A stretch of DNA of 64,000 nucleotides from Adineta vaga. Lineage: Eukaryota > Animalia > Rotifera. Below, piece after piece: positions 1-64,000 of this stretch. The stretch is from the NCBI GenBank assembly GCA_021613535.1, contig CP075496.1, positions 12,648,001 through 12,712,000 of the forward strand, in the 5' to 3' direction. The translations under genes were made by a program, and so were the position numbers. The notes beneath the pieces were generated by a model, which made no database searches, was not told where the DNA came from, and was given only the letters and a program-made list of their open reading frames with translations. The stretch's first letter is position 1, and every line of letters begins with the position of its first letter.

Positions 1-3000
1 TATTTTTCTTATTTGGACACTAAAATGTATTGATTTAGATTAACAAAACCAAAATATAATCGACATCAATCATTTCCATGTGCATCAACGACAAATAATG
101 AATATGATCAACATCGCACAGCGAACATAGCAATTAAAGTCATTGGTGATAATGAAACATCGAATTTGAATGATGATGAAACAGCATATGGAAGAAATTC
201 TGTTTTACCCTATCGTTCAACATTAGATATTGATGAACCGGAAACCTATTATTGTTTGAATGTATCATTTTATCAACCAATAACACAACCAAAACATAAT
301 CATGAAGTTTCGCTTTTATCAATGCATCATATTGTTGATTTTAATAACTTACAAATGCTTCGGTTTGTTTTAATTTTTATTCTTAATAAAACAGATTGAT
401 TCAATCTTTTTTCTTCGTATCTATCTGTAGAAATGGAACTACATTAATACTTTATGATGAAGATACAATGCATACATGTTTAGTTACTGTTCGACTTGAA
501 TTGGATAATTGTACATTAACTTGGTAAAATCAAAGCAATTTTTTCTACGGATTTCTATATTCTATTTCTTTTCTATCTTTCAGGACAAAACCTTCTTGGG
601 ATACACATCGAAGTATTGAAAATGTAAATACAGCTAATCAAATGTCAAGTGAAGCTGCACATTATTCAATTCTAATGAAACGTTATATCTTACGTGATGT
701 AGCATTTGTTGATATGGATGAAGGTTTTCTTCAATTAAAATATGTTAAACATATTCGAAGTGGTATACTTCATTGTGATCTTCTTCCAGTTATAAAACGT
801 TATAAATTAACTGATATATCTAATCCAGAAAATTGTTTTACCGTTGTTTATGGTGCATCAATTAATGAAAACAAGTAAATTATTTCTCATGAATCTTTTG
901 TTTTGTTTTTATGATCATCATTTTTTTTGTGTTTAAAGGTCACTTTGTTTTATCAGTCCAAAATATTGTTCACAAATTTGGTATTCGAGCATCGATAAAT
1001 TAGTTACACAATATCGTAAACATCGTCTTTGTTCGGATCGACGTATTGTTTGGCTTAAAAATCAATATTTATCATTATATCATGAAAATGAACGTTTTCA
1101 AGGACCGACGCCCATGCATGCAATACTTGTCTTTGGTGGACGACAATGGAATTCCAGTTCATTATTTTCATACGAACGTGATCATCCATCATCGAAAAAA
1201 GCCAGTAGTGTGATGAAATCATGGTCAAATTTAGCATTAAGACGACGAAATAAATTCGAACAGGTATAATAAACTTATATTCAATGGCAAGATATTTTTG
1301 AAAAGAAATATCTTTCTAGGATCGTAAAGCAAGTTTTTCGACAGAATCTGATCCAACAGCTGCATCAAAATGGCAACAACAGAATTCGAATTTAGGTTTA
1401 CGTAATAAATCGAAAACACTTGATTATAAACCTAAATCAAATCTTATCACACACAATGTCAAACCTCCTCCTCGTTCATTAACACATCAAAGTAATTCTA
1501 AACAACGTCCTGGTACAACAGCACATCCATCAACACAACGTACAACAACAACAAGTACATTGAATAGTTTAATAAATACCAAACGATTAGCTAGTCGATT
1601 AGCAGCAGCACATACAAATAGTCAAGTACAAGATTCTTCATCACCATGGATTATTAATGAAACTTATATGGATTTTCCTGAGTTTGTTGAATTATTTAAA
1701 TCATTCTATTTTCATTGTCGACGAGATTTAAAAGATCTATTCGATAAATTTGCATGTGAAATTAATCTTGAACAAGATTTTACTATCAAAGAACATTATA
1801 AAAATGATTTATTAGATATTTCCAGACATTTAACTGGTTTAATTACACGAAATATTGTTGACGATATAACAGATGCAAGTGTACGAAGAATCTATGATAT
1901 GATCGCAATTTCTTCTATACCTTGTTATGCAATTAGTACACATACACGTGGAAATTTTCTCATAACAAAAGAACAATTTCGAGATTTCCTATATGAACAT
2001 CAGAGAGAAGAGAAAACATCCTATGAAATTGAACAAATTATTTACGTAAGTTAACAACAGAACTTTAGTCATCAATCATATTTACTTTATTTATAGCGTC
2101 ATGAACCCAATCGACAAAATCGTTTAAATAAAGTTCTCTCCTTCGAAGGTTTTTCACGTTATTTATTGGATAAAGAAAACTATGCGTTTGTTAATGAACA
2201 TACCAAAGTTAATGAACAAGTAATAAACTAATCTATTTAAAATTTCGTTATTCTTTCACAATTCTTTTAGGAATTGGATAATCCATTATCATATTATTTT
2301 ATTGCATCATCACATAATACTTATTTAACCGGTCATCAATTACGTGGTGAATCATCTGTGGAAATGTATCGTGAAGTATGTATTTCAATTGCAAAGAATT
2401 AATCTCGATGAGAAACAAACACTGACTTTTCGTTTAGGTTTTATTATCTGGTTGTCGTTGTATTGAACTTGATTGTTGGGATGGTGATGATGGTTATCCC
2501 GTTATATATCATGGTCGTACATTTGTTAGCAAAATATCGTTTAAATTAGTTGTAGAAGTGATTAATGAAAGTGCATTTGTTACATCACCATATCCAGTTA
2601 TTTTATCCATTGAAAATCGTTGTACATTAATGCAACAAGCACGTATGGCACAAATCTTTGTTAAAGTTTTTGGTGATAAATTAATTACTAAGTATATGTT
2701 TGATGCGGATTTTTTTGAAGATCCATTATTACCATCACCAAATCAATTGAAATATAAAATTTTAATTAAAAATAAGAAGATTAATAAAATGCATTCAACA
2801 ACACAATTAAGTAAACAAAAAGTTCAATTAAGTGTGAATTATCGAAATTCAGTATATTCTTCACCGGATGATAATGAAGAAGATGATGAATCGGATGATG
2901 ATGAACTTATTGATGATTTCAATGATGATCAAATTGTTAGTGGTGAATCACAACGTTCGAATTCGATGACGGATTCACCAATGTACAATTTAAAAAAACC

Positions 3001-5959
3001 GAATATACCTGGAACAATTGATCAAGATGGTGATGATGATTTGTAAGTAGAATAGGAAAATCGAAATCAATCGTTTATTTTTAAATAAAATTTTCTTGCT
3101 TTTCTGTTTTGTTTATAGAAGACCCTATCAACAACGTCGTTATAGTATATTGAATACTGAACCAAGACAACGTTTGAAGAGTAGTAGTTCAATTGATACT
3201 AATCAGATTTTAAAGGCAAATAAACCAACAACAATTTCGAAATTACCAGCTATAATTGTAGCAAAAGAATTATCGGATATTGTTATTTATACACAAGCAG
3301 TGAAATTTCGAGGTCTGTTCATATCGAAATTGATTTTAATAATGTAAACAATGAATTTTTCGTTTATTTGAATTTTAGGATTAAGTTGTTCATCAACAAC
3401 GACAAGTATGGCTGGTGGTAAACCAATTCGAAAAGCTCCTAAACGAAATATTCAACAACTTGTTGCTCAGCCAAGTACTACAAGTATGGATAGCAACTTA
3501 TACTTTAATAAAAGTCAAGAACAATGAACTAAAATTGAATTATTTTATTGTATTTATTTATAGGTACAGAAAGTTCACGATCAATCGATCAAGTATCACC
3601 TTGTCATCAAATTGTATCTTTAATTGAAAATAAAGCAAAGAAATTATGTAAAAATCAAGCTGTTGATATGATTATGTACGTAATTATTCTCCTTTTCTTT
3701 CAATATCTTACGAAGTTTTATTCGTTTATAGACATACTGAAACACAAATGGTACGATGTTATCCAAGTGGTTTCCGTGTCGATTCGTCAAATTTCAATCC
3801 ATTACATCTATGGATATATGGTATTCAGTATGTATTCTAAATTTCTCATTAATCATATTAATCTACGTTTAATTATTTGTAGACTAGCTGCAACGAATTA
3901 TCAAACACTTGGTAAAAGGAGAATTTCGTATTTATAATTGTAATTGAACTTGTTTTGTTTGTTTATTGTAGATCCGGGACAAATTCTTAATTTATCGATG
4001 TTTGAACAAAATGGTAATTGTGGTTATGTTCTTAAACCAAGTATTTTTTGGGATAAAGAACATCCACAATACGGTCATTTTAATCCATCTGTTATTGAAC
4101 GTGAAGGTCAATGTTTTGAATTAACTATCACTGTAAGTTAATGAAAATCAGAAATTGTTTTCAACTTTATTTTCTTCGGCTAGATTGTATCAGGACAATA
4201 TTTGACACAGAATGTTAGTTCGACAGCAAGTGTTTATATTGAAGTTGAACTTCTTGGAATACCGATTGATTGTATGTCAAGAAAAACGAAACCATCAGTG
4301 AAAAATTCATTGAATCCAATTTGGCAAGAAACATTTGTCTTTCAGGTATTGTTTCTTTTTTTGAAGAAATGAATCTTCAGTACAGAAATATGATCATCTG
4401 ATTGTTCTTTTAGCTTTTCTTTATTGAATTAGCATTTATTCGTTTTCATGTTTACGATGCCGGTAGTAATCATCTTATGTCTCAACGTGTCATGCCATTA
4501 AAATGTCTTCAATCTGGTTATCGACACGTTCGTTTACGTGATATATCCAATGTACCATTGGAATTAGCGACATTATTCATCTATTCAAAAATTACTGAAA
4601 CAATTCTTATACGAAATACTGATCAAGATTTATCTACATCAAATACACCACATTTATTTCGGACGAAAATCTTACGACGAACAGTAGATCCACCTGAAGT
4701 TGTTGCTGTATGAAATGAAAACATTTTCGTTCTTTCGAATTGATTTCTTGTTTTGTTATTTAGGCAAGTCGAGAATCTATTCGACCAAAACATAAAACAT
4801 TCGAAGTAAAAGTCTATGGAAAAGATGGACGGGATGAAGATTTTCGACCATTTGCTGTTACACAATATACAACTGTAGAAGAACTTATGGATATGGTTAG
4901 AAAAGACTTAATTTATTCTCGTTTTTTCTTTAAATAAATTGATATTTTAGATTGTAAAAGCTAATGATTTTCTAAAAGTTGGTGAAACAATCAACGATAT
5001 GATGTTAACGGAATCGTCTAAAACATGGAAAAAGAAATCTTCATCATCATCGAAAAATATCGATGTTGCACCACGAATTTTAGAAAAACATGAACGTATT
5101 CTTGAAGTTATTGATCGTGTCGGACGTGAAACAGTTATTTTATGTAAAAAGAAAACTCCAACACAGGTAAATACTTAAATTTTCTATTTCATCCTCTCAT
5201 GTCTTTTTCTTTCTTTCTTTAAAGCAACATTTATCTTTATCTACATTAACCGATAAGAATATACAAAATTGGGAAAATTGTGATCGAACATTTCTTGTTA
5301 CTATCTATAATATTTCGCCTATACAAAAGCATACGACATTTCGAACACCGGCAAATTCCACCGCTATTCATGTGATTACACAAGTAAGATATAAAACCTT
5401 CTTTCTTCTTCATTGAAAACAAAAATCATAATTTCCTTTAGTTAATGACAAAGATTCGTATGACAGGAATGCCAAATGATTATGGTCTTGTGGAAGAAAC
5501 AGATTTGAATACCGTAAATACAACCCGACGTATACCAATTAAACGTCGTCTATTAGCTGATGATGAGAAAATCTATGGAATTCAACGTTTATGGACATCG
5601 GCGAATTCAAAATTTGTTCTGGTGAAAAAAATCGAATATTCCGAAACAAATAATAATAAAGCATTTACCGATAAATTCCTTTTTCGTTCATTAACACGAC
5701 AAAAATCAATTGATCGAGGTTCACATGAAGGTAAACGAATCAATTTTTTGTAACGATTCTCATTGCCATCGTTTTTTTAGATCTTCACACTGATCATCCA
5801 TCGAAACAACGAACAGCGAATAATTTAACTCCAACAAGTGCATTAAATGGAAATCTAATTAACAATCGAACAACACTTGCACCAACGCCACCTGTACCGA
5901 AAACCCTTCGTAATAATAAACGTTCATTAAAAACAATCTTATCAACTATTAAATCTTGA
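1..5959 (+). CDS. PLCE1: Phospholipase C epsilon, multi-exon, 5' part outside the window
   Basis: Spliced exons give PH and EF-hand-like regions, X box ([22 protein letters not shown]; [19 protein letters not shown]), Y box ([13 protein letters not shown]), C2 ([10 protein letters not shown]) and two C-terminal RA-like domains. Stop TGA 5957-5959. Confidence 0.93.
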
Positions 5960-6769
5960 TGAATGATGCGATCTTGTCAAATATATTTCCTCGTTTTTTC
6001 TTTGTTTTTTTAGTGTGCAGTTTTCATTTCTCACTTTGTCTATTTTACCTGACTTGATTTCTCTTTCACGTGTTGTTTATTGCTACAATTGCTTTCTCTC
6101 TTTCTCTCTCTCTCTCGTCAAGTGAACAGTGTTGTTATACTTTCGCTTTAAATTGGCGACTATGATATATATATATATATAATTATATTCAAACAAACTA
6201 AATGAGAGAAAATCTAACGTTTTTAATACGAATTCAAAATATCTTCTTTCTTTGTTTTAATCTTATAACAACGAATGACAATCTTTTATACCAGAACGAA
6301 CAGAACATGTTATAATAAATTGAGTATGAATGCTATCTCTATGTTGTAATACTATTGCGTGACAGATCTAATTGATTTAACCTTGTTTATAATATATATA
6401 TATATAGAAGATAGATTAGATCGTTTGAATTTAATAGAATTACTCAATCAAAATTGGATTTTCATCAATTTTAGAAATACTACGTGATTTACTGATTACT
6501 ATTTTGAAGATATTCCTAAGTGTCACTTACTGTAAATAGAAATTTTCATGACGTAGGTAATAATTGATTGTGTCATAATGATAAAATAATACATTAGTCT
6601 TAGTAATAATGATGAAGAAAAATAACTGAAAAACTAGGAGATTTATTTATCCATCCATGGTTTTCTTTGTTTCCTTAGAAAATTAGAAATTATTTTGAAC
6701 TGTCATGCGTGAGAAACAAAACAAAACATGAAGATTTAAATAAATAATATGAATGTAAATTTTTATTTG

Positions 6770-8237
6770 TTATTTACGACCATTCATTGATACATGAGTA
6801 TAATCTTGATGATTGGATCTTCCTCCATGACCACCGGGTTGACCTCGAGTTTGATTAAGTTTATCTGATAAATCATCTACACGAACATCTTTTAAACGAA
6901 GTAATTGTTCAAGACGATGAACTTTTGCTTGTAAAACCTAATATTAAAGAAAATCTTGTGCTTTTTTTTCAATCAACCAACTGGACAATTGAATTTTACT
7001 TGTATTTGTTGATCTTTTGCTCGACATTCTTGGTCTTTTTCATCATAATGAGCACGATTAACCATGTCTGAAGTTAAATTTTGCATTGATGTCGATCTTT
7101 TTCCTACACTTTAAATAAATTACATGCATTCAATGTCAATATCATCTTATTCATTCTTACTGTCCTCCATATGTCATATTTTTTGGTTCATTTCCTACAA
7201 AATAAATGATATGAAAAGATGTTATCAATTTCAAGAAAATGAATAGAAAAGCAGAAACTGATGGGGGGAAAAAATATAAACATGCAAAGATAATCAATAC
7301 AAGAGAAATCAAGAATAGGAAAAGGCATCGAGCACAAGTCGAAATAATTGTTGATAAACCTACTGTGATTATCAAAATACAAAATCTATGTTGATCATAT
7401 CTTGAAAAATAGTATTTGGAATTCTTTAAAGTTAGTTTTTCCATTAAGAATTTATTCTAATATTCTTACTCGTATATCCGGATGAATATGGATCTTGTTG
7501 TGAAGGCGGCGGTGAACGACGTTGACGTGATGTGTTGAAATTCGATTCGTTCATTTTAGGTTGTTGAGGACGAGCACTGAAAAGATAAACAAATCAAAGT
7601 CATGGCCTTGAAATCTTTATTTATGATTAAGAAAATTAGTCGATTTTAGTCACTCGAAAAACACAAACCGATTTCGTGGTGAATGAGATTTTGGTTGTTC
7701 TCCAGATAAAGAACTGGAATAAGAAATAATTAAGTATGAAATTAAGAATTCAACATTGATACATACTCATCAATTTTATTTCGTAAATTGTAAAGAAACA
7801 TTTCCACTAATCCCGATCGACCAAGACATATACCACGCATTATTTGTTCAGGAACATTAAGATCAAATTTACAGAGAACTTTTCGATTTAGAAGACCCCA
7901 ATTAACCAATTTTTGTTGCGTACTATTCGATGTTGCATAATTATGTGTATCAACCTATGAAAATGAGAACAACAAAAATTTATTGAAAAAAATGAAAATT
8001 AATTATTCATAATGTTTACCCAATTAGGAAAATAATGTTTAATTAATTCAGCAACCATTACTTAAAAGAAATTCACATGAAAACTGATATTCATATCAAT
8101 GAAATTCAAAAGAAAGACGTACCACCATCAGAAAAATCTTTTTCAATATGTCTTTTTGGTCGACTTAATGGTATTGTGTCAATCCAGGCATAGAGATCTT
8201 GTAATAACTGATCATCTAATTCAATATCCCACGACAT
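6770..8237 (-). CDS. SPEF1: Sperm flagellar protein 1 (CH domain + C-terminal coiled coil)
   Basis: N-terminus MSWDIELDDQLLQDLYAWIDTIPLSRPKRHIEKDFSDG; C-terminus VLQAKVHRLEQLLRLKDVRVDDL; multi-exon; stop TAA 6772-6770. Confidence 0.9.
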
Positions 8238-8427
8238 TTTTATTGAATAGAAATCTATAAAAGAAAAAAGAAAGAATTCAATGAAACCTTTTTATTTACA
8301 TTTTTTTAATAATTAAAAAATGAGATCATTTCCATATAAATAATTCTTTCAAATTAATCGAATATTGTTTATGTGTGTGTGTATGTGTTTTTTTTCTCTT
8401 TCTTTCTCATCGCCATGTTAGATTTAT

Positions 8428-8441
8428 GTTACCATAGTAAT
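8428..8441. promoter_or_regulatory. RFX X-box-like motif upstream of SPEF1
   Basis: GTTACCATAGTAAT, 12/14 match to GTTRCCATGGYAAC, ~190 nt upstream of the ATG of a ciliary gene. Confidence 0.55.
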
Positions 8442-8773
8442 TTCCACACGACATCAAGACATTTAAACAGAACAATTTCTATTCGTTGATCAATTTATCC
8501 ATTCCTGCTTAGTTTTACTAGTAGCTCTATCATCATCGTCGTCATCGTCCCGATCTGAGGAAAAGAAAAAAAAAAGATTCGTCTTCTTCTTCTTCTTCAT
8601 CGTTCAAGGTTTTTTTGGTCATATTTGGTACCATGGAATAGTATTGGTTAGAAAAAAGCAGAAAATCTTTTTCTAGATTTTTATCTTTCATTTGTTGTTG
8701 TTTTTTTTTGTACATAATTTTAATCGATTGATTTCAATGCTCAAATAAATTATTTATTTATTCGATTAAAATC

Positions 8774-11700
8774 ATGTCATCAACAAAAACATCTCCAAAT
8801 CGGAAACGACCAATATCATCATCAATTCGACTTTCACCAACACCACCGTCAGCCAAACGACATGGATTATCCTCAAGATCAAATTCACGTCGTCGAATTC
8901 AAAAATCATCAACAGATCATCCAAATGAAAGACAAAGTCGACCGAAACATCATTATCGACATTTCGAACATAAAAATTCATCATCCGAATCCAGTCGTTC
9001 ATCATCCAATTCAAATCATTCACAGAAATCAAATACAAATCATAAACGTATGTTCAATTTTCAATTATTTATTAATTCCCTTACGATATCTTTCTTTTAG
9101 ATACAAATAAACGTCTTGAAAATTCATTAAAACATAATCAATCAAAATCTGATATGCAAACAGATGTTATCTATACAAAAAAACCTACATCATTAGCATT
9201 AATTATGAAATCATCAACATCAATTGATCAACGAAACGTTACAAGAAATTACAAGAGTGATGATGAATATGAACAAACAAAACAGTTATCAACTAAAGTT
9301 TTAGTAAGTTTAATTTTGATTTGATTTTTTTGAATTTCGATTATTTTGTTATTCGAAGAATAAATCTACATCTGTAATTGTTCCATCATCTGTTATGACA
9401 ATTGTTAAAACAACATCGGAATTATCGAAGAAATCTCTTCGTAAAGATAATGTTATTATTCAACAACTTGATGGAAATCTCAATTCGAATTCTTCAACTA
9501 AACTAGTGAAATTAGTTGTTCCACAAGCAACAAATTCATCATCAATAAAAATGCTTTCAAGTGGTGATGGTCTCGCTTCGGCTTTACGTATTCCAACAAA
9601 AATTCAATTAACTAAAACATTATTTGTTTCATCTGCTAAAACTGAAAAATCTTCTTCAGTAATCTCATCAACATCTCTTCGTCATAATCAATTAATTCTT
9701 TCGTCATCATTAGCAACTAATCTACTTGATATCACTGATAACCAATCATCAATGACCGATTATCATTCTTCAACAACACTACCACCCACACCTCCACCAC
9801 CTGTTATCGATAATACAAATTCGAATCTTCGAAATGTATCAAATACATCACGAAAGAAATTAACTAAAAGATCAACAATACATAACAAAGGTATATAGAA
9901 ATAAATTTTCTCATATAAAAATGATTCATGATTACTAATCATATCATATTTACGCACTGACGAAATAGAACCGAAGTTTCATTCAGTAAATCGTTTTATT
10001 ATTTAATCAATTTACAAAAAACAGATTTTCATTGAACTTTGAATGATTTTTTTAGGCAATGAAAAATCGAATTCTTCTACATCGAATGAACAAAATTTAA
10101 CTAAACGTCATTCATTGGCATTAACAGATTGGTCTGCTCCATCGACAAGTGAATTATCACCAAGATCTCTAACATCGTCATCACCAGATTTAACTCAAAA
10201 TCATTGTTCAACTGATGATTCTTTCATTGAACTCGATTCATCGATTAATATCAAAGATTCAGTCAAACGTCAAAGTCGTTCATTATCAACATCATGTCCG
10301 ATTTTACCATCATTTACTTTATCTTATCTCAAATCAAATGATAAAACATTCTCAAAACCAATTAAATCGAAATCATTAACACGATTATCGAATAGATCAG
10401 ATGTTAAAGTTATGTTAATCAATAATAAACGTTCATTACAAACATCACCAATTCTTCAATTATCCTCCTCACAATGTATGAAAAGACGACGAGGTATTAC
10501 TGACAATTCTACTGATCATCAATATAATGAAAAACTTTATAAATCGAAAACAAAACATTTCAAAATGAAATCTAACGATAAACTTATCATCAAAGATTTA
10601 TTAATTGAAATGATTGAGTAAGAATTCATCTGGGGAAAACATAAACGGATAATTTGTTTTTCTTTTTAGACGAGTTGTTTCTACAAATAATGATCAGACA
10701 TTGAAAACATTACTTAATACATCTATTTCACAAGTACAACAAATAATACCAATGAATAGACTAACCAATCGACAAATAACTCAGAAGAAAACTCATTCTC
10801 TATCACAATCAATCAAATCATCAAAACAAAACGGTAATTTTTCAAATAAAGATAATATCTATTCAAAATATCTTGTTGTTTTTTTCCCCCTGCATAGAAT
10901 CACGTTCAAAGATTATTACATTGAGAGAATTAGATGAATTAGCTTATTTACTTCATGCGAAAGATCATCGAGCAGATTATGAACGAATTACAAATTCAAC
11001 AAAAGTTGACGAACGTAAGTGTTCTTTTTCTATTAACTCAAATAACTTATTACTAATCTTTAACCTGACTTTTACATTTTGAAAATGAGTCATACATTTC
11101 TTTTTTTGTTCTTCTTTCTGATGAGAAGCAAGCGATGTACAGTTTTCATCAGAATAGACAACTTTATTTCCGTCTTTTTCAGTTCTGTCTGTCTGTCTGA
11201 TATGTGTTGTAATTACGTAATAGAAAAAAGAAAATAGAAAGGAAAATTTCTTTGTATTTGATAAACATTTCATTTCAATTACATCATTATCATTAGTAAA
11301 CAAAAACAATTTGATGATATTTTATTGAAATCTCTCTCAAATCACATCTGTTTCTTTGTGCAGGAATGCGTGAGATGTGGTCGGAAATGAGTGAATACAA
11401 GAAGAATATTTATTACAAACGAGTTATTCAATTATATAAAAAACCAAATCGTAATGTTGTCATTGCATCATCATCATCATCAAACGCTATTGGTAAATCT
11501 TGTCTTCTTTTATATAATCAAATGATTTTGAATATTTTCTTTAGAAAATCCTTCATTCTTATCAAACGATTCAACTGATAATACGAATTCATCCACAGTA
11601 TCAATCACTTCTTTATCTGTTGATTTAAAACGTCAGACATCAACCCCTTTATCTTTTCATTCCATTCCTTCATCGATAAATGATGATCAATCAATAATTT

Positions 11701-13600
11701 CACCAGATGAATCAAATATCAAAACGAATATATCAACTGATATTCTTAATGAATTAATCAATGGTGCCAAAGGTTTAGATAGATTATCGTCTTCGCCAAC
11801 AATTTTTATCAATTTAATTCAAAGTTTTGTTCGATTAACTATGGATAAACAAACTCAAACAGTTAATAATCTTGAACAACAACTTGAAAAGTAATAAAAA
11901 TCTTAGGAAATGACAAACTCGTATTGATTTTAATTTTATTCTAGAAAATGTTCAACACAATTGAATCGTGCGACTATTTTTTGGACACAAAAAATTCGTT
12001 ATTTTGTGACAAAATATCAAATTAACTCGTCAAATGAATCTATGAATGAATTAACATTAATTGTCAAATATTTTTATCTACTTATTTTATGTAAGTAAAT
12101 CTAATTGATAGTTTTGTATTTCTTAGAAATCTCTTTCTTTTCCAGCATTGAAATGTCAAAAACAAGAGGATGCATTTCATGTTGCTTTAACAAATTTACT
12201 TAATGGAAATTTTACATCTATTGATGAATCATTTTGTTCATCAGTATTAACAAGTATTATTGAAGATCTTATTCTATGTTCATCATTAGCAAATGAATAT
12301 CTTGCTTCTCAACCATTGATTATCAATGATATTGAATATTCCTTACCATTTATAAGAAATTGTGAATTAGAAAATGAACTTATCTATATGAATGATATCA
12401 ATTCATCATCTGATTTATTTACAGATTCTAATGATTTACAAGATTATTTAAATCGTTGTGAAAGTAAATAGTTTTTTCGAAAAGATAAAATGATAATTTA
12501 AACTTATTCATTCATTTTGATTTGTTCTAGATACAACTGCAAACATTCCATGTTATTCTGTTCAACAGTCTCATCATTCTTCTATGTATTATCCAACTTA
12601 TCATTCCTCGTCTTCATATTATTATCCATCATTACAATCAAATGATATGAATAATTATTGTTATAATTCTTCAACAACATATTCACATTCACCACAAATA
12701 TTTCCTTATAGTCAATCAACATCATATTATCATCCATCAAATTCATATAATACAAATAATAATAATAATAATGAGCAATTTAAATATTATTATAATCATC
12801 AATCACCATCAGCATATACATATCCATCACAAATGAACAGTACTAATGACATTCCATTACCACCTAATCCTTCACTTCATCGAACATATCGACAAATGAA
12901 TCCTAATTTACAAAGGTAAATCTCATATTTTTGAAAAAAGTTTTTGTGATTTTATTTGCTTATTTATAAAGAACGTACAGTAATTCTCAGCAACCAACAA
13001 CATCATCGACTGCTATGTTTGATGCATCAACAGTAGTTTCTCCTCAGGTAGATTTAAAAAAAAAGAAAAAGAATTGTCTATTGAAATAAGATAGATACTA
13101 TTTTCTAGTTCGATATTTCAAATTAATACACTTCATTTTTATAATGACGTAAGATAGGTGAACATTTAAGATATTAATCTAGTCGATAGATGTCATCTTA
13201 TTATTCGAAAATAACATTGTTTCATCTTGAAATTTGATAATTTTCATCGGAAAAGAATGTATCTAAATTCTGTTATTTCTTCGAAATGAAACATTATGAG
13301 AACAAATGTCAGCTGTTACTACTAATCTACGAACTATCGTCACTATATCATTGATAAGACTAGTCAAAATCATTCCTATTCAATCCTTAGAGTTAAATGA
13401 CTATTCAAATTACAGATTATTTTTCTTATAGTTATCATCTCCATCAACAGAATAGTCATATTGAAGTGAATGTATGCATACTAATCGCTCTGTAATTGCT
13501 TAATTTAATAGTTTTTTTCTGCTCAAAGAAAAAAGATTCATTTCTTCCTTTCATTTAGTCAAAATCCATGAATACAACAAATCCAACTTATCCGCCATAG
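8774..13600 (+). CDS. Large Ser/Thr-rich protein with one divergent HMG box and a Tyr/Ser/Asn-rich C-terminus
   Basis: Splicing across the intron at ~11016-11363 gives AYLLHAKDHRADYERITNSTKVDERMREMWSEMSEYKKNIYYKRV, matching the HMG-box pattern AY..F...R / ge.W..lseeeK..Y. Basic NLS-like N-terminus. Last exon uncertain (13559-13600 assumed). Confidence 0.6.
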
Positions 13601-14601
13601 TTCAAAACACAACAATGATCTATTTGTCATTGTATTCTGCATCAGAATACGTCAGTTTGATTTTCTTTTTTGTTTTCCGAGTTCTTTTTCTACTTTTTCT
13701 TCTTTTCCGTTTTGTTTTCTTTCGCATATACACAGGTGCTTGTTTCGTTCAATATCATTGTCGTCATTATTTGTTTTTCACTTTTCTTGTGTTTCATATA
13801 CTCGCACGCTGTACATTCTCTTGCTATTATCACTTATTTATAAGTTGCTTTCTATTCTATTTTAACTTTTTTCATATTCACGCACATTGTCTATGCATGA
13901 GATAAAATTCTATTCAGCTGCTGTTGTTGGTTATTTAGGCAGATTAATTGACAAGTATTCTTTCATATTAGACTAGTAAGAACAAGTTTTAGGCTATAGG
14001 AAAATCTCTTGAATAGCCATACAATTCTTTCATTCTTTTGTTTTATAGTTATGAACAGATAGATTCTATCGAAATCGAATCTAACCGGAAAAAAAATAAA
14101 CAGTTCGTTTTCTTTCTACATTCTATTCAATAATCATTTTCTTAGAAACATACTTATTCTTAGTATTGATCAATTATATACGTATATATATATATTTGCT
14201 TCCAATATCTTTTCGTTTGTTCGGTTTCTTACCGGTGATAAGTCCGCCTTCGATTCTTTTATTCTATCTAATTTCGTTTCCGTCCTTATTTCTTCCTTAA
14301 GAAAAGAACAGAAAATTAACTAATATAGAAAATTTGTTCGTCGAGTTTCTTTTTATTGAAAAGTGAAAACTCATATCTTCATCAACAGCAACAATAACAA
14401 AACTAAAAATCATTTATTTATAGAATAAAGCAATGTTTCACTGTTTGTTTGTTCTTCTCCTTCTTTTTTTTTGTTCATTTATGCATGTGTGTATCTATCT
14501 ATCTATTACATTCATCGTTTTTTTTCCTCTTTCTTTTTTTCTGTGTATTTATATTTTGAAAGAAAAGCAAACCTACGATGACGACAAAAAAAAAACATGC
14601 A

Positions 14602-15901
14602 TCATGACCTTTTTTGTTCATTAAGATATTTAAAAATAACACTAAAATCACGTTTGTTCAATCCACTTGAACAAATTTTGCGATAGAGTTCAGTAGCTTT
14701 TTCAGTTAAAGGTGTTGATGCTTGAGCTTCTTCTGCAGCTTCTAAAAGATACAAAAAGAGAAATAAAAGTCATGTTTCGTTTGAGAAGCAAACGTCTATA
14801 CCAAGAGCAAGTAAAAGATCTTTTGTCATCATTTCACTGGCAAAGCCACCATTGTAATCATTACTTGATGGAACATTTGGAACAATACCAGGACATGGAT
14901 TATATGCTTGACTTGACCAACATTGACCAGTGGATGAGTTGATCAATTTCGCTAGAACTTCTTTATCAAGACCAAGTCTAATAAATAGTAATTGATTATA
15001 AAATGTTAAAGATTTAATATAAAGACTTACTTTATACCGAGATTCATTGCTTCCGATGTACCAATCATACTTAAATAAATTGACAAATAATGAATCTTTT
15101 CTAAACATTTATTTCATACCTGATACCTAGCAGGAGATTATTACAAATTTTAGCTGCTAAACCACTTCCATTTGCACCAGCATGAACAATATTTTTACCC
15201 ATTTTACTTAGAATCGGTTCAACAATTTTAAAATCATCGGGTTGAGCACCAACCATAAATGTTAATGTACCTTTTTGAGCACCGGTTATGCCTAATCGAT
15301 ATTTAATTTTTAGTAGAAATTGATTTTAAAAATGAATTGATTACTCACCACCCGAAACGGGTGCATCAACAAAACGTATTTGTTTATTTCGAGCCATTTC
15401 TGACATTTCTTTCGATGTACGTACATCAATTGTACTACAGTCAATAATACATGTACCTTTTTTCGCTACTCTAAATAGAAATTTAAGAAAATATGAGAAC
15501 AAAAAACTCAATTCTTGATTATTTTCTTACGGGAAAACATTCGATTGACAAACATCACGAACAATTTTACCATTAGGTAACATTAAAATAACAAAATCCG
15601 AATTTTCTGCCGCATTCTGTGGAAGAGAAACAATTTTTGCTTGTTCTAAACAATACTCAAATCAAGATGTCATTGATATATTACAATCAATTTGTCTCTA
15701 CTTTGTTCTTTAAAATGATCAAGTGCTTCAGGATTAATATCAAAAATTGTAACACGATGATTTGCAGCAATCAAATTAGTTGCCATATGTTTACCCATAT
15801 TTCCCAAACCAAGAAAACCAATCGATGCCTGAGACAAAAATATGTAGATCAAGTCGATGAAATTTTCTACGTACATATCGAGCGAATGATAAATGTACCA
15901 T
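14602..15901 (-). CDS. HIBADH: 3-hydroxyisobutyrate dehydrogenase
   Basis: [10 protein letters not shown] Rossmann motif, [43 protein letters not shown]. Start 15901 (alternatively 15974 via a 52-nt intron); stop 14604-14602. Confidence 0.93.
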
Positions 15902-16014
15902 GATTATCGAAAAATCTTAAAACAAATAAAATCTATTGTTTTATTTTGTCAAAATGAATCAAAGTACATGACATATTTATCCCGATAATATAAGAAAGAA
16001 AATAACAGTAGTTA

Positions 16015-17089
16015 TTAAATATATTTATAAAAATCCTGAAAATTCATCGGTTGTGCACGATTAACATACAATTGCCAAGTAAAAAATGTCATTAGACTAC
16101 ATAGAAGACCATTGAGAACGCCATCGATTATTTGTGATACTGAAGAGAAAAGAAAGAAATCATTTAATTTTCTTGTCTTTTTATGCTTACAGTATCCTTC
16201 TTCTTCTTCTTCTTCTGCTTCTCCGCCATTGGAATTTTCTCTTCTTTCTTTTTTCGGAATATTTTCTTTAAGATTAGCTTGTTCATTTGCTTCTTTTTGT
16301 CGTTGTTCTTTTTCTAATGATCGTTTTTGAGCAATTTCTTGGCGTTTTAAACGTTTTTCTTCTCGTTCTTTTTCGGCTTGCTTTTCTCGTTTTTTCGCTT
16401 TTGCTTTTTCATTTACTTGTTTTTTCTTTAATTTAATCGCTTCTTCTTTTTCATATTCTTCTTTACGTTTCGTTGTATATTCCAGAACCTTTTCTGCACA
16501 TAAACGACACTGTTTCTTATCCAAACATTTGCCCGCTTGATTTTGTAAATCTAGTTCTAACGGATTATTTTTTAAATCTAAATACTAAAGTGAAAATATG
16601 TCGTTTTCATTTTGAGAAATTCAGAGAAATACTTACGTCAAGTTTTGTTAAATCAGAAAATGAAAGTGGTAAATCACTGATACGATTATTGTATAGATCA
16701 AGTTGTTTTAAAGATTTTAATTGACCGAAATTATCGGGTAATTTTGTAAGACGATTCTTTGACAAATCCAATGTATGAATATGGTTATTTTCAAGTTTAA
16801 TAAAATCATCCTAGAAAATAAAGAAAAAAGATTTTATTTCAGGCGAGATTGGTTCGTAGAAATACATGCGGGCAAAGATTCGATTTGATTGTTAGATAAA
16901 TCGATTGATTTTACATTACGTAAGGCTAACTAAAGAGAAATTATGATGTAAATGAAAGAAATAGTTTAACGAGAATTGACGTACGATATCGTTGATATTT
17001 GGAACTGATTTTAATTCAAGAATTGATAAATCAAGTTTTCCATCATCTCTCAGATAATCTTTTAATTTTAAATTCGATTTCGAAGACAT
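16015..17089 (-). CDS. LRRC59: LRRC59-like protein (LRRs, charged coiled coil, C-terminal TM)
   Basis: LDLSILELKSVP, IDLSNNQIESLP, LDLSKNRLTKLPDNFGQLKSLKQLDLYNNRISDLP, AGKCLDKKQC..CAEKV, K/E-rich coil, hydrophobic tail. Confidence 0.85.
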
Positions 17090-18011
17090 TGCGTTTCGTG
17101 TAGTTTTCGCGAAATATTTGTGTATTGAAATGATTTTGGTTCACTATTAAAATAATATGATTGGAATAAATAGGATGCTATCAACATCGTGTACACGTTG
17201 GTGGTCGAATGAAAATATCTTACGATAAAAAATGGTAAATCAATGAAGAATTTTGCATGATTTTCGTGTTTTTTAGAATATTTTAAATTATAAAAACGGA
17301 ATTCATCAAACTGGACAATTAGCGCCATCTACAAAAACGTTTTTCGTAGGTGTTTGATTAGATTTATTGATAAGTTGCGAGTTAAACTTGGTCTACAAAA
17401 GTTAATGAGATTATAATACGTAATTTAATATTTCGATTAGTTAGATATATAATGATAACATTTAGTTTGTGGGATATAATGAAAAATTGATTTTTTTCTC
17501 AATCAGAATCGAAAAAATCTAGTTCTAAACTCACCTATGATATTAATTACCTAACCTATTCTCGTCTGATTTACGAGTAACTATATAAAAACCTAAACTA
17601 TTCGATTATAAACACGGATGCCAAGAGAATATTTTCAATGAGTAGCGTCATCTATTTATTTGATATTCATGACTTTTTTAAATGATACATAAGCATCATA
17701 TTTCGAAATGAACAAAATAAGATTTTGAACGAAACAAATTATGTTTTAATTTGAAAATTTTTCCCCAAATTTTTTGTTCCAAAAATATAAGACATATTCT
17801 CACGTTTGCATTACATTTATCATTCTATTATATATTCTCTTTTGATCATCATTAGAGCAATGTACATCCTCACTCTCAATGCCACATTTTTTTTTCTTCT
17901 ATAATACATATCAATAAGATATATTCTTATATTTGCTATTATAATTTATTTAATACATACATACTTATTCTTTTCAATCTTGATCGTTTTAATTCTTTGA
18001 TTTTTAGAGAA

Positions 18012-19408
18012 ATGACATCGTTTACAAGTGCATTTGGTTCGACCGATCAAGAACGAACGTATTCGAATGATTTCGGAACGAATTCAACTAATCATAATCA
18101 AGAATCGATTAATTTCTCTACAATAGATCTTGAACAACGAACAACTTCATCATTTAATAATCATCCTTCACTCTATGTTAGTCTCAATGACGCAGCAACA
18201 TTCCAAACTGATTCATCATCAACGGCTGGTGCCATATCTAATACGCCATTACCTTTTCCTTCAAGTAAAAAGAAAACTTTTCTCTCTCTTCCAAAACAAA
18301 TCACATTGAAAGTTTCTTCTTTCGAAGGCACAAATTTTTCGTCAAATTCAATGACAACAGATCGGCGTATATCTATCCCGGATATGTCGAAATTATCAGC
18401 TTCATCTGCTGCTGCCGTTGCTGCTGTTGGTCCAACAATCGATAAATTCAAACGATGGAGTCGAACAACATACAAATGCACTAAACAATCGATCTTCGAA
18501 AAAATAGGCAAAACATCACGTACAATTAATGTTGAACTTGATGCTCAAATCGAAGTTTGTAGATAGGAAACAAAATTTTAAAATCATGTTATTTATTTGA
18601 TATTTTCAGCATCTTAGAGAAACGAAACGTCGGTATGAAAATATGCTTGCTTTAGCTCGAAGTTATGCAAATCATTTCTATAATTTAGTACAAACACAAA
18701 AGGCTCTGAGTAAAGTTTTTTGTTTTCTTCGAAATTACTGTTCTTTTCTAATTGTGAACTTCTTTCAGGCGATCAATTTATTCAATTAAAACAAAGTTCA
18801 CCCGTTCTTTTCGATGAATTTAGTTACAATGCCGAAACTCAACGATTATTAGTACAAAACGGTGAAATATTATTTAATACATTAAATCATTTCATTTCAA
18901 CAATGAATACACTCTGTACGAAAACAATGGAAGATACAGTTACTACAATTCGATTATATGAAATGGCAAGGTAAAGATTTTATTATAGTAAAATGAAATA
19001 CGAATGAACAATGTTTGTTGTAGACTTGAATACGATGCATGTCGAGCAGAAATAGCCATTTTACCAGCAATAGCACGATCAAATGAAAAAGAATATGAAT
19101 TGGAAAAATACAAAGAAAAATATGAACAATTAAAAAGTGATATTAGTATTAAAATTCAACTTCTTGATGATAATCAGGTTTGAATTTCTTTTAAAAGAAC
19201 TTTCTTCTATTCTCTCATGAAATTCTTCTATTTCTAGACAAAAGTTATGAAACGACAATTAGTTCTATTTCATAATGCAATAGCTGCTTACTTTTCTGGT
19301 AATAAAGACGCCTTAGACTCAACAATGAAACAATTCCATTTAAAAATATCTTCGAATGAAAATTCTAATCAACAAGATAAATCATTTTTAGAACAAATTC
19401 ATCATTAA
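18012..19408 (+). CDS. ARFIP2: Arfaptin (AH/BAR domain)
   Basis: KFKRWSRTTYKCTKQSIFEKIGKTSRTINVELDAQIE, FSYNAETQRLL, TLCTKTMEDT, KVMKRQLVLFHNAIAAYFSGN. ARFIP1 vs ARFIP2 cannot be resolved. Confidence 0.9.
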
Positions 19409-19600
19409 TCTTCGTTTTTTTAATACAGCTCTTTTATCACTTCGAATTCTTATCATTTGTCATTGTTCTTGTTGTTTTCTCTAATGCAATGTATATTCGG
19501 TAATATTTGTTTTATTCTTTTTTCGAAAAAACAACCACACGCAAAGAATTGAATAAATTTTTATAATCATTTGTATCGATTCTTTCCTTTCTTTTCAAAG

Positions 19601-20257
19601 ATGAATTACGATTGTATTGTTATACCGGGTGGTGGTGTCGATGATAATGGATGTCCATCTCCATGGGTAGCGGCACGATTAGATCGTGCTATTGAAATGG
19701 CATCATCGACATGTTACTTTCTCGTTTTAAGTCGAGGTACAACACATCGTCCACCGGTACTTGATAAACATTCGTTTCCTATTGATGAAGCATCAGCAAG
19801 TGCTGCTTATTTAATTGAACGAAATATTCCATCGAACAAAATTCTAATTGAAAATTGGTCATTAGATACAATTGGTAATGCTTATTTTGCTCGTCAATGT
19901 ATTCTTGAACCAATGGAATTATATCGTTTAGCAATTATTACAAATGAATTTCATATGACACGAACAAAAGTTATCTTCGATTGGATTTTTTCATTAACAA
20001 ATTCTGATAAAGATCGTTGTGAAAAATATCATTTAAATTATTTTACTGTACGTAATCAAGATATGACTGATGAACAATTAATTGCTCGAATTGAAAAAGA
20101 ATCTCTCGCTTGTGAAGATGTTAAAATCAAAGTTCAACAAATGACAAATCTTTCTCATATCGCACGATTTTTATTTCTCGAACATGGAGCATACAAAGCT
20201 AAACATATTCATTCACGTCGAAGTCAATTAGATTCTTTAACTGCATCAACATATTAA
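19601..20257 (+). CDS. DUF218/YdcF-family protein, intronless, horizontal-transfer candidate
   Basis: IVIPGGG..RLDRAIE..SRG..EA..YL..IP..ILIENWSLDTIGNA..IITNEFHMTR matches the YdcF/ElyC/SanA pattern. Single exon; ATG directly after AG at 19599-19600. Confidence 0.85.
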   Translation: MNYDCIVIPGGGVDDNGCPSPWVAARLDRAIEMASSTCYFLVLSRGTTHRPPVLDKHSFPIDEASASAAYLIERNIPSNKILIENWSLDTIGNAYFARQCILEPMELYRLAIITNEFHMTRTKVIFDWIFSLTNSDKDRCEKYHLNYFTVRNQDMTDEQLIARIEKESLACEDVKIKVQQMTNLSHIARFLFLEHGAYKAKHIHSRRSQLDSLTASTY

Positions 20258-20342
20258 TCTTAGTTTAATAAAGATCTGTATATTTTATATAAAGATTTAT
20301 GCCCACACACATGAAACATTGAAAAGAAGAACAAAAGCGTTG

Positions 20343-22625
20343 TTATTTTGTTTGACGAATTATATCTAAAAGACGACCTGCATTGACTTTTTCATTTGTA
20401 TTGATTTTTTTCTTCATAAATATGATACGATTCTTCATATCGCCTATTTGATCATCGAAATCAAGTAATGCAGCACGAAGTGGTTCGAGATTTTGATCTG
20501 TTGTACTAAAAATTTTCATCATTTCGAATATTTCGACTTATTTCAAATGATTCTGAAACTTACAATTTTTCTTTTCGTAAATCAACAATTGTTCGTTTAT
20601 ATTCATCTGTATATTGCTGCATTTCTTTAGCCATTGTTTCATAATCTTCTTGAAGATATTCGAGTATTTTACCCAATGGTACAACACTAAAATTTGTATT
20701 TTTGTTTTTAAAACAGAAGGTTTTTTAGTTCATCAAACAAACCTTTTAGTTAATGATTGAATTGTTTCACGAAGTTTATCAACATCTTTTTGAATCTTTT
20801 CACGTTCACGACGACGTTGTGCATCATTTTGTGCAATAGTTTTCTAAAAGAAAATATTGAATGAAGAGTTGTTTTCTATTCAGTCAAATGTTTACCACAT
20901 CTGCACGTTGTCCAGCAATTTCACTTCCATTTTCTAATTTCTTTTTAGAATTCATCATTACTTTTACTAATCCACCATGTTGGTCACCATCTTCATCATC
21001 TTGATCACCTCCACCATTACGAGAATCGAAATCATCTTGTTTCTATTTACAAAACGAAAACAAGTAAATATTCATTCAAAATCAACTTGACATCTTTACA
21101 AATGATTTGGTGGCTGAAGGTTTTTCTTCTTGTATAAGAAAATTGTCATCATCATCATCATTGTCATTGTTCATGTCATTGTCACGAGTATCTTTACTTT
21201 CAATAATTAATGTACCTTGACCACGTTGTGCTCCACTCAATACTCTATTGTAAAAAGTCAAAAGTCAATCAGAATGTTTGAAAAACGAAATAACTCACCT
21301 TCCTGATGGTGCACCCACCTCATCCGATGAAGTTTGGGTGATTAGTTTACTTCGTTTGGCTGCAGTAGTAGGTCGAACAAGTGGTCGTCTGAATAAAAAA
21401 ATGAAGATAAAATGTGATATCAAAAATCAGATAAAATGATTACCCATCATTGTCATCTCGATCTGTTGAAACTAAGGTTGGAGGTTGTCGTGATGGTTGT
21501 TCAGCTAGAGAATAAGAAACTTTTATTTAAGACAAGATTACATAGAGTCAAAATAACATACATTTCGGAGATGATGGACGATGATGACTACCACTCTCTT
21601 GATGTTTTCGTGTACCTTTTGCGGATGTTGGCCGTGTTGGTCGACGACTTTTCGAATCATCATCATCCTGAAACGGATGTTAAAGATAGTTTAAATGAAA
21701 ATAAAACGTTTCTATTTATCAAACTTTTCTGTCATTGTCATCATCATCATCTTGTCGTTTATGTGAAGCTGTTGGTCTTCTTTCTTCACTATCACCATCA
21801 TCAAGTCCACGAGATTCTCGTCGTTTTTTCGAATGACTACTTCCATCTGTATCACCTTTTTCCTTTTTAAGAAAAAAACAATTTTCCAAAACAATTCATT
21901 GTATCGATTCGAATCAACTTACTTTACTATGATCTTTTGATCGTGATTTTTTTTCCGATGATGATTCTTCACGATCACGATCACGTTCTTGAGATTTACT
22001 TGAACGTTCTTCTTTTGATCGACGTTTTTCCGAATTTTCTCGATCTCGACTAGGTGCTGGTTCTTCATTTTCATTTGTTTCACCTAGACTCTGTAAAGTT
22101 TTTCGTACAACTTCTCGATTGTCAACATTTGATTTAATCGCTTCTGCAAGAGCTTGTAATAAAAGATTAGTTTTTTCTGCTTCTTGACCAGCGAGAATTT
22201 TCGAAACACGTACTTCAGGTTCTCTTTTAACAGCAATATCTAAATAAAATAATTTTCAATAGAAAATTTCATGTTCTTCATTCTATTCAACAAGATTTAT
22301 ACTAACAAACAGCAGTGACAAGTTTTTTCATAAATAATGTTTTATTATCACGACCTTCTTTAAGATAAGCTGATGTAAGTTCTTCATCGGAATATAATCC
22401 TTGAAAAAATTCTGTTTTTTTCATCACCTAAACAATATATAGTAATATGTACGATGAAAAGAAAAATCTGTTCTGATTTAATTGACATACAGATTTAACA
22501 ATATCTTGAAGAAATTGTACTGGTGGTCGATTGAGAAGTTTTTCCGTTAATGCAGGTGCATTAATTATTTGACCAAGAGTATCTTGCGTACGTTTTATAA
22601 TATCTGGATCAACAGAGTCACCCAT
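20343..22625 (-). CDS. TRAF3IP1: TRAF3-interacting protein 1 / IFT54
   Basis: MGDSVDPDIIKRTQDTLGQIINAPALTEKLLNRPPVQFLQDIV, SKILAGQEAEKTNLLLQ, charged linker, HGGLVKVMM, PLGKILEYLQEDYETMAKE. Confidence 0.92.
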
Positions 22626-22698
22626 ATTTATGTAATATCAACTATTTGAATCGTATAAAGTTCAAAGAAATGACCATGAATGACGATGATTCTCAATG

Positions 22699-22711
22699 GT
22701 TGCTTAGGAAC
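22699..22711. promoter_or_regulatory. RFX X-box-like motif upstream of TRAF3IP1/IFT54
   Basis: GTTGCTTAGGAAC ~75 nt upstream of the ATG of an IFT-B gene; IFT genes are established RFX targets. Confidence 0.6.
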
Positions 22712-25234
22712 AGATGTTGACTCACCTTGTATAGGTAGAATCAGATGTCGTTAGAAATCATTCACAATTGTTACATCGTTTATTTAAAAAACAGAAATTT
22801 GAGATATTCTTGAATACTAGTCACTTTCTTTCTATTGTTTACTTAAACATAATGTACATGACAATAAGAACGAAAGTGTACTTAAATTAATACGATCACT
22901 TCATCATTCTTTCAATTAACGAGACAAACAAAAAGAAAGAAAAGTTGATACATGTATTTCAAACAAATCATATTCAATACCTATCAAGTTCAATATTCTC
23001 TTTATATCATGTGAATCGTATAGTTATGACAAATCGAATCTTGAACAATTGTAACTAAATATTTAAACATATGTCCTTTATTCGATTGAAAGGAAGATGT
23101 TATCCGGATATGAAAAACTCTGTTAACTAAGAATTATTCAAACGGTATAATGAAATTGTGTTTTTTTTTCAACAAATCTATTCTTACAATAAATTCCTCG
23201 AGGCATTTTCTCCTAACATATCCGGAAAACGATCAATAATCTTTACAGACAAATGTAATCATCCTTTAAGAGAAAAATTCATATTTAATCTCTTTAATTT
23301 GATATTTGACCTTTATATTTTTCTTCTATTCATACTTTCTCTCGTTTTCTTGCTTCAAGATTATCAAATGAAAAACAGTGTTGATGTATATAGTTTGATA
23401 AATTGATGTTTACCTTGGAAATTTATTGAAATTCTGTATTCACATATCGTTCATGAATGTCTAATTGTTCAAACATGTTGAAATGATAAACGAAGATGAG
23501 TTGCTGATATTGTTGATGTTGTTTTTCTTTTCTTCAATTTCAATTCTCTATGTATATATTTAGGAAATGAATCGCAACTGACAGTTGTTATCAGTCAGAC
23601 AGGCTGATTATCAGACGAGTACATCATATCTAAATTCATTTCGATGTTTAATGATCGGTGACTACTTCGAATTTTTAAGTTGATTTGTTTTCTTATTCTT
23701 GTGTTTTATTTTTATAAAAGCAAAAAAATAACAACTAATGTGACAATGATCATTTAATCTTAACTTGAGCTGTTGATCAAACAATCTCTGATGGGTGTCG
23801 AATCCGGTGCGAAAAGGTTGTCTTCTCTCTTTCTCTCTCTCTCTCTCGTTCTATCCATCTCGTCTTAGTTATATTTGCTTTTTTAGAGTAAATGTGAGTG
23901 GCTAATGTCGATGTATGTGTCAATATGTAATTCAATGATGACAGTCAATTAATCCTGTCCGGCTTTCTTTTCAATATTGATTGTCATGTTTTGAAAAAAT
24001 AAGACAAAAAAATGAAAGAGATTTGTTTTATTGTTTGTCTGATAATGTTATTGTTTTGGATAGTTTTTGAATCAATCAATTGTGTGTCTGGATGTATGTG
24101 TATATGTGTACATAAGACGACGTTTATCATATCAAAAGACAAGAATGAAGACACGAAACTGATCTATAGAGAATTCAATGAACAATACAATAATAACAAT
24201 ATTTTCGAAAGCAAAACGTAATTTGATGCGCTAAAAGATGTGTATATAATGATGAAAAAAACGAAAATCTATCTGCCGCATTTGTCTTGATCATTATTGA
24301 AATTGAAAAATGAGAGAAAGAGAAAGAAACGGAAGCATCTTCGATTATGAAATCATTGTGCTACGTCGCCCATCATTACGATTCAATGGTGCGTTACTTC
24401 TCGTCTGACTGTGATTGATTAATAATCGACTGTTTTGCCTACGTCAGCAGGTGCTATTATTTTCCTACTTAATCATACATTTGTAGCCCCGAAGTCAAGC
24501 TTATCAATATACACAGATTACATCGTTCGATGAGTTTCTTTTATGAAAGGCAAAAGAAAAAAAATGATGATGATGATGATGATGAGAAGAAGAAGAATAA
24601 GTGGAAGAAGAAATCTTCGTCAACGAGCCTTTTTTCTTGTTATTGTCATTGACATAAAGATGCTTTATATGTTCTTCATATTTCATTCCGAGTAAAAGCA
24701 AAGAGGAAAAAAAGAAGCACTAACGATTTCCGCTTTTTTTTTTCTTCATTTCTTTCTTTCTCGTCGTCTTCTCTGTATTTCTTTTACTTGCCTTCTTTTA
24801 TTTCATCTATCTATCTCTGATTGGTAGATGAGAAAAAAAGAAATATATATATTTGGATATAGACATATATATATATATATATATGTTTCTCTTTCGCTCG
24901 ACAGCTTCTTCTCTCGCACCAATCAGTGCATTCGACCACTCAGAATTAATGGAAAGAAAAGAAAGATTTTATTAGATTTTTTTCTTGTTCTTTTATAGGT
25001 CATTGATTTGTAAAAAAGAAGAAAAAGAAAACGACGACCGTTGCTGGCCACATTTATCGTCATTTATTCTTCTTTTTCTTGTCAATTTTTTTCTTCATCT
25101 TCTTCTTCTTCTTCTTCTTCTCAGCCTTGTAACTTGATTCAATCAACACACATTATCCTAGTGTATGTGTAGTTAAAGATTTGCATAAGCAAGCGATAAA
25201 CGAGAATATCTCAATATTCGTTTTACAAAAGAAA

Positions 25235-27769
25235 ATGCGCATCATGTCACATGAACATAGTCCAACAGGTGATAGTAATTCTTCGACAAGTGCTTTATCT
25301 CCTGGTTTATCACCACCACGAAATACAATTTTACAAGGCAAACTTTATGAACATGATCGTCGTGGAAGTATATGTTCACAACATTCATCTTATTCAATGA
25401 AATTCGAAAAAACAACTTATGAATCTGCACCTGTCGCACGAAATACAGCAGAAAATAATCAAGTACGAATTATTGATTATCGTGGTACAAAATTAACAGC
25501 ATTTAATGTTGATGGTAGAGAATTAATCTGTTTACCACAAGCATTTGATTTATTTTTGAAAAATCTTGTCGGAGGTTTACATACGGTTTATACAAAACTA
25601 AAACGTTTAGAAATCATTCCTGTTGTTTGTAATGTTGAACAAGTTCGAATCTTACGTGGTCTTGGTGCAATTCAACCTGGCGTTAATCGCTGTAAATTAC
25701 TTGCACCAGCTGAATTTGATATTCTTTACGATGATTGTACAAATTCAGGGTAAGAAAAAAAAAGAAGAAGAAGAAGATTATTAACATAAATATAAAGAAA
25801 AAACTTGTTTGAAAGATTTCAATCTGTCAAAATTTGTAAGATGAGATTGTTGATTGAAAAGAAAGAAAAGAAAAACATTTTAACTTGAAGAGATGTTCTT
25901 CATGAAAGAGACAAGAGGATGTGCAATGAAATGGAAATGTCTTTGAACAAACAATATCGGAAAACATATATGAGATACTTATTGATTAATTAATTCTTTT
26001 TCTTTGTTTAATTAGTTCTCGACCTGGTCGGCCACCGAAACGTAGTTCAACTCAGCATCTTGATGAATGTTTAGAAGATAAACGTATGAAATTATCATCA
26101 ACTCTTTTACTTCGTTCATTTCCTGAATTTGCCAATCAAGGTAAAAGAAAAATCGCAGAAAATAAAATATCAACATAAAGACTTTTTTTTAGCTTTCAAA
26201 TATCCGGTTCATTCAAATGGTTATTTATCTGTTCCACCAACGAATGGAAACCAATCGTCTTCATTTACACATTCATTTGGTTATTCAGCATTTGCACCAA
26301 CATTACCAATACATTTCCCAACCAATCATCATCATCATCATCAACAACAACAACATCCACCACATCTTCTAGGTGAAAATCGTACGACACGTTTAAATGA
26401 ATCAAATTATAAATCACCACCATCATCGTCATCTTCCTCACTTGCAACTTCAACATCATCTCCATCACATCGAGCTCATTCTTCAAGTAAATAATGATAA
26501 AAAAAAGAACCTATTCACATTCAATTAGAATAAAATCAGCTTACATACTCAAGTTTCAAATTACTTTTGACTTGAAATCTGAAGAAAAAGAAAGACAGAT
26601 TTGTTTCTCTCTTTTGCTTTTTTCAAAAGATTTACCCGAGTGGAATAATAGGAAGAATAATAAGAACAACAATAATAATACGAACAAAAAAGAAACGACA
26701 ACGTCAATGACTTTCTCGTTATCCACCCCGTCAACCTGTTCTTGCTGTCAAAATCTATTTGAAATATCTTCGTTTTTTTTTATTATTCATTTAGACCGAA
26801 AGTAATGGTTTCCGTTTTCACGAATCCCCTATCGACAGAAAGAAAAGAACCCGCTAGTCGTCGTTATGAGTTCATTATTATCGACACGCGAAACAAATTA
26901 AATCATGTCACGGAATCTCACTGTGAAAAGAGCGACTATATAGATACCCTTAAGGCAATGATTTCTTTTTTCAAATTAACTCGACTTTGTCTACTTTACA
27001 TCTAGCAAAGAAAGAAAGATCATCGGATAAGCATTATCATGTCTCTCTCTTTTTTTATTCTCTTTTGCTTTATTTAGATGAATTACGTTCCTTTACAATT
27101 GATGCAATGCTTAGTAATAACAATGGAAAAAATCTCAATAAAGAAAATTCACAACGAGGTATGTGATTGATTATTAACGACTTTGATAACCTTCTCAATT
27201 AGATCGATTAATAAAACCGATTGATCTTTCATCAACATCAACTGATATATCTTCACCGACAAATGAACAAACACCACCACCACCACCGATACCAATATCA
27301 TCGACATCCTCCAATTTACCGACAGCAGCTACATTGAATTTTTTTCATATGAAAAATATAATCGAATTAACGGTTGAAAGTGCTCGTCTACGAGAAAAAC
27401 AATTAGAAAATGAAATTGGTAAAATGAAAACACAATTTGATGTGATGATTTTGATTTTATATATTTTATAGTTGATTTACGAAATGAATTAACAAAAGAA
27501 CAAGGTTCTCGACAAAAACTTGAACAAGATATTCTTGAATTACGACGTATTCGAAGTAAAAAAAAACGAAGAAATTCAAATAAAAAAATCTTCTCTAATT
27601 CATTTTTCTAGATGTACTTATTAAGAAATTAAAACGTCTCAATCGATCTTCATCATCCACAGGAAACTGTTCTAACAGTAATGGTGATACAAAAAGTAAA
27701 TAAAAACTTCTTTCTAATCAAAAAATTTCTCTATTTTCATTTTTATTCTTAGATGAAATATCATCATGA
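25235..27769 (+). CDS. dac: Dachshund family transcription factor
   Basis: DD1 domain ICLPQAFDLFLKNLVGGLHTVYTKLKRLEIIPVVCNVEQVRILRGLGAIQPGVNRCKL, then SRPGRPPKR and a reduced DD2-like coiled coil. Stop 27767-27769. Confidence 0.93.
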
Positions 27770-28460
27770 TTGATCAACAATTCAATATTCTTATCTTCAG
27801 TAGACAATAGACATATAGTGATGTGACTATCACAATGATGGACTTGAACACATCGAATCTCCGTTTACTTTTGTCCCTTTTTTTCTCTTCTTTCTTTCTT
27901 TCTTTCTTTCTCATTTTATCTGTGTATGCACTTCGTTTTCTTTTTCTTACATATTCATGGAAAAGCTCACTTATCGAAATTTTTGTATGTTTGTGATTTA
28001 AATACAAGGAATTATTTAGCAAATAATTCACATTCTGTACACTTGAACAATTCTATGTTTGATCAAATTCAAATAAAAAGAAAAATATCAAAACAATTTT
28101 ACTTTCTTCTTCTATCAAACATCATATATATACATAGAGTTGAACAAATATAATTTATTGAATCTTTCTAACGGTGACATCTGTCGACATATAATAATCT
28201 ATGGTTATAATTTTCTTCCAAATTGAACCTAAACAACAGTAGATATAGGTAACAACTGTTTGTTCGTACTTTCTTATGACGATTTAATTCTAATCAAACG
28301 TTATATGAAATCAATTATTTGTTTATTTCCTTTCTCTTACATCTGTTACACTTGATAAAACTATGACTCAGATTTCTACTTCATCGACAGATTTTTTTCC
28401 GAAATATATTAATCGTTTTTTGTTTTAGATTAAAATTATTTTCTTCATTCCTTTAACAAT

Positions 28461-31400
28461 ATGAATGAATTATCAAATGAACCATCTTCACCAATTGAAG
28501 AATCATCATCGCCACCACTAGTGGCAACACAATTATCACCTGATGAAGTAAAATTTTCAGAAACGACAATTTCTTTTCCTTAAAATTTATATTGTGTTTT
28601 CCAAAAAAAAGCTTCGTCGACGTCGTTTGGAAAGATTTTCAAGTAACAATACATTGAAAACTCAAAAGTCCGATACCAACGATAAACAAGTATCCACACA
28701 ATTATCTAATGAACTTGCTAGTAAAATAGTTCTTTCTCTGATCTTCTCCATAACAAAACGAAAAACTTTGTCTGATTTCAGCATGTCAAATTGATTCGGA
28801 ACAACCAAGTTCTGCTGATGATACAAATATGGATATTGGAGAAATGAATTTTTCCGAACGAATCGAAAGTGGTGAACAAAAGTAGTTTATTGATGACAAA
28901 ATTTAATTGTTATTCTATTCAATCATATTTCATTCTAGATTATTACAAAATCAACATTCAACAGGTGATAAACGTTCGTATGATATTAATTCGAATAGTA
29001 CATCGAGAGAAATAACAGAAACAAATGAAATTGATAATGATGGAAATCGAAATAGTACAATTAAAAAACGAAAATCTGAAGTAAGGAAGAGATTTTTTCT
29101 TCTTTTCGAAAACGAAAACTACTTGATTTATTTGAATTAGAATCAATTGAATAAAGAAGAAGAACCTATTTTTCGGCGTTTTCTTCGTCAAATAATGAAT
29201 ATAACTGAACAAAATCAATTATTTATTAACGATTTAATTGAATGTAAGATGTTCAAATTATTATTTCGATAATAAAATAAATCTCTTCGTCTTTCAGTAT
29301 CTTCTCAACGTCGATTAAAATCGATTCTATCTGATATCTTTCTTCGTTGCTTAACAACAACACAAACAGATCTTATCAAATCATTAATTGGGTATGATGA
29401 AACATTTCCTAATGGAAAACTTTTCATTTCTTATCTATGTTCAAGACATGATATGAATTATTCGAATCAATACGATTGTTATTTGTGGTATTTTTTAAGC
29501 ATCTATGCTCGTTGTGATTATCAAAGTTCATCTGTAAGATTGAAATAATACAAGTTGAAATTTTTCTCTCAAACATTTCATTTTGTTTCTAGAATGAAGA
29601 ACGTGATCTTCTTGAACATTGTCGATTGTTATCAGTTCGATATTCTCTTATGTATATAACAAATAATGGAATCTTTTTGGATATATGGAATAAAATGATC
29701 AAATTCTTAGATATTTTATTACATGAATCATCTGCTGAATGTTTACATACATCTTTTTTACATGAAATTGTCAAAATATCTTACAATCAAGAACCAAAAA
29801 TGAAAGTAATTGAGGAAAGAAGAAAAAAAAACAGTAATGAAAATCATGGAGAGTTTCTTTTCGATTTAGACTTGTGAAATACTTGTACGTGCTATTCTTT
29901 ATCGTCTTCGTCAAACATGTTCTCAAGCAAATATCTATATTAAACTTTTAACATTACTTTTAACTTTATGTGAATGTCGAAATGGAAATGATCGACCAGT
30001 TTGTACATATCTTGTGAAATTAAATGATTGGCTACCACAAGTTGCATTACAAAATGGCAAAAGTTTACAACGTATGACACTTCTATCACCAATTTTCTAT
30101 ATATCGTGTTTTGCGGAAGACGATATTGATTTACTTGTTACTCAACTTGATAAAATGACTGACCAAGAACAAGATGATGATGTAAGTTACTTTGATTGAT
30201 TTAAAAAATTGATCGTTTTTTCTTTTTCTAAGTCGAATCAAGATTATTCGGAATATAAAGAAAAACAAATACGTTCGACAATACAAAGTGAATTGTATAC
30301 AGCGAGAAAATTAATGCATAAAATCGTTCTGGCATTCTTTTCAAATATATCATCTCGGAATGGAATGTTGGAATATTTACAAAAATTTCTTCAACTTAAT
30401 AAAAAACGAACTCATTTAACAGTAAGAAAATATGTATAAAAAACACCATTTCAATTCTTACCTTGATTTATATTCTTGAGATTTTATCTTTTCAAAGATA
30501 TATTACATTCATTTAGTTCGAACTTTTGATAAGTTACAAGGTTGATATATCATTACCTTTCTGATGTACATTAATTTAACCTTGTTTAGTGAATATGAGA
30601 AGATTTGATCATTAATTTTTTCGTTTTTTTTAATACGATGAAAAACGTTCAATAGATTATCCATGTCAAAGATTGAATAAATCAAATTATGAATAAAGTT
30701 GATATTTTCATTGAAAGTCGCATTGGTTTCAATGAAACTTTTTTTTCTTCTAATCTATATATCGAAATAGAGCATCCTTGTATTCAACATTTACCTTGTA
30801 TAAGTTTAATAGGATCGAAAGATTGTTATATGTTTACTTAGGTTGATGAAAGTCAAATAACTGGTGATGGTTTCATGTTAAATCTTACGTTTGTTCTTCA
30901 ACAACTTACATTACCAATTGATGTTGAACGAGTATGAAACTATTCTCTATTGCATTAGAATTGAAAATTAAATTCATTGAAATAGGTCGATTTAAAATAT
31001 CCATTCTATGCGGATAATCGTTTATCAATTCCAACCGATCAATCGCGATTATTTTCAACGACAGATGAATTTAAAATCTATCAAGAAAATATCCGTTCGT
31101 ATCATTATCATAATTTCACTATTTAATGGATTTTATTTTAGAAAAACCAAATGAAATACGTTTTCCAACTGAATGTGCCTATCTTGCATTTCATATCAGT
31201 CATTTAGGTCTTGTTTCTATTGCGAAAAAACCACAAAGACGAAATAATATTATTCGTGAATTGAATAGGTAATTGCATGAAAGATGAACAATGTTCTATA
31301 TCGAGATTTTATTGAAATAAAACGAGATAAGAAAAAAGAAAAGAACGAATGGAATTAAATAAAGATGAAGAAAAAAAAATTAAATTTTTTTTCTATTATA

Positions 31401-34400
31401 GTGCAATTAAAAATCTTGAGCAAACACAAGGAACATGGCGACAAGCTCCAACTGCCGCTCGACATGAAGCTCAATTGGAAAGACTTAAAAGTGAATTAAA
31501 GGTTAGAAAACGAAGCAAAAAAAAGAAAACGAAACGAGATTATTGTCAATGATTATTAACTATATACAGATATAATATTAAACAGAAAGGATTTTTTAAT
31601 TGACGGGTACAAGTGGCGTCAATTTAGGATCATCTTTACCAGAAACATAAACAGGAAAGTCAATAATACGTAGTTTTTCACAATAATTGCCTAGAAAAGA
31701 TATACGAATGAATGAGAGATGATATCGTTTTTTTTTCTTTACCAGGAACGAATGGATCACCGTCTTCCATAAGACTATTTCCATATCGAACACTTATTCG
31801 AGTTCCCATTTGATTCATAACTGCAGCATAATCATATTCTGATTCTTGTTGTTGATGGTGTTGTTCTTGAAATTGTTCTCCTTCTAAATATAGATGAAAA
31901 TTTCAGTATATTATGAATAATAATAAGATCATAGAAGAAACAATGTACCTTCGACTTGTTTATAAACGACTTTCTTGATAATTGTTTGTCCAGGAACACA
32001 GCAACATTTAACACACCATCTGCCTTGTTGCTGCATCTGTTGGTTTTGTTGTTGTTGCTGTTGTTGGTGGTGGTGTTGTTGCTGCTGCTGGTATTGTTGT
32101 TGTTGTTGTTGTTGTGGAGGTGGTGGTGGTACTGGTGGAAGAGATCCAGCTGGTGGTAATTCAATACAGAATAGTTCTGGTCGAAGATGTGGTGGTAAAT
32201 GTGCATATTTCTTCGATTCTGGACAAGGCACAAGACAAAGACCAGTTTTAGGATCAACCATAGGAGTTGTTCGTTCGAAAACAGCATCCGTTTCATATGC
32301 ACGATTGTTATCAAGCATACGAACTGTAGATGAACGAGCCTGGTTTTGTTCTAGTTGGTTAATCATTGGTATTGAATTCGATCGACGTGATTGTTGATCT
32401 ATTATATGCGATGAAACTTGTTGTGATGATTGGTTAGAAATAAGTGAGTCTTGTTGTATTGATACAGGCTCAGAATGTGCGCGATATCGTTGTTGTTGCT
32501 GTTCGTCTTCTTCCTCGTGTTTACTAGAAGGTATATTTTCGTATTTTTGTGATTGAGGTGTTATTCGTGAGGAAAAGTGTAAATTTGATTGGTAATTACT
32601 ATCATCGAAGGACAAATGTGATGGTACAGGTAAACTATGATCGTACACCTGCTGCTGCTGCTGTTGTTGTTGTTGTTGCTGTTGTTGTTGTTGTTGTTGT
32701 TGTTGTTCATGTCCCATATATTCATTATACGGTGATGGCGTTGATATAGGTACTGGTGGAATAACATGATGAGTTGATTGAATTAATGGTGGAGTATATT
32801 CAATCGTTTGTTGTCCTCGTGAATCGGTCGAAAGATCTCTTGTTGTTACTTGAGGTACGTATGGTTTTGTATCAAATGTTGATGGTGTTTGATCATATGT
32901 ATGTTGTATAATATTTGATTGTTTCATGACATCATGTGATGCTGTTTGTGTCCATCCATCACTACAATGAATTGCATCAGAACCAAAAGGAAGTTGTGGT
33001 TGTTCTTGATGACCAGTATGAGAAGATGCAAATGCATTTGATTGTTGCATAAATTGTTGATTTAATTGCAGTATTGATTTTCGTAAGGATTGTTGATCAT
33101 CTGTTGTAAGTTGTTGAGAATTCATGAGTTGTTGTTCATATTGTTGTTGTTGTTCGTGATTCCATGATTCTCGATATTTCGCATAACAACGAGCAATACA
33201 TTCACGTAAATCAAAAACTTCTTCATCTTCTTTGGTATCATCATCATCATCATCTTCACTTCGATTATCACTTGTGGTTGGTGATGTCAATGGTAATGGT
33301 TGATGTCCACTATAGATACTTTGTTGATCAGCTGATGGAATTATCGAGGCGATTGAACGAACAGGTCGTCTTTGTGTTGTTTGAAGTGTATGATGATCTG
33401 GTGTAGGTGGTGCTGGAAAATCATATCCACTGGTAGTAGCTGATCCTAATATTTGATTCGTATCTCTTGTTGCTAACGAAGGTGGTGGTGGTGGCAATGA
33501 ACTATATGTATCATAAATTGAACCGTCAACTTCATCACTACGTAAATCTGATTGTGGAATTCGTTCATGCATTTGTTCACTAGTAGAACTTTGATGAAGA
33601 AGATTTTGATGATCTTCTTCGCAAGTTGATGATACAGGTAAAATTGATCGTGGTGTAGCTGATTCAAGTGATTCATTTGTATAATTTTGCAGATCATAAT
33701 TTCGAATAGTTCCTGGCGGTTGATAAAGATCTACTGTTGGTTGAACAGTATTGGGAGTTGTAGTTGTCGTACTAATAGATTGATAATCATCAGAGGACTT
33801 TATATGTCCTCCAGCATGTTGAGAATAAGATTCAGATTCAAACCGTTTCAAATAATCATTTATACTAAATGATTCACTTTCTTCATGATGTCCATATTGT
33901 TTATGGAAACTATCTCTCGGTGAATTATCTGGGACACTGTCTTGAGAATAAAATGAACGTCGAGTATATTCGACTGTACCAGTTGGAATTGATCCTCCAG
34001 TTAATCGTCGACTAGGAGGCTGTGAATCATAAATTTGAGATATAGGAACGGAAGCAGGTTTTTGTTGAAACTGATCCGATGAACCAATTGGTTGATTTGT
34101 ATAATCGTACCGTTGTTTTTGGTCCAATTGATGAGGATCAGTTTCAGACGTTGAATGAAGTGTTGTGGCTTCAGATGGATAATTAAATGCTTCTTGTAAT
34201 TGTGGTAATTGCTGTCGAGTATCTTCACCATTATAGGAATAATGAGAAGAAGGTTGATCTGTACTTTGATAATCAAAAAGAGGTTCTTTATTTTGATAAC
34301 TTTGTTTGCTATAATCAAATGTTCCAGCTGGTTGATCGTAACTTCGTTGAATTTGTGAAGTAGGACCAGATGCTGATTGAGGGTGAAAATATTCCGATGA

Positions 34401-37400
34401 ACTCAATGCTTGACTTGTATAATCATACGTTTGTTTTGGTTCTGTTCGTTGTGTATGAACTTCTGGTGAAATATAAGCACCTGTTTCTTCACCTCCGAAA
34501 TCAGGTGGTTGTTGATGTTCAGTATTATCAATATTGAATGGATACTGAACTGATTGTTGTTCTGTATTTTGATGATCGTATCCTGGTACTTGACTCTGAG
34601 TATTGCCTGATGCATAATCAAATGTGCCAGCTGCTTGATCAAAAGTACCTTGAGCTTGAGATGTTGGCACAGATGCTTGATGTTGTTGATAATAATCTGT
34701 TGAGGTTAGTGCTTGACTGGTATAATCATATGTTGTCTTTTGATCCGTTTGTTGAACATTCGTTTCAGGTGATATATAAGTACCTGTATCGACACTACTA
34801 TAATCTATTGATGGTTGCTGATCAATATTTTGATAATCATACGTTGGTGCTTGAGATTGCGTATACGTTTGTTGACCTGTTGGTGTTGGTACAGATGTAA
34901 CTTGCTGTTGTTGATAATAATCTAATGTTTGTCGTTGTTCATTGATATTAGCTTCGATTCGAGGTGGTGAATGTGTATTTGTCATTGTCGTAGGATAATC
35001 GTATAAACCTTGCTGTGGTATTTGTTGACCATCAGCAGTATCGTACGAATATTGAGAAGCTTGTTGATCGACGCTTTGATAATCATAGACAGGCTCTTGG
35101 GAAAGATAAGTTTCTTTTGTATATTCATAGGTTCCAGTTGGTTGACTATAAACTTCTTGAGTCTGAGATATAGGAACTGATGCTGTTTGTTGTTGATAAT
35201 AATCAGCAGAACTAAGTGTTTGATTAGGATAATTATACGTTTGTTGTTGTTCTACTTGTTGTATATTAGTTGAAGATGGAACATAAACAGTCGATCCGAG
35301 TGTATCGTAATTGAATGGTTGTTGTTGTTGTTGTGTATTTTCAATATTATATGGATACTGTAATGATTGTTGTTCAATATTTTGATAATCATAAGTTGGT
35401 ATTTGAGTTTGAGGACTTCCTCCCATATAATCATATGCATTTGATTGTTGAATATGTGTTTCTTGACTTTGAATAAATTGTGCTGGTGTTTGTTGTTGAT
35501 AATAATTTGATGTAAGATGTTGTATATCACTTGGAATAGTAGCATCAGTGGATTCATATGCAGAATATGGTAATTGATTTGCATAGTCATACGATGCTTG
35601 TTCATGCTGTTGTTGTTGTTGTTGATGATGATGATGTAAAGCTTGTTGAGCAAATTCATTATTAGCTGAAGGGACAGTTTGATACGGAGCATAATCAAAT
35701 GCTTTAGATCCGTATATGAATCTTGAATATTGATTGGTTTAAATTGATGATAATCGCCTCCCGTAGATTGGATATTTGTTGATGGTATACCAGCGATATT
35801 CAATGTCGGTTGAGTATATGGTATTTGAGTTGTTTGAGTATTAGTAATATCTGATGAGCGTATGGTTGATGGAGCAGCATTGCCATAATTATATCCACCT
35901 GTAGGATTATAAGATTTTTCAGATGTACGAATGGATGTTGATGTATGGATTGATTCTTGTAAAGTTTCTAAAACGAAAACGTGAAATTAGCGTAGAATAT
36001 AGCTACCATAATGTTTGTTTATTACCATCGTATGGTGAATAACTTCCTTGTGAAGAAAACGTTTGAAATCCACCGTTGGCTTGACGTTGTTCTTGTCTTT
36101 GATGATGACCAGATTGTTTATGACGTTTCGCTCTTCGTGCTTGTCGAGCAGCTCGCCGTCTCGCTAATCGTTGACGATGAGCTTCGAAACATCGCATGAT
36201 ACAATTATCAATATCGAATGTTATTTCTTGTCGCTGTTGTAGATGCATGTTATCAGTTTTACTAACGTCTTCGTTATTAATGATTTGAGAAGCTGTCGAT
36301 ATAACCTTCTCGTTACCTTGTTGTTTCTGTTCAAAATTGGAAGGAAATGAAGAAGATTGGTAAGGTGAATCACGCTGTTCAAATGATGTAGTGGATAAAC
36401 CTTGAAGATCAAGTGTATTCTGCATATTAGCATTGATATTGTCGTCATTGAACGCAGTTGACTCGGCTTGATTATATAATCGTGCTTCATTTTCTCTTCT
36501 CTGTTCATCACTTATCGTCGCCGTCTTATATTCATCACTGAATAAAAATCAATATGTTAATGAAAGATTCATGAGTGTAATCGAAAGAAAAAAAAACCGA
36601 CAAGCTTCGTTCTAGATTTTACTTGTCGTCGTGAAGGTCTTTGTCAATGTATGTCAGTAAATGGGTGTAAACTACTAGTTTATTGATATGTGAACAATTA
36701 TGAGAGCAAAAAATAGAGCATGATAGTAAGTATATTTATGTGAATTATAGCAGCAAAAAATACTTCTCTTTGAAAAATTAGAGCAGAAAAAAAATGTGTC
36801 GAGATTAAAAAAATAGATTGTTGTGTGTGAAGTTGAGCAGAGCGCTTAGATGTGATCATTGAATGTCTTTTTATTTGTGTAGGTGTGTGTGTGTAGATGT
36901 GCATATGTGCATAGTTGTATGTGCTAGACTACCTGTTTGCAAAACTTGCACTACCATATTCTCCATAACATTCTTGAAAAAAAACCGATGAACTAGAGTT
37001 TTTTTCGCTTATCAATAAAGATATCAACAAACCTGGTGGAATATGTTGTTGCGGTGGAGCTGGAAATCGTGGTGCTTGAAATGTATGTTGTTGATGTTGT
37101 TGAAATTGCTGTTGCTGGTGCTGGTGCTGTTGTTGAAATTGTTGTTGCTGGTGCTGTTCTTGAAATTGTTGCTGCTGTTGTTGTTGTTGTTGTTGAAATT
37201 GTTGCTGCTGTTGCTGTTGTTGAAATTGTTCTGCATCTGCTGGATTGCGATAGATCACTAAGAAAAGGTAATTGCGAAGTATATTTTAGTACTAAAATGA
37301 TAGTTAGATTTTTTTGATTTACCTTGAGGACGAACAGTACTATTTAGTTCTGTCCGAAGTCGATTAATATCCGATCGAAGAATTATTGTTGGTTGCGGTG

Positions 37401-40400
37401 CCTGAATATAAATTGGAGGAAGAGGTTCTAAAATACAGATAAATTTCGAATGAATTTGTTTTAATTTCTTTAAGGGAAATTTGTACCAAGTAAACTTCCT
37501 CCAACAGGTGCATCCTGATATTGTTGTAGAGTTTCATTGATTACTTTTGATTGAAGATCAACGAGTACATCATTGACAACAGCCTGTGCAACAGATAATC
37601 CTTCAACTTGTGATGTATAACTTGGTATGCCTGATGGAATTTGAGATGGACCTGGCGGTCGTACAGGTCTTTGTTGTTGTTGTTGTGGTTGTGCCATAAA
37701 TGGTGCTCTTATGGGCTGTGGTAATCGCTGTGCCGCAGTGGGACCAAACACAGGAATATACGGTCCTGCATTAACAGTATTAATATTTGTAGCAGTTTGA
37801 GTATTCGATATAGGCTTTGATTGTGCTTGACCTCCAACTTCTAGTTGATGCCTACGAGGTAAAAATGCGTGAATCAATTAACTGGGTCGAGCGAATGAAA
37901 TTGAAAAAAAAGAAAGGCTGTGACAGCCCATCTACACTGACATAGAGAGAGCAAAAAAAGGGACGCCGTCGATTCGTTCGTTCTATGTACGCCTTAACCC
38001 TGAAAATGGTCCATTAGCAATTTTTTTCTCTTTGCCTCATTTTATATTACTCTCCATCACGAGAACATAGTTGTGCCTATCAGAGTAAGACGAAATAAAT
38101 CGATATTGAAGACCCTTCAAGCAATCAGTCGTGTCCATCTTGATGTCGTATGCATTGCGCAAGATATACTCTCATTAGAGAAAGAAAAGAAAGAATCAAT
38201 CAATCAGTCAGACAATTTTCTTCTTGTTGAACATATTACAGAAATTCTTATAAATTTACCTAAATGGTGATAAATTAGGTGTTTGTGCGTCAGGAAAATA
38301 TTTTGACATCTCGGCCGATGAATCAAGGCTCGAAATAGAATGAAAAGAACTGGTTGATTGTACACCATCATATGAGTTGGAACAGAGAGCGTTTGTTGTT
38401 GTTGTTGTTGTTGATGATGTTCTGCTGTGTTAATATTAGACTGTTCTGTTTCATGAACTAGATTATAAAGACAATTTCATATTTATATCTATACTTGATG
38501 CTTTGTTTAAAAGCAGGCAAAAAAATGAATTTTACATAACTTTAATTTATATAGATACACCGTAAAAAACAATTTTTGAAAATTTTAATAAATTAGAGAA
38601 CTGTGTAGTAACATATCATAACTTTTCTTACTCTTCCTCTCCCTCCTCTCAATATTACGTACAAGATGCTGTAGATTGATGTTGTGCATTCTCAGGACCA
38701 CGGTCATGCCCATGATGATGATGATGATGATGACGATGATATTGAAATTCTTCCATATATGCTTTGTTGTTGCCGCTTTTCAATTAAGTATTCTCGTCGT
38801 TTTTACTATTCTTTGATGCAGCCTCTAAAATATGTTCATGAAGAGTGAAGAAAATGAGTGATTGCTCGATGTCGCGTCTCGATATAATATGCGGTAAGGA
38901 TAGATATATCTCATATATGAAAATGAATATGCGTAGCTGTCCGTTACACTTTGATGATTTTGTTATTCATTATCGTCGTGTTGTTACTTCTTATTACTAT
39001 TTATCGCTATTGTTATCATCGCAAATATACGATCAACGAACTAATTGTCGTTTACATAAGCAAACGAATTAAAATGATTCATAGATATTTTTGTTTTTCA
39101 GGCATTGAAACGAGCAAAACAATGTGCTAGTATAGCATTACAAGATGAAAATTTAATTGAAACAAGTCTAGAATTCTATAGTAAAGTTTCTCAACTGTTA
39201 TTAAGATATGTTGGTGTTCGACCAACAGAGTAAGTTCAACATTCCTCTCTCCACTTCTTTCAAAAAACGATCTTTTTATTTATTTAAGTTCGGAGGTAAC
39301 ATTCTCTTCCGAAGTGCCATGGATATGGCGTCTCTTACCAGATTATTACATCGATGATATATGGGACTTTCTTATGTCAGCTGCAATGTAAGTATGATTT
39401 TTGTCACTTACCTGAATACTTATTTTATTTTATGATGTGATGATATAAAAAATGTGCACAAATATGTAGGGTGAATATATGAAGTTCATTCTCAGTCATC
39501 CTTAGAACCATGACCGTCCTTAACAGAAGAATATCATAGATAGATATGTATATGTATCAAAGAGACCGTGACAAACATCTTAGTAATGACACTATCAAAG
39601 ATTTTAATAGACAATAGTCAAAAAGCATGACAGATATCTAACTAATGACACAATTACCGAGCATATCAAACTTTAGTCAAAAATCACTAGAGACTGTAAC
39701 GAAAGAAGTCTATTATTTGAAAAAATTTACTTCTTTTTTCAATGTCAAAAAAAGATTGTTCTTTGTTTCTTTTGATTTCTAAGGATGGTACCACAAACAT
39801 TATCAAAACGTAATATTGATGACATTTTAACATTAATGATATTTATTATTTGTGCACCACGTCACTATGTACAGAATCCTCATATTATAGCTAAAGCAGT
39901 TGAAGTTATACATTGGTTATGTGCAAGAAGTGATCATACATATTTACGACATGCAACTGAATATTTATTCAATCATCGTTTAGCACAAGATTCACTTGTT
40001 CGTGCATTGACGAAACTTTATGCTGGTAAATGAATCGAAAAAAGATTTGCTTTTCGTCAATGACAAGTATGCATTTGATTTCCTTTTCAAAGATGTCGAA
40101 ACAACTGGTGCAGCAACAGAATTTTATGACAAATTCAATATACGTTATCATATAAGTATTATCTTTAAATATGCATGGCAAAAACAATCATTTCGTCATT
40201 CATTTCTAACAACTGCTCGGTTAGATGAAATTAAAAATGAAAGTTTTGTTTAGAAATATTCATCTATTTATTTTTCTAGAGATGAAAAAGAATTTATTCG
40301 ATTTTTAAATATGGCAATAAATGATGTAACATATTTACTCGATGAAAGTCTTCAATTACTAAAAAAAATTCATGATATTGAAACAGATATTGATAATAAA

Positions 40401-41651
40401 GAAGAATGGGAAGCAACATCAATGGTACGTTTTCATAGTTCTGTTTTTTAATAAAAGCGATTGATTTCATCTGTACAGATTTCGACATGCTAGAAATAGT
40501 TAAGTTGTAATTAGAGTTTAACAATACTTTTGTCACGCCTAAATTAATTCACTGTGACTATCGAACTATCAATCAAAAGAAGTTTATTTTCGTATCTTGT
40601 AATGATATCGATGTTTTTCTTTTTTCTCATAGGAAATACGTATGAACAAAACTCAACAATTAAGTCAATATGAATCGCAATGTTGTACTTATTTACCACT
40701 TGGAATGGAAACATTACATATGTTGGAATATCTAAGTGCAAATGAACCAGGTCCATTTTGTTCACCGGTAAATAAAAACAAAGCACAATGAAATTATGGA
40801 AGATTTTCAATTTTTAGGAATTAGTCGATCGTTTAGCTGCTGTACTCGATATTAATTTAAATGAATTATGCGGTCCAAATTGTCGTCAATTAAAAGTAAA
40901 AGAGCCGAGTAAATGTTGTTTTGATCCAAAACGACTATTAGAAAAAATTGTTGAACTTTATTGTAATTTGGTATGAAGATTGAATGATAATGAAAAACAA
41001 ATAACATTTTCTTTGATTCTTTTTTTTTACAATTCAATAGGCACGTGATGAACGTTTCGCTGAAGCAATTACACGTGATGAAGTATGAAATAAAATTTGA
41101 ATTTTTCTTTGTTATTATTATTTTTTTTTCTTCCTGCTTTCTTAAAGCGTTCATATCGACCGACATTATTTCAAACAGCTATCGAACGTATTCAAAATCG
41201 TCAAATAACTACATCATCTCGGTTGGAAATACTTTTTAATTTGAGTCAACAAGCTTATCGTATTGCGGAAGAAAAATTGAAAGAAGAAATGGATCTATCC
41301 GATGCACCGGATGAATTTCGTGGTAAAAATAATCTTTTGTTTCTTTTCTTTTCTTAAGAATCTCTTTTTTTTTCTTGCTATAGATCCATTAATGTGTACA
41401 GTTATGACTGATCCAGTGATTCTACCAAGTGGAGTTACAATGGATCGATCAGTTATTACAAAACATTTACTCAATTCAAATACAGATCCATTTAATCGTC
41501 TTCCATTGACTGCTGATCAACTTGAACCTGGTAAAAAGATATTATATGTATGTGAACATATCGAGATTAATTTCTGTTTCTCATTTCAGCTGTCGAACTC
41601 AAAGAACAAATTGATAATTGGATACGCGATAAAAAAAATCGAACAGTTTAA
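28461..41651 (+). CDS. UBE4B: Ubiquitin conjugation factor E4 B (Ufd2, U-box), with a 7.6-kb intron at 31502-39101
   Basis: [54 protein letters not shown]-box [34 protein letters not shown]. Frame continues across GT 31502 ... AG 39101. Confidence 0.95.
31596..38756 (-). CDS. Nested antisense gene: ~1,900-aa Gln/Ser/Tyr/Thr-rich repeat protein of unknown function, with possible frame breaks
   Basis: About 10 GT-AG exons join ORFs 37470..37877, 36929..37258, 36003..36425, 31929..35426 and the terminal exon ending TPLVPVN* at 31596. 5' start uncertain (38756 or 38309). Confidence 0.8.
32649..32706 (-). repeat. (CAA/CAG)n microsatellite encoding poly-Gln; similar tracts at ~32030-32113 and ~37090-37225
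   Basis: TTG/CTG runs on the + strand; poly-Q in the nested gene's frame. Confidence 0.9.
33935..35560 (-). repeat. Degenerate ~100-aa coding tandem repeat, 5-6 copies
   Basis: Recurring TY(D/N)Y(T/P)xQxLxSxDYYQQxxASVPxSQxQxx(Y/F)xQxxGT(F/Y)(D/E)Y...YDYQx(I/T/V)(D/E)Q units, about 300-320 nt apart. Confidence 0.8.
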
Positions 41652-41858
41652 AACGTTAACAAAGTTCTTCTCTCTTTTTTTTTCTTCATTTCTTTTATTT
41701 GTTTGTGTTCTTTTTCTGTTCGTTAATGGATTTCCAATGATCTTTCATTTTTATTTATTCAAAATATCTTGTCATAACTCAAGCAAAGCAAAAGAAAAGA
41801 CAAACCAAGTCATTAGTCTCTATTAAGACATGTTTATCCTCTTGAAATTTATTCTAGA

Positions 41859-42784
41859 ATGGATATGGAAGATGGAATTCCACGACGACAACCTCTTTTA
41901 CGTACTCAATCAGCTCAACAAGTACATAAATTAGTGAAAAAATCATCGTCATCCTCAGGAAAACAAAATCCATCGATTTCGAACTATCTTGCCAGTCGAT
42001 CATGTGATGATTTGAATATCAATCATCAAAATAAAGGTTTAGTTGATCTAACAGTACCTGCATGTAATTCAACAATGAAAATACTTGATCAAATGGAGAA
42101 TTTAAAATTTGAACAATTTCAACCTGTTTTAACAACAACCCATATGGAACAGATCAATGAACAAGTAAGCAAAAGCTTTTTTTTTAGAAATGAATTCGTT
42201 TCTTTTTTTCAAATTGTATATTTAGGCATATAAAAAATTAAATTATTCTAATGAACGAATTTATAGAGGTTTAATTGATCTTGAACCGAATGCAGAAGAA
42301 CTTATTGTAGCAGCTGAACAACAAGAAATACAAAAACGAAAACAAGCAGCAAAATTTCTCGTAAGTTATGAGATAAAAATAGATGCGAAACTTGTCCATG
42401 GTCTTAATTGACAATATTAATGTACCTAATTTTACAGTTATTAAATCAGTCATTTTCTTTTAATAGAAGTGTTAGAAATGTCCTCAGATTATTTCTCTCA
42501 TTTGTGTTTTTCATATATCGAGTATCCAACTGTGTAATTATTGATCGATATCAATTAGATCGAACGAAGAATGTTTGAACTTTTTTCTTTAGGAAGAATA
42601 TCAAGTCTTACAAAAGAAACGTGTTAAACCTGATATAATGGAATTATTTGATGAATCAACTATGATTAAACAAACAACACGTATTAATTTAAAACCATTG
42701 AAAGCCATGAAAATGAAAGCTAAACAAGCAACAAATTTTTCAATTAATAGTTTAAATCAAGCACAAATATCATGGAAAATTTGA
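41859..42784 (+). CDS. PPP1R35: PPP1R35-like centriolar protein
   Basis: Spliced product PACNSTMKI..EQAYKKLNYSNERIYRGLIDLEPNAEELI..KPDIMELFD..INLKPL..SWKI resembles the PPP1R35 C-terminal domain (LNVP...LFRDLVSL, PDM, terminal W). Confidence 0.7.
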
Positions 42785-42938
42785 TTGAGTTTTGTATCTC
42801 TTTTTTCTTCTCATTTTGTGTGTGTGTGTGTGTAACGAAATGTTGTTTGTTTGTTTTTGTAATGAGTATCTTTAAGAATGAATGAATGAATGAAAAATCC
42901 TTTCTGATATAAATATAATACTTCAGATAAGATCTTTC

Positions 42939-44313
42939 ATGGGAACGAATGATGATATACCAACACTGATTGTAAGTGTTCATGATCTGTTTACTTTCAT
43001 TTTTTTCAAATAAACATTTCAATATATCTCTAGGTTCTTGTCTTGGGTGATTCTAGTAAGATTGATCTTCATTGATATATCTTGATTTTGATTGATTTCC
43101 AACTAATAGGTGTAGGCAAGACATCATTTGTGCACATGGTTTGCCATGATCAACCATTATCAACACCACCACCTGTCACTGTGGGTTGTCATATTGAAAT
43201 CAAGGTTCGATATTTGTGATGCGTATTAATATATATATAATTTTCAAATAACTGGTTCAATAGTCAAGATTGAATATTGACCTTTTTTTTCTTGCTTTAA
43301 TATGACTTATTAATCTGATGAAAGACCTTGTTGATTATTGATTGATAGTCTTCATACGATTTCTAATTGAATTTGACATTGATGTTTAATAATTTCTAAC
43401 TATGAACAAATCGAAGGCAAAATATGACTCTTGGTTTCTTTTGTGTTTAGTTATATGAACGACGAGATCGACATCAGAATCCTAATCTGTATTTTATCGA
43501 ATTTCGAGATGTTGGTGGAAGTGTTCAACATAAAAATAGTCGGTCATCGATGTTTTACGATGAATTCAATGGTATTAGAAAAGAACACACAGAAGAAAAC
43601 AAAAATCAGTTTTTGGCTTTTTCATTTAGGAATTATTCTTGTTTCGGATTTAACTAGTCGTCAATCGTATGATAATCTCAAGGAATGGCTTTATGAAGTT
43701 ATTCAATATCGATCTCAACAGAAACTGTAAGAAAATTTTCAAAGAAAAAAAAACAATGATGATAAATCTTTGATTTTTAGTCCAAAAGAATTCACACCTG
43801 AAGTTCTACAAAATTTCGATGTACCAATTCTGTTAATTCATACGAAATTTGATGAATCTAATGGAACATCTATACTGAATAATAGTAAATCAACACATTC
43901 TGATTTATCATCAGCAAATAGTTTATTACCAAATTATAATCGAAAATCTTCGTTAGCTAATCTATTCAACTGTGATGAAATCTTTGTTGTAAGAGAATAT
44001 TCTTTTCTCGAGAAAAATGAAATTTATTAGATATTTCTTTCATATAGAATTGTTATTCGAATAAACGCTTTTCAGTTGATACACATAATGTTGCTAAATT
44101 AAATTCATTTTTCGAAAAGGTACACTTTTAAGGCGTTTCTTTTCCAGCAACCAATTTCTCTTTTATTTATTATTTAGATGATTAAAAAAGTATCAGTCGA
44201 ACAAATTGAACTAGTAAGATTTGAATTTGGTATTCATTGATTCATTTATCTATCTTTCTTTCTAGAATCCACAATTCAATTGGTTAACTTCAGAAGATCA
44301 TTATATTCATTAA
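42939..44313 (+). CDS. RABL3: Rab-like protein 3
   Basis: VLVLGDSSVGKTS, TVGCHIEIK, YFIEFRDVGGS, GIILVSDLTSRQSYDNLKEWLYE, PILLIHTKFD; no CAAX. Confidence 0.85.
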
Positions 44314-44633
44314 CTGTTGTAATCATTCTTTGTTTGTTTTTCTCTTGAAATTATCAGTAATATAACAAAGAACAAATCTAAACATGTACTTGAATAATTC
44401 GATGGAATCAATAAATAACTATCGATTTTTTGTTAGAATATTGTTTTCAAATAATAGACTTATTCACTTTCAATCTATAAGTTAAAACGAAACGATGATA
44501 TTTGCGAAACAAAATAACGAAATTTCTACGATAAGGGTTTTTTTTCTTGTTTGTAAACATGTGTTAAAAAGAAATAAAAAATCACATAATTCAATCAGTC
44601 TTTTTATTTTGTCTTTGTTGCCATAGAATTTTC

Positions 44634-46628
44634 CTATTGAAGCAATAATGCAACCTAAAAGAACCAGAAGGTAAAATAGTCTTTTTGTTTTTTCATTCAA
44701 ACCTTTTCAGGATTCATTTGTGGACATTTCCAGTTGTAAATATAATATTGAAGATTTCCGTCACCAACACCAAATTTCAATTTTTCTAAAAAGTCTTTAT
44801 TATCCATTAAATCAAGTGCATTGAACACATCAAAATCATTCTTAATAAATAGAATATCAATTCTAGATTTAGTCAATATATATCAATCGTCTTTTGACTT
44901 ACCTTAAGTGCTTGAACAAGACAATCGTTGACAAGATCACAAAGTGGTGTACGACTTGCTGCATGATAATACATATAACATGCATTTAACGTTTTATATT
45001 GCGGATGATTCATAATGGTTGATGATAAATGATAATACGAAATAAAATCAGTGATTTCACCATCTTCTTGCTGAAAAACAAACGGAAAATGTTTGTTGAA
45101 GAAAAGATAATCTTTTCGTTTAACATACTTCAACAACAAATGAACTAACAATATTTGGTCGATTTTGACAAAGATATTCGAATTCTTCTTGCGTAAAAAC
45201 AGGTGATAAGTCGAATTTTTTTAAATACTAAACAAATAAATCATCAGAGAACCAATAAAATATTGATATTTACTTGACTAAGTAAAGCAAATGCTCGTGG
45301 GACATCAGTATCACGCATTTCTCGAAAACCTTTGATTTGTGTTGTCTATAAATTCATCATAAATAAAAATATAATTCTTCTATTACGAAAAAAAAACAAA
45401 CAAATTACATCCGGTAGTCGATATAACTTTTGCATTCTTTGTACTGTCATATTTCTGCCTAGATGAGAAAATTTCACTGCCAATAATTTTTTGACATTTA
45501 ATGAACGATGCCAATATCTATGAAAAGAAGAAGTTCATTAGGAAATCGTTTCTGATTAAGAATGGAATTAGAATACACACCTACATTTGCTGACAATACC
45601 AGGTAGAACAACACCAGCTGTATAGACAGCTTGAAAGATTCCTTCCAAATTCACACGACGAGTGATTTCTTTGATTAGAACAGGTGCCATACGTTTTAAA
45701 CGTAATTTTTTATGAACACATAAAAAGTTAATTTCAACCATAGGAACTTCTCTATTCAATACAATGAAGACAAATTAATCAACACATCAAATTCTCTTCT
45801 TACTTTTCATAAACTTTCATTCTAATAGGAACAGCACTTATAAATCCAACCATTTTACGACTTTTTGTTACCCGTACGGCTGCATGCCATTTTCGAATCC
45901 ATCCTGGTGCACATAAAGCCCTACAATACAAATTGAATATATATTAATTATCTTCGTTTTGCTGTTATTGATAATATTACCAACGTAAAAATGGCATTGA
46001 ATAATCGAAACGAAACATATTATCATCATCTTCGACATAATTCTCATTTAAAAGAACATACAATTCTTTCAACTAAAAAAGCAAGGGTGTTAGCTAACAA
46101 TCGATTGTCTTCTTTATCTTACTTGTTCTTCATCGAGCACATCAATGTCATCCCATGAAAATCCATCAGGTAATTTATATGGATCTTGTTTCAATTCTTC
46201 GAGCGGTTTATTTTCTTCCACAGGTCCATTATTTTCCGATGCTATCTTCGTACCAATCGTTGGTACTGGTTGTGTATGCCAAAATTTCCATTCTTGTCTT
46301 GAAGCAGCTTCTTCATCCGATTTCGGTGCACTTCGATTACTAGCCGCCGCCGAAGCTTGTTCAGCTAAAGCGATTTTCTTCAACATTTCTTGCACCGATT
46401 CCATTGAAGGAACCTATTTCGAACAGAAAAGAAAATAGACAACAACTAAACTTGTTTTCCTACAGTATTTTGATCGGTAGTTGTTGAACTATTGCCATCG
46501 GTGGTATCAGCTGTTGCTGTCTCGACTTTATTTTTGGATTTTTTACTTGTTGATTTGGCTGTTGTTGAACTAGCTGTTGTTTCTGTTTGATTGACCTCTT
46601 TTGGTGTAGCTTGATCTTGATCGGCCAT
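44634..46628 (-). CDS. NMT1: Glycylpeptide N-myristoyltransferase
   Basis: [71 protein letters not shown]-terminus VALLLQ*. Confidence 0.96.
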
Positions 46629-47016
46629 AATTGTTTTTCTCTATTGATCTGAAAGAAAACGGGAATGATAGTAAATGAGTGAGTGAGCTGAATAGTAACG
46701 GAAGACCTTCGATAACGAATACGAACAAAGATTTATATGACTAATCAATAAAGCAAAAAGTAAGGAAGAAAATTGATATTATTCATGGAAAGACTTCTAA
46801 TAAAATAAGAATTTTATTCCTTAGAGATAGTATATGTGTCTAGAGGACGCTCTATTGCTCTTTCAAAGAGGTTTTATTTGAAAGGAATTTGATTCGTTAA
46901 GAACTAACGAATGAAGAAGAAGAGAAATTTTGATCTTTCACAAGATCTGATCTGAACTGAAAATCTCTTTCAAATTAACAAGAAGCAAAGAACGAGAGAG
47001 AGAGAGAGATTAAAGG

Positions 47017-47563
47017 ATGAAACTTGTTCGATTTCTAATGAAATTAACACATGAAACTGTAACAATAACACTTAAGAATGGTTCAGATGTTAGTGGAACA
47101 GTAACTAGTGTCGATATGTCAATGAATGTACATTTAAAAACAGCTAAATTAACATTAAAAAATGGAGAAAAGATCCCATTGGATTATATCACTATTCGAG
47201 GTTGATTTTGATCTTCTTTTCTTTTAGTAAATTAGATCAAGACATTTATATTTCTTTTTCTATAGGTAACAATATTCGATATGTTATTTTGCCAGATAGT
47301 CTTCCACTAGATACATTACTGGTAGATGATGCACTGAAAGTAAAATTGAAACGTGAACGAACTGGTTTGTATTATTGATTTTAATCATTACGTTAAAACT
47401 ATTCTTTGATTTATTTGTTTAGGTCAAGTTGGATTGGGTAGTAGAGGTATAGAATATTGTTTTCTCACAAATGAGTTCTTTTTCATGTATTTTAGGACGA
47501 GGAAGAGGTCGTGGTCGTGGCCGAGGTCGAAGTAATTTTACTGGCAAAGATCGTGGCCGTTAA
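47017..47563 (+). CDS. SNRPD1: Small nuclear ribonucleoprotein Sm D1
   Basis: [43 protein letters not shown] plus RG-repeat tail; includes a 24-nt microexon at 47423-47446. Confidence 0.96.
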
Positions 47564-48006
47564 ATTCTCTGAAATGATAATCAAATTAATAATAATAATG
47601 CCTATTTTTACTTTGTTTTGTTAAATAAAACTAAACTCGATTGTTTCTTGTTGTATCCTTTTCTACAATTGGTTCGATGATAAGTTGATCTTATTGTCTC
47701 TGTTGTAATATATATATATCGTGATATATAATTAAATGAAGAGAAGAGTACATAGGTCATCAGAGAAAGAGAAAGAGAAAATAATGTTTTGTTCAAAGAA
47801 GGATAAGCAAAAAACGGATTCACATGAGTGAGCATAGCGAAAATAATAGTTAGGTATTGTGATCAGCCATCCCTTCTTCTATGAAAACGAATATGATTGA
47901 GACGAAAGGACAAATCTATTTTGTTGGTAATATTCTTCCTATCTAAAACACATTTTATATGAAAACAGTGATTATTTTATTCGATATATTTTTATTTATC
48001 ATAAAA

Positions 48007-49173
48007 TTAAATTTGTAGAGCATTAGTGATTAATGAATCATAGAGTTCATTGTAGGAAATCAAACCATCTTGATTCTTATCAATTTCTGACATAATATGA
48101 TACAATTCATCGTCTTCCTTAAGACGAATATGAAATTTTTCCAACAGTTGATTAAATTGATATTTTGTCAGATAATTTTGACGATCTTTATCAAATTTGT
48201 TGAACATTCGATAGACACTACCATAATTTGATATACACTAAAAAAGAAACAATCAATTAAAACTTTATTCTATGTTTAAATTTACATTTGAACGTATTCG
48301 ATTGAGAATACAATCGATTGTAACAGGTAATGATGTCCACAATTGCTGAAATAGTTTTTGGATAAAAACAAACAATGTCTGTTATTTTCATCAGTTTTTC
48401 TTACTTTGGATTGAATAGTATGTGTTGAACGAGAATAAACAGATGTTTGAGAAGTTGATTGATTTGTAAAATATTGCATAAAATCAAAATAATGAAATTG
48501 TCCATTTTTCTTCGGTGAAAAAAGTAAAACAAGTTCATATTGTTGTTTATCATTCAAAGGAAAAGCATAATTTCTTATTAAATTCTAAAAATAAAACAGA
48601 ACAAATGATAATCATAACAAATATTTTCATGATTCGAAGTGAAAAGAATTCAATCAAATGCGAATACATACAATAGCTTGATCAATGGTAATAAACAATC
48701 GACCATGACGATCCAACATACTAAAACAAAACAATATCTTCTTATCTATTAGAATAAAGGAATTTCATTACAAAAAGTCGTTTTTTAAATTTTGCCAATT
48801 TTGTTTAACTGTATGACAAATCCGTGTGATATAGTTTAATAGTTGACATTCATTCCTCGGTAATGGTGCGAAATGTTGAAGAAATGTTTGATAGGTAATA
48901 CCATTATGATCTGGTTGACATAAATTCCATAAAGATTCGAGATAAGTATCATTAATTAAAAGATTTGAACTACTAATCATTAAAAACGATACTGATTCAT
49001 TGTATAGAAATCTGTTTGAAAAATTACCTTCGTAAAATACATTCAAATGTTTGCTTATCAATAGAATCTTTGGTTTGATAATATTGATAAATAATCGATG
49101 GATGATTTACAAAATATTTTCGTAAGTCATCTTTTATTTTCTTCATGAATACATCCTCAGTCTTCATATTCAT
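48007..49173 (-). CDS. Multi-EF-hand protein (~300 aa), resembling part of EFCAB6
   Basis: FNKFDKDRQNYLTKYQF, EIDKNQDGLISYNEL, NGQFHYFDFMQYF, WQNLKNDF; multi-exon. Confidence 0.7.
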
Positions 49174-49370
49174 CGTTAAAACTGATTTCTTTTTTCTATC
49201 TTATTTATTATTACCGCTTGAAGTTGTCTTTGTTTTTTTTTCTTCTTAGTAACGTGTTAAAACGTTTATTATTCTCATTAAATATACAAGCAAAGAATCA
49301 TTAATTATATTTGAAAAATAATCAGTAGAAGAAAGAAAAACGTTTAAAATCTTTTTCTTAGTTCTTAATT

Positions 49371-50352
49371 TTATAAATGAGCAGGTGTACGATTACAATT
49401 TCGTATACTTTGTTCATCATCTGAAGATTCAATATGAACAGCATTTCGATCTCGACATAATCCCGTTAAATTTCTTAAATTATTCAAACGAAATCTTAAT
49501 AAATAAGCATGATTAGTTGCATGATGTGGTTCCGGATCGAGATAGAATGGTAAATATGTTTGACATCGCCATCCACATCTCTCATACAATTCCACTGCAA
49601 CTGTATTCATTGTATTCACATGCATTGTTATATAATGAATTCCATTTTTTTGTTCAATTAATGAACGTTCTACAATTTGTTGTAATAAACGTGTCGCTAA
49701 ACCTTGTCGTCGATGTTCTTTTCTTGTTGCCATATAACAAACATATATACTATCAAGCGAAGTCGTTTTTCGTGTTAATATTGTCATTGCACTAACGTTT
49801 AAAGTAACTGATGTCGCATTATTAGGAATAAAAGCATAGGCGATGCCATGATTTTGCAGACAGTTAATAATTGAAAACCAAAATTTTGCTTTAGGCATTT
49901 CAAATAATTCACGCAATGTTTCATCAAAGAAAAGCCAACGAGAATGAAGATCATAACTTCGATTTGAAGTTAATAATAAATCAATTTCATAGAATCGATA
50001 GAAATCTTTATAATCATTTCCAATCCGAATAAATTTTATATTTGATGCTCGATCATACAAAATTGATTTTGATGACATTCTAATTTTTTTATATGAAATC
50101 TAATTTGGAAAGATCAAATCATAAAACTTACTTTAATGTACGTGGACAACAGATATAATGTTCATTACAATAACCTAATTTATTCGCACATGATCGACCG
50201 GGTGTCGAACAATGTATCGTAAATGAAAGAGTGGATACATCAAATGTATGTATAGCTTGTCGACCATTAGGACATCGAATAGTCAAATTATTAAAAGCAT
50301 GATAAATACTAATTGTTGATAGTAATAAGAGAAGATAAAACCATTGAAACAT
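49371..50352 (-). CDS. Signal peptide + Cys-rich WR1/Lustrin-like module + GNAT (RimI/Ard1-like) acetyltransferase
   Basis: Exon 1 MFQWFYLLLLLSTISIYHA-...CPNG..C..C..GYC..CCP joins in frame through a 52-nt intron (50131-50080) to a GNAT with motif A RKEHRRQGLATRLL and HVNTMNTVAVELYERCGW. Confidence 0.8.
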
Positions 50353-50643
50353 CGTTTTCTTTTTATAAAATGATTCGAATTTAACTCGTATTATTTGTAC
50401 CGAATGAGAGAAATAGAAACGAATGATTATTACAAATGTGAGCTTTAGAGATAAGGGTATATATATATATATATAACTTTTGTCTAATTCAAGAAGACAT
50501 CGTGTGCACTTTTTCGCTCGTTTCTTCCATATATATATATATTTGTTTACAAACATCTTCCAATGAAAGAAAGGAATAAATAATTCCATTATCTTCATAG
50601 TTTTATCTTTCTGTACTTGAAAAACAACGAATAATTAAAATCA

Positions 50644-51614
50644 ATGGATCAAATTGACTACACTTCGAGACACAATGATGATTTATCATTACAATATGCA
50701 CAGAATTGTAAGATGTTAGATAAAAACATTTTCTAATCATTTGTTTATGATAATATTTAGATATAAATCGATTTCATCAACAAAATAATGAAGATAATAT
50801 TCCATCAAATCTTGAACAGGAAGAAAATGATCAAAGTTCAACATCGTTTATATATAAAAAACGAGTACGAACAAAGTTTACTCAAGACCAAGTATTTAAA
50901 AACAAAAAGGAAATCATCATTGTTCAGAAAGTTCTATTTCTATTTCTATTTCTATTTAGTTGGATGTACTTGAATCTACTTTTCAAGACCATCGTTATCC
51001 AAGTGTTAGCATTGTAGATGATCTTGTTGAACAACTTAATTTATCAACACAAAAAATAACAGTAGAAATATAAATAAAACGAGATTAATTTCCTTGCATC
51101 TTTCTTCATATTTAGGTTTGGTTTCAAAATCGTCGAGCACGTTTGAAAAAATCTCAACAAAAACTGGAAAAAAATGATCAAAAACAATACGATAGTGGAA
51201 TTCATCTAGTAAAATCATATCTAAGGATCATCATTTTTCTATCGATATTTTGTTAATCATCATCTAGGATGAAGATATCTCACATGAATCTTCCGTCAGT
51301 CCTCCAATGAATCCATTACCACAATTACCATCTCCACCAACAACACTTATGACTGCTCCTTCTTCTTCGTACTACTTACCAAACTCACACCTTCCATTTT
51401 ACAATCCAATGTGGTCAAATTTCCAGTAAGAATAATTAGAAAATCGATTTTTTTTTCTTTTTCTTCAATTTTTAGTTATCCATTGTCGGCACCTTCATTA
51501 CCATCGTCAATGAATTTCATGCATTATAATCCATCTGATCTGCCACCACCATTCGTTTTTCAAGATGTAAGTAATTATCAATATCATCATGGTAATTTTC
51601 ATGATGAACTCTAA
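50644..51614 (+). CDS. Divergent PRD-class (Q50) homeobox protein
   Basis: Spliced homeodomain KKRVRTKFTQDQLDVLESTFQDHRYPSVSIVDDLVEQLNLSTQKITVWFQNRRARLKK, with an intron before VWFQN (typical PRD position); Pro/Ser-rich tail. Confidence 0.88.
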
Positions 51615-52597
51615 AAATATCAATTGTTAAAATAATTCTGTTTTCTTTTTTGTTGGTTTACTTATTTATTATGAAATAAAACTTATTTGTACTTATATAA
51701 TTTCATCACAAAATACTTAGACATCCTATCTATAAAATCTTCTTACCTGTTTGGGCATGCTAAGTGGATGATTGGGTCGAAATAGTTATTCAATGTTTAA
51801 GTAATTATATTACACACCCACATATTCATCTTATTATCAGATTTACAATTGTACCGAAAGGAAATGGACTTTTTATATAAATAGTAGAAGTATTTAGGGG
51901 TAAATTATATATGGATTTTTCTACTGTTGATATCAGAATGCATTGACTCATGATTATTGTTTCGATCTTTCTTGGTAAAAAAAAGGTAAGGTGAGTATAA
52001 TCAATGAATGTCATGAACGAATCTGTCGAAATCATTTTAATAGTTTATCTGATGAATGAAATAATTCAATAATAATAATAATAATAATTCGATTAATTAT
52101 TAAGAAAAAGAAATCCTCTTATATATAGAAAAAGTACTCAAAGAAAAGTCTTAATAATAGTAAGTTTATGTATTAAATTCAATGTCATATTGAAGCCTAA
52201 CAATTATTAATCATCGTAAAACGTAGACAATGAACCATTAGCAGACGTATATTTTCAAAAGATACTTGAACATGCGAAGTTTTCTCTGAAGAACTTCTTC
52301 TTTCTTTCTTTCTTTTTTTCTCGTTTGTTTGAATAATAATTTTTCTTGCTTTTGAAATAAATTAATAAGATCTACACTCTTTTTCTTTTCTATTGATTTC
52401 TTTCGACAACAGTTTGTGTTCATAAATAATAAATATCATTTCTTATTCAATGAATCTGCCACTTGACATCAATGATTTTCTTCTCATTTAATATTTATAA
52501 TTCCTTGTAAGATTTCTCTCGTAACTTAGAGCTAATATTGAACAAAATACATGAATTATTTATCTTTTATAGACATGTAAACATTTCTGTTTCATAT

Positions 52598-54093
52598 TTA
52601 AAGTTCACATTCAATAGCATCAACTGCTTGAAGAGTATTTTGATTCTTGTTATTTGTTCGAACGATAGATAATTTCGAATCTTTATCATTAGCAAAGAGA
52701 CCAGTTCCACGATGAAATTTTGCTTTTTCACTTCGCGTTCTCATTCGACTTAGACAAGTTGATTTGATTGGTTTGACTAAATAACAACCTAAACAAAAAA
52801 AAAAAGAAATGAAAAGTCGAGGTAGAACTTCCTGAGTTACCGTAGATCAATGGATCTAGAACGGAATTTGACACAGCAAGCATCATGACAATCAAAAGCG
52901 AACGTTCGTCTCGTGATGGTTGATCATTTCTAGACGTATTATTAGATGTGATTAGAGTAGAATTTGCCATAACTTGCGGTAAATTTTCATGATTCATTCC
53001 ATCATCAGTTATAAGAAGAAAGAAAACAATACAATAATACGGCGTCCAACAGAGAATAAAACAAATAACTAAGATCAAAATAAGAAGAAAAATATAAATT
53101 AAAACAGAAAATCTTACCGATCAATGCAGTTAATTTTAATGTTTTCAATTTCGCTCGTGTTATTGCTTTCATATTATGTGAATTCATATCTTCTTGTACA
53201 AGAGATTGTCCGACTGTTCTATCGATTCCATTTTTGTTTTTATCCGAATTGGAACTTTTTTTATGATTCGATTTAACTGAATAATTCGATTGATAACCAT
53301 CATAACTTCGTCGACTATCGCGTTGACTATTAACAAAACGAAATGTTCGTCGATCACAACGTCTTTGTAAAACATATAAAATACGAAAATATGAATAGAA
53401 AATGACGATCAATGGTCCAATATATGCAAATATCGTCACAGCTATATTATAAGCTAATCGTTTCGTTAAATCCGAGGAAAGTGTATCTCCACACATTTCA
53501 CGACAAATTTCTTCATTAACTAATCGTTTGAAAATAATCAACTATATATAATCAAAATGTAATATTAAAAAAACAACAAAAGATTCATTTACATTGTTAA
53601 CACTTACCTGTGGTATACATGCAATAGCTGATATTAACCATGAACCAACAACAAATAATTTATTACGAATATTCGATTGATAGACGGTTAATGGATGTAC
53701 AATGGCAAGATAACGATCAATCGATATACCGATAATTGTACATGATGAAACATAGATTCCAAGACCTTTAAGTGCTGCAAGTATTTTACAAATTTCATCA
53801 TTATGCCAACGACCAATAGTATAAGCATAGATTTCACTAGGAATATACACAAGTGTAACAAAGAGATCAGCAGCACATAGATTTAATAAAAGTATATGAT
53901 CGCGAAAACGACGACGAGAATAATGAAATAATTTGAAAAGTACTCGTAGATTAGCGGTCAATGCAAGAATAAATAAGAAAAGATAACCAAGTGCTAACCA
54001 TTGATAGAAAGGTCCATCGGGTCCACGTGATTCAAGTTTTTTACAAGTACTTTCATATGAATGAGATGTATTATCTAACATTACTAACGTCAT
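52598..54093 (-). CDS. Rhodopsin-class peptide GPCR, GnRH/AKH/corazonin-receptor-like
   Basis: NLCAADL, ISIDRYLAIVHPL, IPQ, ITRAKLKTLKLT, FILCWTPYY, NSVLDPLIYG; four exons; ends ECEL*. Confidence 0.88.
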
Positions 54094-55636
54094 TTGAAAC
54101 TAAAATTGTTCTTTGTATTCATCTAAAGAACTTCTTTATTCTATTGAAAAAAGAGTAATCTTCTTCTATCTCTAGTTTTCTCTTTTTTTCTCGCTTTTCT
54201 CTTCTTTTCTTTTCCTTGTTTTTTTCGCTGCCATTGAGAGCAAACTATAAACCAACGAGAAGTGGGAAATCCGTTTTTAGAAATAATAGAATGAAACATA
54301 TTGTCAATGATTGGTAGTTATTAGAAAAGAAGAAAAAAATATGCGAACCGAATAACTTTAAATAGTTCGCATTAGTTTTAATTTTTCATTAATAAAAAAA
54401 CGTTTTCGAATCATCGATAAATATATATAATTATCTTCTAGTAAACAAATCGATTATCAAATCCAATTCGTTCGTTTCTCAGGAAGAAGATAAAAAAAGC
54501 AATCTATTTCTTTTGCCCAGAAGTTAACTATTCAAATTATAATTTCCTTCGGTTAAATAGTTCTTTACGAAAAATATAAAAGATAAAACTATTCTTTTCA
54601 TTATCGTTAACTTCTTCTAACTTTATTTCATATGAACACATTCATAATGAATAGTTCATTAGGAATCAAAAGAATACATTTACTTTTCGAATAGATAATC
54701 ATACCATTTGTCTGAATAGAACACTACTAATGATAGACACATTGATGTTTATCTCGTGGATCGATGAATCTTAAACATCGGAAAATCTCAAGAGAATCAA
54801 CTCAATATGTTCGAAGATTAGATGAGATAAAAAGAAAGAAAACTTAATTTAAAAACTAATCAAGTTAACAACTTCTGAAAAAATAAAGTTTTTACTTGAG
54901 CAGTTATATTATAATTGAATCATGCTAAACTAGACAATGAACAACTGAGTTATTTTTTAGATGAATATATATGTTGAAAGTAAAGTTATTCTTGATGATT
55001 TTCTTTTTTCTTCTGATGAAAATTTACGTTCAACGGAAATAAGCATTTTTGTTCGAAGAAAAACAAAACACGAAAGGCAAACAGATTTCTCTGTCGATTT
55101 TGATAAGATTGTAACTTTGTTGTCTACGTGTTTAGCTTTTCAATCAGACACATATGTCCTTTTTTCTTTCTTTTAAGACATGCCACTTCTCTACTTCTTT
55201 TCTACAAAACAACGCCTTTATTTCGTGCTCTTCGCTATAAACCATATGTGAGTATTTTATCAAGTACCGAACTGCTAATTATATCCGATTGTTGTTTGGG
55301 ATGAATAACTGTAAACAAATGTGCATGTCATTTTAATACTAAAATATACTCGCCTTATTCTTTCATCTATTAGGGATAAGAAGAAATACAGTTTTTTGTC
55401 AATAAGAAAATCATTTGACAGTATATATCGTGACAGACGGAAGTATGTTGAAGAAGTGCATCAAGAAACTAATTAAAGACAATCTATTAATAGAAATATG
55501 TGACATAATTACGATGCTAACCCTTGTATAGATGAAAAGAAAGAACAAAAAAACGCAAAGCTTTAGTTTTTCAATGGATTTATTTCAAAAGAAGAACGAA
55601 TCGAACTGATTATTAGGAGAAAAAAAGTAAATGGAA

Positions 55637-55900
55637 TCATTGTTTTTGACATCCTTGCATCATGCAGCTGAAAAGTGTACCAAAGTTATTGATGATACCA
55701 CGAGTATCTTCACTAGCTTCCGAACTTTCTTGTCCAGTAGGTTGAACACAATGAATAACACAATTCAGATTATCAAGAATACCAAAAAGACGAGGATCAT
55801 TCAATTGAATTGAACGTGGCTCAATTGCAACAGGTGCAGCCAAGGTTTTTTGTACGAAAATCGCACAAATTAAAGCAAGAATAGCGAAAAGAAATTTCAT
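55637..55900 (-). CDS. Small secreted prepropeptide (87 aa) with two Cys-pair peptides
   Basis: Classic signal peptide MKFLFAILALICAIFVQKTLA; intronless; higher GC than flanks; AATAAA ~50 nt past the stop. Confidence 0.75.
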   Translation of the reverse strand: MKFLFAILALICAIFVQKTLAAPVAIEPRSIQLNDPRLFGILDNLNCVIHCVQPTGQESSEASEDTRGIINNFGTLFSCMMQGCQKQ

Positions 55901-58886
55901 GTTTGAGGGAGAAGATACAATGATATGAATATTTTCGAATCAGATACATATATATATATATATCGAACAAATAAATTGTATTTTCTTCATTTAATAGATT
56001 AGTACTTTTGAAAGAAAAGGGATTGACGAGAATGATCAAGATCATATTTCATTTGTTTTTGAAATAAAAGTATTTTGTAAGAAAAAAAAACAATCATGAT
56101 TAGATACATATTTTCATTGTTTATGTAATATATGCGACATTCCTTCTGGTCATGAAAGTTCAACGTATCTGAAATCTAATTAAAAATATATTACGAACAT
56201 ACATTCTTTTTTTCGAATATCCCTTGACAGTGGAGAAATGTCTTCGGATACTGTTTTATTCATAATATTGTCATGTAAATTCTATTAGAAAATACAAAAG
56301 AATTTTTAAATTAAATAAAAGCGTTGAATGAGAATGAGAAAGGTTGAATTTAAGATTTGAATATCTATGCTTTTATCTTTAATAAATATAAATAACTAGA
56401 ATGAATTCTCTAATGAGATTAGTTAGATGCAAGTTTTTCTTTAAATATATTTGTGTAATTTACACGGTTTCTTTTTCTTTGTTTACGATCGATTCGAAGT
56501 AAATTCCTAATACAATCTTCTTAAGATACAAAAAGAAATAATTTAATAAGAAAAGTCGTTCCAGAAGTTGTACGAATAGTCAAAATATTGATTATTTTTC
56601 ATGTGTGTGTGTGTGATACACCCCTCCTTTTTTTCACAAAAATATTTTCTAGGATATGACTTTGATTAAAAAGAGATTAGGTGTGTCTACAACAAATTAT
56701 CATTTGATCCTGAAATCAACAATTCATAAAAGATTGAAAAGAGTCCAATTCGATAAATCATATTTATGATACTAATACTTGATGGAAAAAACAATATATC
56801 GCAAATTTTAAAAATTCAACAACGACAAAACTTGTTTTCTTTGAATAATTAATGAGAAAGATAACTGATTTCATCATGTTGACATTCTTTTTGATCACAA
56901 TAATATAGAATGAAACCTCTATGAATGAACATCTTCTAGTTGAACACATTGCTTCAATTCCTCAACCAAGTTTTGCTGTAAAAAACACCTCAAAATGAAC
57001 ACTCTGTTGGTTCCTTCCACGTAAGAAAACTTCTGCATAGTGAACATGTATGAATTGATGAGCAGTAGTTGACAAGTTCAAGTTCACGAAATCAGTTTTG
57101 ACCAGAAACTGATTCGTTAGTGTTCATTGTAGAGAGTATTCACTGTGAATTTTAATGACATCATTGTTTTACCTGGATTTTAATCTGTGATAAGCTTATT
57201 TTCTTCATATGACAAATCCAGATATGTAGTAAAATTAAACAAAAGCCAAGCTTTGTTGTCTACATTATATATTTTCACTCAAATATATTGATAAACACTA
57301 TAATACATATTGCGCATTTAAATTTCCGAAATTCTGCCTATGTAAATATGACAAACACTTGTCTAGTGGCTTTTATTGACAATATATAGTTCTAGCCACA
57401 TGATGATTGTCAACTTCTATTTATGATAAAACATAATCATTCCATAGAGATAAGATAGTTTTTCAACTGATAAAATCATCCACAGGAATTTCCTTTGATT
57501 ATCTTTTGAAATAATTACTTAATAACATAGAAAATAACGAGATCATTTCATTAATTATGTTTCATTTATTTCAAATTTAAAGAGAGAACGGTATTCTTTT
57601 TTAAATTAACTATCAAGTCAAATTATCTGCATAGTGAACATAACATTTACTTTTAGAAGTCGATCAAAGTTTAACTTCATTATCAAACAGAGATTTAAAA
57701 ATACTATATTCCATAAATAATACGTGATCATTTCTAATATTTTTATTCAGATCATCAGTCATTCTTGGTGTTTTTTTCTTTCATATATCACGTATATATG
57801 TCGTTTATTTGTGACTAAAAATTATCACTTGCATTGCATATAAAAACAGAAAAAAATCTTTTTCCGTCGTTCACGCTTTCCTTCCATTTTGACGGCATGT
57901 ATTCATTCTTTTTGACTTCTGCAATAGACAACATTCGACGATATATTTTCGATAATCATTATACTGTTTCTTCTGGTAAACTTTTCTTTTCCTTCAATTA
58001 ACTTCGAAAATGTTCATTTCTCTTCATATTAAATAACATATAATGAAGTTTTGTAAAGTGTAAAATAGGAACAAAATAACTCAAATGAAACTAGTCGTAA
58101 ATATCAGCAGTAAAATCCATCAATAATAATGAGTTCGGTAAAGAGAAAGAAGGATAGAAGGTAATATTTCATTTCTAAAATGAGACTTACACAAAAGATA
58201 AAAAGAAAAGAAAGAAATTTCTGCATTTTTTTGTTTCTCTTGCTTTATACTATTCTTTCTCAGATATCTTTATGATTTGAAGATGCAGTGAGCGGAATGA
58301 ATACTAGTTCTGGCAATGAAGCTAAATAGAACAAAAAGGCGGAACATGAAATGAGAAAAAGAAGAAGAAGAAGAAGAAGAAGAAGGAGAAGAAGAAAAGT
58401 AAAGCTTTGACATTCATGAACGAACTCATTGGGGATTGACACTTTTCTACTTCATCATCATTCCATTCAAGAAAAAGCAATTTCGAATTGATCTATATAA
58501 CGAAAAGAAAACCTTGTTGATAGATCTAGAAAATAAATTGAGATATGATCCTCTAGTGAAATTCATTCTATTGCTTAGATGTCTTTATCTCGCCTGTCAA
58601 TATGTCACTGTTTCCTTCTCGACAAATCTAATCATATTTTTCTCTTCTAACTTTTTTTTAGTCTAACATCATCGTTATGTTATTCGTCTTCTCTATTATT
58701 ATTAAATGATAGGAAAGCAAACGTTTTCTTTTTTTTCTAGGGAAAAAAAGAAAAAAAAACTGAGAAGAAAAAAATGTTCGTGTCAGGTTTGCATGTTTAA
58801 CGCTTATATCTACACGAATTGGCCTCAAGCTGTCGAGATTATTCAAATGGTAATTTTCAGTATGTAAATATCTATTGAAGGCAAAC

Positions 58887-61800
58887 ATGAAGATATTAAG
58901 TGGTTCACCACAAGCCGACAAATCGCAAACACCGGTTATATCACTCGATTGGACGGAATGTTTAGATAAACGGTAAAAAAACATACTCAGAAGGATGTTG
59001 TAATTTGTTTGTTCTTTTTTCTTTAAGACCAACAGATCGTACGAGTGATGATCTAGATACGATCTTTTCAAAATTAAAGGATGTGAAAGCTTTCGAAAAG
59101 TTTCATCCATTACTTATTCAACAACTTTGTTATTATAGTTATTTTGAATACTTAGAAAAAGGAGTTACACGTAAGAGAAGAAGAAGTTTTTCGCTTTGCT
59201 TTTGTCTTATTTTGTAACTCTTTGATGAATTAGTCTTCCGAACCGGTGATCTCGGTGCGAATTGGTTTGCTATTTTAAGTGGAAGTGTAGATGTTTGTGT
59301 TCCAGCAGAAAACGGCAAAGTTCGTATAAGTTCATTGTTGAAATGTATATCATGAAAGTCTTCTTTTAAATAGGGTCATACATTGATTTGTACATTGGAA
59401 GCAGGCGCTGCATTTGGTGAATCAATTCTCTATGATACACCTCGAAATGCAACAGTTATAACTTCAGCTGTTGTTATGCTTTTAAGAGTTGAACAGAGAG
59501 ATTTTAAAATTTTATGGGAGGTACATATTTTGAATGTTTTTTTTTTGTAATAAATAAGCAATTTTATTCGATTGAATTTAGCGTAATAAACAATATATGC
59601 ATGGTGTTATAACGAGTCTTAGTCGATTAACCAATACATTAGGTAAATAAAGAATAAAATTGAATAGAAAACAGACATTTGAATAGAAAAATCTTTTAGA
59701 TCCAAAACGTCGTGCTTCAGAATTTGATCCATCACTTCTACCTCAAGTCGCTAGTTCCAAATTTTTTAAAGATGATCCAAGTTTGTATTCAATGTTTGAA
59801 ATTTCATCAATAAAAAAAATTGACATTTTTCTTTCGATTTAGCACGAAATCCTGCTTTACCAATTGTACCTGTATGTTGCTTTTACATTTCTTTCTCTTA
59901 TTTTCTCAAATCTCTTCTTGTTTTAGGCTGCTTCCGTACGAATTCAACATGCTGCTTATGTTTTACGAAATTGTATTCTTAATAAAGCACCGCAAATGAT
60001 ACGCGATCGTAAATATCATCTTAAAATGCATCGAAGTTGTCTTGTCGGTTCAGAAATGGTCGATTGGTTAATACATCAAAGTCCAAGTTAGTCACTGTTG
60101 GAATTGTTCATAAATATTCTTTATTCGATTCTAGTAGTTCATTCTCGAAGTCAAGCTGTTGGTATGTGGCAAGCATTATTAGAAGAAGCAGCAATTGCAC
60201 ATGGTTTGAATGATTAATTTTTCTTCTTTTCAAAAGATAATGCGAATACTTTTAGTATCACAAGAACATTATTTCAAAGATAAATATCTATTCTATCGTT
60301 TTTCTGGTGATGAAGATGGCAAATTAATACGACCAAATACGGTGGAACAAAATGCGAGCGAAGAACAATTAAATGATGTTATTCTTACTTTAGCACAAGT
60401 TGGACCTGATGCAATGCTTCGCATGATATTAAGAAAACCGTAATGATTGGAATTTCATCTTCAATTTCTTTTCATCAGATTTTTCCTTTTAGACCACATG
60501 AACGAACGATTGATGAATTAGAAATCATCTATGATGAATTATTACATGTTAAAGCACTTTCACATTTATCATCTCTTGTTAAACGTGAACTAGCTGGTGT
60601 ATTAATTTTCGAAGCACATCCATTCAAAGGAGAAATTCGTAAGAAAATTTTCTTAGAAACAAATAATTCGTTTGAATTTTTCTTTTCAAAATTTAGTATT
60701 TAGTCAAGGTGATGAAGGCAAATCATGGTATATTATTTTAAAAGGTTCTGTTCAATGTAGTATTCATGGTAAAGGTGTTGTTGGTACACTACATGAAGGT
60801 GATGAATTTGGTAAATTAAGTTTAGTGAATAATTCACCAAGGTAAATATTCGATTTATTAGTATTGAATTTGTTTACAATTTGTTTGTTTTATTATAGGA
60901 CAGCAACAATTATTTTAAATGAAGATAATACACATTTTTTACGTGTTGATAAAGATGATTTTAATCGTGTTCTTCGTGATGTAGAAGCGAATACAATTAA
61001 ATTAAAAGAATTTGGAAAAGATGTTCTTATACTTGAAAAAGTTCCGATTAATGTTAAAACATCTGATGGAACATATCAAGTTTGTTATAAGTAAATCTAT
61101 TCTACATATCATAGAATAATGTTTCTAATCATATGTATTGTTTTTTATTTTGCATCTGTAGATATTCTGTTATGTCCGGTACAGCTGAAAAAATGCTTGG
61201 ATATTTCTTAGAAACTTACATTTGTTTAAATTGTGAAGAAGGTGATACTAGTCTTGATGATTTCTTTTCAACTTATGTGATTTTTATGCCAACAAATCAA
61301 ATATGTGCAACATTATTAACAATTTATAAAGCTAAACCACAACAACGTGTTGGAGAACAAATGGATTTAACATTACGAGAAAAGATAAAAGTTATTCGAT
61401 TTATTTTAGAATGGCATGATATAACAAAAGAGACATTTTTTGAAGATCCAAAGATCAATGTCTTTCTTGATGTAGGAATCATTTAATATTTATGATTGAG
61501 ACATGATTTTGTTTTTCTAGGAATTACATCAATTATTACGTGTCGATGTGAAAGTCTATCCTCAATTAAAAGATGAAATGAAATCTTTCGAGACAATTAT
61601 GGAAAGTGATTTGTAAGAATAAGAAATTTAATTTTTAAGAAAAAAAGATCTTTTATTTCATCTAGGATTTCTCGAGAACCTAAAGAACCACGAAAAAGTA
61701 AATTACCATGGAAACAACGAAATAGTATCGATAAACCAAAGATGATTCGTGCATCGGATGAAGGTAGATGATGTTGAATTGATTGATATTAAACTTTGTT

Positions 61801-63486
61801 TGCTTTGTCATAGTTATTTTCAAAGTTTATTGTGCTGATCATACGTATACAACAATGAAAATGAGAGTTGATACGCCAGCATCGAGAATTATTCGATTAG
61901 CAGCCGATAAATTGGGATTACGTACGGATCAACCTGATGATTTGAAATTATGTGAAGTAAAATCAACGGGAGGTTTGTGAGAAAAAAACAAACGAAAGTT
62001 TTCGATGACTTATTCTTTTGAATTTTTAGAAAGAGTATTGTACAAAGAAAGTGATTTGAGTATTTCATATGGTTTATCATTGAATGGACGTTTATTCTTA
62101 GCACCCGGTGATCATCTTGATGCTTTGGTATGTAAAAACATAATCAACAAGAGATTAGTTCGATGAACTTTAGCATTGATAATGATCATCATGCAATATA
62201 AAATTGACGTTTAGAATGACTTTTCATGTTGAAGTTAAATACGAAATAAATTAGGAAAAAAAATATCATGATCTTTCGCGATGAATTATATTATCATGAA
62301 AAATCTCAATTTGTCTAGGTACCCTTACCTGAACAAGAAGGACCACAACGTGGTACATGGCAAAAATTAGAAATGTTTGGTTCAAAAGAACTTGCTTATG
62401 CAATAACTATGCATGATTATGAATTATTCATGGCTATTAATCCAGTGAGAATTTCATTCATAATTCTGAATGTAAAAATAAAACATTTTGATTTCGTTTT
62501 TCAGCATGAACTACTTTATCAAGTATTCGGTCGATATAAATATGGAAAACTTACAGCTAATTTAGATACATTTATGCGACGATTTAATGAAATACAATAT
62601 TGGATTGTAACAGAAATATGTTTAACGCCAAGTCCTGGTAAACGTGTACAACTTTTAAGAAAATTCATTAAACTTGCATCATAGTAAGTTAAGAAACTAT
62701 TTCGAAGAAAATAATAACGAGTTTTTGATTGATTTAGTTGTAAAGAATATCGTAATTTGAATTCGTTTTTTGCGATTGTTATGGGTTTAAGTAATATTGC
62801 TGTTAGTCGATTATCTCTTACTTGGGAAGTAAGTAAATTATTAATTATTGACAATCATCTATGATTGTGTTTATATAGAGATTACCAAGTAAAATCAAAC
62901 GTATGTTTTCCGAATTTGAAACATTGATGGATCCATCACGTAATCATCGAGTTTATCGTTCAACATTAACTAAACTTACACCACCTATTATATTATTTAT
63001 GCCACTTTTACTCAAAGGTTTGTTTGATAGACTATGTTCACTTGTTTTCAAATATTTATTTAGATTTAACATTTACTCATGAAGGAAACAAAACATATAT
63101 AATTGAAGGATTAGTTAATTTTGAAAAAATGGTACGATTTTTTTGTGTTTGAAATTAAAATTGGTATTCTTGATTCGTTATCTTTTTTAAATTCAGAGAA
63201 TGTTATCACATACAATGCGTACATTAAAGATTTGTCGAAGTCAGACATTACGTAAGCATTTTCGAATGTAAGAATAAATATTGAAATAGAATTTCGATTC
63301 TTATAGAATTACAAGTACCACAAGGTGCAAAAAATCTCTCTGAAATTCAAGAATATGTTCGGTATATTTCATTTCTTGTCTCATATATCTCATTGTATGA
63401 TATTTTCTTCTAGAGAAATGAATGTTATCGATAATCAACGTATTCTCAATCAATTATCGAACAAACTAGAACCACGTCAAACTTAA
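58887..63486 (+). CDS. RAPGEF4: Epac2-type cAMP-regulated Rap GEF (CNB-A, DEP, CNB-B, REM, RA, CDC25)
   Basis: [93 protein letters not shown]; ends LEPRQT*. Confidence 0.96.
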
Positions 63487-64000
63487 AATATTTGTCTCTC
63501 CATGTGATTCTTTTTTTTTCTTCAAACATATCGAAAAAGGAAAACAATCTTTATTTGTTTGTTTTTTTGCAATTTATTGATGTCTTATAATAAATGATCA
63601 GGAAAGAAATTCTCTTCTAAGTTCTTCTATCTCAACATGAATTTATTTATTCACTCTATGTGTCGATTTAGATCAAAGAGAATGAACTATTTCGATATCT
63701 TTTTTCGTTTATTTTCTTTTCTTTTCTCTTTTTTTTTATATCGAATGATCATGCTGATGTCTAAACAAGAGTCTTGTCAACAATCATTTGTTTATTTGTC
63801 ATTGTAAATAAAAAGATTTGGAAGCGGAGAGTTGCGCGAACTTGCTTTCTTTTGTTTTCTAACAATAATTAAAGCGCTTTTATTCTTCTTCATCATTGTA
63901 ATGAAAAATATCGAGTAGATTGATTTCAGCATGTCAACTGATCAATTAATTGAACGTTGGTGTAAAGATCATGCGACACGTATGTGTTAAATAGAATCAC

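Follow-up and report, generated by a model that had tools for sequence, protein, structure and literature searches.

A large minus-strand gene of ten exons lies within a single intron of a plus-strand UBE4-type E4 ligase gene in the window analysed here (the whole 64,000-nt stretch of Adineta vaga DNA). The function of its product can only be inferred from sequence features. We consider it probable that this is an independent antisense gene of a bdelloid-only family, that the product is a disordered intracellular scaffold under phosphorylation control, and that the nesting is an old accident.

The host encodes Ufd2P_core followed by a C-terminal U-box, which sets its class at the UBE4 level (UBE4A or UBE4B). 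Pfam scans placed Ufd2P_core (PF10408) at 39776-40030 (E = 1.8e-10) and 40254-40448 (E = 8.6e-16) and the U-box (PF04564; E = 1.6e-20) in the last host exon, within 41281-41823, all on the plus strand. Ufd2P_core matches continue across the host exons flanking the intron at either end. The intron (31502-39101) is canonical GT..AG: the upstream exon ends in TTAAAG at 31501 and the intron begins with GTTAGA at 31502, and the downstream exon begins at 39102, directly after TTTTCAG (AG at 39100-39101). Its length is exactly the 7,600 nt claimed in the first-pass annotation, which had also described a minus-strand gene of about ten exons almost filling it. This description holds, as the ten exons modelled run from an ATG at 38756 to a stop at 31596, spanning 7,161 nt or 94% of the intron. 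The distances given there, 94 nt from the nested stop to the upstream host exon and 345 nt from the nested ATG to the end of the intron on the promoter side, are both exact.

A. ricciae, A. steineri, Rotaria, and Didymodactylos all have orthologues. These occupy the same position, between two halves of a UBE4 gene, on every contig long enough to show it, so that the nesting, whose conservation in other rotifers had been proposed as a check, is kept in every bdelloid examined. In A. steineri and R. magnacalcarata, the gene is flanked by a half gene with Ufd2P_core and U-box and by a half gene with Ufd2P_core, on the other strand. The stop is 118 nt from the Ufd2P_core gene model in Didymodactylos and 28 nt from it in A. 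ricciae. A. steineri P0002 (1,916 aa), R. magnacalcarata P0004 (1,771 aa), and Didymodactylos P0018 share islands, exon pattern, and genomic position with the window gene. We give practically no weight to an assembly artefact, in which the long intron would join two unrelated pieces and the gene would not be truly nested. Independent assemblies of A. steineri and of two R. magnacalcarata isolates share the order of UBE4 half, antisense gene, and UBE4 half. Contigs of A. ricciae and Didymodactylos, although partial, are consistent on the side that they cover, and nothing was found in favour of an artefact. Cross-species synteny thus rules out a mis-assembly that fails to link 31.5 kb to 39.1 kb, which the first-pass annotation had named as fatal to its claim. 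Because the layout is common to Adineta, Rotaria, and Didymodactylos, it was, judging from this synteny, in place before the sampled bdelloid families diverged, and most likely also before the bdelloid genome duplication.

The exon model was obtained by tblastn against the A. steineri orthologue combined with frame reading; splicing, expression, and the 5' end of the gene are deduced from homology and splice signals. Window exons were searched individually, and full-length comparisons were made with the database orthologues. The coding sequence amounts to 5,765 nt, one base below a multiple of 3, or about 1,921 codons. Six of the nine introns are 52 to 65 nt long, and the other three are 234, 396, and 407 nt. 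Exon 1 (38659-38756) contains a His run at 38706-38738 and an alternative donor at 38662, and encodes an N-terminus that is conserved in both A. steineri P0002 and the paralogue type P0062. Exon 2 (38260-38424) carries conserved island A (35 residues, 38262-38366), and exon 3 (37487-37851) carries island B (37 residues, 37518-37628), a predicted amphipathic helix with a pLDDT of ~81 in the Didymodactylos model. A 29-residue conserved island lies in exon 4 (37323-37427), and a Gln/Phe-rich tract and a 16-residue island lie in exon 5 (37033-37257). Exon 6 (36933-36972) is a 40-nt micro-exon of 13 residues with a counterpart in the Rotaria orthologue, and exon 7 (36026-36537) encodes the first Cx3C helix with an Arg-rich stretch (37 residues, 36114-36224).

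Most of the protein is encoded by exon 8 (31949-35967; 4,019 nt), in which the frame changes at ~35712. Downstream of this point are ~5.5 diverged repeats of ~100 aa (33939-35621), followed by the second Cx3C helix after an acidic run (32 residues, 33129-33224), predicted with a pLDDT of ~62 at residues 415 to 430 of Didymodactylos P0018. A pair of R..S.P motifs lies at 32367-32489 (RYRAHSEP at 32466-32489 and RRSNSIP at 32367-32387). No island of the family is better conserved than the 35-residue one at 32151-32255. Next comes a Cys cluster (25 residues, 31950-32024) that is 75% identical in a paralogue on contig C1. Exon 9 occupies 31743-31883, and exon 10 (31596-31690; 30 residues), which ends in a TAA stop at 31598-31596, is 90% identical to A. 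steineri. All islands shared by the bdelloid orphan family (orthologues P0001 to P0018; paralogue type P0016/P0017) were found in the window exons, namely, GVQSTxSFHS..., a 19-residue helix, PIYIxAPxPTIIL, the two Cx3C helices, TGLCLVPCP...AHLPPHLRP, WCVxCCCxPG, and the C-terminal ...VRYGN...DFPVY tail.

The nested gene is, by the following measures, a real, independent, spliced-looking protein-coding gene on the opposite strand, because it contains an open frame of 1,269 codons (chance ~1e-36 to 1e-37 at the local stop-codon frequency) and its dN/dS against A. ricciae is about 0.16. The repeats gave the same 0.16 as the overall comparison, and the segment preceding the frame break gave 0.165, a pattern of purifying selection on the coding sequence, low-complexity repeats included. 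Two irregularities bear on the intactness of the copy. Compared with A. steineri DNA, 1 nt is missing from the window at ~35712, and A. ricciae likewise differs in length by a number not divisible by 3. The conserved frame shifts at this uncompensated break with no space for an intron. Two ways of splicing around the break keep the frame, an 87-nt intron (35789..35704) and a 322-nt intron (36025..35704). Neither is preferred, because the segment that they would delete evolves as coding sequence (dN/dS 0.165). A second irregularity concerns the exon 1-2 junction. Only splicing from 38658 (donor) to 38425 (acceptor) keeps the start codon in frame, which requires a nonhomologous reading of the CAA tract at the 5' end of exon 2: the tract is read as poly-Thr in our model, whereas the homologous A. 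steineri tract is poly-Gln. It is also out of frame with a conserved 10-residue block, and the window and A. steineri differ by 32 nt at this tract.

Because of the frame break and the nonhomologous reading at the exon 1-2 junction, the gene could have been broken recently in this haplotype. In the strongest version of this explanation, the window gene would be a young pseudogene, with true lesions at the ~35712 break and in the 5' part of exon 2, which is out of frame. The length differences from A. steineri and A. ricciae point that way, as does the 58-nt intron at 35968-36025 (GTAATA..TTTTAG), which holds an in-frame stop, is unique to this genome, and has no counterpart in A. ricciae, A. 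steineri, or Rotaria, where the open frame is continuous. However, excision of this intron brings back colinearity with A. ricciae, and canonical splice sites rescue both the 58-nt insertion and the exon 1-2 junction. Moreover, 1,254 codons past the break remain open although ~17% of them encode Gln and could become a stop by a single transition; dN/dS is ~0.16 on both sides of ~35712; and the single missing T is equally explained by a long-read error in homopolymer length or a one-haplotype variant. We therefore regard inactivation as unlikely.

The first-pass annotation had described the protein as rich in Q, S, T, Y, and P, with a His run, poly-Q tracts, and ~100-aa repeats, and all of these features were found. 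It contains 17% Q, 11% S, 9% T, 8% P, and 7% Y, with a His run of 11 residues and a poly-Q tract of 19. The repeats were established by motif spacing and MAFFT alignment and are 35 to 50% identical to one another; self-BLASTP at an E value of 1e-4 gave no repeat pairs, and TRF gave Gln-codon arrays only. Their composition is 18.5% Q, 11.4% T, 11.1% S, and 10.3% Y, with an aromatic residue every ~8 residues. AlphaFold2 models of two family members had mean pLDDT values of 39.6 and 44.7, and moderate or good confidence was confined to the island helices and poly-Pro. The protein is thus predicted (mean pLDDT 40 to 45) to be almost wholly disordered, as had been proposed earlier. There may also be a small folded C-terminal domain, since the alignments behind these models were shallow (18 sequences for P0018 and 15 for P0031). 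The conserved islands, among them the two Cx3C helices, the Arg-rich stretch, an invariant 11-residue motif beside poly-Pro, and a CxxCCC cluster, are set within this predicted disorder.

The earlier statements that the protein belongs to no recognised family and is lineage specific agree with the database searches. The whole Pfam library, run against all exons and P0002, P0031, P0035, and P0016, gave only subthreshold noise, such as Med16_C and VPS13_N. Neither two exon pieces nor the family profile matched any PDB sequence, and an ESM Atlas search with the last 180 residues of P0002 produced no usable match. A profile built from a 7-sequence alignment and searched against 1.84 billion protein representatives yielded 32 matches, every named one bdelloid, and a word search with the compact copy likewise returned bdelloids only. 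As far as the profile and word searches reach, the family is detected only in bdelloid rotifers. Its database members are listed as 'unnamed protein product', with no name, domain, or described function, and literature searches on nested genes and on disordered proteins in bdelloids turned up no mention of this gene.

The R..S.P pair is conserved across the 16 orthologues checked. It is at the same place in 16/16, 60 to 95 residues upstream of AHLPPHL, with exactly two motifs in 14 and three in the remaining 2; the C1-type paralogues have none. RYRAHSEP and RRSNSIP are 33 residues apart, with the conserved forms RxRAHSxP and RRxxSxP, and in sequence both match the 14-3-3 mode-1 motif (R-[S/x]-x-pS-x-P), for which two conserved copies are preferred. 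The first also fits the basophilic-kinase motif R-x-R-x-x-S. The sites therefore look like basophilic kinase/14-3-3 sites, and their weight comes only from conservation, because the motifs are short and ~0.35 would be expected by chance in a protein of this size and composition (an estimate from composition). CRTC, FOXO, HDAC4/5, and YAP are 14-3-3-switched disordered regulators with two phosphosites. The nested protein resembles them in its two conserved R-x-x-S-x-P sites ~33 residues apart with an Arg/Lys-rich stretch nearby. In contrast to these regulators, it lacks all of their defining domains, and both phosphorylation and 14-3-3 binding are putative here.

A transcriptional co-activator with a Gln/Tyr-rich activation domain, the Arg-rich helix as its nuclear localization signal (NLS), and nuclear exclusion by 14-3-3 binding, a switch of the CRTC/YAP/FOXO type, would fit the tandem R..S.P sites, a conserved 15-residue stretch, the Gln-rich tracts, and the EWS-like composition. 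However, no DNA-binding or known co-activator domain was detected: Pfam scans of the exons, P0002, P0031, P0035, and P0016 found no MamL-1 (Mastermind/MAML), TORC_N (CRTC), or similar domain at E values up to 1. We consider this role rather doubtful, and it is a subcase of the scaffold explanation rather than a separate alternative. The FET proteins (FUS/EWS/TAF15) offer a further comparison. Like them, the window repeats have regularly spaced Tyr in a Gln/Ser/Thr/Pro-rich, charge-poor, degenerate region with predicted disorder. Unlike them, the nested protein is Gly poor and net acidic, has ~100-aa repeats rather than hexapeptides, and shows no sequence homology; the RRM, RGG, and RanBP2-type zinc finger that accompany the SYGQ domain in FET proteins were absent from Pfam scans of the exons and full-length orthologues. 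The resemblance may indicate a way of working, not membership.

The first-pass annotation had instead suggested that the protein helps to build the integument or trophi, or that it is a disordered protectant against desiccation. The extreme low complexity, the tyrosine-rich repeats, which might cross-link, and the confinement to the desiccation-tolerant bdelloids accord with such a role, which we nevertheless judge improbable. As that annotation had noted, there is no sign of a signal peptide; the N-terminus, as read directly from the sequence, is not hydrophobic and not signal-peptide-like. This start speaks against a role in the integument or trophi, and so do the islands, which have an intracellular look: the NLS-like, Arg-rich stretch and the two sites of the basophilic-kinase/14-3-3 type suggest a regulated protein. 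The composition is also unlike that of LEA proteins, with Q+S+T+Y above 50% in the repeats and K+R at 3 to 6%, and no LEA family match was obtained.

We favour an intracellular, nearly fully disordered scaffold. In this proposal, the Tyr/Gln/Ser/Thr-rich ~100-aa repeats would supply many weak self-association contacts, as in FUS/EWS. The amphipathic helix, the two Cx3C helices, the Arg-rich NLS- or RNA-binding-like stretch, the 11-residue motif beside poly-Pro, and the CxxCCC cluster would act as docking or folding-on-binding modules. RxRAHSxP and RRxxSxP would be phosphorylated by a basophilic (AGC-type) kinase, and the phosphorylated pair would then be bound at two sites by a 14-3-3 dimer. 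Two-site 14-3-3 binding is a common switch of localization or assembly. The antisense nesting would be an old accident of gene order, with no regulatory coupling required.

That the position within UBE4 is itself functional seems to us a slim prospect. Under this proposal, a bdelloid phospho-/14-3-3-switched condensate scaffold or co-activator would be tuned reciprocally with the E4 ligase by convergent transcription or by 3' overlap with the host exon, 94 nt away. The family has only two loci in this genome, and the second of them bears on this question. The paralogue on contig C1 lies within a collinear inverted duplicated block without UBE4, which is single copy in this genome, and sensitive tblastx around the paralogue found only noise in place of UBE4 remnants. 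In Didymodactylos, a second locus has a 139-aa Ufd2P_core fragment next to a decayed copy. Since the C1 paralogue outlived the loss of UBE4, the nested gene is, by this comparison, not dependent on its host, and the retention of the paralogue cuts against any special coupling with UBE4. Like other intron-nested antisense genes, the window gene is a complete gene in one host intron far longer than the common 52- to 65-nt introns, in a layout conserved across bdelloids. It differs from intron-nested genes in being on the opposite strand, in its unusual size relative to the intron and the little flanking sequence left, and in having a paralogue that survived without the host.

Both as a nested gene and as a taxon-restricted disordered protein, this case is in many respects fairly ordinary. 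The analysis nevertheless provides a precise gene model with cross-species support for a large bdelloid-only protein family that has stood anonymous in the databases, and the nested gene accounts for the division of the host UBE4 into two gene models around it in published bdelloid annotations. The invariant kinase/14-3-3-type pair and the other islands make an anonymous low-complexity protein testable. Finally, a duplicated locus in which the nested gene was kept and the host was lost is a clean natural experiment, indicating that a nested gene can be autonomous.

The gene surrounding the nested gene is a plus-strand UFD2/UBE4-type E4 ligase gene, as identified by the Pfam domains in its exons. 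Among the host exons lying downstream of the nested gene on the plus strand, Ufd2P_core is matched twice (E values of 1.8e-10 and 8.6e-16), and a U-box is matched in the final large exon (E value of 1.6e-20). The exon upstream of the nested gene ends at the plus-strand donor junction ...AAG/GTTAGA (31501/31502), and the next begins at 39102 after the plus-strand acceptor TTTTCAG, as read from the sequence. The host intron is therefore exactly the 7,600 nt (31502-39101) reported by the first-pass annotation. On its minus strand, this intron carries several shorter open frames alongside one of 1,269 codons (35738-31932). The chance of a frame of this length is ~1e-37 at the stop-codon frequency of the window (6.5% of codons) and ~1e-36 at the local base composition.

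We placed the Adineta steineri orthologue P0002 (1,916 aa) on the window by tblastn and inspected the exon junctions in all three reading frames. This mapped ten minus-strand exons, where the first-pass annotation had expected about ten: exon 1 (38756-38659), exon 2 (38424-38260), exon 3 (37851-37487), exon 4 (37427-37323), exon 5 (37257-37033), exon 6 (36972-36933), exon 7 (36537-36026), exon 8 (35967-31949), exon 9 (31883-31743), and exon 10 (31690-31596). All nine introns are GT..AG; six are 52 to 65 nt long, and the remaining three are 234, 396, and 407 nt. The model was searched as separate exons rather than as a joined protein of the window. The conserved reading frame of exon 8 shifts at ~35712, where the window reads GGAT-CTAAAG and A. 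steineri DNA reads TAATTCTAAAG, so that one T is missing in the window; the length difference to Adineta ricciae in this region is 23 nt. The frame change leaves too little space for an intron. Both flanks evolve as coding sequence, with a dN/dS against A. ricciae of 0.165 on the upstream side (73 aligned codons) and 0.16 on the downstream side, and the 1,254 downstream codons remain open though one in six encodes Gln. We attribute the break to an indel, introduced by assembly or confined to one haplotype, or else to a mutation that arose very recently. In exon 2, a CAA tract (poly-Gln in A. steineri) is out of frame with a conserved 10-residue block, and the region differs by 32 nt between the window and A. 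steineri; if the donor GTAATA at 38658 is spliced to the acceptor at 38425, the start codon remains in frame and the CAA tract would encode poly-Thr.

The 58-nt minus-strand intron at 36025-35968 (GTAATA..TTTTAG) falls within an otherwise continuous frame. A. ricciae, A. steineri, and Rotaria lack this intron and have one open frame of 1,470 to 1,540 codons across the same region, and once the 58 nt are taken out, the nested frame is exactly colinear with the A. ricciae protein. The intron appears to have been gained specifically in this lineage or to have arisen by intronization. At the matching place, A. steineri has extra in-frame coding sequence.

The nested layout recurs in other bdelloids. 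The orthologue is flanked by a Ufd2P_core-plus-U-box model and a Ufd2P_core model in A. steineri and in two Rotaria magnacalcarata assemblies, with both models on the opposite strand and at distances of 145 to 147 nt and 46 to 56 nt. Public annotations cut the UBE4 host into two gene models around the nested gene (L006 7182-20745 in A. steineri and L007 7235-22481 in R. magnacalcarata), and these split models are artefacts that the nesting introduced into the annotation. The A. ricciae and Didymodactylos contigs end within the nested gene, the stop of which is 28 and 118 nt, respectively, from a Ufd2P_core model. The spacing in the window is just as first described, with the TAA 94 nt from the host donor and the ATG 345 nt from the host acceptor. 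The stop-to-exon distance is 28 to 118 nt in four other species, and just 145 to 345 nt are available on the 5' side. No canonical AATAAA was seen by eye in the space between the stop and the host exon (31502-31596). Because the flanking space is so short and this signal was not seen, the nested gene may form its 3' end in overlap with the host exon and may rely on spliced-leader trans-splicing for its 5' end. Among nested genes, this one is notable only for its antisense orientation, very large size, and tight packing.

The family has exactly two loci in this genome. The second, on another contig (C1:1940000-1959999; stretches L004 and L005), lies in an inverted duplicated block collinear with 12-54 kb of the window (segments at 54-47, 38.4-31.6, 28.2-24.5, 19.4-18, and 14-12 kb). 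The C1 block keeps most of the neighbours but is without UBE4 and two adjacent genes, which are PPP1R35-like and Ras/Roc-like by orthologue annotation (~41.8-44 kb in the window). UBE4 is single copy in this genome, and no UBE4 remnants were detectable on C1. Didymodactylos carnosus has a second, diverged copy (L011 7623-16870 and L012 5669-14916), with a 532-aa gene model spread over 6.9 kb and no open frame of at least 120 aa in its central 3.7 kb. A 139-aa Ufd2P_core fragment adjoins it on the opposite strand, and this locus probably represents a duplicate of the entire host-plus-nested arrangement that is now decaying. Taken together, the bdelloid synteny, the UBE4-less C1 block, and the Didymodactylos copy with its Ufd2P_core fragment indicate that the nested layout would predate the duplication giving the two blocks, and they show that the nested gene is able to persist without its host.

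A word-index search found 20 proteins, and all of the named ones are "unnamed protein product" entries from A. ricciae, A. steineri, R. magnacalcarata, R. socialis, and D. carnosus. A second word search, with a compact copy including the N-terminal islands as the query, again returned bdelloids only. A HMMER profile of seven members gave 32 matches among 1.84 billion representatives (E ≤ 0.001); every named match is bdelloid, and the others are unnamed metagenome proteins. No match came from Pfam, PDB sequences, or the ESM Atlas, in agreement with the earlier failure to recognize a family. Because these searches gave only bdelloid or unnamed matches, the family is, at the sensitivity reached, undescribed and limited to bdelloids. 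Fast-evolving disordered proteins can evade such searches, and the family may therefore have an older origin. Three proteins from Rotaria sp. Silwood2 (P0048, P0050, and P0052; 2,633 to 2,784 aa) are far longer than the other orthologues, perhaps through fusion of gene models or additional growth of the repeat region.

Exon 8 encodes 16.9% Q, 11.4% S, 9.0% T, 8.1% P, and 7.0% Y. Its repeat region (residues 40 to 600) contains 10.3% Y and 3.0% K+R, with aromatic residues spaced ~8 residues apart. The repeats of ~100 aa proposed by the first-pass annotation amount to ~5.5 copies with 35 to 50% mutual identity, and the His run and poly-Q (19 residues) are both present. We ran AlphaFold2 on two family members, each with the family alignment, and the mean pLDDT was 39.6 and 44.7. 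With named relatives confined to bdelloids, this bears out the suggested lineage-specific disordered protein. In the model of P0031, the conserved island in exon 3 is a helix (pLDDT ~81) followed by two short helices; in that of P0018 from Didymodactylos, a helix is predicted at the second Cx3C island (~62), and a poly-Pro stretch reaches ~88. The nested gene and its C1 paralogue share almost no sequence beyond short islands. The conserved islands are a Ser/Thr-Pro-rich block; a 25-residue amphipathic helix; a 16-residue stretch; two copies of an FD[IL]xxCIxRC[FY]xx[HY]R helix, with a 15-residue stretch after the first copy; a 13-residue stretch; a near-invariant 30-residue stretch adjoining poly-Pro; a 10-residue stretch; and the C-terminal tail ...RISVRYGN...IDFPVYVSG. 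The big exon of the C1 paralogue has Pro-rich PPPTPVY(R/Q) repeats in place of the Gln/Tyr repeats.

A pair of R..S.P motifs occurs at the same positions in all 16 orthologues, which contain just two or three such motifs per 350 to 1,900 residues (exactly two in 14 of the 16); C1-type paralogues have none. The first site is R[YHN]RAHS[EV]P (HRTYSQP in Didymodactylos), and the second, ~33 residues later, is RRxxS[IN]P. Basophilic AGC kinases have the consensus R-x-R-x-x-S, and the mode-1 site bound by 14-3-3 proteins has the form R-x-x-pS-x-P. We infer from these motifs putative kinase/14-3-3 sites, the spacing of which would fit a 14-3-3 dimer. In its proposed way of working, as judged from sequence, the nested protein is like FET-type low-complexity scaffolds and 14-3-3-switched disordered regulators but is not a member of either; their defining domains were looked for in the family and are absent. 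An extracellular structural role is disfavoured. Because its N terminus is not signal-peptide-like, as first noted, its Arg-rich stretch resembles a nuclear localization signal or RNA-binding region, and its Tyr/Gln-rich region is FET-like, the nested protein is most likely an intracellular multivalent scaffold or co-activator, the assembly or location of which would be switched by phosphorylation.
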